64,000 bases of DNA, taken from positions 64,001 through 128,000 of the forward strand of contig JAEOTA010000004.1 in assembly GCA_016840085.1 (NCBI GenBank). Reading direction: 5' to 3'. Every line of letters begins with the position of its first letter. Within the stretch, counting starts at the first letter, position 1. The notes below the pieces were generated by a model. It did no database searches and was not told the origin of the DNA. It worked only from the letters and a program-made list of their open reading frames with translations. Position numbers and translations under genes: made by a program. Shown here one piece after another: positions 1 to 64,000 of this stretch. The stretch comes from Promethearchaeota archaeon. GTDB lineage: Archaea > Asgardarchaeota > Lokiarchaeia > Sigyniarchaeales > SOKP01.

Positions 1-73
1 GTAACAGATTTTCAGTATGTATTTTTCCGATTCTACCTGCTCCAATTACTCCAACGGTAAATTTTTTTACCAT
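1..73 (-). CDS. iolG: 5' end (partial) of Gfo/Idh/MocA oxidoreductase, probably inositol 2-dehydrogenase
   Basis: Reverse strand from ATG at 73 reads MVKKFTVGVIGAGRIGKIHTENLL to the window edge. It has the GxGxxG Rossmann motif and the GAGRIGKxH start typical of IolG, next to iolM/N/O. Not in the ORF track. Confidence 0.75.
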   Translation of the reverse strand, partial: MVKKFTVGVIGAGRIGKIHTENLL

Positions 74-234
74 AATATATCACTTAAAAACCTTGAATAA
101 TTTGATTTCAGATTATTAGAGGAGATTACTAAACCTCAAATTTCTGATCAAAAATAATAGATTTATATTTATTTAAGTCTAAATTGATTTAATTAATTAA
201 AAATTTACTATCAAATAATAAAAGTGTTAGCGTA

Positions 235-1668
235 ATGACTGAAAAACCGTCTTTGGAAGAATCTCAAAAAATCTCACTAAAAAAGAAAATTGCTTTTGCA
301 TTTGGAGAAGTAGGAGATAATACCGCAATGCAAACATTTTCATTTCTGATTTTTACATTCTATTTTGCAATTGTAGGGTTACCCGTATTATGGATTGCTG
401 CTGGTTTTATCCTATGGAGTGTGTGGAATAGTATAAATGATCCATTAATAGGATATCTATCTGATCGAACTAAAAGTAGGTGGGGGCGACGAATACCCTG
501 GATGGTAGGCGCCACTATACCATTAGCAATTGTAATGATATTACTTTTTACACCTCCAATTGATCTTGACTCATCCTCAATTAACTTCATATATTTCTTT
601 GTAATCCTCGTACTATTCGACACTACTTACACCGCATTTAATCTTAATTATAATGCTATTTTTTCAGAAATGTATGTCTCAATGAAAGCTCGTAGCTCTG
701 TAGGAAAAATAAGGATAAGTTTTGTAATGCTTGCATTAATTTTTGCGTTTCTTCTTCCTACACTTATTATTAATAATATTCTAGGTGTTATACCAGATAC
801 AGATCCCCCCATATCAGATCCAAATACGCTAGGACAATATCAATTAACCGGAATTATAGCAGCAGTTATTATTGTTGTATCATATTTCATTATCTTGAAA
901 TGGGGAGTAAAAGAACCAAAGCATATTTCAAAAGACGCTGAAACTGCTATGTCCTTTACTAATACAATCAAATACACCTTTAAGAATAAATCATTTCAAT
1001 GGTTTTTGATACCTGCATTAGGTACATGGATTGTTATTAATATTTTACCAACCTTAGCACCTCTTTTTATGACTCATGCCCTTGAAATTGAAGATACAGA
1101 ATTAATTGGCCTTCTACTTGCGTTACAATTCATTGTAGCGGCACTCTCTACGCCACTGTGGGAAAAAATCCGAATTATGAAAGGAGCTCGTGCTGCAGGA
1201 TTAATAGGAATACTAGTATGGATATTTCCTATTATAATTTTTGCTTTTTCGAGCAGTATTGAAATGGCTTTTATTGTGCAAATATTTAATGGTATCGGAT
1301 TAGGAGGTGGGCTGTATTTTTATGATCAATGCATCGCGGAAATTATTGATGAGGATGAAATTACACACGGTACACGACGATCTGGTATATATTACGCAGT
1401 TCTTAATTTTCTAATTAGGATCTCAGCGATTATCAATTTCTTCATAATTGCTATTGTGTTTACTACAACAGATTGGTATACTTACTCACCAAATCCTGAC
1501 GTAAATACAATTTTAGGGCTCCAAATTTTAATGGGTGTTTATCCTGCTATTGTTCTAGTAATTTCATGGATCGGAATGTATTTCTACCCTATTAAAGGAG
1601 AAAAATTAATAGAAAATAGAAAGAAATTGACAGAATTACATGAAAAAAAGCAAAAAATGCATAAATGA
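235..1668 (+). CDS. MFS transporter, GPH/MelB (glycoside-pentoside-hexuronide) family; candidate inositol-related transporter
   Basis: About 12 TM segments; NDPLIGYLSDRTKSRWGRRIPW and IIDEDE..G.RRSGIY motifs. Confidence 0.85.
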   Translation: MTEKPSLEESQKISLKKKIAFAFGEVGDNTAMQTFSFLIFTFYFAIVGLPVLWIAAGFILWSVWNSINDPLIGYLSDRTKSRWGRRIPWMVGATIPLAIVMILLFTPPIDLDSSSINFIYFFVILVLFDTTYTAFNLNYNAIFSEMYVSMKARSSVGKIRISFVMLALIFAFLLPTLIINNILGVIPDTDPPISDPNTLGQYQLTGIIAAVIIVVSYFIILKWGVKEPKHISKDAETAMSFTNTIKYTFKNKSFQWFLIPALGTWIVINILPTLAPLFMTHALEIEDTELIGLLLALQFIVAALSTPLWEKIRIMKGARAAGLIGILVWIFPIIIFAFSSSIEMAFIVQIFNGIGLGGGLYFYDQCIAEIIDEDEITHGTRRSGIYYAVLNFLIRISAIINFFIIAIVFTTTDWYTYSPNPDVNTILGLQILMGVYPAIVLVISWIGMYFYPIKGEKLIENRKKLTELHEKKQKMHK

Positions 1669-1784
1669 AATTAATTAATCACTTTTTTTTCTAATTTACA
1701 GAATTCATTAGATTTTCAATATTTAGTAAAACTTTATTTTCAAAATAGACTATTTTATTTAGATAAATATAAGGGTACAATCAT

Positions 1785-2963
1785 ATGAAAGCTGTAGAAT
1801 TATCTGCAAAATGGGATCCAAAACCAGATTTTAAACTTGGATCCAAAGATATAGAAGGAAAATTAACTTATTTAGGTTCTCAAGTATGGCGTAATCCTGT
1901 CGTTAAGGTACGAGAAAAAGATAAACCTCAAATTAAACCAAATGAAGTATTGGTTAAAGTAAAAAGGTGCGGAATTTGTGGCTCAGATGTCCATATGGCT
2001 CAAACATATGAAGATGGTTACATTTATTACCCTGGTTTGACAGCTTTTCCTGTCACTCTTGGACATGAGTTTGCTGGGGAGATTATAGAAGTTGGAAAAA
2101 AAGCAATTAATAAGAGAACTGGAAAACTTTATAAAACAGGAGAACCAGTCACAGTAGAAGAGATGGTTTGGTGTGGCGAATGTAAACCTTGTTGTGATGG
2201 GTTTCCAAATCACTGTGAAAGATTACAAGAAATAGGATTTTCTATTGATGGTGCATACGCTGAATTTATTGCTGTTCCAGCAAAATTATGTTGGAGTTTG
2301 AAGAAGTTAGAACAGAAATATGAAGATGTTTTTAAAATTGGCAGTTTAGTAGAACCAACTTCAGTAGCATATAACGCAGTTATAGAAAGAGGTGGTGGAA
2401 TTCGACCTGGTGAAAATGTCATTATATTAGGTGGAGGACCCATTGGCTTAGCAGCAACGAAGATTTTAAAAACTGCAGGAGCTGCTGTATGTATCGTTTC
2501 AGAACCAGAGGAGACTAGAGCTTCAATAGCTAAAAAATTAGGTGCTGACTATGTAATTAATCCCATTAAGGAAGATTTTGTTGAAAAAGTAAAAGAATAT
2601 ACTGATAACGAAGGAGCTACTCTCTATCTTGAAGCAACTGGATTACCAGATATTGTAACAGATGATATACAAAATACAATATGGGAATGTAAAACTGTTA
2701 ATAGTACAGTAGTTATTGTAGCAAGAGCAGAACAAAGAATGCCCGTTTGTGGAGAATATTTCCAAGTTAGGAGAGCTCGCATCGTTGGTTCTCAAGGGCA
2801 TTCTGGCCATGGTAATTTTCCAAACGTCATTAGTTGTATGGCCGCTGGCATGGATCTTATTCCGATGATTACAAAAGAGATAAGTCTTGATGAAGTCCCT
2901 GAAAATTTGAAATTATTACTATCCGATCGAGAAAATTGTAAAATATCTTCAGTAATAGGTTAA
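1785..2963 (+). CDS. iolM: scyllo-inosose 3-dehydrogenase (Zn-dependent MDR alcohol dehydrogenase)
   Basis: CGICGSDVH, GHEF, CxxCxxC..C structural Zn site, GGGPIG. The N-terminus AKWDPKPDFKLGxKDIEGKLTYLGS and GSQGHSGHG match the Thermotoga IolM type as I recall it. Confidence 0.88.
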   Translation: MKAVELSAKWDPKPDFKLGSKDIEGKLTYLGSQVWRNPVVKVREKDKPQIKPNEVLVKVKRCGICGSDVHMAQTYEDGYIYYPGLTAFPVTLGHEFAGEIIEVGKKAINKRTGKLYKTGEPVTVEEMVWCGECKPCCDGFPNHCERLQEIGFSIDGAYAEFIAVPAKLCWSLKKLEQKYEDVFKIGSLVEPTSVAYNAVIERGGGIRPGENVIILGGGPIGLAATKILKTAGAAVCIVSEPEETRASIAKKLGADYVINPIKEDFVEKVKEYTDNEGATLYLEATGLPDIVTDDIQNTIWECKTVNSTVVIVARAEQRMPVCGEYFQVRRARIVGSQGHSGHGNFPNVISCMAAGMDLIPMITKEISLDEVPENLKLLLSDRENCKISSVIG

Positions 2964-2988
2964 AAATGTAGTCAATAAAAATATTATA

Positions 2989-3006
2989 TTTTTTTTTTAA
3001 TTTTTT
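2989..3006 (+). terminator. oligo-T tract after iolM, putative archaeal terminator
   Basis: tttttttttt-aa-tttttt about 25 nt after the iolM stop, between convergent genes. Confidence 0.4.
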
Positions 3007-3015
3007 AAATAAAAC

Positions 3016-4431
3016 TTAAATCCTAGATCTTTTTAAAGAATTTCTCTTATTAAAGGGAGGAACCGAATTAATACAATTTTTAAAAACTTCTTTCATTAAA
3101 TTTTCACCTAAAGAGAGCATGAATGCTAGACCTTTACTACCATCTTTTCTAATAGTTTCTTTTTGACGAATTTCATATTTGATATCAAATTTTCCTTTAA
3201 TATCCTCTAAGAATTTTTTGCTCCCACTTGTTATAAGAGTTTTTCCTTTCGACCCATCTCCGTCCCAATAACCAAGTAAAAACCCTAAATATATATTTAA
3301 GCTTGCTTTTAACTCTGGTAATCTTATATTAGAAGATTTGTTTTTCCCAACTATAAAACCAAGATTTTTCAAGTGTTGTACAAATTTTTTGCTTTTAAAT
3401 TGAATCCTAATAGTGTCTTTAAATTCGAAATGCTCATCATAATTAAAATTAGAATCAATTATAGATACAATTCTAAAATGCGTAATTTTGTTAATTTTAT
3501 GTATATCAAAACCAATATCCTTAGCAAACTTCAGTATGAGGTCTTGTGCATCATTGGACATTTCAATACCGAATATAACTTGATTAGAGTTTTTATCTAG
3601 AGTCATATATCCATCAGCGAAGATTAGTCCTAACCAATAACCTTTTAGTACAGAATTAATATTTTTAAAGTAATCCTCATTAAATTCTGATTGATGTCTT
3701 AAAATACCTTGGTTTGATTTTGGTAAGTCATTGAATTCACGATAACGGCTAAAAATATCTATTATAGTTGTTAAATCTAAATCCTGAAGCTTTCTTATTA
3801 AATTGTTTTCAAATTCTTGTAAAACATTTTCTGAAAACAGATAATGAGGATTATTATGAATATCGTATATACGGTCAGTTATATATGCGTTATATTTTCC
3901 AATTAGTCTACTCAGTGAATAATTTGTAATTTCAATTGATGCCTCTCTAAAAGTGATTATCTTTGTAATTTTTCGTTTTAGTTGCTCAATAAATTTCAAC
4001 TGTTTACGAGGTGTAGTAAGTGTATTAAATAAATCTAAGCTATTCTTATAACTATAAGTTTCAATGAGATAGAAAATATTTTGACTTAATATTCCAAATC
4101 TTTGTTCTAAAGTTTTTTTCCATTTTTTTATTATTTTTTTTGAAATTTGAAAACTAGGATCATTATTAATTTTTAATTTTATATTTTGTGTAATATATTG
4201 ATCAGAATATCCCAATATTCGACTTAATTCTTTATCAGTTAATTTAATAGACACCAAGGAGAGATGTACTATTCTTTCGATTTCGTGTTTTAAATCGTAT
4301 ATAAAATCTATCGTATTATAGCTAATATGTCTAATAGGCTTCTCAGAAAATTTACTGCTGCCAAAATATTTCCATTTAGAATGAAATACAAAAAAATCGG
4401 GATCTTCTTGATTGGCAATAATCTTTAACAT
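3016..4431 (-). CDS. free-standing double-motif LAGLIDADG homing-endonuclease-like protein with a duplicated N-terminal helical/HTH-like module
   Basis: Motif 1 GYWLGLIFADG and motif 2 GFLLGYWDGDG, preceded by FNEDYFKNINS. No intein or intron context. Confidence 0.85.
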   Translation of the reverse strand: MLKIIANQEDPDFFVFHSKWKYFGSSKFSEKPIRHISYNTIDFIYDLKHEIERIVHLSLVSIKLTDKELSRILGYSDQYITQNIKLKINNDPSFQISKKIIKKWKKTLEQRFGILSQNIFYLIETYSYKNSLDLFNTLTTPRKQLKFIEQLKRKITKIITFREASIEITNYSLSRLIGKYNAYITDRIYDIHNNPHYLFSENVLQEFENNLIRKLQDLDLTTIIDIFSRYREFNDLPKSNQGILRHQSEFNEDYFKNINSVLKGYWLGLIFADGYMTLDKNSNQVIFGIEMSNDAQDLILKFAKDIGFDIHKINKITHFRIVSIIDSNFNYDEHFEFKDTIRIQFKSKKFVQHLKNLGFIVGKNKSSNIRLPELKASLNIYLGFLLGYWDGDGSKGKTLITSGSKKFLEDIKGKFDIKYEIRQKETIRKDGSKGLAFMLSLGENLMKEVFKNCINSVPPFNKRNSLKRSRI

Positions 4432-4591
4432 TTTCTCTTAAAACTTTTTAAATTTTTTTCAATTATCTCTAAAACTATAGATTTTTAACCTAAAAAGCCG
4501 TGATTTAATTTTACAATCTCTCTCTTTTTATTAGATTCATTTTCGTGTATTATTAGTTATAATTTGCTTATGAATTTAAAAGAAAAGACTG

Positions 4592-4625
4592 TAAAATATT
4601 AGTAAAAAATAAAATATTAGTAAAA
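4592..4625. repeat. 16-bp direct repeat TAAAATATTAGTAAAA x2
   Basis: Copies at 4592-4607 and 4610-4625, upstream of the endonuclease gene near the element junction; AT-rich. Confidence 0.45.
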
Positions 4626-4664
4626 CGATCACAAATTTGCCCCTATAGTGATAAAAGAAATAAC

Positions 4665-4772
4665 ATGACCCCAATGATAACAAAAGAAATCTCACTTGAC
4701 AAAGTTCCCGAAAATCTTATACTTTTACAAATCGATAAGGAACAATGTAAAATTTCAATCAAACTTAGTTAA
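4665..4772 (+). pseudogene. orphan duplicate of the iolM 3' end (35 codons, MTPMITKEISLDKVPENLILLQIDKEQCKISIKLS*)
   Basis: 23/33 aa identical to the iolM C-terminus PMITKEISLDEVPENLKLLLSDRENCKISSVIG, same length and stop position. Confidence 0.9.
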
Positions 4773-4901
4773 AAAATTAAGAATAATAATCTTCTATTAA
4801 TTTTTAAAGATAAAGTAACTCTTAAGAATCATAACTTTTTTATATCATTTTCATCTATTTTTGTTATTCATAAATAATAAATTAGGAAGAGATCTGATAA
4901 T

Positions 4902-5495
4902 ATGAATGAAAATCATAATGAGGAAGAAGATATTGAATTAAATGAAGAAGTTGAAAGCGATAAACAAATTCTTGAAAATAAAAAAAAACAAGAAGAAATT
5001 GCTATAAAAAGAAGAGAGGTTTCTGATTTTAAAACTGAACATCCAGAATCTCTCGAAATTAGCGAAAGTGAACCTTTTTATAGAGCTCCATTAACTAATA
5101 TTATAGAAGGCGAAGATGTATATTATATTCTCGTTGAATTACCAGGATTAAATAAAAAAAATGTAAAAATTTCTTTACAAGAAGGAATCTTAGAACTAGT
5201 TGGAGAAAAAGCAATAAAAGAGAAAGAAAAAAAAGACGAGAAGAAGGAGAAAGATAAAAAAGAAAAAAAAGATGAAAAGAAAGAAAAAGACAAGAAAAAA
5301 GAAAAAATAAAGGAAATTAAAGGGGACTTTTTAAGGAGAGAATTTCGAGTAGCTAACTTCTATAGATGCTTTCAGTTACCTGAAGATGTATCCACTGAAG
5401 ATATTGATGCAAATTTTAAAAATGGTGTTCTACAATTAAAAATGATTAAAAAGACTGCTAAATTAAGAGAAAAGAAACTGATAGAAATCAAATAA
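4902..5495 (+). CDS. Hsp20/alpha-crystallin small heat-shock protein with Lys/Glu/Asp low-complexity insert
   Basis: VELPGL..V.I....LEL.GE and F.R.FQLPEDV....I.A.FKNGVL motifs, C-terminal IEIK. Confidence 0.9.
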   Translation: MNENHNEEEDIELNEEVESDKQILENKKKQEEIAIKRREVSDFKTEHPESLEISESEPFYRAPLTNIIEGEDVYYILVELPGLNKKNVKISLQEGILELVGEKAIKEKEKKDEKKEKDKKEKKDEKKEKDKKKEKIKEIKGDFLRREFRVANFYRCFQLPEDVSTEDIDANFKNGVLQLKMIKKTAKLREKKLIEIK

Positions 5496-5542
5496 CTTCT
5501 ATTTTTTATCGCAATTTTATATTTTATTCATTTAGTTCATTT

Positions 5543-6355
5543 TTATAAAACTGACCTTAGATATTCAGACGATTCTTGGGCAACTTCTTCAAAAGAAGGT
5601 TTCATGATAGTTTCTAATGAGGCAAAACCATTATAGCCTGATCTTTTAAAAATATTTAGAAATGTTCTGAAATCGAAATGTCCTGTTCCTGGAGCCCTTC
5701 GTGTGCAATCTGCTAAATGCAGATGAGAAACATAATGAGTTATTTCTTCTAAGTAGTCCCAAATAAACCCAGGATCTTCTTCTAAATAAGTGTGATAAGT
5801 ATCAATTAATAGTTTTAAATTTTCATAGCCAATTTCTTCTATCAATTCTATTGATTCTGAGATTGTATTATAAGAATCAATTTCAAATCGGTTAATAGGT
5901 TCAAATAGTAATTCAACATTATAGTTTTCTGCTAATCTGCAACATTCTTTCAATGATGACTTGATGTTCATCTTCTCTTTTTTTTGATTACTCTCGAAAT
6001 CATATCGACCCCTAATTAAACCTATAATAACTTTCGATTTAACCTTAGTAGCAAATTCTATATATTTTTCTATTCTCTCAATAGCTTTTTTTCTTATAGT
6101 TTCACTAATATGCCCTAATGAACAACCAAATCGTATAAAGGTGTTTCCTGTTCCTAATGCGGGGATTTCCATTTCATAAGAATCTTGAATTTCTTCAATC
6201 CTTTTCGCGTTAATTTTTTCTGGTTCTAATAAACTTAATTCAATTCCTTTATAATTTAGCGGTTTTAAAAACTCACATAGGGAAGTAAACTTTTTTATTA
6301 CATCTTCTTGATTACGGTTGGATTCATCGAGAGCAGATACAATACTCAATCGCAT
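5543..6355 (-). CDS. iolO: 5-keto-L-gluconate epimerase (xylose-isomerase-like TIM barrel)
   Basis: EPINRFE, DTYH, HLHLAD..RRAPGTGHFDF, GLIRGR. Start moved to MRLSIV (6355), which fits the family N-terminus; iol cluster context. Confidence 0.75.
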   Translation of the reverse strand: MRLSIVSALDESNRNQEDVIKKFTSLCEFLKPLNYKGIELSLLEPEKINAKRIEEIQDSYEMEIPALGTGNTFIRFGCSLGHISETIRKKAIERIEKYIEFATKVKSKVIIGLIRGRYDFESNQKKEKMNIKSSLKECCRLAENYNVELLFEPINRFEIDSYNTISESIELIEEIGYENLKLLIDTYHTYLEEDPGFIWDYLEEITHYVSHLHLADCTRRAPGTGHFDFRTFLNIFKRSGYNGFASLETIMKPSFEEVAQESSEYLRSVL

Positions 6356-6449
6356 ATAATTCTTAATATCTAGGATTATTAAAAAGTTTAACATATATGA
6401 CTAACTTTTATAATTAATACAACTTAATTTTAGAGGTTAAAATGAAAAA

Positions 6450-7418
6450 ATGAGCAAATGGAATCTACCACCTAAAGATGTGGGACATATGGATAAACCA
6501 AATGGAATATACCTTCAAACAATGTCAATCCTTGAGATTAATGAACGTCTAAAAGAGAATGATGTGATTATAATACCAATAGGTTCTACAGAGAATCATG
6601 GATCAGCAGCATGTATAGGAGAAGATACTTTTTTAGTAACACGAATGGCAGAATTAATCGCTCAAAAAACAGGTTGCACTGTTGCGGAGCCAATTTGGTA
6701 TGGGAGTCATCCTTATCATCATGTTGGAATGCCAGGTTCTATAATTGTTCCCGAAAAAATCTTTAAAGGTATAGTAAGAGCAGTTATTGCCGGATTGTGG
6801 AATATGGGTTTCAGAAAGCAAATATTACTAAATGGACACGGACAAGAATATGTAATTCCCTCAGCAATTCATGAGTGGGCTAAGAACTACCAACTCCCGG
6901 CATTGCTATGTAATGTTAACTGGTACCATGCCATTCCAAATCATTGTATGGATAAAGAACATGGAGGGCCATTTGAAACACCTTTTATTCATGCGGATGA
7001 GGCAGAAACCTCATTTTCGATGGCATTATTTCCTGAAATGATAAAATTAGAAAAAGCATGTGACAATGAGCCTGTTGGATGGATGCCAGAAGGTCATGTT
7101 GATAAGGCAGGGAATATATATCAAAGACCAATCAAATGGTATGGTCAAGTAGGATTTGGTCCAATAGAGGTTGCTGCTTATCCAGAAGGAAATGTTGGAT
7201 GCCCAAGTAAGGCATCTTTAGAAAAAGGGTTACCAGGTATAGAAGCACTCTTAGATTATTTGGAAAAATTAGTTAATGACATACTAAAAACCTTCCCTCC
7301 TGGAAAATTACCACCAGTTGAAGGTATTACTCAACGAGATCCTAAAGAAGTTGAAAAGTATATCAAAGGAGCTCTTAAAGGTGGGAAGAGCATTTACGAA
7401 TTAAGATATCCACCTTAA
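6450..7418 (+). CDS. iolN: 3-dehydro-scyllo-inosose hydrolase (creatininase family)
   Basis: PIGSTENHG, GEDT, NGHGQ and HADEAETS creatininase motifs; clustered with iolM/iolO. Confidence 0.85.
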   Translation: MSKWNLPPKDVGHMDKPNGIYLQTMSILEINERLKENDVIIIPIGSTENHGSAACIGEDTFLVTRMAELIAQKTGCTVAEPIWYGSHPYHHVGMPGSIIVPEKIFKGIVRAVIAGLWNMGFRKQILLNGHGQEYVIPSAIHEWAKNYQLPALLCNVNWYHAIPNHCMDKEHGGPFETPFIHADEAETSFSMALFPEMIKLEKACDNEPVGWMPEGHVDKAGNIYQRPIKWYGQVGFGPIEVAAYPEGNVGCPSKASLEKGLPGIEALLDYLEKLVNDILKTFPPGKLPPVEGITQRDPKEVEKYIKGALKGGKSIYELRYPP

Positions 7419-7496
7419 ACTTTTATTTTTTGTTTTTTTATGAGAGTTTTAAGATTGAATAAAGCTTAATTTAAAATTGAAAAAAGAAAAAAAAAA

Positions 7497-7979
7497 TTAT
7501 ATTTTCGCACCACAATAGGTACAATATTGAGCAGACTCTTTACTTATTGGTGTTCCACAATTAAAACAATATTTTCCACGTTCTTCAGTATTTACAGGCT
7601 CTTCTGGGATAGTTAAATGTTTAATTTGTCCTGTTTTTGTCGAAAACTTTCCTACCAGCTGACCAGAAGCTTTTAAATCTAAAATAATGGCTTGAACATC
7701 CTTTTCTGTTATTCCTGTACTCATACTCACATCTTCTATTGAAGCTTCAGGATTTGTTTGGAACTCTTGCAACACAACATTCCGTAATTTACTCCTATTA
7801 GCTATTGCTACGATTTGACTGGATAAAATAGCAGCACCAATCCCTATTGCTATAAATCCCCACCATGACCACCTATCCCACGGTATAAAACTTGTTATAC
7901 CCCACCAGAAAAAAGCACCAGCTATTATAAAAGTACAAACTGAAACACTATCAGAATATTGATTTTTTTCATATTTCAT
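7497..7979 (-). CDS. membrane protein with two TM helices, a winged-helix/PCI-like domain and a C-terminal zinc ribbon
   Basis: Hydrophobic N-terminus, SIEDVS..TGIT..DV..II.DL HTH, CFNCG...CTYCG. Confidence 0.7.
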   Translation of the reverse strand: MKYEKNQYSDSVSVCTFIIAGAFFWWGITSFIPWDRWSWWGFIAIGIGAAILSSQIVAIANRSKLRNVVLQEFQTNPEASIEDVSMSTGITEKDVQAIILDLKASGQLVGKFSTKTGQIKHLTIPEEPVNTEERGKYCFNCGTPISKESAQYCTYCGAKI

Positions 7980-8105
7980 CTAAATTACCTCACTTAGAGT
8001 GATATTTAATTGGAATATTAAATCAATATTTAAATGTTTTTAAGAGTCCAATTTCTAATTTGTTAAAAAAAAATACAAGCAGTCAGTGGATGAATAAAAA
8101 ACCAT

Positions 8106-8462
8106 TCAATTTGTGATTATACACTTATTTATTACTCCAAAGACCGATGAGAAATCAATTTGATCTTCCATTAACACGACAATGATTTTTCCTAAAATTT
8201 TAACTGAGAGAATGTAGAAATTGTCTGTGTGTATTAATGTGAAATCAGGGTTATGAACTCCTATTTCTGCTGCTATTTCTTCAGCTAACTCATATAACTG
8301 CGACATATTTAAACCTATTGAAGTTTTATTGAACTCTTGACTAATATATGACTTAATTACAACGCCATTCTCAGAAGTAATTAAAATAAAATATAATCCA
8401 GATTGTCCGAATTCTTTTATTAATCTATCTATGACTAAGTTAACTTCTAAAGTCGCAGTCAT
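8106..8462 (-). CDS. roadblock/LC7-like domain protein
   Basis: ILITSENGVVIKS strand-turn pattern and ~120-aa roadblock topology; start placed at MTATLEV. Confidence 0.65.
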   Translation of the reverse strand: MTATLEVNLVIDRLIKEFGQSGLYFILITSENGVVIKSYISQEFNKTSIGLNMSQLYELAEEIAAEIGVHNPDFTLIHTDNFYILSVKILGKIIVVLMEDQIDFSSVFGVINKCIITN

Positions 8463-8580
8463 TATGTTATAATTAAACATCACTCTATTTAAGAATTTAT
8501 GGTAAAACCTTTTATCTTGGTTCAAAATCCTGGATTATCTAAATAATTATAATTTATAAAGTGTTAGCAAATAATGGAAA

Positions 8581-9045
8581 TCAATCAAAAGAAAAATACT
8601 GATCAATCACATTTTCAAAACTATGGAAAGGTGTTAAATCTCCCTTAAAATCTTTTACATACGATTCATAATATTTTTCTAAAAAATCGTTAAAAATAAT
8701 ATGGATATACTTATTTGTATCTTCTGTATAATTTTCTTTTTCGATAAAATAAGCAAAAATTACGCCATTTTTAGTATCGATATGCAGATCAACATTTTTT
8801 AGCTTTAATTCTATTTCTCTACTTCCAATAAAATCTTTCGAATAAATCATAATCGCTGATAAAAAACCAGCTATTTGAAAAATATTTTTAGTGATATTTG
8901 TTCTCTTCTTAGCTACTTTCGAGAAGAATAATAATCCTGTTTCATTTAATATTAAAATACCGACTAATTGACCTTTAACCCGAGGAATATCAACAACTCG
9001 ACTACAAATGCTATTAATTTCTGTATTAGTAGTATCTAATCCCAT
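8581..9045 (-). CDS. longin-like domain protein
   Basis: ILILNETGLLFFSK, QIAGFLSAI, F..KY....F.GDL.PF..FE..ID pattern typical of Asgard longin proteins. Confidence 0.65.
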   Translation of the reverse strand: MGLDTTNTEINSICSRVVDIPRVKGQLVGILILNETGLLFFSKVAKKRTNITKNIFQIAGFLSAIMIYSKDFIGSREIELKLKNVDLHIDTKNGVIFAYFIEKENYTEDTNKYIHIIFNDFLEKYYESYVKDFKGDLTPFHSFENVIDQYFSFD

Positions 9046-9223
9046 TTTAAAAATAATCTTTTTGTGTTAAAAATTCTAATTTGTGTTAATAAAATAATCG
9101 AAATACAAATATTTAAATATGTTTTTGATAATAATTGTTTCTTTTTGACAACAAACAACAATCTATATATGTTGATTGTTGATAATTGAATATGATAAAT
9201 TAATAAAAGGAAGAATTTTATAG

Positions 9224-9327
9224 TGGGCCTGGCAGGATTCGAACCTGCGACATCCCAGTCCGAAGCCGGGCACCCTTTCTGTTTTTTTCCTTATTGGAAA
9301 AAAATATCCAGACTAGATTACAGGCCC
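9224..9327 (-). tRNA. tRNA-Arg(TCG) with ~29-nt non-canonical D-loop intron (~9276-9304)
   Basis: Acceptor GGGCCTG/CAGGCCC, anticodon arm CCCGG-CTTCGGA-CTGGG, T arm GCAGG-TTCGAAT-CCTGC; insert T7CC-AATAA-GGA7-CAGAAA after GGATA. Confidence 0.9.
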
Positions 9328-9599
9328 AATAAAAATTGGGATTGTAAATTATAATAACTATAATAGAATAAGCAAATTAAATTTTAACTATTTTGTTTTA
9401 GTGGTGTCATTCCTTAAATAATAATTATTATTATAATTTTTATCTTAAATTTAACGTCTCAAGTGATACATACCCATTAATACATAGGATTAAAAATAAA
9501 TAGTGATAATATTTTTATCCTTTATTTCAAAAAAAGTTTTACAACAAGAATACTAATGAGTATTGTAAATTCAAACTAAATAGGAAAATCAATAGTAGT

Positions 9600-10049
9600 T
9601 TACTCTATTTTTTTAAAACCATTATTTATATATTTTAGAATTAACCTTAATAGTTTAATGAATCTTAAACCCTGAGTAAGATCACCATCAACTTTAATTA
9701 TACCTTTCATATATGCTTCACTTCCACGCATTTCTCGCTTAAGAACTTTGATTATTATATCCTTTGTAAATTTCACCTGAAATGACGCATCTCTGTTAAC
9801 TCCCTTTTTATAAATTATTGATTCCTTAGACACCTTAATCCAAAAATTAAATTTTATGTCTGTTATAAAAATCTGATAAATATAGTTATAATCATTGATT
9901 TCTTCTAAGAGTTCCTCTGTATTCATGACAATATTTATTCCCAAGTTTATAATCTTGCCTAAATTAGTAATAAACTCTTGGTTCTTATCCTCTAAATCGC
10001 TAATTACCGAATTGAAACTTTTTGAATCAAGCATATTAATTTGGGTCAT
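9600..10049 (-). CDS. SCP2 sterol/lipid-binding domain protein
   Basis: AYMKGIIKVDGDL SCP2 signature. Confidence 0.8.
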   Translation of the reverse strand: MTQINMLDSKSFNSVISDLEDKNQEFITNLGKIINLGINIVMNTEELLEEINDYNYIYQIFITDIKFNFWIKVSKESIIYKKGVNRDASFQVKFTKDIIIKVLKREMRGSEAYMKGIIKVDGDLTQGLRFIKLLRLILKYINNGFKKIE

Positions 10050-10208
10050 ATGCCACTATAAAAAATATTATTATACCTAAGTATTCCTTATTATCTACAT
10101 CATCATAAAACAATATAAATCTTTCTATGAGGATGTATTAACATCCTATTCAGAATAAAATTTTTATATTTTCCTTTATTTCTTTGATTATATACTTATT
10201 TTTCTAAA

Positions 10209-10316
10209 GCCCACATAGTGTAGCCCGGTCCAGCATTCGGGACTGTCACTCCTGCGACGCGGGTTCAAAAAAAATATGGTTTCTCCGTGTTTTGGAACAT
10301 CCCGCTGTGGGCGCCA
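10209..10316 (+). tRNA. tRNA-Asp(GTC) with 30-nt T-loop intron at 59/60 (10270-10299), CCA encoded
   Basis: Acceptor GCCCACA/TGTGGGC, anticodon arm CGGGA-CTGTCAC-TCCTG, T stem GCGGG/CCCGC; removing the intron restores TTCAAAT. Confidence 0.92.
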
Positions 10317-10445
10317 TTATAAATTTAGATTAACTCATTTTAATTGAATTTCTTATAAAAACTGTAATAAAAGTGTCAAATTTTTAGTTTCTGCAACATT
10401 ATTACTATTAATTTAAGATTTAATTACTTAATATCTAAATTTAAA

Positions 10446-11705
10446 ATGAGTAATCATTCAGATAATAAAGTTGAATTAATGGCACCTTTAAAGAATTTTA
10501 AATCTTTAAATGCCGCATTAAAAAATGCTAATGCGGTCTATTTTGGTGTTGAATCGCTAAATATGCGAATGTTTAGTGACAATTTTAAATTAGAGGATTT
10601 GAATAAAATTGTTTCATTATGCCATGAAAATAATGTGAAAGCGTATTTGACTACAAACGTAGTAATTTATGATAATGAAATTGAATTAACAGAAAAAATA
10701 TTAAATAAGGCTTCTGAAGCAGAAATTGATGCTGTTATAATACATGATATTGGAGCAATAGAATTAGCAAAAAGTAAAGGATTAAAGTTCCATATTTCTA
10801 CTCAAGCTAATGTATCTAATGCTCTGTCAGCTAAATTTTATGAAAACTTAGGAGCTGAAAGATTAATTCTAGCAAGGGAATTATCACTTGAGCAAATTAA
10901 AGAGATAAGAAAAAAAGTAAGTAAATGTGAACTTGAAATATTTATTCATGGAGCACAATGCACTTCTATTTCGGGCAGATGCTATTTTTCAGCTGAAATT
11001 TGTGAATCACAGGATTATTCAGCAAATCGAGGGAAGTGTATTCAACCATGTCGGAGAAGATGGAAAGTATATGATGATGAAAATAATGAATTCATTTATG
11101 ACGGCGTTTTTTTTATAAACACTAAAGATCTTTGTATGATTGAACATATTCCTCTATTAATTCAAGCAAATATAGATGCTTTTAAGATAGAAGGGAGAAT
11201 GAGAGACCCTATTTATATTGAGGAAGTTACTAAATGTTATCGTGAAGCTATAGATGCATATTACGAAAATACATTTACAAATCAAAAAGTTCAAGAATGG
11301 CTTACTCGCTTGAAAAGAGTATACAATCGAGGTTTTTCTACTGGATTTTATTTTGGATTTCCTAAAGGTAGCGAAATTGAAGGAGAACGAGAAGGAAATA
11401 TTTCAGATTTCAGAAAAATTGAAATTGGGAAAGTAATATCTTATTTCCCCGAAAAATCCGCAGCAAAAATTATTTTAACTAAAGGAAAATTAAAATTGGG
11501 AGATGAAGTTTTTATTATTGGGACTCACACAGATACTTACTTGCATCAAAAAATTCAATCAATTCAAATTAAACAAAAAAAGAATCTAACTGAAACACCC
11601 ATCGTGTCAAAAGGTAAACCAATAACAGTTGGGATACTAGTCGATAAACCTGTTAAAAAGAATGATAGAATTTTCAAATTAGAATCTATGAATAAAAATA
11701 ATTAA
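10446..11705 (+). CDS. peptidase U32 family protein (RNA hydroxylase-like, Fe-S)
   Basis: ELMAP, AVYFG, HISTQ, LARELSL, HGAQC..SGRC, NRGKCIQPCR, KIEGR. Confidence 0.9.
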   Translation: MSNHSDNKVELMAPLKNFKSLNAALKNANAVYFGVESLNMRMFSDNFKLEDLNKIVSLCHENNVKAYLTTNVVIYDNEIELTEKILNKASEAEIDAVIIHDIGAIELAKSKGLKFHISTQANVSNALSAKFYENLGAERLILARELSLEQIKEIRKKVSKCELEIFIHGAQCTSISGRCYFSAEICESQDYSANRGKCIQPCRRRWKVYDDENNEFIYDGVFFINTKDLCMIEHIPLLIQANIDAFKIEGRMRDPIYIEEVTKCYREAIDAYYENTFTNQKVQEWLTRLKRVYNRGFSTGFYFGFPKGSEIEGEREGNISDFRKIEIGKVISYFPEKSAAKIILTKGKLKLGDEVFIIGTHTDTYLHQKIQSIQIKQKKNLTETPIVSKGKPITVGILVDKPVKKNDRIFKLESMNKNN

Positions 11706-11779
11706 ATTAAACTTATAAAAAATTTAAAGAAAAAAAAAGAAATGATTATATAGAATGGGTTGATTTTAATGAGAACCTT

Positions 11780-12214
11780 TTATAAATCTTCAACTAAATC
11801 TTCATATGCTTCTAATGCTAATTCAATAATTTCCTGGAAAGCCATAGCATCTTGAAGATTTCCTTCTACAGTGATATCTCCTGCCATATATGCACTTGTT
11901 GCATCAACTTCGCCCATTAGAATTCCAGCACCAACTTCTAAAGTTGAAGACATAGTGAATGAAGGATTATCTACATCTCCATCACCAAAATCTAAATCGC
12001 CCTCTTTCACAGTTAGCCAAAATTTCTTGTCTGCGTCTGAAATTACCATTTGAATAGCGATATCCATGTCTTCAAGCTCTTCTTTAAGATCTTCATTCTC
12101 AGTTGAGATTTCTTTAATGAACGCAAAAACCTTCATCATATCGTCAACCACAGCTGCTCCAGCTCCCTTTTCCTGGGCCGCTTTTAAATCTTTTAATAAT
12201 GATTCGTCAACCAT
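11780..12214 (-). CDS. SCP2 sterol/lipid-binding domain protein (acidic)
   Basis: GEVDATSAYMAGDITVEGNLQDAMAF; start placed at MVDESLL. Confidence 0.85.
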   Translation of the reverse strand: MVDESLLKDLKAAQEKGAGAAVVDDMMKVFAFIKEISTENEDLKEELEDMDIAIQMVISDADKKFWLTVKEGDLDFGDGDVDNPSFTMSSTLEVGAGILMGEVDATSAYMAGDITVEGNLQDAMAFQEIIELALEAYEDLVEDL

Positions 12215-12620
12215 TTTAATTTTCAACCTTCTTTTTTAGTTTTATACTATATTTTCAAAATTAATTGATTAATTAAATGTATAAAATTGCAATTAGTATT
12301 AAACCTTAATATTATAAAAAGGTTTTATTTCTTTTTTACGTCGTTAAGTTTTAAAACAAATAAAAAAGAATAGATAACAAATAATTATTTTTTTTTAAAA
12401 GGCTAAGAACAAAAGAAAATTGTCGTGATAAGCTTCAAGGAATTTATAAAATACTTAGGAGTATTTAAACTATCATTTCTTCGTCATTAAATAATACTCT
12501 TATATTATTGAGTCTTATTACCTAATTTAGTTAATTTTTCCTTGATAATGCCAAAAATTAAATCAGTGAACTTTTATTAATTTGTAAGAGATAAACGACT
12601 AATAATTATTATCAATAATT

Positions 12621-13250
12621 TTGCCAAGAAAAATGATGTTAGAACAGTTATATAATGCTACTGATAATTTAATTAACCAACAGTTTTATAAAGAAGGTCG
12701 CGATATTATCATAGGCAGAACACCTGAAGTTTCAGTAAAAATTAGCAATTCAGGGCAAATTATAAGAAGATTTAAAGATTTATTTAACCAGAATTTACAT
12801 TTATTTTTAGAAGGTAAATATTTCAAATTTTTAAATCTTTTTAAGAAAATTAAGGGAGTAGATGATAATTATATTGGAGAAATTTATCAGGATCTTCAAC
12901 TTAAATTAGAAAATTTAAAAGATACAGAAAATATTAATGTAATTGTTCTATATGCAATCGTATTAAACTCTATAATTTCAACAATAAGAGATCTTAACTT
13001 TGCAACAACCCTTAGAGAAATTAAGCTACGTGTGAACTATAGAATAACTATAAGTGAGAGGAAAATTCAAGATGAATTAGATAAACTATTTATGAGAAAT
13101 GATAATAATGTTTCAATTTTATATAACATTTCATATCTTGACACATTAGCAGAATCATTTCATTATAAAAAAGTAGCTAGAACCTGCAAAATACAAAGAG
13201 GTAAATATATAAATCGTATTGTTAATTTAATTGTTGCTTCTAATAATTAG
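12621..13250 (+). CDS. hypothetical protein
   Basis: 209-aa ORF with protein-like composition; no recognised motif. Confidence 0.6.
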   Translation: MPRKMMLEQLYNATDNLINQQFYKEGRDIIIGRTPEVSVKISNSGQIIRRFKDLFNQNLHLFLEGKYFKFLNLFKKIKGVDDNYIGEIYQDLQLKLENLKDTENINVIVLYAIVLNSIISTIRDLNFATTLREIKLRVNYRITISERKIQDELDKLFMRNDNNVSILYNISYLDTLAESFHYKKVARTCKIQRGKYINRIVNLIVASNN

Positions 13251-13266
13251 AGATAAAATAATAAAT

Positions 13267-14016
13267 CTATATAACTTTACTTTTTATCATATTTTCAAGT
13301 AGAATTTTAGCTAGATTTTCCAATACTATAGTTCTCAAATTCTCATCAATCACTCGTATTCTATCTGAGAATTCGATTTGTATTGACTGTGAATTGTTAA
13401 TTTGGGATGCACCATATTGTTCTGTTATATACCCCCCAGTTAAGACATATTCTTTTCTTCTCGGGTGACCTGGTGCAATCGGTATATTTAACTTTATAAA
13501 TTTTTTTATAATGTCTCCGCGAATATTTTTATCCCAATCTTTCCTTGGGATTGGATGAGGGAAAAATGAATAAAGATTATTTGTTCCTAAAATTATATCA
13601 ACATCTCTAAATCCTGAAGGTCGGTTATTTGCTTCAAATCCATGAATATCAATCAATAGGGAATAATTATATATTCTTAAATTATTCAAAATTAGATCTC
13701 TGATTTTATTATGATAAAACGTGTAAATCTCTCTAGCAAATAAAGAATTTTGGTTATAAGCATCATCTTTACCTCTATTTAAATCAATTTTACTTCGATG
13801 TATTTTTGAAATAATATAAGATGGGCTTTTAGAATCTAAAATTTCAAACTTTTCAATTAAATCTATAGTAAATTGTATTGTACCTTTATCTATCCCAAAT
13901 ATTCCACTTGACCTTTTAGGGATAAATGAGCACTTTGAAGTTCCCCCATGAGGTACAGATATGATTAAAGGAATATTACCTTGTTTAAATTCTATGTATT
14001 CCTTTGAATCAAACAT
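13267..14016 (-). CDS. N-formylglutamate amidohydrolase family protein
   Basis: ISVPHGG, HRSKIDLNR, LIDIHG, GGYIT, QIEF. Confidence 0.8.
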   Translation of the reverse strand: MFDSKEYIEFKQGNIPLIISVPHGGTSKCSFIPKRSSGIFGIDKGTIQFTIDLIEKFEILDSKSPSYIISKIHRSKIDLNRGKDDAYNQNSLFAREIYTFYHNKIRDLILNNLRIYNYSLLIDIHGFEANNRPSGFRDVDIILGTNNLYSFFPHPIPRKDWDKNIRGDIIKKFIKLNIPIAPGHPRRKEYVLTGGYITEQYGASQINNSQSIQIEFSDRIRVIDENLRTIVLENLAKILLENMIKSKVI

Positions 14017-14084
14017 TATATCTTTATATAAACATCCCTAAGTTATAAAATATTAATAAAAAGAGAATATAAAATAATGAGAAT

Positions 14085-14540
14085 TTAAATTTGAAGGACT
14101 AAGTAAATAACATAAAATAAAATGAATGTCAGGGAATCAAATATATAAAACAATACAAACTCATATTTCTTAATTTTTTCATAAAGTAAATAAGCACATC
14201 CTAAACACATTAAACCCCCTAAACCAACCAAAATTATATCAAAAATGGCATTAACAATGCTATCTTGTCGATTCTGATACTTTAAGCCCCACTCATAAAC
14301 GAGAGTATTTTCAATAAGTTCCCAAAATATTCCAAATATTATCGTACCAATGAGAAAGGCGAACCAATGGGACATTTTTACTTTAAAATTATTTGGGTCA
14401 ATTAAATTTCTTAATGTTGATATTAGCGAGAGTAAAGCAAAAACCACAATTCCCATACAAATATGACCAAAACTGAAAAAATCAAATATAGATCGATTTA
14501 TTTCACTTGGAAGCGTTGCCCATAGCCAGTTAAATAACAT
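14085..14540 (-). CDS. small membrane protein (DUF2585-like / putative metal-binding hydrolase fold)
   Basis: FDFFSFGHI..G, WELIEN and DSIVNAIFD motifs in 4-5 TM helices. Confidence 0.6.
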   Translation of the reverse strand: MLFNWLWATLPSEINRSIFDFFSFGHICMGIVVFALLSLISTLRNLIDPNNFKVKMSHWFAFLIGTIIFGIFWELIENTLVYEWGLKYQNRQDSIVNAIFDIILVGLGGLMCLGCAYLLYEKIKKYEFVLFYIFDSLTFILFYVIYLVLQI

Positions 14541-14676
14541 ATTTCTCTCCTTTTGATAATTTATATATAATTTAAAATAATTTATTATAAATTTAATTTA
14601 GAAAGTAATGTAATTAGGTTATCATTTTTATTAAAACCGTTAAATAATATTAACGATTTTTATTAAAAAATGTTTA

Positions 14677-14902
14677 CATGAAGTTTACGTTCAATGCCGT
14701 TTATTCATGAGGGCTAAAACCCGTAGCCTCTATCCGATGGCCAAAAGGCATCTCGGACTACTTAATCTTCTGAAAGATTATCATTCTAGTGCTATACTAG
14801 ATGGGCTTTCAGCTACATGTCCTCCCGATTCGGGAGCAATTTTCTAAAAATGAGGGAAGTCCTCTGAGAATACAACTATAGTTCCAATGCAATGATACTA
14901 TA
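14677..14902. ncRNA. candidate structured non-coding RNA or mobile-element remnant of unknown class (minus strand slightly favoured)
   Basis: GC-enriched island in an AT-rich spacer with 8-9 consecutive stems and a possible pseudoknot; no ORF. Confidence 0.55.
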
Positions 14903-15156
14903 AAAATAAATAATTCTTTCTTGGTTCACCTTTTATTTAAAACATTTAATTATTTTATTTCAATTAAAAAGAGATTCCTATTTAAATTGAATGAGTCATA
15001 TGAATTTTGATATAATAATTGGATGTCTTGAGACATTAAAGCTAACAATAAACAAATTATATTAAAATTTTTTAATATGAATTAAGATTTTTAATATATT
15101 TTATGATTATATATAATCAGGATAATAATACTATCAAATTTATTTTGTGTTAATCT

Positions 15157-16440
15157 TTGCAGAAGAAAATTGCATTTGTTCTTTATTATAATAAAGATAA
15201 TATTTATAGCTTAAACTCTATAGCTGCAGCTCTTGAGACTGGAGAATATTTTGAGGGTATAGAATTTTATTTTATTTTAAAAGAAAATGATCTTATACGA
15301 AATCTCCAGAATATTATTGATAATCATGATACTATTTTGGTAGGGATATCTTTTTTTACAACTCAACTATTTGATACTCATGATTTAATAAGAAGCCTTA
15401 AATCTAAATATGGAGATAAATGCTTATTCGTTGCCGGAGGACCCCATCCTACTGGGGATCCAATAGGAACTCTTGAAATGGGATTTGATTTAGTAGTAGT
15501 TGGCGAAGGAGAAGAAACAATTAAAGAGCTTATGAAGAACCTATTTCTTAATAAAAAATTAGATAATATTAAAGGAATAGCTTATTTGAATGAAAAAAAT
15601 AATTATATTTATACAGGAAAAAGAGCACCAATTAACCTAGATGAATATCCTCCTTTTCCAATAAAAAATACTAGATTTGGAGCAATTGAAATAACAAGAG
15701 GTTGCCCATATGTATGCTACTTTTGTCAGATCCCTTATATTTCAGGAACAATCCCAAGGCATAGAAATATAGAGTCTATCTGTAAATCTGTAAAAATTTT
15801 ACATGATTATTATGGTGATCTTACAGATATTAGATTTATAACTCCAAATGCTTTTTCTTATGGTTCTAAAGACGGAAAAAAAGTAAATCTGGCTAAACTT
15901 AAAGATTTACTTTTAAATATTAGAGAAATAATTGGTGAGAAAGCTAAAATTTTTTTTGGAACTTTTCCATCAGAAGTAAGACCTGAACATGTAAATCAAG
16001 ATACTTTAGATTTAGTTTTAAAATATGCTGATAACGATAATATTACTATAGGTGCTCAATCTGGTAGTCAAAAGATATTGGAATTATGCCATAGAGATCA
16101 TACTTCAGAAGATGTGTATAAAGCTGTTAATCTGGCATTAAAGTCAAAACTTAAGGTTAATGTAGATTTTATCTTTGGGTTACCTGGAGAAATAGAGGAA
16201 GATATTGCACTTACAATTAAAATGATGAGAAATTTATCAGAATTAGGAGCAAGAATTCATGCCCATTCATTTATTCCCTTACCACAGACACCGTTTGCTA
16301 AGCAACCTGTTAAGCATTTGAATGAAGCTTATAAAAAAGCAATAAAAAATTTAATATCAAAAGGATATGCGTTTGGAGATTGGAATAAACAAGAAAAGAT
16401 AGCATTTAAAATTGCCCAATATTTAAAAAATAACATTTAA
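15157..16440 (+). CDS. B12-binding domain / radical SAM protein (TIGR04013-like)
   Basis: VAGGPHPT, VVGEGE, EITRGCPYVCYFC CxxxCxxC, GTFPSEVRPE. Confidence 0.88.
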   Translation: MQKKIAFVLYYNKDNIYSLNSIAAALETGEYFEGIEFYFILKENDLIRNLQNIIDNHDTILVGISFFTTQLFDTHDLIRSLKSKYGDKCLFVAGGPHPTGDPIGTLEMGFDLVVVGEGEETIKELMKNLFLNKKLDNIKGIAYLNEKNNYIYTGKRAPINLDEYPPFPIKNTRFGAIEITRGCPYVCYFCQIPYISGTIPRHRNIESICKSVKILHDYYGDLTDIRFITPNAFSYGSKDGKKVNLAKLKDLLLNIREIIGEKAKIFFGTFPSEVRPEHVNQDTLDLVLKYADNDNITIGAQSGSQKILELCHRDHTSEDVYKAVNLALKSKLKVNVDFIFGLPGEIEEDIALTIKMMRNLSELGARIHAHSFIPLPQTPFAKQPVKHLNEAYKKAIKNLISKGYAFGDWNKQEKIAFKIAQYLKNNI

Positions 16441-16452
16441 ATAAAGTTAAAT

Positions 16453-17313
16453 TTATTTAACAAGTCTGATCTTATTTTCTTCTTTCTTTATAAAACCTTC
16501 TTTTTCTAATTTATTAAGCACATTTTTAACTCTCTTTTGATCAAAATTGACGAATTTTTTTTCAAAGTCTAATTTATGGAGCGTTTTAGTCTTTATTAGA
16601 ATTTTTAAAACTTCTCCTCTAAGTTGTCTGTTCGATCCTTTGAAAGAGGTTTGCTTTCGATAATGAGCACTCTTTTTATTTAATTCAGGGTGAGTTTTTT
16701 TTAACATAACTCCGTAATCCATAAGCGCATAATACCAGTCTCGTGGGTTTTTTTTATCAATTGTTTTCTCAACAAAAGGTGAAATTTCTTTGTCTTTTAC
16801 GTGATTTTTGTTAGCAAAAAAGAAGTAGAGGTATACATTTCTGATATTAGTTTCAATAAAGATTGTAGGTTTATTAAACGCAAACGTAACAATTGAGGAT
16901 GCTGTATTATGTCCTATTTGAGGAAATGATTTTAGAATCTCTATAGAATTAGGCATCTTACCATCATAATCATTTATTATAATATCAGCTATTTTTTTTA
17001 GTGCAACTGCTCTACGATTATACCCTAGTCCTTTCCATACCTTAAGAACCTTATCAAGTGGAGCTTTTGAGAGGGTAGAAAAATCAGGGAAACTTTCTAA
17101 AAACTCTAAAAACTTCTCTGAGACTCTCTTTGTTTGAGTTTGTTGTAGCATAATTTCTGAAATCAAAACTTTATAAGGTGTGATTTCCTCTCTGAAAGGA
17201 AAATCTCTTTTAAAATTTTTGTAATAGGAGTAAATAATTTTTTGGAATGATTGAACTAATTCAGATGTTAATCCAGATGTTTTATAAAGCTTATGAAAAT
17301 CAGTAATAAGCAT
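16453..17313 (-). CDS. mutY: A/G-specific adenine glycosylase (MutY-like, HhH-GPD), no Fe-S cysteine cluster
   Basis: SEIMLQQTQ, WKGLGYNRRA, ETNIR, ALMDYG, FKGSNRQLRG. Confidence 0.8.
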   Translation of the reverse strand: MLITDFHKLYKTSGLTSELVQSFQKIIYSYYKNFKRDFPFREEITPYKVLISEIMLQQTQTKRVSEKFLEFLESFPDFSTLSKAPLDKVLKVWKGLGYNRRAVALKKIADIIINDYDGKMPNSIEILKSFPQIGHNTASSIVTFAFNKPTIFIETNIRNVYLYFFFANKNHVKDKEISPFVEKTIDKKNPRDWYYALMDYGVMLKKTHPELNKKSAHYRKQTSFKGSNRQLRGEVLKILIKTKTLHKLDFEKKFVNFDQKRVKNVLNKLEKEGFIKKEENKIRLVK

Positions 17314-17428
17314 TTTTTTGATAATAAAGGAGTTAAATATACATTAATTGAATATTTGATAGAAATAAAGCTATAAATAAAAAGAATTTATGGATTTCAA
17401 AGTATAAAAGTTATTTGAAAATACCTTA

Positions 17429-19336
17429 TTAAGAAAGATCAAATGCAAATACGGTTGTTCCATCTTCAATTTTCTTAAGTTTAAGAGAATATCCTGAGCT
17501 ATTTATTATTTTTAACATAGCTTTATTTTCAAGTAAGATTGTCCCTCCAAATGTTTTATAATTAAGCTCTTTGCCAATTTTAACTAAATAATTTAATAAA
17601 AATTTTGTTATCCCAAATCCTCTCCAGTTTTTATGAACCACAAATGCTAATTCAGCAATTGAAGGTTGATATGCTTTAAAGAAAGCTCCCATTGCAACGA
17701 TTTTTTCTTCACCATTTTCACTGAATTCTCCTACTAAAATCATATCTGTGGCGTAATCGATATTGACCATTGGTTGGATTCTTCTATGCCGAAAATCTTT
17801 CATGGGTGTAAAGAATCTTAGATACCTATCTTTTTCATCTAATGAATAATGGAGCTCTTGTATCATTCTTTCATCAGTAGGTTTAACAGGCCGGATCTTT
17901 ATTTTTTTACCATTTTTAAGTTCTAAAACAGTCTCATACTTTTCTGGATAGACGCTTATTCTTCCATCAATAGAAAGGGGTAATTTTTGGTCTGTATAGA
18001 TATATTTCCATTTTTTTGCATGTTCTAATAATTCTTCTCGAAAATCAGGATGAGCAATATTGATCATTTCAAGAACTCTTTCTCTGACGCTTTTTCCATA
18101 GAGGTATGCTATCCCCCATTCGGTAACTACATAATGAATATCTCCTCTTGTTATTACTACACCCGAACCGGGCTCAAGAAAAGGTGATATTCTCGACACT
18201 ACAGTTCCATCTTTTAAAGTAGCAGTAGAGGGTAATACCATTATTGGTTTTCCTTCTTCAGCTCTCCCAGCACCTCTTACAAAATCAACTTGACCTCCTA
18301 TTCCACTATAAAATCTATGTCCTAGTGAATCTGAATTTACTTGACCTGTTAAATCCACACTTAAAGCTGCATTTATCGCAACTTGCTTCTTATTTTTACT
18401 AATAATAAAAGGATCATTTGTATAATCACAGGGATGGAATTCTACCATTGGATTATCATGAACAAAATCATACAACTTTTTTGAACCCATTACAAATGAG
18501 CATATAATTTTATCTCGATGTATGCTCTTTTTTTTACAGGTAATAACACCTTCTTCTACAAGTTCAACTATTCCATCTGAAAATACTTCACTATGAACAC
18601 CTAGATCTTTTTTATCAATTAATTCTCGTGTAACTGCATTTGGTATCTGTCCTATTCCCATTTGTATAGTAGATTCATCTTCAATTAAAGATGCTACAAA
18701 TTTTGCTATTTTGATAGAAACATCATCAAGCTCACCATAATTGAATTCAATTATCTCATGATCACTTAAAACAAAAGCATCAATATCATCCATATGTATG
18801 AAAGAATCACCTAAAGTACGAGGCATATTAGGATTAATCTCAGCTACCACATTTTCAGCCGATTCTGCAATTGGTTTAACAATATCTACGTTAATCCCAT
18901 AACTACAAAATCCATATCGATCTGGTGGACTAACTTGAATGAGTGCTGTATCCATATGCATCTTGCCAGATTTAAATAATTCTGGAATTTCTGAAAGCAA
19001 CATTGGAGTATAGTCTGCTTGTCCTCTCTCAATATATTTCCGTAAGGACTTTCCTATGAAAAATGCATTATGTCTAAATAAATCCTCTATTCCTCCAGCA
19101 GTTTCATAATAATCAAGGTCACTAAGGCTTAGAAAATGCAATATCTCTACATCAGGTAGCTTACGACCATATTCAATTAATTTCTTTGTAAGATCTAAGG
19201 GTTCTGCGCAACCAGAATCAATAAAAATTCGGTCACTTGGTTTAATATAATTTCTAATTGCATCATCAAGAGAGACTTGCTTTTTATTATAATCTTTTAT
19301 CAAACTAGAAATGTCTTGATTTGGAGTAAATGGCAT
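17429..19336 (-). CDS. acetyl-CoA hydrolase/transferase fused to a C-terminal GNAT domain
   Basis: QMGIGQIP, DLGVHSE, SGIGGQVDFVRGA, VVTEWG; GNAT IRPVKPTDE and AELAFVV...RGFG. Confidence 0.9.
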   Translation of the reverse strand: MPFTPNQDISSLIKDYNKKQVSLDDAIRNYIKPSDRIFIDSGCAEPLDLTKKLIEYGRKLPDVEILHFLSLSDLDYYETAGGIEDLFRHNAFFIGKSLRKYIERGQADYTPMLLSEIPELFKSGKMHMDTALIQVSPPDRYGFCSYGINVDIVKPIAESAENVVAEINPNMPRTLGDSFIHMDDIDAFVLSDHEIIEFNYGELDDVSIKIAKFVASLIEDESTIQMGIGQIPNAVTRELIDKKDLGVHSEVFSDGIVELVEEGVITCKKKSIHRDKIICSFVMGSKKLYDFVHDNPMVEFHPCDYTNDPFIISKNKKQVAINAALSVDLTGQVNSDSLGHRFYSGIGGQVDFVRGAGRAEEGKPIMVLPSTATLKDGTVVSRISPFLEPGSGVVITRGDIHYVVTEWGIAYLYGKSVRERVLEMINIAHPDFREELLEHAKKWKYIYTDQKLPLSIDGRISVYPEKYETVLELKNGKKIKIRPVKPTDERMIQELHYSLDEKDRYLRFFTPMKDFRHRRIQPMVNIDYATDMILVGEFSENGEEKIVAMGAFFKAYQPSIAELAFVVHKNWRGFGITKFLLNYLVKIGKELNYKTFGGTILLENKAMLKIINSSGYSLKLKKIEDGTTVFAFDLS

Positions 19337-19530
19337 TAAATCACTATATTTTTATATTAATTTCATTTAAATTAGTAGTTAAAGAATTTTAAATATATTT
19401 ACATAAGATTATTAGAGTAAATTATAAGTCTAAATCCTTTTTCACAAATTTTCAAATATTATTCTAAATGTATATTAACATAATTATTATAAGCGCAATA
19501 TTAAGAGAAATTAGCGAGAGTGTATTTAAA

Positions 19531-20160
19531 ATGTGTATATTATTTCTTTTTAATATAATAAGTCTTGTTTTAATAATGCCCTTATATTTTTTATCTGTTG
19601 AGCATTTAAAACTTCAGGAGAAATACGGAAAGGAGAAAGGATTACAAATTACCAAGATTTGTGGATTAATTTCAGGATGGGGTTTTTTCTTATTTTTATT
19701 TGGGATTTGGATTTCACCCCAGCCAAGATTTAGAATCTCATTCTTCCAAATCGCTTTAACTTTAATTCCAATTATCGGGTTTTCTATTTCGATTTTCCAG
19801 TTAATTATATCAGTTCCGCTTATTTTTATTGGTGCTTGGTTTGGGATTGTAGGTGTAAAAGAAATTACATTAAAAGTAGCTGAAACTCATAGACCAGAAA
19901 AAGTTATAAGTACAGGAATTTATTCCAAGATTAGGCATCCACAATATTTTGGTGCAATTCTATCTCATATTGGAATTACATTCTTGCTTTCCTCCTTTTA
20001 TTCACTATTGTCAACTCCTTTAATAGTTTTTATAATTTATCTTATGTCATGGAAGGAAGAAAAAGAATTAATAAGAGAATTTGGTAAAGAATACAAAAAT
20101 TATAAAGAAAATGTGCCAATGTTAATACCAAGATTAAGAGTCAAAGAATCTAAAAAATAG
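19531..20160 (+). CDS. isoprenylcysteine carboxyl methyltransferase / PEMT family membrane methyltransferase
   Basis: TGIYSKIRHPQYFG and EEKELIREFGKEY..Y...VP; start uncertain (19468 or 19531). Confidence 0.8.
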   Translation: MCILFLFNIISLVLIMPLYFLSVEHLKLQEKYGKEKGLQITKICGLISGWGFFLFLFGIWISPQPRFRISFFQIALTLIPIIGFSISIFQLIISVPLIFIGAWFGIVGVKEITLKVAETHRPEKVISTGIYSKIRHPQYFGAILSHIGITFLLSSFYSLLSTPLIVFIIYLMSWKEEKELIREFGKEYKNYKENVPMLIPRLRVKESKK

Positions 20161-20251
20161 AATTAAAATAATTGCATAATAATCAATAATAAAAAATTTA
20201 ATATTTTTCTAAAATTTATAAAAATATACCCATTGATTTTCAAAGTTACAT

Positions 20252-20590
20252 ATGTCAAATGATAGAGTTGAAATCGCGGATTTAGAAGCATTTATCGATG
20301 GTTTAAAGGTTTCAATTGACACCTTAGAAGATGTTGATCCAAGTAAAGCTAAAGGGTTTCAAGCGCAACTAGCGAAAGCTATTTCTGATTTAAGAATAAA
20401 AAGAGCTGCTAAAATTGAACCGCTACCCGAACATATAGGTCATTTCACTAAGGAGGATCTAAAGAATTATTTATTAAAAGAATTAGAATCCTTGCAAGAT
20501 CATTTGGATTCTACCGATTATAATTGGAGTAGAAAATTTGATTTGGTAAAAAAAATCGCTCTATTAAGAGAACAGATAAATTCAATGTAG
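20252..20590 (+). CDS. hypothetical helical protein
   Basis: 112-aa ORF with ATG start, directly upstream of tatD. Confidence 0.6.
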   Translation: MSNDRVEIADLEAFIDGLKVSIDTLEDVDPSKAKGFQAQLAKAISDLRIKRAAKIEPLPEHIGHFTKEDLKNYLLKELESLQDHLDSTDYNWSRKFDLVKKIALLREQINSM

Positions 20591-20618
20591 TTTTTCTTTT
20601 TTTTAAAAGGTGTTTATT

Positions 20619-21374
20619 ATGTTAATTGATATTCATTGTCATGCCAATCTATTCTTAGTTTTAGATGAGGTACTTAAAGAAGCTAAAAATGTAGGAGTAG
20701 AAAAGATAATTTCTGTTGGGATGAGCTTTACTAGTTTAGGAAGAATATTAGAAATATGTGACAAATATGATACAATTTATCCTGCGTTAGGAATCCATCC
20801 TGAAGAAGTGAAGATGAATAAAGATATTAAAAATCAATTAGATTTAATAGTGGATATTATAAAAAAAAATAATGAAAAAATCTGCGCTATAGGCGAGATC
20901 GGTTTAGATCATCATTTTGTTAAAGAAAAGGAGCTATATCCTCTTCAAGAGGATATCTTTAAGATTATGCTTAGATTAGCTCAAGAATTGAAGTTACCTA
21001 TTAATTTACATACAAAGGGGGCAGAAAAATTAGTATTTGACATACTCCCCTCATATACTATCCCCCATATTAATATTCATTGGTATTCTGGACCTGAACA
21101 ATTTTTAAATTTAGGAATTGATCGAGGATACTATTTTTCAATTACTCCTGCTATCAGTTATTCACCTGCAGTTAAAAATACTGTCTTAAAAGTTGATAAA
21201 GAATTCATTCTTCTCGAAAGTGATGGACCGGTAAAATATTCTGGAAAAATCGGCACTCCTGCAATGATTAAAGACGTGTTAAATACAATCTCTAAGTTAA
21301 AGAAAATTGATACTAAAGAATTAGAAAAGCAAATAGAAAATAATACGAAATTAGTTTTCCCCAAAATCTTTTAA
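20619..21374 (+). CDS. tatD: TatD family deoxyribonuclease
   Basis: DIHCH, GIHP, GEIGLD, LH, HW, LESDGP. Confidence 0.9.
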   Translation: MLIDIHCHANLFLVLDEVLKEAKNVGVEKIISVGMSFTSLGRILEICDKYDTIYPALGIHPEEVKMNKDIKNQLDLIVDIIKKNNEKICAIGEIGLDHHFVKEKELYPLQEDIFKIMLRLAQELKLPINLHTKGAEKLVFDILPSYTIPHINIHWYSGPEQFLNLGIDRGYYFSITPAISYSPAVKNTVLKVDKEFILLESDGPVKYSGKIGTPAMIKDVLNTISKLKKIDTKELEKQIENNTKLVFPKIF

Positions 21375-21483
21375 GGAATAATTATAGTCATATCTCTTAT
21401 TTTAATCAATTATTAAAATTATAGCATCTAATATTTTCTTGGAAAAATGTTTTTAATTCTTTTCTAATTTAGTATTTAATTAG

Positions 21484-22359
21484 TTAATTAGTTTTGTTGG
21501 CGATAATAAATACATGATATTCTGGTACAACTGGTTCATCAATTCCAACATATTTAGTTAAAATCACTTCAAATCCATATGATTTCAGAAGTTTTTCCCA
21601 TTCTTTCACCTTAAGAAAATTGATAGGTATATTGATATCTTCGTCCCCAATTACTCGATTGTAAAACCAATCAAAAAAACTGTTAGTAATCCTAAATTCA
21701 TCATCCTCAATATAAGCTTCTTTGATTAATAAGCGCTGTTTGGTTACTCTTGCTGCTTCTTCCAATAAATGTTTGGGATCGCTCGCGTGATGTAATACAG
21801 TATAGAGAATGGTAGTATCTACTTCCTCATCTGCTAGAGGTACTTTTCCCTTTGGATTGTATAAAATTAATGGTAGATCTGTATAATTATAATCTACAAT
21901 ATCAACTAGCACAACTTCTTTATTAAGTTGTTCTCTTACTTCTAAGGCTAAAAGCCCATTTCCTGCACCAAGATCAAGTATCTTATTTCCTACGATATAA
22001 TTTTTTATTTTTTCAAACCTCTCTTTAGCATTTTTGAATTCTTTAGGCTTTAGATCTTTTTCATTATCTGCATGTTTTCTGATAAATTTTCTCAGTGTTT
22101 CTTCAACTTTAATAAGAGAAATTCCTTTTTTCAGACCTTTAGTAATGATTCTGTTCACATATAACCAAAAAATATGTCTTTTAAAATAATCCAAACCAGC
22201 ATTTTTCATGGCAGATAAAAATAATGACCGAATTTCATTCCAATAATGCTTATCTTTTTCATTTTTCTTAGAAAATATTGGATATATGAGACTTTCCACA
22301 AGATCTATATCATTTTGATTAGTAGGTTGGTAAAATTTAATTGTTTCTTCTTGAATCAT
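21484..22359 (-). CDS. class I SAM-dependent methyltransferase
   Basis: ILDLGAGNG, VLHH, EAARV. Confidence 0.85.
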   Translation of the reverse strand: MIQEETIKFYQPTNQNDIDLVESLIYPIFSKKNEKDKHYWNEIRSLFLSAMKNAGLDYFKRHIFWLYVNRIITKGLKKGISLIKVEETLRKFIRKHADNEKDLKPKEFKNAKERFEKIKNYIVGNKILDLGAGNGLLALEVREQLNKEVVLVDIVDYNYTDLPLILYNPKGKVPLADEEVDTTILYTVLHHASDPKHLLEEAARVTKQRLLIKEAYIEDDEFRITNSFFDWFYNRVIGDEDINIPINFLKVKEWEKLLKSYGFEVILTKYVGIDEPVVPEYHVFIIANKTN

Positions 22360-22388
22360 TTATTTTTCACATCCATTAAATTTTTAAA

Positions 22389-22410
22389 TAAGTGAGTATT
22401 TACTCACTTA
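22389..22410. promoter_or_regulatory. perfect 10-2-10 palindrome TAAGTGAGTA-TT-TACTCACTTA, putative TetR operator
   Basis: Lies in the divergent promoter between the methyltransferase and TetR genes, next to a TTTAAATA TATA-like box. Confidence 0.7.
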
Positions 22411-22448
22411 TAAACTTTATGAGCAATTGCTCCTTTAATATTACTATA

Positions 22449-23063
22449 ATGTCAAGTAAAAAATTTTCACGAAATAAAAAAGATAAAATTAACCTGATTT
22501 ATGATACATTTTTTAAACTAATCTTAAAAAAGGGTTATCACAAAACCAGTACAAATCATATCGCAAAATCAGCTAAAGTTAGTATTGGTACGATCTATAG
22601 ATATTTTCCGAAAGGGAAAGAAGATATTATAAGAAAATATTTTGAGGAATCGATGGGAAACTTTTTGGACAGTCAGGATTTAAGTATTGTGAATGATGAA
22701 AATATAAGAGATTTTCTCAATCGTTTTGTTTTAGATTTATATAAGAATCACGAAGAAAATAAAGGATATAATCTAGCTTTTAGATCTGCTATACAATCCG
22801 ATAAAAAATTGTATAATTCACACAAAGAGAAAATTTTAATTTTTTTTAAAGATACAGTGCAGAAATTAAGGAAGACAAATAAAAACTTTAAACAAATACC
22901 TGAGGATAGATTGGTTGAAACATTTACCTTTATTTATAATCTTATAAATGCGATTTTATATCATCATTTATCTATAATGGAATTATTTGATACAGAGGAT
23001 AAAATTGTCGAATATCTTTCAAATTTAGTAATTTTTTCATTGAAGTATTTACTTAATAATTAA
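22449..23063 (+). CDS. TetR/AcrR family transcriptional regulator
   Basis: GYHKTSTNHIAKSAKVSIGTIYRYFP HTH; start placed at MSSKKF. Confidence 0.88.
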   Translation: MSSKKFSRNKKDKINLIYDTFFKLILKKGYHKTSTNHIAKSAKVSIGTIYRYFPKGKEDIIRKYFEESMGNFLDSQDLSIVNDENIRDFLNRFVLDLYKNHEENKGYNLAFRSAIQSDKKLYNSHKEKILIFFKDTVQKLRKTNKNFKQIPEDRLVETFTFIYNLINAILYHHLSIMELFDTEDKIVEYLSNLVIFSLKYLLNN

Positions 23064-23084
23064 AGATATATTAAAAAATTGTAT

Positions 23085-24110
23085 CTATGATTTTTCTTCT
23101 CTTTCCATTATTTGAATAATTTCTTTAGGTAATTCTCCTCTGCTTTTCATTCGATCTAGCATATCTTTTATTTCAGAAAACGTATTACCATAAATATGAA
23201 GTGAATTGCTAAAATCTAAATAGTGACCCATCTCAACATCGAGCTCATCAGCAATACTCTTTTGAATTCTTATCATTCCATTAACATTGGCTTCCCAAGC
23301 TCGGAATAGGTCTCGGCTCCTCCAGGTTGTTTGCATAATTAGTTGTCCGTTTTTAATTCGCATAAATACTCTCTGAAGACAGGGAGGATCCACATGATAT
23401 GGATCCACTAATGGTCGCCAGGTTATAGCTTGCGCTCTGCGTGAATAAGGCTTTTCTTTTAATTTCTGTATAATATATTCCATTTGATTAATTCTTGGAA
23501 AATTAAACACTGCGATAGGAATTTTCTCAAATCCTACTTGTTCAGAGATTTTTTTATCTAAATCAAATTCTACTCCATTTTTTAATTTCCAAATATTAGA
23601 TTCAGCAGTGCTTCTAATTTTCTCCGCTTTTATCAATTTCTTATGAGTTTTTACAAAATCATTATCAACTAGTTCTAAATCATAATTTTTATGAATACTA
23701 TCTTCAAGAGAAAAAGGAGAATAGTTAAAAACTCTATCATGGTAAGAATAAGGAAAACTTACATCAGAATCAAATAAAAAGTGATCATTCACACCTTCCA
23801 TGATTTCTTCGATATAACCACTCTGTATTGAGCCTATTAAATATGTGTCTGCTATACAACCAAATACTTCATATGAATTACCAAATTTTGATCTAATTTT
23901 CATAATTTTATCCTTTCTCATTATTGGATCACTCATAGGGTAGTTAATCTCAATTAATACAGAAGCATCTTTAGAAGGAGGATCCTCTGGTTTATCATAT
24001 TCTGTTTTTATATCATCTCCATTATATAATACTTGCCCTATAGCAGAAAGCCACGCGTCTCGAACATTAGGTTTTGAAATAAAAAAAACTTTAGCCACTT
24101 TTGAACACAC
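23085..24110 (-). CDS. thyA: thymidylate synthase (archaeal ThyA-like) with internal insertion
   Basis: YSYHDR, SRRAQAITW, PPCLQ catalytic Cys, WRSRD, SLHIY. Confidence 0.8.
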   Translation of the reverse strand: MCSKVAKVFFISKPNVRDAWLSAIGQVLYNGDDIKTEYDKPEDPPSKDASVLIEINYPMSDPIMRKDKIMKIRSKFGNSYEVFGCIADTYLIGSIQSGYIEEIMEGVNDHFLFDSDVSFPYSYHDRVFNYSPFSLEDSIHKNYDLELVDNDFVKTHKKLIKAEKIRSTAESNIWKLKNGVEFDLDKKISEQVGFEKIPIAVFNFPRINQMEYIIQKLKEKPYSRRAQAITWRPLVDPYHVDPPCLQRVFMRIKNGQLIMQTTWRSRDLFRAWEANVNGMIRIQKSIADELDVEMGHYLDFSNSLHIYGNTFSEIKDMLDRMKSRGELPKEIIQIMEREEKS

Positions 24111-24384
24111 TCATAAATTATTTTATGCTCACATTGATATAGAGATTCTTCTATTACAATAATTAGTATTTATCTGTTAAATAATTAATAACCCTTAGTC
24201 GAATTTTATAAAATTTTAATTAATATTTTTGTAATTAGTTTTTTGACAAACCTTCATCAAAATATTTATAAAACCTAAATTAACATTATTTTATTATAGG
24301 AATATATTGATTAACTTACAAATCTCATTCAAAAATTTAAATAATAAGAGTAAAATAATTAAATAAACTATAGGATGAAGTATA

Positions 24385-24582
24385 ATGGGTGACGATGAGA
24401 AGAAAAAGAAAAAAGGTTTTGGAAAGTCATTAAAGAAAGGTTTTGCGAAAGGTTTAGGTAAAATAGTGGAAAGTGTTTCTGGCTCCGAAGCAGCAGGCGC
24501 TGGCGTTAAGAAAGCTGTCAAGAAAGGCAGTATTAAGAAAGGAATTAAAAAGGGTCTTAAAGAAGCCAAAGAAGATGATTAA
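24385..24582 (+). CDS. small Lys/Gly-rich protein (65 aa)
   Basis: ATG with upstream AGGA, GC-elevated codons relative to flanks, repeated KKG units. Confidence 0.6.
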   Translation: MGDDEKKKKKGFGKSLKKGFAKGLGKIVESVSGSEAAGAGVKKAVKKGSIKKGIKKGLKEAKEDD

Positions 24583-24702
24583 TTTATTCTAAATTGACCT
24601 ACTAAATTATTATCTATTTTTATTTTTTATTAACAACAAATTTTTAATAATTATTTTGTTTTAAATTCTTAAGATAATCAAACTGATGGCTTTAATTATA
24701 AT

Positions 24703-24993
24703 ATGAAATTGCATCTTGAATTCTCTCCCCCATTTAATGAAGTTACTAAAAAGTTATTTGAAACATTTGAATTTGATAAAGAGTTAATTCTAAAAGAATT
24801 ATTAGAATTCTTTCATGAGACGTATGGAAAAGCTTTTACTGATTTAGTCTGGGAAAAAGGAAAAAAAGGGGAATTTAATAAGCTTCTTTCTCTGATTATA
24901 AATGGACATAGTTATCGTCATGATAAATTTTTAAACACTATTTTAAAAGATGGTGATCAGATAGTCTTTATTTACATTTATTTTGGCGGTTAA
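24703..24993 (+). CDS. MoaD/ThiS/SAMP ubiquitin-like protein
   Basis: IING...LNTILKDGDQIVF..YFGG with C-terminal diglycine. Confidence 0.85.
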   Translation: MKLHLEFSPPFNEVTKKLFETFEFDKELILKELLEFFHETYGKAFTDLVWEKGKKGEFNKLLSLIINGHSYRHDKFLNTILKDGDQIVFIYIYFGG

Positions 24994-25008
24994 ACCTTTT
25001 TTTAAAGT

Positions 25009-26040
25009 TTATAAAATTATTATTAACCACATTCCAAATCCAGTTAACATTGGATTCAAAATATTATCAGAAATATAATTAGCAAATGCATCTACTAATA
25101 AAAATAAAGTTGTAGCCACTATCGCCATTAAGATGATTTTTTCTATGGATATAGGTATCCACGCATAATATATCATAGGAATAATAAGCACTATTAATAA
25201 TGTTGCTAATCCACCTGCAATAAAACCCTCAACAGTCTTATCCGAATTCTTTCTTAAACTACGTTTTCCAAATTTTTTTCCTATTACACAAGCAGCAGCG
25301 TCAGCTCCGGTTGCTATTAAAGCAACCATTCCAAAAATAGGAAATGGCGCAAAGAGGAAGGGAGTAAATGATAATACTAATGCTGTAGAGGCGATAAAGG
25401 TACATTGCTCTTCCTGTCGCATAGACATATACCATCGCTTACTCCATTTAGGAAGTAAGTAGAATTTGTTTAGTCGTGCTAGATCTCCTATTTGAAACAT
25501 AATAACGAAACCAAAACCCACAGTTATGATCAACCAATATGAAAAACTATAATTATCTAAACCCCATTGGGTCAGAAGTCCAAGATCATCAAGAACAAGT
25601 CCTAACGTCCAAAAGAAAAAGATTACAAAACATGTAAATAAATGTAAAAATTTCCTACCAAATTCATTTTTCAAATCATCTACCCAATTTTTGTTGAATT
25701 CTTCACAATATTTATTATAATCTCTCTCTGCCATAATTTCGGGATTTCTTTGAGAAATGATTCCATTATAAAGTAACATAATTACCCATATTCCCATCTC
25801 AACTATAAAAAAGGTTGATGTAAATAACCATAAATAATTCAATGAATTTTGACTTAAATCAGGTGAATGAAATTGATACATAAAAGGAAAAAGAACTCCA
25901 GCTATCAAAAATAGTAAAGCAATTAAAATTTCATTTATAATTAAATGATTTTCTATTTTGATTTTTCTGTTTTTAAATATGTAAATTAAAGTTAAAATTG
26001 AATACCCAATTAAAATGATGCTTGTAGGTAAATAATACAT
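25009..26040 (-). CDS. CTP-dependent polyprenol/diacylglycerol kinase family membrane protein (dolichol/phytol kinase-like)
   Basis: RKFLH, ADAAACVIGKKFG, KTVEGF, DNILNP. Confidence 0.75.
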   Translation of the reverse strand: MYYLPTSIILIGYSILTLIYIFKNRKIKIENHLIINEILIALLFLIAGVLFPFMYQFHSPDLSQNSLNYLWLFTSTFFIVEMGIWVIMLLYNGIISQRNPEIMAERDYNKYCEEFNKNWVDDLKNEFGRKFLHLFTCFVIFFFWTLGLVLDDLGLLTQWGLDNYSFSYWLIITVGFGFVIMFQIGDLARLNKFYLLPKWSKRWYMSMRQEEQCTFIASTALVLSFTPFLFAPFPIFGMVALIATGADAAACVIGKKFGKRSLRKNSDKTVEGFIAGGLATLLIVLIIPMIYYAWIPISIEKIILMAIVATTLFLLVDAFANYISDNILNPMLTGFGMWLIIIL

Positions 26041-26089
26041 GATGTTAACCTTTAAAGTCTAATAATATAAAAATTTTTACTACTAAATA

Positions 26090-27193
26090 TTAAATCCACG
26101 CTAAAATAATTGTATAGAAATCTAATTTAAAGAAGAATCGAACAAATATATAAAGTAACCCACATCCAATAGGGATTAATAAATTATCTGACAAGTTAAT
26201 TGGTTTTCTGGTTAAGATATCAGAAATTAGGAAGGTAATAGAAAATATAATTGACCAGAAATGACCAACAAAGAAGAAACATATCGCATAAGTTGTTAAT
26301 GTACCTGCTATTGTACCTTCCCAGGTCTTTCTTTCATTCCAAGAAATATGATGTTTCCCATAGCGTATTCCAATTTGGCTCGTCATTAAATCGGCAATTG
26401 AGCTTATACCTAATATTGCAAAAAATATCATTGGAGGGCAAATAAAAGCTACGAACATGTGTCCGATTGCATAATAAAGGTAAGTTCCATAATTTTCTTT
26501 TTCTTCTTCAGTTAGATAAATTTTGGGAAACATAGTAAAAGGGAAAGAAAAAAACCGAGATTTTCGGCTATATTCATTTGTAATCATTATTAAACATATC
26601 GTATAAAAAAAGAAAAATAGAAGATAATAAAACCATCCCAATGCATACATAACTTCAGCAATAGAATCTTGTTCGTTAAATATTTGCAAATATAATAAAA
26701 GCATATTATTTTCTTCAGGAATCATTCCTGCTGAGCTACCTGTATAAAATTGTACAACATATAACCCAATATACCAAACAATAAATAGAGCAACAAAAAT
26801 TAATACGTGATTCAATTTCCGGAGTGTATCTTTCTTCGCTTTACTCAAATTCTTTTGTTTTAATTCTAATTTTTCTGAAAAATTGGAAAGATCTTTCTTT
26901 AAAACTCGTTTACATATTTGCTCTATTCCAGTAGAAATTATTAATAAAAATAGAACTACTAATAAAGGTATTCCAAGCGACAATAACCACAAAGGCATTA
27001 TAGATGAACGGAGCTCAGTATCTTGATTCATTAATAATAAAAACAACAGAATATGGATAAATACCAAAAATAATGCACTAAATCCAAAAATATTATTAAG
27101 AATATCCTTCCTAAGTGAAAGATACATATAATTAAAGAGGATAACTAAATAAGAAAACAAAAAAAAAATAAACCAAAAAAAGAAATATTCCAT
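26090..27193 (-). CDS. second CTP-dependent polyprenol/diacylglycerol kinase family membrane protein
   Basis: RKLNH, ADLMTSQIGIRYG, KTWEGT, DNLLIP. Confidence 0.75.
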   Translation of the reverse strand: MEYFFFWFIFFLFSYLVILFNYMYLSLRKDILNNIFGFSALFLVFIHILLFLLLMNQDTELRSSIMPLWLLSLGIPLLVVLFLLIISTGIEQICKRVLKKDLSNFSEKLELKQKNLSKAKKDTLRKLNHVLIFVALFIVWYIGLYVVQFYTGSSAGMIPEENNMLLLYLQIFNEQDSIAEVMYALGWFYYLLFFFFYTICLIMITNEYSRKSRFFSFPFTMFPKIYLTEEEKENYGTYLYYAIGHMFVAFICPPMIFFAILGISSIADLMTSQIGIRYGKHHISWNERKTWEGTIAGTLTTYAICFFFVGHFWSIIFSITFLISDILTRKPINLSDNLLIPIGCGLLYIFVRFFFKLDFYTIILAWI

Positions 27194-27331
27194 AACTAAA
27201 CTTGTTTATAAGTATATATTAAATATATGCATTTTCTCATAGACTTATATTATTAATTTCAGAATAAACTCTTTAATAAAATTTACAAAAAAATTAATCT
27301 TATAATTAGATAGTATAAAATTTCCTTCTCT

Positions 27332-27949
27332 ATGGCATCAAAATTGAAGAAAATTATCTTAGCTTCGAAATCCGTTGATCGAAGTTGGCTCCTAAAACAA
27401 GCAGGAATTTCTTTTGAAGTAATTGCTACAAATATTGATGAAGAAGAATATAAAATAAATATTTCAGATCCTATTGAATTATCAAAAGAATTAGCTAAAG
27501 CTAAGGCTTTATTTGCTAAAAATTTATTAATAAAAGATGATTTTGATTGTGCTATTATCGCAGCAGACACAATTGTGGAACTTAATGGAGAGATAATTGG
27601 TAAAGCAGAAAATGAGGAGCATGCTTTTGAAATTCTTAAAAAATTAATTGGTAAATCTCATAATCTTATAACAGGAATTGCCATTACCGATACAATTACA
27701 TCTAAGATTATTGTTGATTATGATATTACATCTGTAGAATTTCTTGCACTTTCTGATAAAGAAATTAGGGGATACATAAAAACTAATGAATGGAAAGGAC
27801 GTGCTGGAGCCTATTCAATAAGAGATAAAGCAAGTTTATTTGTAAATAAAATAAATGGTTCTTCTTCGAATGTAATTGGTTTACCAATGCAAAAACTCTA
27901 TAAAATCTTAAAAAAGGAATTTAATGTAAATTTATTTCAAAGGAATTAA
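27332..27949 (+). CDS. maf: Maf family nucleoside triphosphate pyrophosphatase
   Basis: ILASKS..R, AADTIV....IIGK, GRAGAY, NVIGLP. Confidence 0.9.
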   Translation: MASKLKKIILASKSVDRSWLLKQAGISFEVIATNIDEEEYKINISDPIELSKELAKAKALFAKNLLIKDDFDCAIIAADTIVELNGEIIGKAENEEHAFEILKKLIGKSHNLITGIAITDTITSKIIVDYDITSVEFLALSDKEIRGYIKTNEWKGRAGAYSIRDKASLFVNKINGSSSNVIGLPMQKLYKILKKEFNVNLFQRN

Positions 27950-27962
27950 ATATATAATAATT

Positions 27963-28535
27963 ATGAAGAAAATTCATATCTGTGTAGGGTCTTTAAATCC
28001 AACAAAAATTAATGCTACAAAAATAGCATTTGGTAAATATTATGATAATATTCAAATTTATAATGTTAAAGTAGATTCAAAAGTTTCAGATCAACCTATT
28101 GGTCTAAATTTAATTCTCGAAGGGGCAATTAATCGAGCTAAAAGTGCTTTAAATTTTCTTATTAACGAAAAAATGATTAATCAAGGAATTTTTGGGGTGG
28201 GAATTGAAGCTGGATTAGTTAATGTACCTTATTCTAACACAAATTATATGGATTTCCAATTTTGTGCTATTATAGATGAAAAGAAACAACTTTCTCTAGG
28301 TTCTGGAGTAGCATTTGAATACCCTCACTCTGTTATTGATCAAATTTTGAAAAATTCAAATAAAGAAATTGGTGAAATTATGGGAAAACTAGCAGGTAAT
28401 ATGAATTTGAAAAATGAAGCAGGTGCTATTAGTTTTTTAAGTAAAAATACTATAACTAGAACTGAAATTTTAACTCAATCAGTAATATGTGCTCTATTAC
28501 CCTATATGAATAAAGGTTTATATCAATTTTATTAA
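27963..28535 (+). CDS. yjjX: inosine/xanthosine triphosphatase (YjjX family)
   Basis: VGSLNPTKI, SDQP, GAINRA, GVGIEAG, GAISFLS...TR. Confidence 0.85.
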   Translation: MKKIHICVGSLNPTKINATKIAFGKYYDNIQIYNVKVDSKVSDQPIGLNLILEGAINRAKSALNFLINEKMINQGIFGVGIEAGLVNVPYSNTNYMDFQFCAIIDEKKQLSLGSGVAFEYPHSVIDQILKNSNKEIGEIMGKLAGNMNLKNEAGAISFLSKNTITRTEILTQSVICALLPYMNKGLYQFY

Positions 28536-28566
28536 AAAAAGAGGAGGAGGGTTTTTTAATTTACTT

Positions 28567-28728
28567 TTATAATTTTTTTATACTTTTTAAATCTTCATAG
28601 AACCTTAGTATTTTTTCAAATTTGCTAATCAAATTCTCATAATAATCTTCGTCAGCATATCTCATTTTAGATAACTCTCTTGCAACGGCGATTTCGTTTC
28701 TGTATCGTAGTATTTTTTCATCAATCAC
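28567..28728 (-). CDS. small hypothetical helical protein (53 aa), not in ORF track
   Basis: GTG start; VIDEKILRYRNEIAVARELSKMRYADEDYYENLISKFEKILRFYEDLKSIKKL*; amphipathic, coding-like. Confidence 0.55.
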   Translation of the reverse strand: MIDEKILRYRNEIAVARELSKMRYADEDYYENLISKFEKILRFYEDLKSIKKL

Positions 28729-28922
28729 ATAGTTTTTTCAAATAAGTTTTTATTTAAAATACAAAAATATCACAATATTATCACCTGAAAAACTAGCAAT
28801 AAAAGAAGAGAATTTTGATATTTTTTTGTAATCGAAAAGTAATAGTCTTTTTTTTAAAACTTAAATGCTTATATAATGTAAAAACTTTATACAATTTAAA
28901 ACACTAATTAAGAGGATATAAA

Positions 28923-29255
28923 ATGGCTAAAACGCATTACAAAAACGAAGGAATTATGAAATTCCTAACTGTTATTGGAGGTTTAGTAGCATTAGCAAGT
29001 CAATTATTCGCAATTTTTGGAGGTCCATGGCCCATTCCTCAATGGGTTGGATTATATAGCATAATATATGCAATTATTGGAATTTTTATTTCAATTATAA
29101 CAATTTATACAGCAATTAAGCCCGATAATCCTTTTCCGTTTCATTGGTTATTCTTATTTGTATTAGGTATATTACTTATAATCTTTGCTGGAGGAATAAT
29201 AGCCTGCGTTCTACTAATTATTGCTGCATTAATTGGATTGATTGAATCCTTATAG
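28923..29255 (+). CDS. small membrane protein (4 TM)
   Basis: GAGG SD-like motif upstream; hydrophobic segments. Confidence 0.7.
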   Translation: MAKTHYKNEGIMKFLTVIGGLVALASQLFAIFGGPWPIPQWVGLYSIIYAIIGIFISIITIYTAIKPDNPFPFHWLFLFVLGILLIIFAGGIIACVLLIIAALIGLIESL

Positions 29256-29326
29256 AGAAAGAAAAACCAATCTTTTCAAAATTTAAATTATTATTTTTTA
29301 TCTTTTTTCAATTATAAATTTCAAGT

Positions 29327-30193
29327 CTAAGAGTTTTCCAAGAAATAATTAACAATTTCTTCTGCTAAATTGATATCTGTGACTTTTTGTAATGCTGTGA
29401 ATCCTGGAATAGAATTCACTTCTAAAACAAGATACCCTTTTTCACTTTCTAATATATCAACTCCAGCTATTTCAGTTTTAGTAACTTCTGCTGCTTTTAT
29501 TGCTAATTTTTCCAATTCATTATTTATTTCAATTGGTTCTGCTCTAGCACCCATATAAATATTTGTTTTCCAACTATCACCAACCCTATACATACCAGCA
29601 ACAACTTTATTACCTAAAACGAATATTCTAATATCTCGATTCTGATGTTTAATGAATTCTTGTAGATAAAACACTTCATTAAGTCGACCAAGAGAATATA
29701 TGACGTTTTCAGCAAAACCTTTATTGTTTAATCTAGTTATACCTATACCCTTTGATCCAAAGAGTGGTTTTAAAACACAATCTTCTCCCAATTCTTCAAA
29801 AGATTCTAAAGCAGTGTGAGGATCTTCACAAATTATTGTTTTAGGTGTAGGGATGTTATGCTTTTCCAAAAAAATAGAAGTTAGAAATTTATCACTCGCA
29901 ATTTCTAAAGACTCTCTTGAATTTATTAATTTAACATTATATTCTTCTATTGCTCTTAAAATATCTAACCTAAAAAATACTTTTTGGGTGATCCCTGCAC
30001 CAAAACCTCTCACAAGAGCCGCTTTAGGCTCAAGATTAGTAAATTTGTCTTTAAATTTTTCTTTAAAAGAAATAGATAGTTTCACTGTAGAGGGAATGAA
30101 ATATTGGATGTTATACCCTTTCTTTTCAAATTCCTTAGTTAATAATTGAACTTCAGGATCAGAAGGATTTGGAGTAATTATCATAGATTCCAT
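29327..30193 (-). CDS. RimK family ATP-grasp alpha-L-glutamate ligase (MptN/CofF-like)
   Basis: DKFLT, VLKPLFGSKGIG, YLQEFI, DIRIFV, WKTN, GVDI, EVNSIPG. Confidence 0.85.
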   Translation of the reverse strand: MESMIITPNPSDPEVQLLTKEFEKKGYNIQYFIPSTVKLSISFKEKFKDKFTNLEPKAALVRGFGAGITQKVFFRLDILRAIEEYNVKLINSRESLEIASDKFLTSIFLEKHNIPTPKTIICEDPHTALESFEELGEDCVLKPLFGSKGIGITRLNNKGFAENVIYSLGRLNEVFYLQEFIKHQNRDIRIFVLGNKVVAGMYRVGDSWKTNIYMGARAEPIEINNELEKLAIKAAEVTKTEIAGVDILESEKGYLVLEVNSIPGFTALQKVTDINLAEEIVNYFLENS

Positions 30194-30276
30194 TTTAGTT
30201 CTCCTTAAAAGTAAATTAGTTTATTAATCTATAGCACACTAATTTTTAAATAAATTTATTTTCTTATAAAACATAT

Positions 30277-30897
30277 ATGAAATCAATGGATCGTGAAGAT
30301 AAAGACCGAGAAATAGAGAAATTATCTAAAATATTAAGCAAAATTCAAAATCTTTATTATAAAAAGAAAGAACAATTAGAAGAATTACAAATAGAGATAG
30401 ATGAATTAAAGGAAGTGCTAAATTTCTTAAATTCTCTCATTTCAACCAAATCTTTCTTTAGTGCCGATGAAATTTATCAACAAACTCTAAAAGAAGAAAA
30501 GAAACCTATCGATGAAAAATATTTTATTGAAGAAATTCCAAAAGAAAAAGTTAAAGGAACAAATATTAAGAGAAAAATTTTTACTAAAGATAAAGATAAA
30601 GAACCAGATCTATTATGTGTGTTAAATTTTTATGATCTTAATTCAGTAGAAATTAAATTAATTAATCCTGAGAAACGGTCAATAAAAGAAACCTCTGAGG
30701 ATTTTATACGAATTTTCTTGAAGGGGGCTCTTATAAAAATTAAGGAATCTAATTCTACTATGAATTTGGAATATCATCATTTTAAAAACACAGATCTAAT
30801 CGAAATCATAAAAATTTCCAATTTAAATTCAATTTCTGAGTATGATTTAATAACTTCAAAGATAAGCGAATTGTTAGCAAAAGAAGTTATTAATTAA
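30277..30897 (+). CDS. hypothetical protein with N-terminal coiled coil
   Basis: Heptad-rich N-terminus; no recognised motif. Confidence 0.6.
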   Translation: MKSMDREDKDREIEKLSKILSKIQNLYYKKKEQLEELQIEIDELKEVLNFLNSLISTKSFFSADEIYQQTLKEEKKPIDEKYFIEEIPKEKVKGTNIKRKIFTKDKDKEPDLLCVLNFYDLNSVEIKLINPEKRSIKETSEDFIRIFLKGALIKIKESNSTMNLEYHHFKNTDLIEIIKISNLNSISEYDLITSKISELLAKEVIN

Positions 30898-31053
30898 CAA
30901 AATTGTGGTGTTGATATAGTTTAATTTAGACTTATTCTAATCATTTGCAAAATATTATATTAGCATAATATTATGTTTTATTAAAATAGGAAAAATTAAT
31001 TATTCGAGAATTCTTATTTATTTTATCAAAATCAATATATTGAGTGTGTAATT

Positions 31054-31866
31054 TTGGCGAAGAAGAAATCATGGCTGCAAATGCCAAAGGTTCACTCCAA
31101 ATTTCATGACCCGAAGTTAGAGAGTGTATTAATTAATAAATCTCTAGAATTTTTGACTGGTGATAAAGGTGAACCCCCTTCATTTTTATTCCTTTCAGGT
31201 GCATTTTTTGATGTCAAATCATTTGCATATTCAGGACTAAGAGCTTGGAAGGGCACTGTAAAACCCTCAGAGGATAATGGGGGGAGAAGACCAGTTCTAG
31301 AAGCCACATTCGCTTCTTTATCAGTATATTTAAGTTCTCTATTAGGATTTCAATCAGATTTTTATTTTGCTTATGATGAGATAAAAGATATCTTATTAGA
31401 GAAGAAAAGGGAAGATCTTTGGACAATCGTCTCAGAAAAATTACCCTTTATTTCTATACCACCAAAAGAAATGTATGGTACTCAAGTCTCTCCAATTTCT
31501 CCTTATTTTATAATTAAACAGGATGAAGATTTAACATTAGGAGAAATTTACCCCTCAGCTTATTTAACTCAAATCATAAAAAATATTAAAACAAGATTCT
31601 TTGTATTTTATCAATTTCAAGGATATTCAGCTTTTGGATTTTTTAATGCATTGCCTGAACTATCTAAATTTGGATTCGAGGAACATGCCAGAGATTTTAT
31701 TGAAGATCCAACCTCAGAAAATTTAATAAAATATTCAAAGAATGCTAAAAATCTTAAAGAAATATTAGTAGCACTTATCAATGCGTATAATAACGCGTTT
31801 CTCGAACAATTCATAATACCAGACTACGAATTGCTCTTAAATAAATTATTAGAGGGAGAAGCATAA
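31054..31866 (+). CDS. hypothetical protein translationally coupled to the downstream GTPase
   Basis: Stop TAA overlaps the ATG of the next gene at 31866. Confidence 0.65.
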   Translation: MAKKKSWLQMPKVHSKFHDPKLESVLINKSLEFLTGDKGEPPSFLFLSGAFFDVKSFAYSGLRAWKGTVKPSEDNGGRRPVLEATFASLSVYLSSLLGFQSDFYFAYDEIKDILLEKKREDLWTIVSEKLPFISIPPKEMYGTQVSPISPYFIIKQDEDLTLGEIYPSAYLTQIIKNIKTRFFVFYQFQGYSAFGFFNALPELSKFGFEEHARDFIEDPTSENLIKYSKNAKNLKEILVALINAYNNAFLEQFIIPDYELLLNKLLEGEA

Positions 31867-32501
31867 TGGTGAATATTGGATTGTTGGGTGATGTTAGTGT
31901 TGGAAAGACAAGTATTCTTCGTCTTTTCGTTCGTTATTTAAAAAAAGGTGATATTGAAAAAGTAGAAGGAGGAGTAAAATGTTCTGTAGTTAAAGCAGAT
32001 TTTTCTGGAGAAGCAACTGTTCCCGGAGGAAATAAGGAAAGTGCTCTGGACGAAAAAGAAACAAAAACCATCCATCCTAACCGAATTGTGTTTAGAGAAG
32101 ATGCTAGCAATAAAGCACATACAATATTCGCACCTGGTGGCGATAGACGTCGTGCAGTTGTCAAAATGGGCATCATTACAATATCTCGTATAGCAACTCA
32201 AATAATAGCTGTGTTTTCATGTGATCGGGATTTAGTTCCTCAATTTGAATTCTTTAATGATGTAAGATTCTTCCCTGATCATATATATGTGTGCCTTAAT
32301 AAAGTAGATCTGGTTGAAGGAGATAAAGAAAAGATAATTGAGGAGGTTACAAATAAAATAAAAGAATTTTTTGAAAAACGAAAAATTGAGATCAATGAGG
32401 TTTTTGTAACCTGTGGTGAAAAAGTTGAAAATTTTGATGAAGTTGAGAAATACAACAATCGTGTTCCAGAAATGATTTTAGAAATCACTACAAAACAGTA
32501 A
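31866..32501 (+). CDS. small Ras-superfamily / MglA-like GTPase with atypical G3
   Basis: G1 GDVSVGKT, G2 region ETKT, G3 region FAPGG, G4 NKVD, G5 TCG. Confidence 0.8.
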   Translation: MVNIGLLGDVSVGKTSILRLFVRYLKKGDIEKVEGGVKCSVVKADFSGEATVPGGNKESALDEKETKTIHPNRIVFREDASNKAHTIFAPGGDRRRAVVKMGIITISRIATQIIAVFSCDRDLVPQFEFFNDVRFFPDHIYVCLNKVDLVEGDKEKIIEEVTNKIKEFFEKRKIEINEVFVTCGEKVENFDEVEKYNNRVPEMILEITTKQ

Positions 32502-32589
32502 TATTTTTCTATTTTTTATGTTTTCACTAAATTCATATCTACAATTAGAAAAAAAATAGAAATTTTTTCTCTAACTTGAAGATAAATTA

Positions 32590-33303
32590 TTAGTGAAGGT
32601 TTGCTTTTTTGATATTTTGGTATAAAAGTATAAAAAATAGAACGATGCTTGTTATTCCTAATATTATAAATGGTATAGATAATCCAAATACTATTCTAAA
32701 AATGAATATTTCTGGATTGGATATAATTAATCTATCTAGAAGAACACTTAATCCTATATATAAACAAAATATAGATGTCATAATCAATATACTTTTTATT
32801 GGTTGAGAGTAAACCCTCCGGATCTTAAATAGTGTATAAATTAATACTGGAAATAAAATTAGAAAGAAGATAGAATAAATAACCATTTCGTTAATTTGAA
32901 GTATTTGAGCAATCCAATATTCATCACCACCTTTATATATATTTAACATATTTGGAATATACTCAATTATTTTCATCATAGAATTTATAAATGAGAAGGA
33001 AATTCCAAATATTTTATACTTCTCAGTTTTTTCAACTAAAAAAATTCCAAAATAAGCTAGAATTATAGTGATTAGAGGTCCTATGAATTCAATAATTAAA
33101 ATACTAGTATTATTTAATGGTGTAATAACTTCCCAAGAAAGATAATACATAGTGAATTCTCCTCCTTGAATTATGGTGGCAAAATAATGTCCTAATTCAT
33201 GCAGAAAAAGAGACAAAACTAAGCAGGAAATAAAAATACATATAAAGAATTTAGTTATTAAAGTCTCGACTTTTTCAGTAGGATTGAAATCTTTAGAATT
33301 CAT
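32590..33303 (-). CDS. membrane protein with HExxH, M50-like metalloprotease
   Basis: LHELGH in TM1, GP motif, GGD downstream. Confidence 0.6.
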   Translation of the reverse strand: MNSKDFNPTEKVETLITKFFICIFISCLVLSLFLHELGHYFATIIQGGEFTMYYLSWEVITPLNNTSILIIEFIGPLITIILAYFGIFLVEKTEKYKIFGISFSFINSMMKIIEYIPNMLNIYKGGDEYWIAQILQINEMVIYSIFFLILFPVLIYTLFKIRRVYSQPIKSILIMTSIFCLYIGLSVLLDRLIISNPEIFIFRIVFGLSIPFIILGITSIVLFFILLYQNIKKANLH

Positions 33304-33384
33304 TTTTGTTGTTTTTAGTATATATTAGAATATAGGGATTCTCTATTAAATGAATTCTTTTTTCAGATCCTTCAGTTATTAGAT

Positions 33385-33900
33385 CTATTTTTTTAATTTT
33401 AACGCTAATTTTATAAATAATTTTTCAAGATCAAGTTGATATCCTATAAGAGGGGATAATCTAACTTCTCCCAAATTTTTATTTAATTCTAAATATCCCA
33501 TTTTTCTTAATTCATTTAAATCCTCAATAATACCTTTTTTTTTTCTTAATTCTTGAATCTCATGAATTTTACCAACCCCTAAATTCTTCAAACAACAAAC
33601 TAAGGTACAAAATAAGGTTGCAGCTAATCTTGGTTTTCCTTCAAATGGATTTGCTGATATAAAATCCGAAACATCTGAATCAAAGCTAGTAAACCAACGA
33701 GAATTCAACGGATTAAATCGAATTTGAAGCCCTAATGGTTCAATGTAATTTGATAAATTAGTAATTAGATCTTGGAAATGAATTGATTTATTTTTATCTT
33801 TGATATTTAACGTATTTAAAATTTCTTCTTTTGTTGCTCCCATTTCAAATAAATTTAATTTATTACTTAATAATTGCATTAAAATTGTGATTTCATTCAT
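33385..33900 (-). CDS. kite-like tandem winged-helix protein (ScpB/MksE/Nse1-3-like)
   Basis: Two wH-like repeats (LSNYIEPLGLQI; L.EL.KMGYL...V.LSP); last gene of the SMC operon. Confidence 0.55.
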   Translation of the reverse strand: MNEITILMQLLSNKLNLFEMGATKEEILNTLNIKDKNKSIHFQDLITNLSNYIEPLGLQIRFNPLNSRWFTSFDSDVSDFISANPFEGKPRLAATLFCTLVCCLKNLGVGKIHEIQELRKKKGIIEDLNELRKMGYLELNKNLGEVRLSPLIGYQLDLEKLFIKLALKLKK

Positions 33901-33917
33901 TATTATTTATCAACTCT

Positions 33918-34568
33918 TCACAAGTATAAAAAATTACTTTCTTTCTGATATTTTATTTTTCCTAATTGGAGTAAATGTAAAATATAAACAAATTCTTCAT
34001 AAATTATTATTTGATCATGTTCATCTTCAAAGATGTCATCAAAAGAGCAAGGAAGTTTATACTTGATAGCATTGAAAAAGTCCATCATTTTTTCAGTATA
34101 TTTATGTGTTGGGACTTCTAGTAAAAAGTCTTCTTTTACTTTCAGTCTTTCTATTGCTTCAATACTAAATGAGTGTCTTTTAGCAGAACTTAGTTTATTT
34201 TTAGAACATTCAAGGAAATTGATAGAAAGAGGATTAATATTAAATGGTTGTCTCCAACAATCTTTAAACAAATCATTAATTTCTTTATCTTTTGGTTTTG
34301 ATTTTAAAAATTCTAAGAAGACATTCTCATTATCTAAGTAATTCATTAAAATTTTAAATTCTTCAAATTTTTGCTTTAGAAGTGTAAAAGCACTTTGGTA
34401 TGTTTTCGAATACTTTTCAATATTATATACATTTATTGAGTCCTTTAGATTTTCAAAAATAGGAACCAGTTCTATATCTAATAAAGAAAGATCTCCAGAA
34501 AGAACCTTAGTTCTGATATCCTCAATTCTTTTATTTAGTTCCTTAGAAAAATCTTTTTTCTCAATCAT
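33918..34568 (-). CDS. kleisin (ScpA-like) subunit
   Basis: N-terminal DLSLLDIELVPI and C-terminal wH SFDDIF...EEFVYILHLLQLGKI typical of ScpA; follows the SMC gene. Confidence 0.65.
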   Translation of the reverse strand: MIEKKDFSKELNKRIEDIRTKVLSGDLSLLDIELVPIFENLKDSINVYNIEKYSKTYQSAFTLLKQKFEEFKILMNYLDNENVFLEFLKSKPKDKEINDLFKDCWRQPFNINPLSINFLECSKNKLSSAKRHSFSIEAIERLKVKEDFLLEVPTHKYTEKMMDFFNAIKYKLPCSFDDIFEDEHDQIIIYEEFVYILHLLQLGKIKYQKESNFLYL

Positions 34569-34578
34569 TTCAATTTTC

Positions 34579-37500
34579 TTATTTCTTTTTTATAATTTTC
34601 GGCTTAAAAACTGAAGAAACTTCATTTTTCCCAACCCTAGCGATTCCGATTACTTTTTCAGCAAGAAGAAATAATGAGGTGGAAGATTTCGGTAAAAACA
34701 TGAATAATTGTATTGGGTTTTGTTCCAATGTTGCTTTTATTAATTGATACGCCACTTCAGAATTTTTTTCATCTAAAAACATCCCCGCTTCATCAAACAT
34801 ACAAAGTGGAGATGGTTTAATCTCTTGAAGAGATAAGATTAAGCAAATTGAAATTAAAGAAACTTGCCCTCCGCTTAATGCAGTAAAAGATTTTAGCTGC
34901 TCTTTTGAGGTAGCCGCTCTTATATTAACACCCAAGTCTTCAAAATTTCCTGAAAGTTCAAGAGAACAATAGGAATTAATCTGAGAATCCTCAAACTTTT
35001 GATTTACCTTAGTCTGGAGACTTTCAAGAACTACACTAAATTTATCATTATAAGTATTTTCTAATTTATTTTCTGCTTTAATAGCTGCTTTAATATCTTT
35101 TTCTAAATCTTTTTGATTTTTTGAGATTTCTTTTAATGAAGCTATAATTTGATCTCTTTCAACTACAATTGAATCATCAACATCGAAATAATTAAGTAAT
35201 TTTTTATCGATTTGTAAGATATCTTTCTCAATTTCCTTGATTGAGCGAAGTTTTATAATTTGCTCAGAAATTAAAGGACCAATTTCAGAATTAATTCTTT
35301 TTAAATCATTCTTTTTAGATTCAAGATCTTGATTATACGAATTTAACTTAACATTCTCTTGTTCTAATTTTAATATAGTTTGCATGTTATTTTTCTCGAT
35401 TTCGCTTTTTTCTTTTTGGAGTTGCATCCTTGTGGCTCTTAATTCTGAAATGGTTTGTTCTATTATATTAATTTCTTCTTCAATATCTTCTAATTGCCTG
35501 TAGGTATTAAAAGCAGATTTATCTGCTTTCCTGAAATCTTCTTTTTTCTTTTCATATTCCGATTTTAATATATTACATTTATTCTTATGCTCGGTTAATT
35601 TATCTTGTACTTCTTTTAAAATATCTAAGTTTTCTTTAAGTTTTAGATCCCACTTTTTCTTTTCTTCATTTAAAAAAGATAATTCATTAGGTATTTCTTT
35701 AACTCTATCATTCCATTTAAAAAATTTAGGATCAGTTTGGGATTGTAAATTTTTAATATTAAAATCTAATTCTTGAATCTCTTTTTTTAAGGATGATTTA
35801 TCTTTTTCAAAATTATGCATTTTTTCATATAATTGATTCTTTTTTGTTGTTATTCTCTGTTTTTGATTGAAATTATATAAAAGGTCGTTGAATGCTTCTT
35901 TTTTTTTAAAAATTTCCTTTTGGTTATTGTCTAAGCTTGATTGTTTAACTTTTAATTCTGAGATCTCATCATTTAAACTCTTAACCTCTGATTCTAAAAT
36001 GCTTGACTGTTCTTTTTGGGTTGCTGCACTTAATAATCCTTTCAATCTCTTAATATAAGGTGTTTCATAGACATACTTATAAGACACTATTTGTTCACCT
36101 TTTAAAGTAACACATTTCCCTCGGAAATTAAGCGAATTATAAAGATTTGTTCCAGAACGATAATCTCTTACAACAATACAATTTTTAACTTTAGAGTAAA
36201 TAACTTTTTTAATATCTACATCATTATTTAAAATTTTTATTAATTCTGCTATGTACCCCACAACCCCCTCCGCAGAAATTTTCATTAAGGGTTGAATATT
36301 TATATTCTTTGGTAGATAGATGTTACAATATGCGCCATATTTCTCTTTTAATCTCTTTAATAAACTTAAAGTATCCCAATCCTTAGCAATGAAACTATAA
36401 AGTAATTTTTCACCTAAAACTGATTCTATAGCATAACTTAACTCATCATCATATTTAAGATAATCAATAATAGGACCTTTAACTCTTAACTCTCTTTTTT
36501 TTATCTCTTCCTTTAAAATAGAAATGGTTGATGGAAGAATAACTCGACGTTCTCTAAGCGAAACTTGTAAAATTTTTAATTTGTTTAGTCTTTTAGATTT
36601 TTCAATTTCTAATTTCTTTATTTCAGAATCAATTTCATAGATTTTTAATGAAGCTTCTCTTAATTGTTTATCAAGTTGTTCTAAAAGGTTTTTAGTAGGA
36701 TTTTCCAAAAACCATTTATTTTTTTCTAATTTATGCTCTATATCCTTAAAACTCTGAAATAACTGATTGATTTCATCATTTATCGTTTTAATTGACTTTT
36801 CATTTTCTTTAACTTTACTGATTTTTTGAGTTTTTTCGGAAATCACTTGATTATATTCATCTAAAAAGAGGTTATTTTGTTTGATTTTCTTTACTAGTTG
36901 ATTTTGCTCTTTTAGTAAATCATCGATTTGAATTTCAAGGTGTTTGATTTCATTCATTATTATTTTAATTTCATTATCTAAGCTCTCTTTCTGCTTTTCA
37001 AAGTTGATTACTAATTTTTCTATTTTATTGATATTTTGAGAATATGCATCTAATTCTTGTTTTACTAATATTTTCTCTTTTTGCCATTTCTTTATTTTTG
37101 CTATTAGGTCTTTTTGTTTATATTTTAGTTCACCAAATTTTTCTGAAAGTTTATTAATGTTTTGTTCCTCAGCATTAATTTCATTTACTAACTCTACTAT
37201 TTTTTTATCATGCTTTCCTTTTTTCTTTTTAATCTCTTCAATAACAAGCGTGAGATTTTTAACTATTTCTTCAATTCTGATAATTTCTTTTTGCAATTTA
37301 TCTCTATTTGCCCATAAAAGTTCATCATGAAACCTGTTTCTAATTACCAATAATTCATTTTTCTTCTTTAGTCGTTCTAATTTAGGTGTCAGAAATTCTA
37401 AACTAATATTTAATGTATTTTTCTTACTCATTAATGATTTAAGGTCATTATTCAAATTACTAACATTTGATTTTTGTTGTAATATCTCATTTCTCAAGTT

Positions 37501-38055
37501 CTTCAGCCCAATTCCTTCTTCAAGGAAAGCACATAACTCTGTTGGCTTTAAATTTTTAATAGCATCAATTTTTCCTTGACTTACAAAAGCAAATTGATTA
37601 TCAGGATTAATATTTAAAGTTCTAATCAATTTTTGAATTTCATATACTTGGATTTTTTTAAATTCTTTATCTTCCTTTAGTTGTATTTTAAAATATGGAG
37701 ATTGCCCTCTGATAACATATCTCCTTATTTTTATTATTTCTTCTTCATGTTGTATATGAATTTCAACCATAGCATGATTTTGACCATTCCTAATGAAATC
37801 TGACCATTTAGTATACCTTTCATCTCTTTCATTGCTTCCTAAAGCAAATTTAATCGCTTGAAAGATCGATGTTTTTCCACTCCAATTAGGACCAACAATT
37901 ATTACAAATTTGGCATCTCCAAAATCCACTTCATCTTTTTGAAAGGATAGAAAATTTTCTAAAATGACTTTGTCGATGAAAATCTTCCGATTTTCTGTAA
38001 AATTCAATTCTTTTTTTCTTGGATTATATCTTGATTGAGAAGCCAAAATTTCCAC
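34579..38055 (-). CDS. SMC-family ATPase of the Smc5/6 / coalescin-like group
   Basis: Walker A GPNWSGKT, LNINPDNQFAFVSQGK Q-loop, hinge KGPII..L...AIESVLG, LSGGQ signature, DEAGMFLD, QLFMFLPK; long coiled coils. Confidence 0.88.
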   Translation of the reverse strand: MEILASQSRYNPRKKELNFTENRKIFIDKVILENFLSFQKDEVDFGDAKFVIIVGPNWSGKTSIFQAIKFALGSNERDERYTKWSDFIRNGQNHAMVEIHIQHEEEIIKIRRYVIRGQSPYFKIQLKEDKEFKKIQVYEIQKLIRTLNINPDNQFAFVSQGKIDAIKNLKPTELCAFLEEGIGLKNLRNEILQQKSNVSNLNNDLKSLMSKKNTLNISLEFLTPKLERLKKKNELLVIRNRFHDELLWANRDKLQKEIIRIEEIVKNLTLVIEEIKKKKGKHDKKIVELVNEINAEEQNINKLSEKFGELKYKQKDLIAKIKKWQKEKILVKQELDAYSQNINKIEKLVINFEKQKESLDNEIKIIMNEIKHLEIQIDDLLKEQNQLVKKIKQNNLFLDEYNQVISEKTQKISKVKENEKSIKTINDEINQLFQSFKDIEHKLEKNKWFLENPTKNLLEQLDKQLREASLKIYEIDSEIKKLEIEKSKRLNKLKILQVSLRERRVILPSTISILKEEIKKRELRVKGPIIDYLKYDDELSYAIESVLGEKLLYSFIAKDWDTLSLLKRLKEKYGAYCNIYLPKNINIQPLMKISAEGVVGYIAELIKILNNDVDIKKVIYSKVKNCIVVRDYRSGTNLYNSLNFRGKCVTLKGEQIVSYKYVYETPYIKRLKGLLSAATQKEQSSILESEVKSLNDEISELKVKQSSLDNNQKEIFKKKEAFNDLLYNFNQKQRITTKKNQLYEKMHNFEKDKSSLKKEIQELDFNIKNLQSQTDPKFFKWNDRVKEIPNELSFLNEEKKKWDLKLKENLDILKEVQDKLTEHKNKCNILKSEYEKKKEDFRKADKSAFNTYRQLEDIEEEINIIEQTISELRATRMQLQKEKSEIEKNNMQTILKLEQENVKLNSYNQDLESKKNDLKRINSEIGPLISEQIIKLRSIKEIEKDILQIDKKLLNYFDVDDSIVVERDQIIASLKEISKNQKDLEKDIKAAIKAENKLENTYNDKFSVVLESLQTKVNQKFEDSQINSYCSLELSGNFEDLGVNIRAATSKEQLKSFTALSGGQVSLISICLILSLQEIKPSPLCMFDEAGMFLDEKNSEVAYQLIKATLEQNPIQLFMFLPKSSTSLFLLAEKVIGIARVGKNEVSSVFKPKIIKKK

Positions 38056-38068
38056 ATCTTGTTATATT

Positions 38069-39292
38069 TTATTTACCAAAGGCTTGTTTTATACGATCGA
38101 CTCTTTTCTTCGCTTTTTCTAAATTAATTTGTGTCATATTTGGAGAATCATTTAAGATGAAGGGATATTTTGCTAATAACTTCCTATCATTTTCTTCTAA
38201 TGGGTCATTTTTATTCAATTTATCAATAATAATAATAAGTTCATTATAATTTTTTGAAGCAGCATTTTCATATAATTGGTTTAACATAAATTCTGAAATA
38301 CGCATTTCTCGGATATCATCAACAAAATTATCAATATTTTTTATCTGATCGACACTTTCTTTTACTTTTTTTGGATAAACATTTTCACTTTCAACCCCTT
38401 CCTCCCTGATATCTTTAACATTTGTAATTTCTAAAGACTTAGTAGATATGGAGGGTAAATATTCACCTGATTTAATTAAATTAAGTAAACTGTCTGTAAT
38501 TTCATTGCTTGTATTATTTAACTCATAATTTAAAAAATGCCTTAAAATTCCAACTTTTAACAATTGCTTAATATCTTTTACTTCCCAATTCTCTGTATTA
38601 TTTACAATAGCACTAATATCAAATACGACCTTTGGGTTATTTTCTAAGAAATCTCGAAGAACTGTCTCTCGTTCAATTTTATTTAACATATTGATTTTAA
38701 TAAAAAGATCAAATGTATTATATAAATTATTTAAAAGTCCTTTAATTTCTTGAAGATTATAATTAATCCACACTAAAATTATGCCTAATTCATTACAATT
38801 AAATGAAATCTTATTAGTGTGTTGTGCTCTTATAAAAATATCTAATAAATTCTTCTCTTTGAAATTTTGATTATGAAACAGCTTCTGGTCAATTAAAAAT
38901 AATCGTTTTTCATTAATTGTGTCTGCTTTTTCTTCTAAATTATCTCTTAATAGCCTAGAAATTGAATTTAAACTTTTGAAAAAATCATCAGGAGTTTTTA
39001 TTACATCTTTTTTATTAAATTCAATGAAGTCTATATAATAATTGATTGAAATTAGTCTTAAAAAATCTAAAATGTCTGTTCCAGGATTTACATTAATCAA
39101 AATAGCGCCTTTTGGCTCTATATAACCCTTCAAAGTTATATCTTGATTTTTTGTCAATATTAGCTTAATATAATTTATAATGTCATTATATTTATCTCGA
39201 TAGAATATGTCTTCCTTATTAATATTGATTTCGGAAGGAGAAACCGCTCGAAAATACTTTGAAAATTCTGGAACATTATTTAAACCACTCAT
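38069..39292 (-). CDS. degenerate AAA+ ATPase-like protein (Walker A/B not intact)
   Basis: PKGAILINVNPGTD in place of P.G.LL.GPPG.GKT; AAA lid-like ERETVL...FDISAIVNNTENWEVKDIKQL. Confidence 0.55.
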   Translation of the reverse strand: MSGLNNVPEFSKYFRAVSPSEININKEDIFYRDKYNDIINYIKLILTKNQDITLKGYIEPKGAILINVNPGTDILDFLRLISINYYIDFIEFNKKDVIKTPDDFFKSLNSISRLLRDNLEEKADTINEKRLFLIDQKLFHNQNFKEKNLLDIFIRAQHTNKISFNCNELGIILVWINYNLQEIKGLLNNLYNTFDLFIKINMLNKIERETVLRDFLENNPKVVFDISAIVNNTENWEVKDIKQLLKVGILRHFLNYELNNTSNEITDSLLNLIKSGEYLPSISTKSLEITNVKDIREEGVESENVYPKKVKESVDQIKNIDNFVDDIREMRISEFMLNQLYENAASKNYNELIIIIDKLNKNDPLEENDRKLLAKYPFILNDSPNMTQINLEKAKKRVDRIKQAFGK

Positions 39293-39637
39293 AGAAGACC
39301 TCTATTTATATGATCAGTGAAATTTATGAACACTATTTACATACCAATTTATACATAAATATTTAGCGGTAATTGTATTTAGCGATAAAAACATCACCGA
39401 CAAAAACCACAAAATATAAATAATAGTATTTTTTTTTATAAACTTTAAAATAATTAATCACACTTTATTTCTTCTTCACATCTAATAGTTAAATCTTTTT
39501 TTTAAATATTTAAATAAAATTCTTAGAGAAAAATTACTTTCTATTCTATATTATAATGTTCTATTGATCTACTTACTTGAATATCTTCTTATTACGAAAA
39601 TCGAAATCTTAATTTTTAAATAACAAATTATTTTATT

Positions 39638-41031
39638 ATGGGTGCTATTAACACACCACGCGAATTGCATGGATCAAGACTTTTAGGGTATGCAATAGGT
39701 CAATTTGGTTTAATTTTGACAAATATGTTTGTTAGCGTGTTTATTTTCCAGTTTTATGTTTATACAATTAATTTAGATTCCATACTTACTTCAATCGGGA
39801 TTTCCATCCAACTTATTTTTTCAGCATTCTCATCAATTTTTTTGGGATTGTAGCAGATAATAAAAAACCTGGAAAATTTGGGAAACGAAGACCATTTATG
39901 CTTTATGGATTACCCCTCTGGATTTTCACAAGCATTATTATATGGTTTCCCCCAAAATGTCCTGAAACGAACCAATTATATCTACCTACAGCAATTTTCT
40001 TATGGGGGATTTTAATTTTAAAAACGATTTCAGGATCATCGATATTAACAGTACATCTATCAATGCTTACAGAACAATCTCAAACTCATAAGAATAGAGA
40101 AAAGATAGCAGCTGTAACTACTATTTTTAGAATAATCTCATCGATTTTTGCTTTATTATTACCATTAATGGTTCAAAGCTTTTTACCAGATCCTGAAAAT
40201 GTGAAATGGTGGGAACCTTCGGGAAAAATTATTCTTTCTTATATACCATATGTAGGGATTGGATTTACACTTTTTGGATTAACTGCCATTATTATTACTT
40301 TCTTCTCAATAGATGAAAGTTTTCATGACATTTCTACTCCTTTTGCAGAGAAAAAAAGTTTTAAATCTCTTTTTCCACAAATGACTGTACCTTTAAAAGA
40401 TAAAAAATATAGAAAATTTCTTGCTGTACGACTATTTAATGCGATGGCAGGTAGAATACTAGGAGTTATCGTTATACCCTTTTTGACCTATACGCTTCTT
40501 TTTAGAGGGAATAGTTTTTATATTTATGTATTAGTCTCAGTAACAAGTAAATTTATAGGTTTTGTTATTTGGCGTAGAATCCTTAAAAAACACGCGGTAA
40601 TAAAAACTTATACAATTTGTATTTTAGCTTCTGCTGTTTCTTCGTTATTAGATTTAATCTTTCTAATTAATAATCTTCCAGCTAGTTTTGAAATAGTTTT
40701 ATTCATAATATCTATCGGTACAATTTTAGGTTCTATGTATGGTTTTGGTCTTTTTAATCCCCCATTAGCTAGCGCATTAGTTTATGAAGCTGCTGAAAAT
40801 AAAAGAGAATTTACATTAGATGAAGCTGTTTCTAATATCTCAGGTGCATATTTTGGATTAAATTCTTTTATTTTATCAATAGGACAGTCAATATCTTCTC
40901 TCCTTATTGGTTTTATTCTTACTGGGGCTAACGCAGAAAACTCAACAATAATAACTCTTACCTTATCATCTATGGGTATATTCTATTTAATTAGTTTATA
41001 TTTTCTTAGAAAACTCAAATTAAAGAAATAG
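39638..41031 (+). pseudogene. MFS (GPH family) transporter split by a frameshift in a T7 run (39837-39843)
   Basis: One extra T joins 39638..39853 to the frame of 39898..41031 and restores SSIFFGIVADNKKPGKFGKRRPF. Confidence 0.8.
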
Positions 41032-41076
41032 AATAGTAAAATACAAGGAGTAAAAAAAAAATAAAAATTTTTCAAA

Positions 41077-41325
41077 TTACTTTTGTTCCCATGGCATACA
41101 GAAAAATCCCTTTTCTAATTCGTATTTTGAGAACAATCCGCAACCGAAACAACTACAACCCTTATTTTTCACTTGATCTCTGGGTTTAGTTGTTTGACCT
41201 CTTGAACAAAATAGGGCATGCGGCTCAAATTCATTGAGTTGATTTGGTTTGAATGAAGGACAAGGTCCACAGAATTTTCTGCATTCATTCATTGACTCTT
41301 CAGTATCTGGTACTGGTTTTGGCAT
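41077..41325 (-). CDS. small Cys-rich protein (DUF2769-like)
   Basis: C..FCGPCPSF...LFC.RG...GCSC.GC.....Y.L...FFC. Confidence 0.7.
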   Translation of the reverse strand: MPKPVPDTEESMNECRKFCGPCPSFKPNQLNEFEPHALFCSRGQTTKPRDQVKNKGCSCFGCGLFSKYELEKGFFCMPWEQK

Positions 41326-41496
41326 TATTTTTCACTTCTCTTTTAAGATTTTAAATTATTTTTTCTATTTTTTTTTCAATTTCCGAAATTAATTTAATAC
41401 CAATTTCGAATTAAGAAAAAGATAAGTAGGTATTCTTTTAAATTTAATAATTATAAACTATTAATTTTGAAAAAAAGTATATTTTAAAATCTAAGT

Positions 41497-41883
41497 TTAT
41501 ATTAATTCTTGATTTAATAAATCGAAATATGAATCAATTTGTTCTTTTACAATGTCATAATGAGTAAATTTACCTTTTTTCCATCCTCTAATTAATCCTG
41601 CATTTTCGAGGATTTTTAAATGATGTGATATTGATGGTTGAGATTCATCCAAGACAGCTTCTAATTCGCACACGCATCGATCTTTTTCTCTTAAGATGTT
41701 TATTATCATAAGACGCTTTATATTTGATAATGCATTCAAAAACGTAATTAAATCTTCAAAATGGGTATCTTGAATTAATCCATCCCCTAGTTCACGTAAT
41801 TTTTTGAAGTGAAGATCTGGATTCTTAACATCTTCACATTTTATCAATTTAGCCTTAATTTCTTCCTCATGCTCGATATTCAT
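41497..41883 (-). CDS. arsR: ArsR/SmtB family metalloregulator
   Basis: ALSN.KRL.I, CVCEL, SQPSISHHLKILENAGLI; divergent from acr3. Confidence 0.88.
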   Translation of the reverse strand: MNIEHEEEIKAKLIKCEDVKNPDLHFKKLRELGDGLIQDTHFEDLITFLNALSNIKRLMIINILREKDRCVCELEAVLDESQPSISHHLKILENAGLIRGWKKGKFTHYDIVKEQIDSYFDLLNQELI

Positions 41884-41952
41884 TTAGAACACTATTCAAT
41901 ATTTAAATTTTTAATTATTCAATAATTATAAAGATAAACAAATTTATATTAG

Positions 41953-41986
41953 TTTATTCAAATCAATAAACTTTTATTTGAATAAA
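41953..41986. promoter_or_regulatory. inverted repeat TTTATTCAAAT-N12-ATTTGAATAAA, putative ArsR operator
   Basis: Perfect 11-bp arms in the arsR/acr3 divergent intergenic region (AT-rich, so moderate confidence). Confidence 0.5.
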
Positions 41987-42048
41987 AATTTTATTATTTA
42001 AGATTGCACATAAATTTCTAAAAATTAACAGATAAAGATTGAAATATC

Positions 42049-43071
42049 ATGAGTGAAGAGGAAGGTAAAACTATCAGCTTTTTCGATAAGTTTCTACCAT
42101 TATGGGTGGCGCTTTGTATCTTTATTGGAATTATTTTTTCTTTGATTATCCCCGGAATAAGTGAAGCTATTAACTCTTTTAGCATTGGGCAGATTTCCAT
42201 ACCAATTGGTATTTGCTTATTTTTAATGATGTATCCTGCAATGTTGAATCTACAAGTTTCAGAATTAAAAAAATTAGGAAAAAATCCTAAACCTATAATA
42301 CTAACAATCGTATCTAATTGGTTAATTGCTCCATTTATAGGATTACTTATGGCCCGCATATTTTTACAAGGTTATGAGCAGTTGATAGTAGCAATTATTT
42401 TATTATCTAGTTCTCCGTGTACTGCAATGGTTTTAGTATGGGGGTGGATGGCAAAAGGTAACCAAGAGCAAAATGTGATGAATACAAGCCTTAACACAAT
42501 AACAATAATATTTGGCTATGTTCCGATGGTAACTTTACTTACAGGGATTCAAAATATACCTATAGATTGGTTATTATTATTGATTTCGACATTAGTATTC
42601 ATAGGGCTTCCATTATTATTTGGTATAATTAGTAAAAAATTGTTGATCCGCTCTAAAGGAGAGGATTGGTTCAACGAAACTTATCGTCCAATTGTTGGAA
42701 AGGTATCAATTATTGCTCTCTTAACAACTTTAGTTGTCCTTTTTTCATTGAATGGAGATGTGCTGATAAATAATCCCGATTTATTATTATTAGTATCAAT
42801 TCCTCTCTTAGTTGGGTTTGGTATTGTCGTTGGATATAATATATTGATTACAAAACTCACTAAATTGAAATACCGAGAAGCCATTATTACAACAATCATC
42901 GGATCTTCAAGTCATTTTGAAATTGCTATTGCCACAGCTATTGCAATCTATGGGATCGGTTCAGTTGCGGCTTTAGGAACAACAATGGGGTTGTTTTGGG
43001 AGGTTCCAGTGATGCTTTCAATTGTCTATTTAGGGAGGTTTCTAAGAAAAAAGGGATTTTGGAAATCTTAA
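42049..43071 (+). CDS. acr3: Acr3 family arsenite efflux transporter
   Basis: MMYPAM, NWLIAP, PCTAMVLVW, SSHFEIAIATA, EVPVM. Confidence 0.92.
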   Translation: MSEEEGKTISFFDKFLPLWVALCIFIGIIFSLIIPGISEAINSFSIGQISIPIGICLFLMMYPAMLNLQVSELKKLGKNPKPIILTIVSNWLIAPFIGLLMARIFLQGYEQLIVAIILLSSSPCTAMVLVWGWMAKGNQEQNVMNTSLNTITIIFGYVPMVTLLTGIQNIPIDWLLLLISTLVFIGLPLLFGIISKKLLIRSKGEDWFNETYRPIVGKVSIIALLTTLVVLFSLNGDVLINNPDLLLLVSIPLLVGFGIVVGYNILITKLTKLKYREAIITTIIGSSSHFEIAIATAIAIYGIGSVAALGTTMGLFWEVPVMLSIVYLGRFLRKKGFWKS

Positions 43072-43117
43072 TATTTTTAATTGTTAAAAAGTTTACAATT
43101 TTGGGGTGATTTAAAAA

Positions 43118-43474
43118 ATTAAGAATATCACGTTTAAGATAAGTATAAATTTGAGTGGTTTACAACAAGGTAAGGAATTTATTGTTCAAGTAAAAGACGA
43201 TGCTAATTTTGTTGAAACCTTAGTCATGGTTGATAAATATATATTTAAAAATCCACATGAGTCGATATTTCCTATATTTGAAGGTTATATTCATAATTAT
43301 TTACAACTCTTTTGGAATCCTGAAGAAAATAAAGTCTACGAGGATATAGGGCTAATGCCTTATGGTCCTGATGAAGAAGGTAATTTAAGGAGATTTATGC
43401 CAATTCGAGATGATATCAATTTTATATTATTTCCTGATAGTGTAATAGATTTACAACCAGATTCTGGATGTTGA
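43118..43474 (+). CDS. beta-grasp / ubiquitin-like protein ending in SGC; start uncertain (ATT 43118 or TTG 43151)
   Basis: MoaD-like spacing ending L.PDS.IDLQPDSGC; frame open back to 43115; SD-like GGGGTGA at 43103-43109. Confidence 0.5.
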   Translation: MKNITFKISINLSGLQQGKEFIVQVKDDANFVETLVMVDKYIFKNPHESIFPIFEGYIHNYLQLFWNPEENKVYEDIGLMPYGPDEEGNLRRFMPIRDDINFILFPDSVIDLQPDSGC

Positions 43475-43700
43475 TGAGAAAAAGTGAGAAACCGATTAGA
43501 TATAGCCAAGTTTAAACATATCTTAAGAAAAAGATATGGAAAAGATAACGAAACATTTGCACATTACTTTAAATCTAACGAAAAATAAGAATTGGATGAG
43601 ATCTTTTAATAAATGTTAGTAAAAGATTGACGATAGGATTGTTTCCTATGATTTAATAATTATATCAGAATTAAAAAACTTAAACAATTTAAAATTAAAA

Positions 43701-44669
43701 ATGGATATTTTCACACATATAATTATAGGAATTTTAGCATATTTTCCCCTAATACTGACGTTATCTTCAGAAGCAGTTCTTTTTCTGGCTGCTATGGCTA
43801 TCTTTCCTGATATTGATCTATTCTTTGAACCAATCTCGAGAAAATATAAATTATATTACTTATCACATAGAGCAGGCACTCACTCATATATCTTTGGTTT
43901 ATTTTTTACGGGTATTCTTAGTTTGATCATATCGATATTAAGAAATGGGTTATTTCTTGAGATTTGGATTGCTGGCTTCATTGGGTATAGTATTCATGTG
44001 TCACTAGATCTCTTTACTGCTTCAAAAATTCCAATTTTTTATCCAATTTCAAAAAAAGAATTTAGATTAACCGCTGATAGGGCGGTAAATCCTTTATTAT
44101 TCCTTTTTTCAAGCATCAATTTTTTAATTTTATTTTCTTTTTTTCATACAAATCCAAATTACTATTTTTTTAGAACTCTTACCTCAATTTACTCTTACAT
44201 CTATTTAGGTTATTTTGGAGTGCGAGTAATTTTAAGAATATTAGTACAAGTGAGACTACAAAAACATCAACACTATGTTCCAGGCATTTTACCTTTATTT
44301 TACTTTGTTTATGAAAAAATCATAAATGAGGAAGGTATTACTTTTAAATTGAAGAAAAAATTTGTGTTTTCCTCAAAAAGAAAAGAAATTTTGAACCATA
44401 AAATTATAAAAGAATCAGAGAATATGTTATACTATGAATTAGCTGAGAAAGTAAGTCAAGAATACAGATTCTTTCATAAATGGAACTCAATTATACCTTT
44501 TTTCCAAGAAAGTGAAAATTCTATTCATTTTGTGCTAATCTTAGCCGAAAGTTATTCAAATAAATCTTCTTATTTTCTTTCAATAATTTTTGATAAAGAT
44601 ACCAAACAAATTAAATTTAAAAAGGAAGGATTCGGTTCTTTTAAAAAATGGAAAAATGATAATTTTTAG
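43701..44669 (+). CDS. membrane-bound metal-dependent hydrolase (YdjM/DUF457-like)
   Basis: MD.FTH, PDID, HRAGTHS, H.SLD..T. Confidence 0.8.
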   Translation: MDIFTHIIIGILAYFPLILTLSSEAVLFLAAMAIFPDIDLFFEPISRKYKLYYLSHRAGTHSYIFGLFFTGILSLIISILRNGLFLEIWIAGFIGYSIHVSLDLFTASKIPIFYPISKKEFRLTADRAVNPLLFLFSSINFLILFSFFHTNPNYYFFRTLTSIYSYIYLGYFGVRVILRILVQVRLQKHQHYVPGILPLFYFVYEKIINEEGITFKLKKKFVFSSKRKEILNHKIIKESENMLYYELAEKVSQEYRFFHKWNSIIPFFQESENSIHFVLILAESYSNKSSYFLSIIFDKDTKQIKFKKEGFGSFKKWKNDNF

Positions 44670-45040
44670 ATCAGATCTTTTAAAGCTCCAGCTATATCAG
44701 GAGTTATAAAATGTTCTATTTTACAACAAAGTGTATCTAAAAATGCATTATCTTCTAATTTCAAAATCTCCTTAAAAAATATTTTTAAATTTTCATAACT
44801 TTCGAGAGTATTTTTTGCAATTCCGCGCCCTTTTGGAGTTAACCTAATCTTTTGCCTTGGTTTCCAACTAACTAAACCTCTTTTATTCAATTTATAGAGC
44901 ATATCAGTAACAGAAGAAGGTTTAACTTGGAGATATTTAGAAATATTTGTATTTGAAACCCATCCTCCTTTATTTCTTTTTGAAAGTAGATATATTGTTT
45001 TCAGATAATTTTCATAGCTTTCATTTAATCTATTTTTCAT
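44666..45040 (-). CDS. DtxR/MntR family metal-dependent regulator
   Basis: ENYLKTIY, ISKYLQVKPSSVTDML.KL, LTPKG, CKIEH. Confidence 0.85.
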   Translation of the reverse strand: MKNRLNESYENYLKTIYLLSKRNKGGWVSNTNISKYLQVKPSSVTDMLYKLNKRGLVSWKPRQKIRLTPKGRGIAKNTLESYENLKIFFKEILKLEDNAFLDTLCCKIEHFITPDIAGALKDLI

Positions 45041-45258
45041 TCTATGACATTATGCTTGTTATGAATTGTCTTAAACTAAATAAGGACATACCAATTATGA
45101 AAAATAATATCAACATTAAACTAAAAATTAAAACTTTCTTCAAACCTTGCTCCAAAATTTTAACATTTCTAGAATTTTCCATTCTTACACACACACAAAT
45201 TTTCATTAAATTTTGTTCTAAGTGACTATAACAGATCAACACTATATAAATTTTATTG

Positions 45259-45277
45259 TGTCGATGACAATTCGACA
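45259..45277. promoter_or_regulatory. inverted repeat TGTCGA-N7-TCGACA upstream of the TrmB-like gene
   Basis: Immediately 5' of a TTTAAATA box (~45283-45290). Confidence 0.45.
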
Positions 45278-45313
45278 TATCATTTAAATAAGATGAAAAC
45301 TATAATTTAATTA

Positions 45314-46348
45314 ATGCCGAATGTAAATAAAGAAGAAAAATTTATTCGAGCATTAGAAAAATCAGGTTTAAATTATAATGAAGCATTAGTCTACTTCTCC
45401 CTTATAAAATTAGGCCAAAAAGGCGCAACAGTATACGAATTAGATCATCATTTTACCCCTTTTCTTAAAAGAACTACAATATATTCTGTCTTGCGGAAAT
45501 TAATTGAATTAGGATGTGTAAGAGAAGGTGAGCAGAAACAAGGTTCCAGAAAGGTAACACTCTTTATTGCCAATAAGCCAGAAGAATATTATGATAGAAT
45601 TATCTTAGAAAAAGAAAAGGAGCTTGATATCCTTAAAGACTTAAAGGAGAAATATTCAGATTATTTTGATATTATTTATCAAGAAGGCATGGAATATGTT
45701 CTTGAGGAACTCGATGAACTTATTCAACCTTATCTTAGACCGTTAGTAGAAAAGGGCTGGAGAATTACTTCATATTTAATTAAGAAGGAAGTTCCTTTAT
45801 TTGAATATACAGTTTATGACTGCATGTTAAAATCACCAAATGCTAAATATCTTAAAGAAAATAGCTTTCACCTGTTTTTATTTGATGATAACATAGAAAA
45901 AGATACAACTTCATTGCAATTTTTTATAAAAGGATTGAAAAATAAAACATACGAGATTGTATCTTATTTTAGTGATATTAAAGAGTATAAACTTGAAGAA
46001 AAAATGTTGGAATTCTACAATAAAACTTATCCTGGTTTTAACTTAAGAGTTAAACTTGAGGATTTAAAAAATTCAAAGTTTTTTGATGAAGTTATAGATG
46101 GTATAAGATCATATTGGAAAAAAGGAGATATAGGAGAACATTTAGCCACAAAATCAAAAGATCTTCAGGAACAAGTTGATATTCATGAAAAAGAATTCTT
46201 AACTGATAATTCACTCGATATTTGGAAAGCTGTAATAATTCCAATACAAAATAAATTGTTTTTTCTATGGGCAGAATCTTATGAGATTTTAGAAGAAATG
46301 GTAGAGCCGATCTTTATTATAGAGAAAATTCCTTTTAATACAAAATAA
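45314..46348 (+). CDS. TrmB-like HTH regulator with uncharacterised C-terminal domain
   Basis: GLNYNEALVYFSL, KRTTIYSVLRKL.ELG; paralogous to 52675..53556. Confidence 0.75.
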   Translation: MPNVNKEEKFIRALEKSGLNYNEALVYFSLIKLGQKGATVYELDHHFTPFLKRTTIYSVLRKLIELGCVREGEQKQGSRKVTLFIANKPEEYYDRIILEKEKELDILKDLKEKYSDYFDIIYQEGMEYVLEELDELIQPYLRPLVEKGWRITSYLIKKEVPLFEYTVYDCMLKSPNAKYLKENSFHLFLFDDNIEKDTTSLQFFIKGLKNKTYEIVSYFSDIKEYKLEEKMLEFYNKTYPGFNLRVKLEDLKNSKFFDEVIDGIRSYWKKGDIGEHLATKSKDLQEQVDIHEKEFLTDNSLDIWKAVIIPIQNKLFFLWAESYEILEEMVEPIFIIEKIPFNTK

Positions 46349-46382
46349 CCAAATAGTTAAGCTATAATTTAACATAATAGAG

Positions 46383-47792
46383 ATGGAAGAGGTAAAATTT
46401 AAAGAATTAAGAAAATCACATAAAGGGGTCACTAAACTTTCTTATGAAGTTACTCAGATATTAGAAAGTGATCCAAATAGATCTCCTCTATATGCTTTAA
46501 TGTACGCGATTGAAAAGGGAGAAAATACTCGAGAGAAAATATATAGCTATTTTAAATATTTTTATGTTAATGAATTTGCATATATTAGGCTAAAACAACC
46601 TGAATTAGATGATTTACTATTAAAAGGAATTCATAAAAATTTAATTCAAAAAGAAAATCATATATTTTCTTTAACAGAAAAAGGAAATGAAGTTTTAGTT
46701 AAATCTAAAAAAGTAAATTTAGTCACAAATAAAGCATTAGGATTTTTTTTTAGCAAAAAAGTCATATTGATTTTCTCTTTAATTTGCCTAATCTTCATGA
46801 GCTCTCTTAAAATAATTACTGGATTGAATTCTGGAAGTGACGCATTATTTAATGAGGGTATTGAGAATTTTACAGATATAATTAAGATATTTATAATAAC
46901 CTTAAGTATTAAATTAAAGAAAGATAGATTAGGCGCAATTGTAATAATTTTATTGATGCTAATAACAGGAATAAATTTGATAATTACTTCTGTATTTTCA
47001 TTGATTGAAGCCAATATTGTTACTCCATCATACTTTTCATTCATATTGATGTTTATCTCGATTTTAATAAACTTAATGTTATTGGTTTTAAAGAACTTCG
47101 TTGGAAAATTACAAGCCAATTTTGCTTTGCTTTCTGATGCTAAGGATAATGTAAATAACATCAGATTATCATTAGGGGTAATAGTTGGATTAATATTTGC
47201 ATTATTCGGAATTTATGTGGTAGATTCTATTATTGGTATACTTATTGCTTCTTTACTGATACTTGATGGTGGTGGAACTTTAGTTGAGTTAGTTAAATCA
47301 GGAGATGATATTGATATTGACAGTTTTAAATTGAGCTTAGATAAGGCTTTTGAATTTAAAATAGCACATTGGATACTATTAGTTATACAAGAAGAGAACT
47401 TGTCACAAACGCAACTGAATAATAAATTTATAGAAGCAATCGAGAAAGGATATGACACTTTTGGTGTTTGGGCGATATTTGGACTTGCTAATATTGAAAA
47501 ATTTAACGTTCAAAAAATTTTAAGCCTTATGAAAAAAAGAGTTCTATTTAGTGAACAAAATAATAAAACTTATCTTACAGATAAGGGAAAAGAACAGTAT
47601 CATAATGTTTTATCTCAAGAGATAGCAAGAGTTTCAAGAGATAAGAAAAAATATAAGGATTGGAAACCTCCAAGTACAAAAGTAAAAGTTTTGTGGGGAT
47701 TATTTGGAGTTCTTGTTCCACTTATCTTAGTTTTGTTGATAATTTTTGTTGGGCCAATTATTTATGAATTTATCATTAATGTAATAAAATGA
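46383..47792 (+). CDS. cation-efflux (CDF)-like transporter flanked by winged-helix domains
   Basis: SDALFNEGIENFTD and ALLSDAKDNVN TM motifs; LTEKG and LTDKG wH ends on either side. Confidence 0.65.
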   Translation: MEEVKFKELRKSHKGVTKLSYEVTQILESDPNRSPLYALMYAIEKGENTREKIYSYFKYFYVNEFAYIRLKQPELDDLLLKGIHKNLIQKENHIFSLTEKGNEVLVKSKKVNLVTNKALGFFFSKKVILIFSLICLIFMSSLKIITGLNSGSDALFNEGIENFTDIIKIFIITLSIKLKKDRLGAIVIILLMLITGINLIITSVFSLIEANIVTPSYFSFILMFISILINLMLLVLKNFVGKLQANFALLSDAKDNVNNIRLSLGVIVGLIFALFGIYVVDSIIGILIASLLILDGGGTLVELVKSGDDIDIDSFKLSLDKAFEFKIAHWILLVIQEENLSQTQLNNKFIEAIEKGYDTFGVWAIFGLANIEKFNVQKILSLMKKRVLFSEQNNKTYLTDKGKEQYHNVLSQEIARVSRDKKKYKDWKPPSTKVKVLWGLFGVLVPLILVLLIIFVGPIIYEFIINVIK

Positions 47793-47802
47793 CAGAACTC
47801 TA

Positions 47803-48393
47803 ATGCTAGATAACAGATTTATTTCAAAAGTAAGGAAATTTGCTATTGAAAATTCTGAAAAAGATGATATTCATGGATTTAAACATGTTGAACGAGTTTA
47901 TGATATATGTATTAAAATAGGAAAAAAATTAAATGCTAACATAGATTTACTGAAAATTTCTGTTCTTCTTCACGATATTGGTAGAATAGATGAAAAAAAA
48001 GATAATTTAAAAAGAAATCATGCAGAAATTTCCGCTGAAAAAGCTTTTAAATTCCTTACTTCTCAGGATTTTAATATTTCCATGGATGAAATTGATAAGA
48101 TTATTCATTGTATAAAAGCTCATTCTTTCTCAAATAATTTAGTTCCAGAAACACTTGAAGCAAAAATTTTATCAGATGCTGATAAATTAGATGCCCTTGG
48201 AGCCATAGGCTTATACAGAACTATTGGATTTACAATCAAAAACAAAGGTGGTCTTGATCAAGTTATTGAACATTTAGAAAACAAAATTCTAAAACTAAAA
48301 AACCAATTGTATTTAGATATTTCAAAAAAAATAGCTGAAGAACGCGAACTAATTATTTATGATTTTTATAAAAAAATATTAAAACAGAAATAA
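47803..48393 (+). CDS. HD-domain phosphohydrolase
   Basis: HGFKHVERV, LLHDIG, HAEIS, DADKLDALG. Confidence 0.9.
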   Translation: MLDNRFISKVRKFAIENSEKDDIHGFKHVERVYDICIKIGKKLNANIDLLKISVLLHDIGRIDEKKDNLKRNHAEISAEKAFKFLTSQDFNISMDEIDKIIHCIKAHSFSNNLVPETLEAKILSDADKLDALGAIGLYRTIGFTIKNKGGLDQVIEHLENKILKLKNQLYLDISKKIAEERELIIYDFYKKILKQK

Positions 48394-48576
48394 ATTTCAT
48401 AGAAAAAAATGTAAATTCAGACTAATTGATGAAATTTTTCAGCATAAATAATAATCTCTTTTATAATTTGAAAGTTTTTATCCTCTCCATGAATTAAAAA
48501 TAATTTTTAAAAATACAAATAGTGATAACATAGAGACTTTGTTTAAATTAATGTCTTCACATAGAATCAGAAATAA

Positions 48577-49185
48577 TCATATAATCATATATTCTACAAT
48601 AAGATCTAAAAGATTTTCCATAATTTCAGGGAACTTTTTCCTTCCAATATATTCTATAGTCTCATCATCTAATCCAATTGTAAATATAGATTTTAATATA
48701 CCTGCTAAAATTTCAGGATCTTTATTAATCATAATGTCCTGTTTTTGCCACATTTTAATAAGTTGGGGAAGATATTCATATGTTTGTAGTTTTTGTTGTA
48801 ATATCGGATTATTATATAATTTTCTAATAAGATATTCTCTTATATTTTTATCAGCTATTTGTTGTATGATTGGATTATCTTTTGGCGCTTGTATATGAAA
48901 TTTCAAAAATTTTTTAAAAGTCTCTTTTGGACTAGTTTTCATTTTTTGTAAAAGATACTGCATTTCATTGATAAATTTTTTTTCTGCTTGATCGAGTACA
49001 TCTAAAAAAAGTTCTTCTTTAGAATTATAAAAGGAGTAGAAAGAACCTTTTGAGATCCCTACAGCATTCGTTAGATCTTCAACATTTGTCCTTTTTAATC
49101 CATATGATCCAAAAAATTCTGCACCTTTTTCAATTAGACTATTTCTTATGATCTTTTTCTCTTCAGTCGTAAAAGCTTTTGGCAT
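48577..49185 (-). CDS. TetR/AcrR family regulator
   Basis: GLKRTNVEDLTNAVGISKGSFYSFYNSKEELF; start placed at MPKAFT. Confidence 0.88.
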   Translation of the reverse strand: MPKAFTTEEKKIIRNSLIEKGAEFFGSYGLKRTNVEDLTNAVGISKGSFYSFYNSKEELFLDVLDQAEKKFINEMQYLLQKMKTSPKETFKKFLKFHIQAPKDNPIIQQIADKNIREYLIRKLYNNPILQQKLQTYEYLPQLIKMWQKQDIMINKDPEILAGILKSIFTIGLDDETIEYIGRKKFPEIMENLLDLIVEYMII

Positions 49186-49221
49186 TATAATAATAATAAG
49201 GATTTTCAAACTTAAAAATTT

Positions 49222-49270
49222 ATGACTAAATGACCTAATGACTCACTGACCCAAACATTTAAATAGTCAT
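49222..49270. promoter_or_regulatory. four tandem 8-mers (A/C)TGACNNA plus an inverted TAGTCAT, putative operator
   Basis: ATGACTAA ATGACCTA ATGACTCA CTGACCCA at 49222-49253; TATA TTTAAATA 49258-49265; in the TetR/SDR divergent promoter. Confidence 0.6.
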
Positions 49271-49312
49271 ATAAATTATAATATCTTAACAAAAAGAAAA
49301 AGTGATAATTAA

Positions 49313-50599
49313 GTGTTTATTGAAAAATTAGGTTTAGCAAGGAATTCACTTTCTAATAAAGTTGCGGTTATTACAGGAGCAGGTAGAGGAATTGGCAAAG
49401 AACTTGCAAGAGCTTTAGCTTGGTTGGGAGCAAAAGTAGTTATTGCTGAAATTAATAATTATGGTAAAGATGTTGAAACTTTAATTCGGTCAGAAGGTGG
49501 AACTGCTTTATTTGTAAAAACTGACATTTCTAATGAAGAAGATATCAAGTTTTTAGAGAAAAAAGTTATTGAATCTTATGGAAAAGTAGATATTCTGATC
49601 AATAACGCCTACGCTACTTCAGTGGGTACTCTATTGGAAATTTCAATAGAAGATTGGGATAAAATATATAATGTAAATATTCGAGGCGCTGTTTATGCAA
49701 TCAAAACTTTTTTACCCTATATGATTAAACAAAATGAAGGAGTAATCAACACTCTTACCTCTGCGGAAGGATGGCCATATATGGCACCTTATTTTGCTAC
49801 TAAAACTGCTCTAACATCAATTGCTAGATCTTTAGCGGCCGAATTAGATGATATAAATATTTCTGTATTTGTATTTGGTCCTGGAATGATTGATACACCG
49901 GGATTACAGGAGTATAGTCGTATTTTAGCACCAAAATATGGTATGACTGAGGAAGAATTTAAAAATCAAGGAATTAACCCAGGATATGATGGATTAATGC
50001 CAGCAGATCATTGTGCAGCAGGCTGGGCATATACCATAGTACATGCTAAAGAATATCATGGACAAATAGCTGAACCATTCTCTCCTCTCTTAAAATTGGG
50101 ACTAATTAAGACTAAAAATAATGAAGTTACTTTTAAAAAAAGAATAATAAAAACTCAAGATGAATTGAATAGTTATATCTCAGAAACTATTGGAAATTCA
50201 AAAATTGCACTTAAAATTGTAGAAAAACTTCAACAAGAAACAATTGAATTAGGTTTGTTAGCAAGAAAATGGATGAATCGCACTTTTGCAAATAGATGTG
50301 GAATGAAAATTAATAAATGCGTTGAAATAATATCGGAACTTAACAATGAACTACAAAAATTACCAAATAATGTGCACAATAACAAAATTGATAATTCATT
50401 GCCCGTATTAAAAAAAATGTCTTGGTTTATTCAAGTATTAAAAAATCTAGCAAGTCACTTTCAAAATTGCAAAGATGATGCTAAGGGATGGATAAAAGAT
50501 CCTGAAGAATTAAAAATTGCCTTAGAAGCACTGGATATTAGAGAACATTCAATGCTAAATTTAATTTCGAATCTTATCCAAATTGAAAGTCAAATTTGA
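49313..50599 (+). CDS. short-chain dehydrogenase/reductase with a ~170-aa helical C-terminal extension
   Basis: TGAGRGIG, LINNA, YFATK, PGMIDT. Confidence 0.85.
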   Translation: MFIEKLGLARNSLSNKVAVITGAGRGIGKELARALAWLGAKVVIAEINNYGKDVETLIRSEGGTALFVKTDISNEEDIKFLEKKVIESYGKVDILINNAYATSVGTLLEISIEDWDKIYNVNIRGAVYAIKTFLPYMIKQNEGVINTLTSAEGWPYMAPYFATKTALTSIARSLAAELDDINISVFVFGPGMIDTPGLQEYSRILAPKYGMTEEEFKNQGINPGYDGLMPADHCAAGWAYTIVHAKEYHGQIAEPFSPLLKLGLIKTKNNEVTFKKRIIKTQDELNSYISETIGNSKIALKIVEKLQQETIELGLLARKWMNRTFANRCGMKINKCVEIISELNNELQKLPNNVHNNKIDNSLPVLKKMSWFIQVLKNLASHFQNCKDDAKGWIKDPEELKIALEALDIREHSMLNLISNLIQIESQI

Positions 50600-50777
50600 A
50601 CTTCTTTTAATTTTAATAGAATTTTTTTGCTTTTTTTTTTCGGAATATAAAGCATTTTCATATTTTTATTATTAACGGATACTTGATTTGATTTTTTACC
50701 AATAATCCTTAACTATATTGCTAAAAAAGTTAATAGAATTAATTTACTTAACTCTCAATAGAATAAGGATAATTTTA

Positions 50778-50803
50778 TACGAAATAACAGTGCTGGGGGA
50801 ATT
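50778..50803 (+). repeat. 26-bp direct repeat, copy 1
   Basis: TACGAAATAACAGTGCTGGGGGAATT; 23/26 identical to copy 2. Confidence 0.7.
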
Positions 50804-50896
50804 TTAATCAGATCTAAAAGGAAAATATGAATTAAAAGCTGATCTTTTTGATCTATTAGTTTATAATAAAATTTAATCTAAAAATTGGGTAAAAAT

Positions 50897-51364
50897 ATGC
50901 CACAAATTGTAAAGGGAGGAAAATACTTATTTGGATGGTCAAGAGTGGGAAATCAAGGTAAAATTAAAATTCCTCCCGAAGCTTATGAGGAGTATAATTT
51001 AAAAAAGGATAAATATGCCATCTTATTTTCAGGTAGCAAAACTTCAGGTGGATTTGGGTTAAGTTCTGTGAGGATTTTAAAAAATTCTAATTTGAAAGAA
51101 TTAATTGACAAAAATACTTTATTAGCTAATTATAAGATACCTAAGGGAGAAGTCATCGAATTAAAAAATAAAAAGTACTGTTGGTTAAAAATCTATGAAG
51201 ATAAAAGTATAACTCTGCCAGATAGAGCTTTAAAGGCTTTTGGAATAAAAGAAAATGATAGTTTGCTTTCTGGAAGAGGTAGTCATTTAGCTATAGGATT
51301 TATCGCAAAAGGTCCCATTTTTAATGAAGCGAAGAATCATCCTGAAATTGAAATTTTTGAATAA
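50897..51364 (+). CDS. AbrB/SpoVT-like duplicated swapped-hairpin protein
   Basis: WSRVGNQGKIKIPPEAYEEY and ITLP.RAL..FGI repeats; start placed at MPQIVKGG. Confidence 0.6.
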   Translation: MPQIVKGGKYLFGWSRVGNQGKIKIPPEAYEEYNLKKDKYAILFSGSKTSGGFGLSSVRILKNSNLKELIDKNTLLANYKIPKGEVIELKNKKYCWLKIYEDKSITLPDRALKAFGIKENDSLLSGRGSHLAIGFIAKGPIFNEAKNHPEIEIFE

Positions 51365-51387
51365 AGATAGGCAATACATTTAAATAG

Positions 51388-51443
51388 TATGATTCGTATG
51401 ATCATATTAATATGATCATACTAATATGATCATACCAATATGA
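51388..51443. promoter_or_regulatory. array of three perfect TATGATCATA palindromes at 14-bp period plus half-sites
   Basis: Copies at 51397, 51411 and 51425, between a TTTAAATA box and the AbrB gene start. Confidence 0.75.
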
Positions 51444-51453
51444 ATTATGAAAG

Positions 51454-51912
51454 GTGATTAAAATAACTGAATTTCCTGGTAAAAAAGGAAACTACTTTTT
51501 TGGCTCAGTAAAGGTTGGTGAACGAGGTCAAATTGTTATTCCCCTTAAAGCAAGAGAAATCTTTGGAATTGAAGCTAAAGATGACGTATATATTTTTGGG
51601 GAATTAAATAAAGGTTTAGGTCTTACTAAAAGTTTAAAAATTGATACAAAAGAACTAGAGAAACATGAATATTATTTTGGTACTGCTAAAGTCGGTGAGA
51701 AAGGACAGATTGTCATTCCACAAGATGCTCGAGAGACTTTTAAAATAAACTTTGGAGATTTAATCCTCGTATTTGGAGATATTGAAAAAGGACTTGGCTT
51801 TATGAAATCAACCAAATTGAAAAATTTTGCTGTCAAACTGTTTCAAGCATTTGGAGGAGGTTTACAGGATATTCAGGAAAATAATAGAGGTGATATAAAT
51901 GAAGAAGAATAA
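51454..51912 (+). CDS. tandem AbrB/MazE/SpoVT DNA-binding protein
   Basis: Two copies of YFG..KVGE.GQIVIP..ARE.F.I..GD. Confidence 0.88.
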   Translation: MIKITEFPGKKGNYFFGSVKVGERGQIVIPLKAREIFGIEAKDDVYIFGELNKGLGLTKSLKIDTKELEKHEYYFGTAKVGEKGQIVIPQDARETFKINFGDLILVFGDIEKGLGFMKSTKLKNFAVKLFQAFGGGLQDIQENNRGDINEEE

Positions 51913-52432
51913 AAAACAATCAAATATCGATTTTAGGTTTATGTCATTTTTCTTTAAAATTCGTGATAAGTTTCACCCTCCTATAAATAAGATTAGAAAC
52001 GCTAATATTAGAGATGGAGAAATAGTTTTAGATTATGGGTGTGGATCAGGAAGCTATACAATTGCTACTGCACAGAATATAGGATCAAGTGGTAAGATCA
52101 TTGCTGCAGATATTCATCCATTAGCATTAAAAAAGATTAGAAAAAAGGCAGAGAAAATGGGTTATATTAATATTGAGACAATTCAAACAGATTGTGCTAC
52201 GGGATTAGATGATGAGAGCATCGATAAAATAATTTGTTTTGATGTACTTCATAATATTCCTAATAAAAATAAAATATTAAAGGAGTTTCATAGAGTATTA
52301 AAGCCAAATGCGATGCTCTCTTTTGATGATCATCATATGAATGAAGAGGAGATTAAAGAGTTCATAACTTCTAAAGGGCTCTTCGAATTATCTGAGAAGA
52401 AAGATAAACAGTATAATTTTATTAAAACATAG
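51899..52432 (+). CDS. class I SAM-dependent methyltransferase
   Basis: VLDYGCGSG, ADIH, EFHRVLKP. Confidence 0.88.
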   Translation: MKKNKKQSNIDFRFMSFFFKIRDKFHPPINKIRNANIRDGEIVLDYGCGSGSYTIATAQNIGSSGKIIAADIHPLALKKIRKKAEKMGYINIETIQTDCATGLDDESIDKIICFDVLHNIPNKNKILKEFHRVLKPNAMLSFDDHHMNEEEIKEFITSKGLFELSEKKDKQYNFIKT

Positions 52433-52616
52433 TTGCATAAAAGATATAGAACAAATTTCTGAATATGGATTAAAACTGAAGTATTAAATTGAGTTTTTAT
52501 CTCTTTTTTTTATGATACTTTATAATTTTTTAGTTTTGATTCAACTCTTGGAATCTGAAAAACAATTGTAGAAAAATATACGAATAATTTAAGGAATTTT
52601 TTTCTTTTTGATAATT

Positions 52617-52642
52617 TACGAAATCACAGTGCTTAGGGAATT
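52617..52642 (+). repeat. 26-bp direct repeat, copy 2
   Basis: TACGAAATCACAGTGCTTAGGGAATT. Confidence 0.7.
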
Positions 52643-52674
52643 GTGAGTAAGAATAAATCCGAATGAATAATAAT

Positions 52675-53556
52675 TTATCTTGATATTCTTTCAACATTAA
52701 ATATAGCATATACCATCTCCTTCACAAATTCGTATGTTTCAGCCCATAGAAAAAAAATCTTATCTCCTATTGGTAAAATAACCGATTTTGTTAATTCTTG
52801 GAAATCTTTTGTATTCTCCCATAAAAATTCTGTTTTAAATGAGTGATACATGTTATCATAAAATTCAATTTTACTATCTGAAATTTTGAGATCTTTAACA
52901 CCAATATCTTTATTTAATACTTGCTCTTTTCCAATTCTTTTTAGTAAATTGATAATGAAATTTAGAGTATCTATATCTTTTTCTACTATATGATCAAATT
53001 TTATAATTATAAATCCGCAATCTTTTACAAATTTAGCATTGGGTATTAGAAGTGCACAATCATAAATGTCAAACATATAATTCATTCTACTTTTTTCTAT
53101 GGTGTGTTCAATTACTTTCCATCCTTTATCCATCAAGGGTTTAAAATAAGGTTGAAGAAACTCATCAATATCTTTAAAAGAGTATTCCATACTCTCCAAA
53201 TATACACTTTCTAATTTATTTGCTAAATTAGATCTTATATCTTCAATTATTTTAAGTTCCTTTTTTTTCTTCCTTATTGTTTCATCAATAAATACGGATG
53301 GACTTGTAGCTACAAAAATCTTAGCTTTTTTTGGTGCATCAGATTTTTCAGCTATTTTTACGCATTTTTTCTCAATTAATCTATTTAAAATTGAATAAAT
53401 TGTGGTTCGTTTCAATGGAATATGATAAACTAAGTCTTTTACATAAGTGCCTTTTTTGCCATGACGTGTAAGTGTAAAATAGACTAAACTTTCATCATCT
53501 GTTAAACCAATTTTCTTTAATCCTTCAATATATTCTTCCGTTATTTTATCTATCAT
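52675..53556 (-). CDS. TrmB-like HTH regulator (paralog of 45314..46348)
   Basis: GLTDDESLVYFTL, KRTTIYSIL.RL; shared QPY..PL..KGW and FFLWAE.YE motifs. Confidence 0.75.
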   Translation of the reverse strand: MIDKITEEYIEGLKKIGLTDDESLVYFTLTRHGKKGTYVKDLVYHIPLKRTTIYSILNRLIEKKCVKIAEKSDAPKKAKIFVATSPSVFIDETIRKKKKELKIIEDIRSNLANKLESVYLESMEYSFKDIDEFLQPYFKPLMDKGWKVIEHTIEKSRMNYMFDIYDCALLIPNAKFVKDCGFIIIKFDHIVEKDIDTLNFIINLLKRIGKEQVLNKDIGVKDLKISDSKIEFYDNMYHSFKTEFLWENTKDFQELTKSVILPIGDKIFFLWAETYEFVKEMVYAIFNVERISR

Positions 53557-53684
53557 TAATAATTATATTGTATTAATTATTTAAAAATCTGACGGAAGGT
53601 CATGACACAATAACATTTATAAAGTCATAACACTTAGTCACATTAATAAAATAATAATCAAAAATTAAATAAAGATAAAGAAAA

Positions 53685-54458
53685 ATGAATAAAGAAGAAC
53701 CTAAGTATGGATGGTATGTGAAGAATCTAATTATTGGATTCAATATTGTAGGATTATTAGGGTTGTCTGCATTTGTTTACGGATTTTTAATAGATGGTGT
53801 CGTAAAAATAATTCTAATAATTTCAGGATTAGGTGTTATTTTAGTATTTTTATGGCCAGGTATTGGAATGATAATAATGCATCTACTTTTATTGAGAAAA
53901 ATGCCAAAAATAGATTTAATGGCTAGAATGAAAGCATTAGATGAAATTGATAATCCACAGATTTTAGACGTAGGATGTGGAACTGGAAGAACCGCAATTA
54001 GGATTGCTAAAGCATTAATGAATGGAGGACATTTATTTGGAATTGATATTTATTCGAAATTAGCAATTCCGGGAAACTCTTTAGATACTGTACAAAATAA
54101 TGCTATAATTGAAAAAGTCGAAGACAAAACTACGTTTCAGTATGGATCTGCTACAGATATCCCATTCGAAGAAAATAGATTTGATATTGTTAATGCTTCT
54201 TCAGTACTTCATGAAGTGCATGACCCAAACGGTCAAGATAAAGCAATGCAAGAGCTTTATCGTGTTTTAAAACCGGAGGGATATCTGTACTTAAGCGAGT
54301 GGAACCGAACATCTTGGCAATGTATAGCATTTTGTGGGTTATGTTGTTATGCTTTTAAGAAGAAAGAATATTGGGATAAACTACTGAAAGAAAATAATTT
54401 GAAAGATATAACCTATGAGAATATCACAGGTTTCGGGATTTTTTCTGCGAGAAAATAA
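53685..54458 (+). CDS. membrane-anchored class I SAM methyltransferase
   Basis: Two N-terminal TMs, ILDVGCGTG, VLHEV, RVLKPEG. Confidence 0.85.
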   Translation: MNKEEPKYGWYVKNLIIGFNIVGLLGLSAFVYGFLIDGVVKIILIISGLGVILVFLWPGIGMIIMHLLLLRKMPKIDLMARMKALDEIDNPQILDVGCGTGRTAIRIAKALMNGGHLFGIDIYSKLAIPGNSLDTVQNNAIIEKVEDKTTFQYGSATDIPFEENRFDIVNASSVLHEVHDPNGQDKAMQELYRVLKPEGYLYLSEWNRTSWQCIAFCGLCCYAFKKKEYWDKLLKENNLKDITYENITGFGIFSARK

Positions 54459-54465
54459 ATTTTTT

Positions 54466-55008
54466 TTATCCTATTTTTTTATATTTAAAAATAATGCCTT
54501 CTTCAATCCAACTCCAATGAAACATTGGTCGTTTAAATTGCTCTTTAAATTCAAAACCAGCTTTTTTTATTTGTGCTTGGACTTTGTTTAAATGAATTCC
54601 ATAAGAACCTATATGAGTAGCAAAATAAGACAGAATCCCATAATTGCTCTTTAAAACTCGATATATCTCGTCCAATAATTTAATTCGATCGTCCTTGTCA
54701 AGTAAATGATAAACATCATACATTAATACTACATCTAGAGAATTGGATTTCAATGGAATCGATATTTTTTTCGAAGTTTTTATGATTTCAATATTCTTAA
54801 TATTTTGAGTTTTAATTTTGTCAGACAATTCCTCTAAAGGATCTTCATCATAATCAAGAGCATAAATTTTACCAGTATTTCCTACAATTCGTGAAGCAAT
54901 TACTGAATATACCCCTGTTCCACATCCAAAATCTAAGATTTTTTGTCCACTTTTTATACCAAACTCTCTAAGTATAATTTCTCCCTTTGAATTTAGCCAT
55001 TCTTCCAT
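54466..55008 (-). CDS. class I SAM-dependent methyltransferase
   Basis: ILDFGCGTG, ALD, EIYRVLK. Confidence 0.85.
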   Translation of the reverse strand: MEEWLNSKGEIILREFGIKSGQKILDFGCGTGVYSVIASRIVGNTGKIYALDYDEDPLEELSDKIKTQNIKNIEIIKTSKKISIPLKSNSLDVVLMYDVYHLLDKDDRIKLLDEIYRVLKSNYGILSYFATHIGSYGIHLNKVQAQIKKAGFEFKEQFKRPMFHWSWIEEGIIFKYKKIG

Positions 55009-55103
55009 GTTTATTTCTACTTTTTATTATTTATTAAAACAAGGGTTATACCAAATTTCTATAATAAAAAAAAATTAATATATATTTAAATACATTACAA
55101 ACA

Positions 55104-55817
55104 GTGGAAAAAATGCTAAAAGATATTGTTGGAGTGTACTTTGATCTTTTTGGTACATTAATCGATTCATATCATACTCTGACTATTATTTGGTCTCGAA
55201 TTGCTAAGAGGCTAGGTACAGACATTACTCCTGAAGACCCACGTATATGGGAAGGTATATTGAGACAAATTAAAGAAGCAAAACGATTAACTAAACCTTG
55301 GGTGGTTCTGTCTAGTAAGGAAATGCACAAATTAAACATTAATGTTCTGGATGCTATGGGAGTCGATCGAAAGGCATCAAAAGTGATAATCGCCGGAGAA
55401 TTTGAACGTGAATTTCGCAATGGTACGACCTTTCGCTTAAATCCAGGGTGTAAAAAAACATTGGAGAAAATTTATAATTTGAATATGAAAACTGGAGTTC
55501 TCACAAACGCTTCCTCTATGCTTTGTAAAGCTAGAATGGATGAATTAGGAATTATAGAATTCTTTGATCTCTTTATCCATGCTGATGAAGTTGGTTATAA
55601 TAAGTCTCATATAGAAATTTATGAAATTGCCTTGGAAGCAATGAGTACTAAGTATCCAGAGAAAGTATTACATATTGGTGATGATCCACTTATGGATGCC
55701 CTAATGGCACAAAAAGTAGGAATGACTCCAATTCTTTTAGATCCATACAATCTGCATTCATTAGATAATGTTATTAAAATTAGAAAATTACCAGAATTAT
55801 TGCTTTATCTCCAATAG
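55104..55817 (+). CDS. HAD-superfamily hydrolase
   Basis: FDLFGTL, LTN, K, HIGDD...D. Confidence 0.85.
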   Translation: MEKMLKDIVGVYFDLFGTLIDSYHTLTIIWSRIAKRLGTDITPEDPRIWEGILRQIKEAKRLTKPWVVLSSKEMHKLNINVLDAMGVDRKASKVIIAGEFEREFRNGTTFRLNPGCKKTLEKIYNLNMKTGVLTNASSMLCKARMDELGIIEFFDLFIHADEVGYNKSHIEIYEIALEAMSTKYPEKVLHIGDDPLMDALMAQKVGMTPILLDPYNLHSLDNVIKIRKLPELLLYLQ

Positions 55818-55821
55818 AACT

Positions 55822-56235
55822 CTATAATGAACCCAATGATGATATTACTTTATATTGATCTCCTGATATTTTATCTTTTATTACCTCAAAAAGTTATAGA
55901 AGCACATTGTCAGGAGCTGCTGCCATTACATACTTTAATGGACCAAAACTCTTTATTTTGTTGATAAATTGAAACCCCTTACTTTTCATGTGTGCTACTA
56001 GAACCTCTATATCGTCTGTTTCAATACCCAAATGATGAATTGATCCACGCCTTTGGTCTTTAGGTGGTTGATCATAAAAATTAATCTTTGATGATCCAAT
56101 TGCGATCATTACATTTCGAGCCCCTGCCATCTCTAAATCAAAAAGCACTTTAGCACCAAACATTTCACGATAGAATTGAATACTTTCTTCTATGTTTGAA
56201 GCAAACAGATGAGCATGATGGAGTGAAGTTTTCAT
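55822..56235 (-). pseudogene. VOC/glyoxalase family gene with in-frame premature TAA at 55894-55896
   Basis: Reads APDNVLL*LFEVIKDK..; the TAA sits where the conserved metal-binding Glu (GAA) of .PDG..IELFE is expected. Confidence 0.75.
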
Positions 56236-56287
56236 AATTCTTTCCCATTTAACTTTATTTTTATTTATAAGTTTTTATTTCTACAGG

Positions 56288-56719
56288 TTAATTCTTTTTT
56301 TTTGGTCTAATTAGGATAATATGAATAGAAACTGCGACAGCTATACAAATTAACAAAATTTGGACCCATAATAAATCCATTAGAAATAAAATTGAGATGG
56401 CAATCGTTATCCATAACAATAGCAATGTGATTACTTTAATTTTTAATGGCATTCCTTTACCTTCCTTATAATTTCTAATGTAAGATCCAAGTATCTTATT
56501 GTTTAATAGCCATCTATTAAATTTTTTTGATGATTTGGCAAAAGCAGCTGAAGCAAGTAGCAAAAAAGGCGTTGTGGGAAGGATTGGTAAAACAATGCCT
56601 ATTATTCCTAAAATTAGCGATATAAAACCTCCTAAGAAAATTAAACGCTTAACAAATCTTTTTTCCTGAACATCCTCATTTTCGTTAGCTTTTTGCTTAC
56701 TTTCTTTGTTATTTTTCAT
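56288..56719 (-). CDS. YbaN/DUF454 family inner membrane protein
   Basis: GIVLPILPTTPFLLLA...FAKSS. Confidence 0.85.
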   Translation of the reverse strand: MKNNKESKQKANENEDVQEKRFVKRLIFLGGFISLILGIIGIVLPILPTTPFLLLASAAFAKSSKKFNRWLLNNKILGSYIRNYKEGKGMPLKIKVITLLLLWITIAISILFLMDLLWVQILLICIAVAVSIHIILIRPKKKN

Positions 56720-56777
56720 TATATCAAAACATTATATTAAACTTATAAATAAATATCATGGAAGTATAGATGCCATT

Positions 56778-57203
56778 TTATTTACAATCTTCACATTCAT
56801 AATAAATATCAATACGTTGTCCTTTAGGTTTAATTCCTAAATCTGATATAATAACGTTCCATAGCTCTTTGACATTAGCAGCCTTGTAATCATATATTTT
56901 TCCACATTTAGAACATACCATATTTATATGAAGTTCCATATCTGGATCATACCTTATACTTCCTTCATTGAAACCAAGTTCTTGTACTAATCCTAATTCT
57001 TTTAATAAATGTAAGGTCTTATAAATTGTTCCTAAACTTATCGTTGGATATTCATTGCTTAACCCTTGATATATTTGTTCCGCAGATGGGTGATCCTTTC
57101 GTGATAATATAAATTTACATATTGCTAATCGTTGAGCTGTCACCTTATATCCATTTTTTCGAAAAGTTTTGATTATCTCTTGAATATCCAAATTAATCAC
57201 CAT
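56778..57203 (-). CDS. Fur family regulator, probably PerR-like
   Basis: TAQRLAI, HPSAE, TIYKTL, H.NMVCSKCG, CEDC; divergent from catalase. Confidence 0.88.
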   Translation of the reverse strand: MVINLDIQEIIKTFRKNGYKVTAQRLAICKFILSRKDHPSAEQIYQGLSNEYPTISLGTIYKTLHLLKELGLVQELGFNEGSIRYDPDMELHINMVCSKCGKIYDYKAANVKELWNVIISDLGIKPKGQRIDIYYECEDCK

Positions 57204-57289
57204 TTTAAGCGTTTTTAATATGAATTATTATGTTTTTTTAAAATACTTTTATAATAAAAGCATAAGTATTTTTAAGGATGGTAACAATT

Positions 57290-57321
57290 TTACAATGATT
57301 CTTATTTAATAATGATTCTTA
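57290..57321. promoter_or_regulatory. two Per/Fur-box-like sites
   Basis: TTACAATGATTCTTA (57290-57304) and TAATAATGATTCTTA (57307-57321) resemble the TTATAATNATTATAA Per box. Confidence 0.55.
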
Positions 57322-57432
57322 GATATTTAAATAAATACTCAATAATCTATAAGAAAAATTGTTAAATATGAATTTAATCGAATTATCATGCCAAATCAAT
57401 AAATTATTATAAAACTAAGAGTCTGAACTATA

Positions 57433-58911
57433 ATGAAAGAAAAAGATAAAGATAAGAAAATACTAACGATGGCAGGTGGCGCCCCTATAGCAGATAATCA
57501 AAATACTATAACTGCCGGGGAAAGAGGACCAGTACTCATGCAAGATGTACATTTACTAGAAAAATTAGCCACTTTTGCTAGAGAGCGTATACCTGAACGA
57601 GTCGTTCATGCTAAAGGAGCAGGTGCATATGGTACTTTCACGGTAACTCATGATATTACAAAGTATACTAAAGCTAAGATTTTTTCAAAAATAGGAAAAA
57701 AAACAGAGCTTATTGTTCGTTTTTCAACTGTAGCTGGTGAAAGAGGTTCAGCTGACACAGTTAGAGATGTAAGAGGCTTTGCAATAAAGTTTTATACGGA
57801 AGAGGGTAATTGGGATTTAGTAGGCAATAATACTCCCGTGTTTTTTGTCAGAGATCCACTAAAATTTAGTGATTTTATCCACACTCAAAAGCGGATGCCT
57901 CAAACAAACCTTCGATCTCAAACAATGTGGTGGGATTTTTGGTCATTAGTTCCTGAATCGTTACATCAAGTAACTATACTTTTTTCTGATAGAGGTATAC
58001 CACGAGGGTTCCCCCATATGAATGGTTATGGAAGTCATACCTATAGTTTTATTAATGCAGATGACGAGCGTTTTTGGGTAAAATTCCATTTTAAAACAAT
58101 GCAAGGTATTAAAAACTTTATGCAAGAAGAAGCAGATAAAATTGCTGGTACTGATCCAGATTGGGCAACACGTGATCTTTTCGAGAGAATTGAAAAGGGT
58201 GATTTCCCAAAGTGGGAATTATCCGTACAAATCATGCCTGAACTAGAAGCTGAATCATATCGTTGGAATCCATTTGATTTAACTAAAGTGTGGCCTCATG
58301 GAGATTATCCATTAATTAAAGTTGGTGTAATGGAACTTAATCGAAATCCTACAAACTATTTTGCTGAAGTGGAGCAAGCTGCTTTTGATCCTTCCAATAG
58401 AGTTCCAGGAATCTCTTATTCACCTGATAAGATGCTGCAGGGTAGACTTTTTTCATATGCTGATGCACATCGATATCGACTTGGAGTTAATTATCAATCA
58501 TTGCCCGTGAATCGACCTAAAGTTGCAGAAGTTAATACATATCATCGTGATGGTTTTATGCGATTTGATGGTAATGCTGGAAACGCAGTTGTCTATGAAC
58601 CAAACAGTTTTGGGGGACCTAAAGAAAATCCTGCCTTTAAAGAACCTCCATTAAAGATTTCTGGAGATGCAGATGCATATGACCAACCTACAACTGATGA
58701 TGATTTTATTCAACCAGGAAATCTGTACAGATTGATGCCTCCTAACGAGCAAGATAGACTTATTAAAAATTTTGTTAATAGTTTAAAAACCGTACCTGAA
58801 TTCATTCAAGAACGAATGATAAAACACTTCTTTAAAGCAGATCAAACTTGGGGCGAAAGAGTTGCAAAAGAATTAGATTTAGAGATTTCTCCAGCAGTAG
58901 CTGCTAAATGA
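57433..58911 (+). CDS. katA: monofunctional heme catalase (small-subunit type)
   Basis: [36 protein letters not shown]. Confidence 0.95.
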
Positions 58912-58983
58912 AGCAATTCAATTTTAAATATTTAATTTATTCTTTTTTTTATTATTTCTTCCAAAGTAATTTTCAAGTTAATG

Positions 58984-60024
58984 TCAATATCGCTTCATCT
59001 TTTTAGAATATTGTTGAAAAGGTGTTCTAGGTTCTAGACTAAACCAGTCTGTATTCTTATCTAAATGAGAGAATGTTCTCAATAAATCAAAGGTTAACCA
59101 TCGAGATGCTTGAGGATATAAAGAACATTCCCACATGCCATATTCACCTTGTTCTCCTTTGACAAAATCAACCAATTCTGAAATCCTTTCATCGTCTAAA
59201 GAAGCACCAATTTTCCAACAGAGACTTAAAATGTGAGCTGCATCCATTTTAGGATAATATGTTCTCCATCCTCTTGATTCCTCTAATCCTATAAGACGAG
59301 AAATTACGAAACCCAGTAAATTTTTTTGCTTCGTTTCACATCCTAAGATCAAATCAAGTGCTCTTTTAGCCGCACTACTTCTTCTTCTCTTTGGATGATA
59401 AGCCAAACAATTTAGCACCGCAATTGTAGATGATCTGCAGCCCCAACGAGAGTGTGCAATTCTACGATAACCGGCAACTCTTCCGTAAACACCTGAAGCA
59501 GTCCCTGTAGCCCATGCTCCATCATCAAGTCGTTGATCCATTAACCAATCATAAGCTTTTTCAGCTCGTTTATTGGTGGAATATCCACAAGCTGCTAATC
59601 CTTCTAATGGGGTTGCAACCTGCAAAGGTATCATATCATATCCATGAATTTCTTCAGATGGTCCTTGTTTAATAGTTGGAATTGGCCATGTATAATCTTC
59701 TTCTTGTTTCGAAAACATATAATCAGCAGCTTTTCTGACAAATTTATGATCTTTATCAAATCCAAGATACCCTAATCTCACTAATGCTTGAGAAGTTGCC
59801 TGAAGGTTTCCCGTATTTGATATTTTACCTGAAAGATCTACACTACTCCAAGAGCCATCATGTAGCTGAGTTTTAATGAGCGATTCGACAATTGGGTCTT
59901 TATCACGTAAGATGAGTAATTCTCGTACTTCTTCATCATCCTCCGAGCGGTTTAATAACTTCTTTAATACAAGTAATCTTAAGTTTGGTGAAGGATCAGT
60001 TAATAATAATGGTATCCAAGTCAT
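58984..60024 (-). CDS. prenyltransferase/squalene-cyclase-like alpha/alpha-barrel repeat protein
   Basis: QW-like repeats Q.HDGSW, QEEDYTW, QRLDDGAW, QGEYGMW; start overlaps the upstream stop (ATGA). Confidence 0.65.
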   Translation of the reverse strand: MTWIPLLLTDPSPNLRLLVLKKLLNRSEDDEEVRELLILRDKDPIVESLIKTQLHDGSWSSVDLSGKISNTGNLQATSQALVRLGYLGFDKDHKFVRKAADYMFSKQEEDYTWPIPTIKQGPSEEIHGYDMIPLQVATPLEGLAACGYSTNKRAEKAYDWLMDQRLDDGAWATGTASGVYGRVAGYRRIAHSRWGCRSSTIAVLNCLAYHPKRRRSSAAKRALDLILGCETKQKNLLGFVISRLIGLEESRGWRTYYPKMDAAHILSLCWKIGASLDDERISELVDFVKGEQGEYGMWECSLYPQASRWLTFDLLRTFSHLDKNTDWFSLEPRTPFQQYSKKMKRY

Positions 60025-63000
60025 GCAATCTCCTCCAAGACTTCTTTTATGTAAGGTGCTGTTGGCGTTTTCCCCGCTGCAATCATTTCAGGCGTGCCAG
60101 TTGCAATTAATCTTCCACCATCATCACCAGCACCTGGACCAAGTTCTATTAACCAATCACATGCTGCCAACAAGTGAGGGTGATGCTCAATAACTACTAC
60201 AGTATGGCTATTTTCAACTAATTTATGTAATACATTAATAAGAAGAGAAACATCTTCCATATGTTGTCCTACGGTTGGCTCATCCAAAATATACATCGAT
60301 TTCTTTATACTCTTTTTACTCAGTTCCTTAGCAACTTTGAGTCTCTGTACTTCTCCGCCAGATAATGTGTATGCAGGTTGGTTTAAAACTAAATATCCTA
60401 AACCGACATCCTTTACGAACTTCAATTTTCTTTCAATAGATTCTTCTTCCTTGAACAACTCATAAATCTCATCAATAGTCTTATCATTTAATTCAGGAAG
60501 TGATACACCTTTAACTTTGACTCTCCAAGCATCCATGGAGTAGCCGGTTCCGTTACACACTTCGCACACATCGTAGATGTTTGGTAAGAACCCCATATCC
60601 GTCTTTATTGTACCATCTCCTTTGCAGACAGTACATTTCTTATTAAGAACTTTTTCACTTAAACCTAATGATATTGCATCTTCACTTTCAGCAAATATCT
60701 TGAAGAAATTTTTTCTTAAACCAAGGTAATTCATTGGGCTTGTAACACTGGCTCTGGTTTGGTCAATGATTATGGTTTGAGATAATTCACCTTCGATTTT
60801 ATTATATTTTCCTGGTTTGATGGGCTCTCTTGCCATTGATGTAGTATGTTTTTTTGGAGATAGTACCCTTCCAATCGTATCTATCAATAGCGTAGATTTA
60901 CCCGAGCCTGATACACCGCATATTCCTACTAGAAAACCGTGGGGGATTTCTATTGTTTCTCCTTTCAGATTGTTTTCTTTCGCACCATATATTTTTAACC
61001 ATTTCTTAGGAATTCTCTCTTGCTTAATGAAATTAAATTTTTTTTTACCATTCAACCAATTTGCTGTTATTGTGGTTTTCTTTTTAAAATCTATCGGTGA
61101 GCCTGTCGCAACTATTTTACCACCCTCAATTCCAGCTTTTGGACCTAAATCAACAATGTAATCTGCTGATTTAATAAGAAACATATCATGTTCCACCATT
61201 AGGATAGTATTACCCACATCTCGTAATTCCTCAAGTGCTTCCAATAATGCTTCAAGTTCTGAAGGGTGTAATCCTCTCGAAGGTTCATCCAAAATAATTG
61301 TAAGAGAAGTAAGACCACTACCCAAAACTCCTGCTAATCTGACCCGCTGAGCTTCGCCTGCTGAAAGAGATGCTGCTATTCTATTCAAATGTACATATCC
61401 TAACCCTGTTTTGATTAAGAACTTTAAACGATCTAGGACAGTTTTATGACTATTTTGAATTATAGCGGAAATCTCATGATTTACAGAAATGTCTTCTATG
61501 ACTTTTAACAAATCTACAAAAGGAATTTCACTCAATTGATGCATATTATAACCATTTAAAATGAAAGCTAGAAATTCCGGTCGAAGTTTAGCACCTTTAC
61601 AACTGTCACATGTTTTTATATCAGTATATGTGCCACCAATGTCCCATTCACTTACCCATCCATGGTAAAATCCAATAAATTTCCCTATTCTGGTATATTT
61701 TTCTCCTTTACGGTTCTCATAATGTATTTCCAATGGCTCATCACATCCGTATAAAAATACATCTTGAGCTTCCTTAGATATTTTATTCCAAGGTGTATTA
61801 GCTGGATCAAAATTATAACGTCTTGCAAGTGCTTGAAGAACATAGTATCCCCCATTGAATGGTTTACATAAATATCCCTGTGGAAAAAATCCGGGGGAAT
61901 ACATTGCACCCTTACACAATGGTTTTTCCGGATGAATAATTAACTTATCTGGTTTTGGGACATTAATAGTTCCTATACCATGACACTTTCGACAGGCTGC
62001 TTGATATGATGAAGGATCAAAGTGAACAGGTTTTGGTATTGGTAACCTAATATTACATTTTTCACAAATCCACTCAGTCTTTTTTATCATTGAAGCACCA
62101 CATTCTGGACATATACACTTACCTAGATATGCCAATAAATTCGCAATATGATGGGTAATTTCTGTGGCCTTTCCAATTGTGTTTCTTATGTTGAAATTGC
62201 GTGAATGCATAGCTTTAGTTGATATAACATGAGAAGTAACACCAAGCCCAGATATTTCGTCTACCATTACTTCAGGACCTTCACGGATCCCCTGACGCTC
62301 ATACATGGATAAAGTTTCAAAGAAGCGACGTTTTGCTTCAGCTTCGATTATATCGCTTACTAAACTAGACTTTCCACTTCCAGAAACTCCTGTGACCACG
62401 TTAATTGAATTTTTCGGGAATTCGACATCAATTCCTTTTAAATTGTGAATGTGAGCATTTTTGATGGTGATTTTTTTTGATATTTTATTTTTTCCTTTTT
62501 TTGAGCTTGGTATTATTGATTCATCCAATTTCAAGGCTTTGGCTGTTTGTGAATCTTCACACTCCAATAATCCGTCAACTGGACCGGAATAAATTACGTG
62601 ACCTCCTTCATCACCTGCTCCAGGACCAAGATCAATAACCCAATCTGCTGTTTTGATAACATCCAAATTATGTTCCACAATAATAACCGTCGCCCTTGCT
62701 CTAACTAATCTATCCAAGATTTTTAATAAACCCTTCAAATCCTGAGGATGAAGTCCCGTGCTTGGTTCATCTAATATAATAATCTGGCTTTTTAGGGACG
62801 ATTTTCCTAAATATTTTGATAATTTGAGACGTTGAGCTTCTCCTCCAGATAGAGAGGGTGAAGGTTGCCCAAGAGATAAGTATCCTAAACCTATATCTTT
62901 AAGAGTTCTTATCATTTCTTTTAAATTTTCTAAATCATTTAATGACAAACGGTTTTCTTTTTCCATTAAGTCAGCTATTTCAGATATAGATAGATCATAG

Positions 63001-64000
63001 ATTTCAGCGATAGAATAAGATTTATCATCAAAATCAACTTTAGCGCCAATAATTTCTTCCTTAAATCTTGCTTGTTTGCAGTCTGGACAAGGAACCCAAG
63101 ATGATGGCAAGTGACGCATTTTTATTTCCAGAGCACCCATTCCCTTACAAGTTGGGCAAGCACCTTCAGGTCTATTAAATGAAAAATGCGACATACTTAG
63201 CCCCGTTTCTTTCGCATATAGTTTTCTTAAGATTTCCGATATTTTTGTATAGGTAGCAGGATTTGAACGGGGATTTTTTCCAATAGGACTTTGATCAACG
63301 ATTACTGATTTTAAAGAGGGTCCGATAATTTTCTTACAACCAATAGGTTTTTTCTTTTTTAGTGAGGCATGAAGAACTTCTTCGATCAAAGTGCTTTTTC
63401 CTGACCCTGAAACTCCCGTTATCACAGTTAATCGATTTAAAGGAATTTGAACATTTATCTTTTTTAAATTGTGCTTATTTGCTCCTTGGATTTTTAAGAA
63501 GAGATTAGTTTTTGATCTTAATTTAGGCGTGATAACTTTTTTTCTTAAACTAAAAAATTCTCCTGTAGGAGTATTGGATTCCCATAATTCTGAAGGTAAA
63601 CCTTTAAAAACAATTGATCCACCACTAGATCCCGCTCCAGGTCCTAAATCAATCGCATAATCCGCAGCTGCAGCTGCAATTCTATCATGTTCTACAAAAA
63701 TTACAGGTCCAGGTAATTTGTGAAAAATTGGTAAGAATTTAGTAACATTTGTAACATGTTGACCGATCGTTGGTTCATCGAGTACATGCAAAACATCTTC
63801 CAATTGGTTAATTAAAGTGAGTGCAATCCGTACTCTTTGTGATTCCCCTCGGGATAAAGTAGGAGATGATCGATCTAGCGTTAAATAATCGAGTCCTACT
63901 TCTTTTAACGCGGTTAATCGTTTTGTTATTTCAGAAAGCAAACGATTCGTAGAAGCTGATAATTTGATATTTTCGAAAAGCTTTAGAGCAGCTTTTACTG
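60021..64000 (-). CDS. double-length UvrA-like excinuclease ABC ATPase (5' end beyond the window)
   Basis: Four signature/Walker B sets (LSRGE, LSGGE, LSAGE, LSGGE), three visible GVSGSGKS Walker A motifs and several CxxC fingers; frame stays open from 63941 to 64000. Confidence 0.88.
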   Translation of the reverse strand, partial: VKAALKLFENIKLSASTNRLLSEITKRLTALKEVGLDYLTLDRSSPTLSRGESQRVRIALTLINQLEDVLHVLDEPTIGQHVTNVTKFLPIFHKLPGPVIFVEHDRIAAAAADYAIDLGPGAGSSGGSIVFKGLPSELWESNTPTGEFFSLRKKVITPKLRSKTNLFLKIQGANKHNLKKINVQIPLNRLTVITGVSGSGKSTLIEEVLHASLKKKKPIGCKKIIGPSLKSVIVDQSPIGKNPRSNPATYTKISEILRKLYAKETGLSMSHFSFNRPEGACPTCKGMGALEIKMRHLPSSWVPCPDCKQARFKEEIIGAKVDFDDKSYSIAEIYDLSISEIADLMEKENRLSLNDLENLKEMIRTLKDIGLGYLSLGQPSPSLSGGEAQRLKLSKYLGKSSLKSQIIILDEPSTGLHPQDLKGLLKILDRLVRARATVIIVEHNLDVIKTADWVIDLGPGAGDEGGHVIYSGPVDGLLECEDSQTAKALKLDESIIPSSKKGKNKISKKITIKNAHIHNLKGIDVEFPKNSINVVTGVSGSGKSSLVSDIIEAEAKRRFFETLSMYERQGIREGPEVMVDEISGLGVTSHVISTKAMHSRNFNIRNTIGKATEITHHIANLLAYLGKCICPECGASMIKKTEWICEKCNIRLPIPKPVHFDPSSYQAACRKCHGIGTINVPKPDKLIIHPEKPLCKGAMYSPGFFPQGYLCKPFNGGYYVLQALARRYNFDPANTPWNKISKEAQDVFLYGCDEPLEIHYENRKGEKYTRIGKFIGFYHGWVSEWDIGGTYTDIKTCDSCKGAKLRPEFLAFILNGYNMHQLSEIPFVDLLKVIEDISVNHEISAIIQNSHKTVLDRLKFLIKTGLGYVHLNRIAASLSAGEAQRVRLAGVLGSGLTSLTIILDEPSRGLHPSELEALLEALEELRDVGNTILMVEHDMFLIKSADYIVDLGPKAGIEGGKIVATGSPIDFKKKTTITANWLNGKKKFNFIKQERIPKKWLKIYGAKENNLKGETIEIPHGFLVGICGVSGSGKSTLLIDTIGRVLSPKKHTTSMAREPIKPGKYNKIEGELSQTIIIDQTRASVTSPMNYLGLRKNFFKIFAESEDAISLGLSEKVLNKKCTVCKGDGTIKTDMGFLPNIYDVCEVCNGTGYSMDAWRVKVKGVSLPELNDKTIDEIYELFKEEESIERKLKFVKDVGLGYLVLNQPAYTLSGGEVQRLKVAKELSKKSIKKSMYILDEPTVGQHMEDVSLLINVLHKLVENSHTVVVIEHHPHLLAACDWLIELGPGAGDDGGRLIATGTPEMIAAGKTPTAPYIKEVLEEIA

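Follow-up and report, generated by a model that had tools for sequence, protein, structure and literature searches.

Comparison with empty alleles shows that the scyllo-inosose 3-dehydrogenase gene iolM of a Promethearchaeota archaeon has a displaced resident tail and a foreign working tail, with a free-standing LAGLIDADG endonuclease gene lying antisense between the two. We propose that this locus is probably an intron-less, intein-less homing element of the type of the yeast WHO elements, which homes by its own enzyme. In Lokiarchaeia, at least seven genes besides iolM have duplicated ends that flank a homologue of the endonuclease. At one of these, encoding an SNF2 helicase, endonuclease and tail have spread horizontally and site-specifically, invading two genera separately. 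Spread without intron or intein by replacement of a gene end has so far been described in yeasts and in fungal mitochondria.

Materials and methods

The DNA analyzed (hereafter the window) comprises 64,000 nt, positions 64,001–128,000 of the forward strand of contig JAEOTA010000004.1 (Promethearchaeota archaeon, GCA_016840085.1); all coordinates refer to it. iolM alleles were collected from 74 of the 161 genomes of the class and from 77 metagenome loci. G103, the closest genome, carries no insertion at its iolM locus (L063) and served as the empty-allele reference. Endonuclease homologues came from 71 of the 161 genomes, and 80 loci were fetched for the tail-duplication check; records with names are mostly from Promethearchaeota (Lokiarchaeia), and several are contigs of class-level relatives. 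The endonuclease tree is a quick tree in which the window endonuclease occupies a long branch. The SNF2 comparison used 31 alleles, 28 of them termed empty in the sense that no endonuclease was found in the downstream 0.5–1.5 kb. Tail-swap insertions in the source genome were counted by curation.

Results

The iolM product scores 501 bits against the cut-off of 450 (NCBIfam IolM, NF041097), and the gene is clustered with iolO and iolN. The features of the locus are as follows.

1785–2963, + strand: iolM, scyllo-inosose 3-dehydrogenase, 392 aa, above the NF041097 cut-off; resident body with a foreign 3' end (chimera)
2798–2963, + strand: foreign tract of working iolM (co-converted region plus replacement tail); left edge at ~2798–2822, placed by divergence from G103
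2844–2870, + strand: candidate recoded target region, departing from the empty allele at 6 of 27 bases, codon 359 included
2862–2963, + strand: replacement (element-borne) tail, 33 codons plus stop; best other allele 80% identical in nucleotides, dN/dS 0.14 against the G103 tail
3016–4431, − strand: free-standing double-motif LAGLIDADG endonuclease gene, 471 aa, Pfam PF14528, convergent with iolM
3253–3279, − strand: LAGLIDADG motif 2, LLGYWDGDG, with putative catalytic Asp392; invariant or nearly invariant alignment columns
3610–3636, − strand: LAGLIDADG motif 1, WLGLIFADG, with putative catalytic Asp273; acidic residue kept across homologues
3727–4320, − strand: N-terminal all-helical region with two similar ~100-aa repeats, HTH-like by eye; internal repeat 39% over 44 aa, helical in the model
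4432–4662, no strand: AT-rich spacer (21% GC) without iolM homology, presumed endonuclease promoter
4663–4772, + strand: orphan, the displaced resident iolM 3' end and presumed right-hand homology arm; same downstream DNA as the G103 tail
4902–5495, + strand: hsp20 (Pfam HSP20), directly after the iolM stop in empty alleles

The working tail and the orphan (4671–4772) each consist of 33 codons followed by TAA. They share 23 of 33 residues and 67% of their nucleotides, with different codons for 12 of the shared residues, so that the arrangement described in an earlier sequence-only reading, two such tails with the antisense LAGLIDADG gene between them, is confirmed on the sequence. A tblastn search placed the iolM tail at exactly these two positions of the source genome, and shuffled tails gave 0 orphan-like matches genome-wide, which excludes a chance origin of the orphan. 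Its homology begins at ~4663–4665, at the AC-ATG-ACC to which the sequence-only reading had drawn attention. One displaced fragment is present here; two are stacked at L085 and at G000 C37. The promoter and terminator scan of the locus stayed at chance level, Rfam returned one chance match and no intron family, and neither terminal inverted repeats nor a transposon signature appeared beyond AT-rich chance matches. An intein or homing intron is rejected because iolM is uninterrupted and neither a Hint domain (Pfam) nor an intron family (Rfam) was detected. An integrase-driven island is rejected as well: the endonuclease is the only ORF longer than 75 aa, and the ends are 67–71% identical with no identical core repeat.

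The closest genome discloses which tail is resident. The G103 iolM body is ~95% identical to that of the window in nucleotides, and its tail matches the orphan (93% of nucleotides, 31 of 33 residues) rather than the working tail (69% of nucleotides). Downstream of it lie the same intergenic DNA and hsp20, a synteny seen in G103 and in most same-genus relatives examined. The orphan is therefore the resident end, now displaced, while the working tail is foreign, as the sequence-only reading had suggested; the check proposed there, whether element-free relatives carry an orphan-type tail running into hsp20, came out in its favor. A recent tandem duplication, which that reading had already discounted, is out because of the 12 synonymous differences and because relatives match the orphan rather than the working tail, and synteny with G103 removes a deleted paralog as the source of the orphan.

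The foreign DNA extends further than the tail. Divergence between window and G103 rises from 2.5% before 2797 to 15% in 2797–2861 and 30% in 2862–2963. Since G103 agrees with two other relatives at 95–97% of positions in 2797–2861, the window is the odd one there. The best change point lies at 2822 and the first difference at 2798, so that the tail is foreign as the sequence-only reading proposed, but the tract begins at ~2798–2822 rather than at 2862. This upstream start disfavors single-crossover (Campbell) integration of a circle. The edge is sharp, and the differences within the tract are mostly synonymous (dN/dS 0.11–0.14, dS > 1), indicating that it evolved as coding sequence. No close donor of the working tail was found among more than 100 iolM alleles, the best being the 80% match listed above. 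Between the left crossover and the orphan start, resident iolM lost ~35–60 nt. Codon 359 (2859–2861), at the position where the orphan begins, reads ATT instead of the ACT of the empty allele, changing Thr to Ile; among 104 sequences, Ile occurs at this residue in the window alone, with Thr in 85 and Ser in 15.

The 471-aa protein belongs to the LAGLIDADG homing endonuclease superfamily by its two motifs with acidic residues and by its fold. It matches Pfam LAGLIDADG_3 (PF14528) with an E-value of 3.4e-9, and Asp273 and Asp392 are acidic positions conserved across 41 homologues; with both motifs present, the catalytic core is intact. A weak Pfam RuvC_1 match fell below the cut-off and was not accepted as real. 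The structural model has a mean pLDDT of 79, exceeding 90 in most of the core. Its best fold match is the TliVMA intein endonuclease (Z 15.7, rmsd 3.2, 169 aligned), followed by PI-PfuI (Z 14.7), I-Tsp061I (Z 14.1) and I-DmoI (Z 13.1); I-SceI and WhiA (Z 9–11) are also among the matches. The N-terminal 240 residues are helical in the model, and a structure search gave no convincing fold match for this region. The protein has no zinc finger: it contains a single Cys, and the chain ends just past the nuclease core. In class genomes and a wider search, the closest relative is ~35–41% identical, with none above ~41%. Diverged endonuclease pairs show dN/dS values of 0.16–0.28, which point to purifying selection.

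We then compared the homologous endonuclease loci. The host tail is repeated beyond the endonuclease at 12 of 80 loci, against 0 in shuffles, distributed over acyl-CoA synthetase (4), SNF2 helicase (2), phosphoglucomutase-like (2), radical SAM (2), P-type ATPase (1) and DegT aminotransferase (1) genes. A Dam methylase gene is a seventh host with a displaced tail, in addition to these six. The expectation of the sequence-only reading that homologous endonucleases would be flanked by duplicated gene ends thus holds at several other host genes; at about 68 of the 80 loci no orphan was detected. In the quick tree, endonuclease clades track host genes. Two loci repeat the start (5' end) of the host gene instead of its tail, one of them being C37 of the source genome, where fragments are stacked and an older endonuclease has left a remnant. 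No tRNA genes were found at the 80 loci, and a displaced tail was absent from all 74 viral loci that have distant homologues.

The SNF2 gene is the most informative host. The tail is of one type in the 28 empty alleles. A different, atypical one unites two occupied alleles that belong to different genera (70% identical, SH-aLRT 100), whereas the bodies of these two are 60% identical and a single clade of bodies is rejected (AU p 0.00016). Each orphan groups with the empty alleles of its own genus (85–86%), and a conserved helicase motif marks the start of both orphans. The third occupied allele lacks both the atypical tail and a detectable orphan. The shared tail, the separate bodies and the own-genus orphans together show that endonuclease and tail enter a fixed site as a unit, a prediction of homing and not of passive capture. 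Sister elements, each bringing its own tail, have thus entered one and the same site in more than one genus. Of 30 radical SAM alleles fetched from the genus, one has the endonuclease no more than 1.5 kb away; a residue that empty alleles lack is common to two occupied alleles of different genera.

Discussion

Under the homing interpretation of iolM, the mobile unit would consist of the replacement iolM 3' end, the LAGLIDADG gene and the short iolM fragment. The enzyme is predicted to cut element-free iolM within 2796–2870, most likely near codons 357–360. With occupied and empty copies in one cell, the break would be repaired from the occupied copy, the iolM body serving as left and the iolM fragment as right repair arm. 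Repair would restore a full-length chimeric iolM and strand the recipient tail downstream, while the recoded site would resist cutting and so confer self-immunity; allele-specific cleavage and this immunity are what we infer from the sequence differences. Two alleles are assumed to meet when cells fuse or DNA is transferred between them, as happens in other archaea.

The sequence-only reading cited fungal mitochondria as precedent, where the same anatomy is indeed found (PMC3630166), but missed the closest one, the yeast WHO elements. WHO homes into FBA1 by 3'-end replacement, and the downstream fragment is its homology region (Coughlan et al. 2020, PMC7282813). WHO elements have been set apart as a third, much rarer category of homing elements, with archaea unmentioned (Osborne et al. 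2026, preprint, 10.64898/2026.08.13.744650). Like WHO of Torulaspora and Lachancea, the archaeal element is a free-standing double-LAGLIDADG gene directly behind a chromosomal metabolic gene, with no splicing, an element-borne replacement 3' end and the recipient's old end left downstream as a fragment. WHO loci carry tandem clusters of relic fragments, and stacked relics occur in relatives of the archaeal element, the iolM locus itself holding a single fragment. Body and 3' part differ in history, by nucleotide identity for iolM and by trees plus the AU test for SNF2. An unusual residue marks the presumed site in each case, and the unique Thr359Ile at the orphan start, which parallels the codon-226 change at the WHO target (10.64898/2026.08.13.744650), counts for homing.

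The differences are equally clear. The archaeal protein has N-terminal helical repeats instead of a C-terminal zinc finger, its swap spans ~35–55 codons whereas that of WHO takes half the gene, and the family uses many host genes, each with its own clade, whereas WHO is confined to FBA1 of budding yeasts. The archaeal family also includes 5'-end-swapping variants, and cleavage is here predicted from sequence. The tract starts 35–60 nt left of the orphan start, compared with 5–14 bp in WHO6, and this counts against homing. So do the occurrence of iolM in just 74 of 161 genomes, the probable non-essentiality of the gene, and the fact that the iolM element is a singleton, mobility being documented for its sister elements.

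Fungal mitochondrial mORFs (atp6 of Allomyces macrogynus; atp6, atp9, cox2 and nad3 of Glomus) likewise place a LAGLIDADG gene between an inserted foreign and a displaced native C-terminus, the native end being closer to relatives (91% vs 63.5% in mORFs, 93% vs 69% at iolM). They differ in being organellar, in sense orientation and co-transcribed with the host gene, with which they are often in phase, whereas the iolM element is chromosomal, antisense and convergent (PMC3630166). The iolM element therefore works like WHO and mORFs and is a member of neither, since zinc finger, host gene, orientation or domain of life differ. Archaeal intein and intron LAGLIDADG enzymes (PI-PfuI, TliVMA, I-DmoI, I-Tsp061I) provide the closest solved folds of the modeled core (Z 13–16), but the iolM element has neither splicing domain nor intron, and its host would be restored by replacement, not splicing. 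Phage homing endonucleases (T4 Seg/Mob, intronless homing) are also free-standing, and protection is expected from sequence differences in a neighbor gene (for example mobE, PMC2790892); no displaced tail accompanies them, judging by the viral loci above.

Homing is supported, but the sequence-only reading that proposed it overlooked many tail-swap insertions lacking an intact nuclease in the source genome. These speak for a rival, generic one-sided recombination (homology-facilitated illegitimate recombination), in which DNA of a distant Lokiarchaeon entered by a crossover in iolM and an illegitimate far join, with the endonuclease as a passenger not targeting iolM. The genome holds 17 such insertions among 3068 genes, mostly with transporter, serA, toxin-antitoxin or membrane-protein cargo, and about 15 have ordinary cargo and no intact DNA nuclease. 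At L068, the iolM tail is swapped with only a gene for an uncharacterized 260-aa product. The endonuclease family is ~20-fold enriched in tail swaps over genes in general, with related loci non-independent; since an insert of this kind also holds 1 of 10 PIN genes, the enrichment may not exceed that of accessory genes. Even so, we regard generic recombination as unlikely. It does not predict that one endonuclease clade, together with a shared atypical tail, should recur at one site across genera, nor that the working tail should be devoid of a close donor. The L068 cargo is common to nuclease-bearing L064, and the ABC-transporter cassette that follows ahcY, which otherwise looks nuclease-free, contains a degenerate remnant of the same endonuclease family in the same geometry (antisense, 16–150 nt past the stop, E 2e-5), a relic that argues against a purely generic origin.

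Still less probable is that the endonuclease is a site-specific homing enzyme with another target, ancestral or reached by trans (collaborative) homing, and that an earlier element such as an HTH-nuclease cassette swapped the iolM tail before its cargo was replaced. A second, unrelated cassette does swap the iolM tail in L064 and L206, encoding a 722–727-aa multi-HTH protein whose end weakly resembles PD-(D/E)XK, and related endonucleases occupy the iolO–iolN gap in L061 and L062 without tail duplication. All three alleles with this type of swap carry a 30-nt bulge-helix-bulge-like insertion at the window equivalent of 2795/2796, and the L206 orphan starts one codon past it. However, the endonuclease is the sole cargo here, abutting both working tail and orphan, and the window tail is 71–73% identical in nucleotides to the HTH-cassette tails and lacks their intron. 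It is very improbable that the protein is a domesticated, non-mobile DNA-binding protein resembling the regulator WhiA, with an orphan that stems from a deleted paralog or from local duplication long ago. The WhiA fold match, modeled N-terminal repeats that could bind DNA, and purifying selection would fit a host function, but both acidic catalytic residues are kept and presence is patchy, with one occupied allele among more than 100. The paralog part is refuted, the orphan being syntenic with and 93% identical to the G103 resident tail.

Returning to homing as the preferred reading, a wider picture is possible, which we put forward tentatively. Lokiarchaeia may harbor numerous active homing elements of one large splicing-free family, with every clade specialized for a conserved motif in a chromosomal gene of its own, near the 3' end or in some cases near the start. 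The elements and their relics may drive tail-swap gene-capture cassettes and the co-spread of tRNA-type mRNA introns, making them a prokaryotic counterpart of the class behind yeast HO. A literature search of incomplete coverage found no account of an element of this type from Asgard archaea. Should cleavage be confirmed, the WHO-type category would extend to prokaryotic chromosomes and to many host genes. This would imply that alleles of different Lokiarchaeia genera often come into contact and undergo gene conversion, and it would warn that gene ends in these organisms can have histories separate from those of the gene bodies. It would also suggest a possible route for gene capture and intron spread, and offer dozens of new long-site nucleases whose putative targets can be read from the orphan fragments.

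Tail swaps beyond the LAGLIDADG element

Among the loci fetched from Lokiarchaeial relatives and metagenomes, iolM carries a second tail-swap cassette (foreign replacement 3' end, cargo and displaced resident end) that is unrelated to the window's LAGLIDADG element, and another tail swap lies at ahcY, upstream of the window in its own genome (G000).

L064:3318-6684, second iolM cassette
L206:620-3862, second iolM cassette
L068:2417-3404, second iolM cassette
G000 C19:37536-42222 (L240), ahcY tail swap

The cargo of the second cassette consists of a gene of unknown function and a 722-727-aa multi-HTH protein whose end is weakly PD-(D/E)XK-like; L068 contains the former alone, without the multi-HTH protein, and L026/L079 represent the matching empty, intron-less allele. 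At ahcY, an ABC transporter is accompanied by a decayed remnant of the endonuclease family, antisense behind the stop. About 15 more displaced-tail insertions with ordinary cargo were found in G000 (contigs C4, C5, C6, C11, C19, C35, C40, C43, C46, C82, C83 and C85), the C85 insertion comprising DUF4238 genes and a protein that is GIY-YIG-like by eye only.

The MFS gene preceding iolM (window 235-1668) is 67% identical to its counterpart in the closest relative, G103, versus 91% in another genome, G080, despite 93-97% identity of iolM, hsp20 and iolO to G103, which marks a separate allele swap. In hsp20 (window 4902-5495), the alpha-crystallin domain is interrupted midway by a long low-complexity insertion rich in Lys, Glu and Asp.

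Related LAGLIDADG genes and remnants

L061:6063-7727, LAGLIDADG gene in the iolO-iolN gap
L062:4149-5636, LAGLIDADG gene in the iolO-iolN gap
G000 C37:29205-35533 (partly in L239), 5'-end-repeat locus
G000 C32:24124-24351, fragment matching the family's C-terminal part
G000 C85:36862-36993, fragment matching the family's C-terminal part

No tail duplication surrounds the iolO-iolN genes in L061 and L062. On C37, a paralogous, TGA-split LAGLIDADG gene lies upstream of a 446-aa gene, the 5' end of which is present twice more further upstream; one of these copies is accompanied by the final 39 codons of a different endonuclease. The locus is a stacked 5'-end-swapping variant.

Hairpin insertions

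Hairpin insertions of 28-30 nt, each with an in-frame stop or frameshift, interrupt the iolM coding sequence at two sites.

window-equivalent 2795/2796: L064, L068, L070, L071, L187, L206, L210, L218, L236, L237
window-equivalent 1973-1987: L061, L065-L067, L069, L071, L075, L210, L236

The flanks of the 2796-site insertion, paired by hand, form a canonical bulge-helix-bulge; the iolM insertions are probable tRNA-type mRNA introns. A 30-nt hairpin insertion with TAA, splitting the acyl-CoA synthetase gene at its WMMWNW motif (L081-L085), is probably another mRNA intron. The window's foreign iolM tract starts at the 2795/2796 insertion site.

Follow-up and report, generated by a model that had tools for sequence, protein, structure and literature searches.

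We found that positions 14617–15109 of the window (the whole 64,000-nucleotide stretch of Promethearchaeota archaeon DNA that was analyzed) very probably derive by deletion from an IS607-family IS encoding the serine recombinase TnpA and TnpB, as a protein-less, non-autonomous element that is stranded in this genome and probably inert. From its parent, the element would have retained both transposon ends and a structured RNA that overlaps the 3′ end of the parental tnpB and extends to the right end, i.e., an omegaRNA scaffold on the minus strand of the window, and it would have gained a 5′ hairpin module with a TATA-like box. In genomes that carry the parent IS, TnpA would mobilize such copies, and the mini-element RNA, ending in ~20 nt of flanking sequence, would guide TnpB in trans to vacated sites, the cutting of which would restore the element. 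An earlier note on this DNA had described a structured island of ~230 nt. The island is real, but the unit to which it belongs is 493 bp long with defined ends at 14617 and 15109.

The Structured Island Is Supported by Covariation

All the stems that had been listed for 14677–14902 were located at their coordinates in the window sequence, together with a competing GTAGC/GCTAC pair. GC enrichment was confirmed as well, with 37–42% GC over 14650–14900, compared with 11–22% in the flanking spacer and 29.5% genome-wide. When folded as a single sequence, the island has an energy of −59.7 kcal/mol on the plus strand and −65.5 kcal/mol on the minus strand, corresponding to z scores of −2.26 and −3.07, respectively, relative to dinucleotide shuffles. 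This gain in stability over shuffles is modest, and the comparative evidence is the strong part. Homologs and covariation, which the earlier note had called for, were both found. In nine gene-less homologs from seven genomes, we defined a minus-sense consensus of 34 pairs in seven helices and observed many compensatory changes, with 16 of the 34 pairs changed on both sides, a level of covariation that was reached by none of 500 shuffles. In the same homologs, 97.1% of the cells are paired, compared with 36–49% when the partners are slid by one to three columns. Eight compensatory pairs were already visible with four full-length copies. As in an omegaRNA, the secondary structure is conserved and backed by covariation.

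A pseudoknot between the loop GGGUUU and an upstream AAGCCC had also been proposed. Seven copies contain both segments and could form it, but it needs register shifts, shows one informative change only, and has lost its partner segment by deletion in the G041/G042 copies. This pseudoknot in the element RNA is unproven.

The Rfam scan that had been suggested matched no family. None of the Rfam 15 covariance models reached gathering score in the window, 14450–15200 gave just one chance-level match (E 9.9), and a search of five related loci, including omegaRNA-type motifs and the group I intron, found nothing relevant. Several other identities were tried and rejected. For RNase P RNA, prompted by a GAGGGAAGUCC motif, the RNA is located elsewhere in the genome, as is the signal for SRP RNA, and no tRNA or tmRNA was found in the island. 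A C/D box or K-turn in HP7 was discarded because the CUGA-like box is not kept (CAGA and CAAA in homologs). Neither the frame nor the start codon is conserved for a 46-aa ORF at 14707–14847, where indels are not in threes, or for a mini-ORF of 10–12 aa at 14678. The RNase P RNA matches are two adjacent, head-to-tail sites on the minus strand of contig C66 (L005 and L006: 15325–15647 and 15651–15981), which score 130 and 91 bits, above the gathering score, and could be either a tandem gene duplication or an assembly artifact. The sole SRP RNA signal (L007, contig C88: 61763–61874) is partial and sub-threshold, with 35.6 bits over model positions 128–244; in this lineage, SRP RNA may have diverged from what the Rfam archaeal model describes.

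The Element Is a Discrete Insertion at a Site That Is Vacant in Relatives

The island lies between two divergent genes, a DUF2585 membrane gene (14085–14540, minus strand) and a B12-binding radical-SAM gene (15157–16440, plus strand). In eight congeners, these genes are separated by ~115–135 bp, without any element. An exact empty site, GAAAGTAATGTAATTA/TATATAATCTGGATAAT, is seen at a locus (L107) whose radical-SAM protein is 83% identical. In total, nine congeners have an empty site, with the ~125-bp intergenic region intact, one of these sites being exact. GTAATTA/TATATAATC in the empty site becomes GTAATTA-(GGTTATC...ATGATTA)-TATATAATC in the occupied one, with the TA doubled. Since the same flanks enclose GGTTATCA...ATGATTA in the window, the element corresponds to 14617–15109, with TA on either side. 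Conservation among ~30 copies opens exactly at GGTTATCA and closes at ...ATGATTA. A direct repeat at 14617/14923 was rejected as the element ends because conservation runs on to 15109. In other copies, the flank consensus is YTA/TAT, and the right flank opens with TAT in six of the seven copies that were parsed. The coordinates of the element and its parts are listed in Table 1.

In the closest relative (L082/L103), whose neighbor protein is 94% identical, the insertion is shared and the element is mostly deleted. A deletion of ~730 bp, from window position ~14278 (inside the DUF2585 gene) to ~15004, removed the whole folded part and truncated the membrane gene, leaving only the last ~105 bp of the element. 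These findings show that the element is a discrete insertion, whose site is vacant in relatives and whose short core has been doubled. Insertion took place at TTA^TAT, with duplication of TA, before this genome and its closest relative diverged.

None of the ORFs within 14617–15109 exceeds 46 aa. The element hence has no transposase of its own and is non-autonomous. When compared with a MITE, its terminal inversion is imperfect only, the AT-rich ends being inverted relative to each other with 75% identity over 48 nt, and its duplication is limited to 2 bp (TA), as expected for the core of a serine recombinase and not for a DDE-type duplication. The element sits 47 nt upstream of the TTG start of the radical-SAM gene (ATG in a relative). 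The flank TATATAAT on the left-end side probably also holds the TATA box of this gene at 15157, which the insertion missed by one base.

Table 1. Coordinates of the 493-bp element, its parts, and its immediate flanks in the window
Feature	Position	Strand	Basis or remark
Whole gene-less mini-element, very probably IS607-type	14617–15109 (493 bp)	−	Sharp conserved ends, exact empty site
Right end (RE) and left end (LE)	RE 14617; LE 15109		Sense is that of the parental tnpA/tnpB, i.e., window minus strand
Would-be guide segment, minus sense TAATTACATTACTTTCTAAA	14597–14616	−	By the omegaRNA position rule, if transcription crosses the right end
Flanking TA (one of two copies of the doubled 2-bp core; target, TTA^TAT)	14615–14616	.	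Empty versus occupied site
AT-rich subterminal right-end block	14617–14671	−	Common to TnpB-linked and gene-less copies
Palindrome CGTTAA-N6-TTAACG	14638–14655		Inside the right-end block
A6 run (U6 in minus sense)	14665–14670		Inside the right-end block
Scaffold domain HP1–HP3, with conserved AAGUAGUC and GAUAG segments	14672–14772	−	Homologous to the last ~45 tnpB codons
Extra folded module HP4–HP8	14773–14905	−	
HP6 and HP7, with linker	HP6 14822–14836; HP7 14852–14864	−	Common to other mini-element families
Conserved GCAUUGGAA	Loop of HP8	−	
A-rich TATA-like block, minus sense TTTAAATAAAAGGTG	14927–14941	−	~25–35 nt upstream of HP8; in the class-B copies aligned
Left-end half, with conserved blocks ~14983–15000 and 15045–15062 and terminus 15083–15109	14906–15109	−	Right-hand parts of eight copies aligned
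TA at the element terminus (other copy of the doubled core)	15108–15109	.	
Left-end-side flank TATATAAT, predicted TAM side when the site is vacant	15110–15117	.	Also in the empty site

Relatives Point to IS607-Type Parents Encoding TnpB

BLAST, which the earlier note had put forward for finding copies and adjacent tnpB/tnpA, was nearly blind: beyond the one full copy in the genome, it detected just 27 matching nt on contig C2 and 75 in one congener. Similarity among the first copies opens upstream of the hairpins at AGGTTATCA. Using a degenerate pattern for hairpin 2, we identified three further copies in other genera, all of them beside unrelated genes. It was a covariance model that found copies with tnpB and serine recombinase. 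In brief, a model named R1 was built from 14672–14768 and searched in 135 genomes of the family. It matches 28 of the 135 genomes, with 9–17 matches each in several of them (17 being the maximum), which is the signature of a repeat and not of a housekeeping RNA. While the match in the window is at 14674–14772, R1 also matches 103-nt sites within TnpB ORFs, on the strand opposite to the model. At 12 loci, the match is antisense to the model and falls in the final ~45 codons of a TnpB-like ORF; the tnpB stop codon is 34 nt past the match. Nine of these 12 ORFs encode ~430–470 aa, and three are truncated (356, 332, and 136 aa). The tails of the TnpB-like ORFs display the motifs ...ESYTSKCSSLD...NADVNGALNILRKVVGDGF...DRGCWFQPVRIRD..., and both full-length ORFs that were scanned contain PF01385 (OrfB_IS605) and PF07282 (Cas12f1-like TNB). 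When compared with the C termini of the relatives' TnpB, a degenerate TnpB C terminus, KVVRDAFWPSDRGYGF followed by a stop, is readable on the minus strand of the window at 14720–14770.

Evidence on the upstream part of the parents came from three loci. In L023, a Resolvase ORF (PF00239) is found directly upstream of a TnpB with PF01385 and PF07282, and L022 and L047 retain internally deleted tnpA remnants. The presence of a Resolvase ORF upstream of tnpB, together with these remnants, indicates that the parents are IS607-type elements. R1 matches split into two classes, TnpB-linked and ORF-less, and the window copy belongs to the latter. The sharp start GGTTATCA is common to all copies, whether tnpB is present or not. 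The gene-less elements of G146 and G055 are near-identical copies of a ~500–550-bp repeat with a sharp second end, ...TTTTAATAAAAATGATGATTA, next to which the first tnpA codons are kept; an intermediate deletion form is represented by L047. The left end ...TTTTAATAAAAATGAKGATTA is common to L047/L022-type and gene-less copies and aligns with 15083–15109 of the window, the right half of which aligns with the left-end region of the G146/G055 copies up to 15109. As for an IS607 derivative, the autonomous relatives have a serine-recombinase TnpA with TnpB, and both ends are common. The window copy is 83% identical over 490 nt to a copy in another genus, and the family has therefore spread or been conserved across genera.

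These findings bear out one of three options left by the earlier note, an orphan omegaRNA-like scaffold or non-autonomous IS remnant, because the homologous segment lies within the tnpB 3′ end of serine-recombinase elements. Another option, a new ncRNA class, is ruled out by this same homology.

G-U Pairs in TnpB-Linked Copies Favor the tnpB Sense

In the TnpB-linked copies, G-U pairs number 37 versus 12 in favor of the tnpB sense, which agrees with the known position and polarity of TnpB omegaRNAs (PMC10055086, PMC10691335) and with the minus-strand reading that had been suggested together with a TATA-like box. Sense-exclusive G-U pairs in the gene-less copies number 28 (minus) versus 21 (plus), and a strand call from G-U versus A-C in these copies was set aside as indecisive. 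By homology, the structured RNA is placed as an omegaRNA would be, at the tnpB 3′ end and on the same strand, reaching the right end. The omegaRNA position and polarity rule places the guide beyond this end (PMC10691335, PMC10055086).

TATA-like boxes and T-runs bracket the folded core on both strands. The minus-strand TTTAAATA box reported for 14934–14941 is present there, and the block at 14927–14941 is a candidate internal promoter for a minus-sense RNA. TATA-like boxes are common in AT-rich DNA. The U6 run (14665–14670, minus sense), between the scaffold and the right end, could terminate transcription before the guide.

An Extra Hairpin Module Recurs in Other Gene-Less Repeats

The HP7 pattern is matched in 18 of the 135 genomes. 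We aligned 18 copies of the module, from the window family and four other flank types, and found the HP6–HP7 core again in at least three other gene-less repeat families, with HP6 showing compensatory changes. The minus-sense consensus over 14822–14864 consists of HP7 (GAGG-N5-CCUC), a linker (AWUUGKGGAA), and HP6 (YCYC-loop-GRGR). The module sits on different scaffolds at L063–L066 and L070 (G045 and G041), L067–L068 (G058), and L071 (G146). The G045-type right-end part is 77% identical over 134 nt (E 1.5e-24) to a resident tnpB tail on contig C89. In L047 (G146 contig C42, ~545–567 and 808 onward), a copy of the HP7 module and a second, partly deleted element share one orientation, the module lying ~260 bp upstream of that element's right end, which suggests tandem or nested insertions.

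Comparison of HP4–HP8 with the 12 TnpB-linked loci and the seven resident tnpB loci gave blastn/nhmmer noise only, and an origin from decayed tnpB coding sequence or a tnpB-embedded module was rejected since local alignment was at shuffle level. Because HP4–HP8 has no detected counterpart in the tnpB that were compared, equivalence with the parental omegaRNA is established for HP1–HP3 only. HP4–HP8 might be the 5′ part of stand-alone guide RNAs, serving in their expression or stabilization. A bolder idea, to which we give only a minor share of our belief, is that HP6–HP7 and the upstream A-rich box would form a portable cassette for expression, processing, or TnpB recruiting, making guide-RNA-only elements self-sufficient TnpB parasites.

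No Cognate Partner of the Element Was Found in This Genome

Apart from the one full copy, the genome contains a right-end fragment of ~100 bp on contig C2, and R1 has no match in the genome besides the window copy. The C2 fragment (L002 ~1448–1545; C2 ~71170–71290) runs from AGGTTATCA... to the first half of hairpin 1, where unrelated sequence takes over. It is flanked by the 3′ end of an FtsX-like permease gene on one side and by that of an ITPase-like gene on the other. No cognate TnpB was found in the genome, the best tblastn match being 44% identical with a different tail, and an IS607-type TnpA fragment had no match there either. The assembly is 98.8% complete, and a cognate parent element may lie in the missing part.

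Seven full-length TnpB paralogs are encoded in the genome, on contigs C85, C19 (three loci, outside the window), C78 (two loci), and C89, and these are ~43% identical to the cognate-family TnpB. The tails of the resident tnpB match the window just in a ...AGUCC...GGAUAGAGG core and the adjacent hairpin, and in their ...AUAACC end; otherwise, comparison of these tails with the element gave blastn noise only. Six of the seven loci have near-identical ends, ...GGGAAATTAAAAATAACC. From these features, the resident genes appear to be an active-looking TnpB-only IS family, distinct from the source of the window element.

The earlier note had raised the possibility that 15–20 nt of flank match a target elsewhere. 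With up to two mismatches, the would-be 20-nt guide matches nothing in the genome but its own flank, and one 16-mer match with one mismatch is at about chance level by our estimate. Since there is a single full copy and no cognate TnpA or TnpB was found, we read the element as a stranded relic, to which the deletion in the sister genome also points. It is probably inert here, its hairpins reflecting past selection.

Alternative Explanations

Could the copy nevertheless be functional in this genome, its minus-sense RNA being used in trans as an extra guide by a resident TnpB paralog? The seven full-length TnpB genes, with tails that display the ...AGUCC...GGAUAGAGG core, the hairpin, and the ...AUAACC end, offer potential partners, and trans use of stand-alone omegaRNAs has been documented in other systems (PMC10691335). 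However, these proteins are just ~43% identical to the cognate family and the tails are otherwise unalignable, the guide has no genomic target besides its own flank, a U6 run stands ahead of the right end, and the closest relative has deleted the RNA part, all of which makes such use improbable. A role in cis fares worse still. The earlier note had considered a switchable leader for the membrane gene, and the element could more generally act as a mobile promoter or structured leader through outward minus-strand transcription into the DUF2585 gene. The gene at 14540 indeed lies next to the minus-sense RNA and in the same direction, 76 nt downstream of the element, and there is a TATA-like box at 14934–14941. 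Yet the gene keeps its own 76-nt upstream region, it adjoins its divergent neighbor without the element in nine congeners, where the ~125-bp intergenic region serves it, and homologous copies adjoin unrelated genes. The deletion in the closest relative, moreover, took the 5′ part of the gene along with the RNA part. The leader option is contradicted on both counts, the element-free congeners and this deletion, and we regard any such cis role as very unlikely. A cis-regulatory element of a neighbor was also rejected, as the homolog loci lack synteny.

Instead, the folded core might be a trans-acting ncRNA of either strand that is independent or was recruited by the host and just rides on the element, with a functional HP6–HP7. 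It is true that several repeat families that otherwise differ have all kept HP6–HP7, with compensatory changes, and that promoter-like and terminator-like signals flank the core on both strands. But the core is always found within repeated gene-less elements with transposon ends, its distribution is patchy (the motif being in 18 of 135 genomes), and it is absent at orthologous sites and lost in the closest relative, which leaves this reading with next to no credibility. A stranded derivative of an IS607-family IS is the explanation that we prefer.

Relation to Known Systems and Significance

The element is of an already known kind, that of stand-alone omegaRNAs and PATE-like mini-IS. Stand-alone mobilized omegaRNAs working in trans have been described (Altae-Tran et al. 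2021, as summarized in PMC10691335), and so have PATE-like mini-elements encoding omegaRNAs (Meers et al., PMC10055086). Like these, it is a protein-less mobile unit with transposon ends and a TnpB guide-RNA scaffold, it is multi-copy where the effector-encoding parent is present, and TnpA and TnpB are expected to act in trans. In contrast, the parent is IS607-type, with a serine recombinase, a TA core, and dsDNA ends, and not an IS200/IS605 element with ssDNA hairpin ends. Furthermore, the host is an Asgard archaeon, there is an extra 5′ hairpin module, and no cognate partner was found in the genome.

As in the IS607 TnpB elements examined in the Clostridium botulinum IStron study (bioRxiv 10.1101/2023.11.20.567912; PMC10690162), the relatives have a serine-recombinase tnpA followed by tnpB, and their structured RNA overlaps the tnpB 3′ end and reaches the right end. 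Unlike in the C. botulinum IStron, no group I intron signature is seen here (no Rfam match). The layout is also similar to that of the ISDra2 TnpB reRNA/omegaRNA (IS200/IS605), in which the tnpB 3′ end encodes part of the scaffold, which stops at the right end and precedes a guide taken from the flank. There is, however, no sequence or model similarity to ISDra2, the pseudoknot is unproven here, and the right end is separated from the last strong hairpin by a much longer, AT-rich stretch (~55 nt). The element further differs from IS607 TnpB elements in that its target core is TA within TTA^TAT and its scaffold sequence family is not in Rfam. The IS607 core has been reported as GG, unlike the TA seen here.

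Taken together, these findings remove a candidate "new ncRNA" and give it an identity, with exact ends, target site, and polarity. This aids the annotation of Asgard (Promethearchaeota) genomes, where GC-richer hairpin islands in AT-rich spacers recur. The locus also offers a before-and-after record, consisting of an empty site, an occupied site, and a partial deletion. As an archaeal, IS607-derived example, it joins the guide-RNA-only mini-transposons, which are known mainly from bacteria, and the common HP6–HP7 module raises a testable question, namely how stand-alone TnpB guide RNAs are expressed or recognized.
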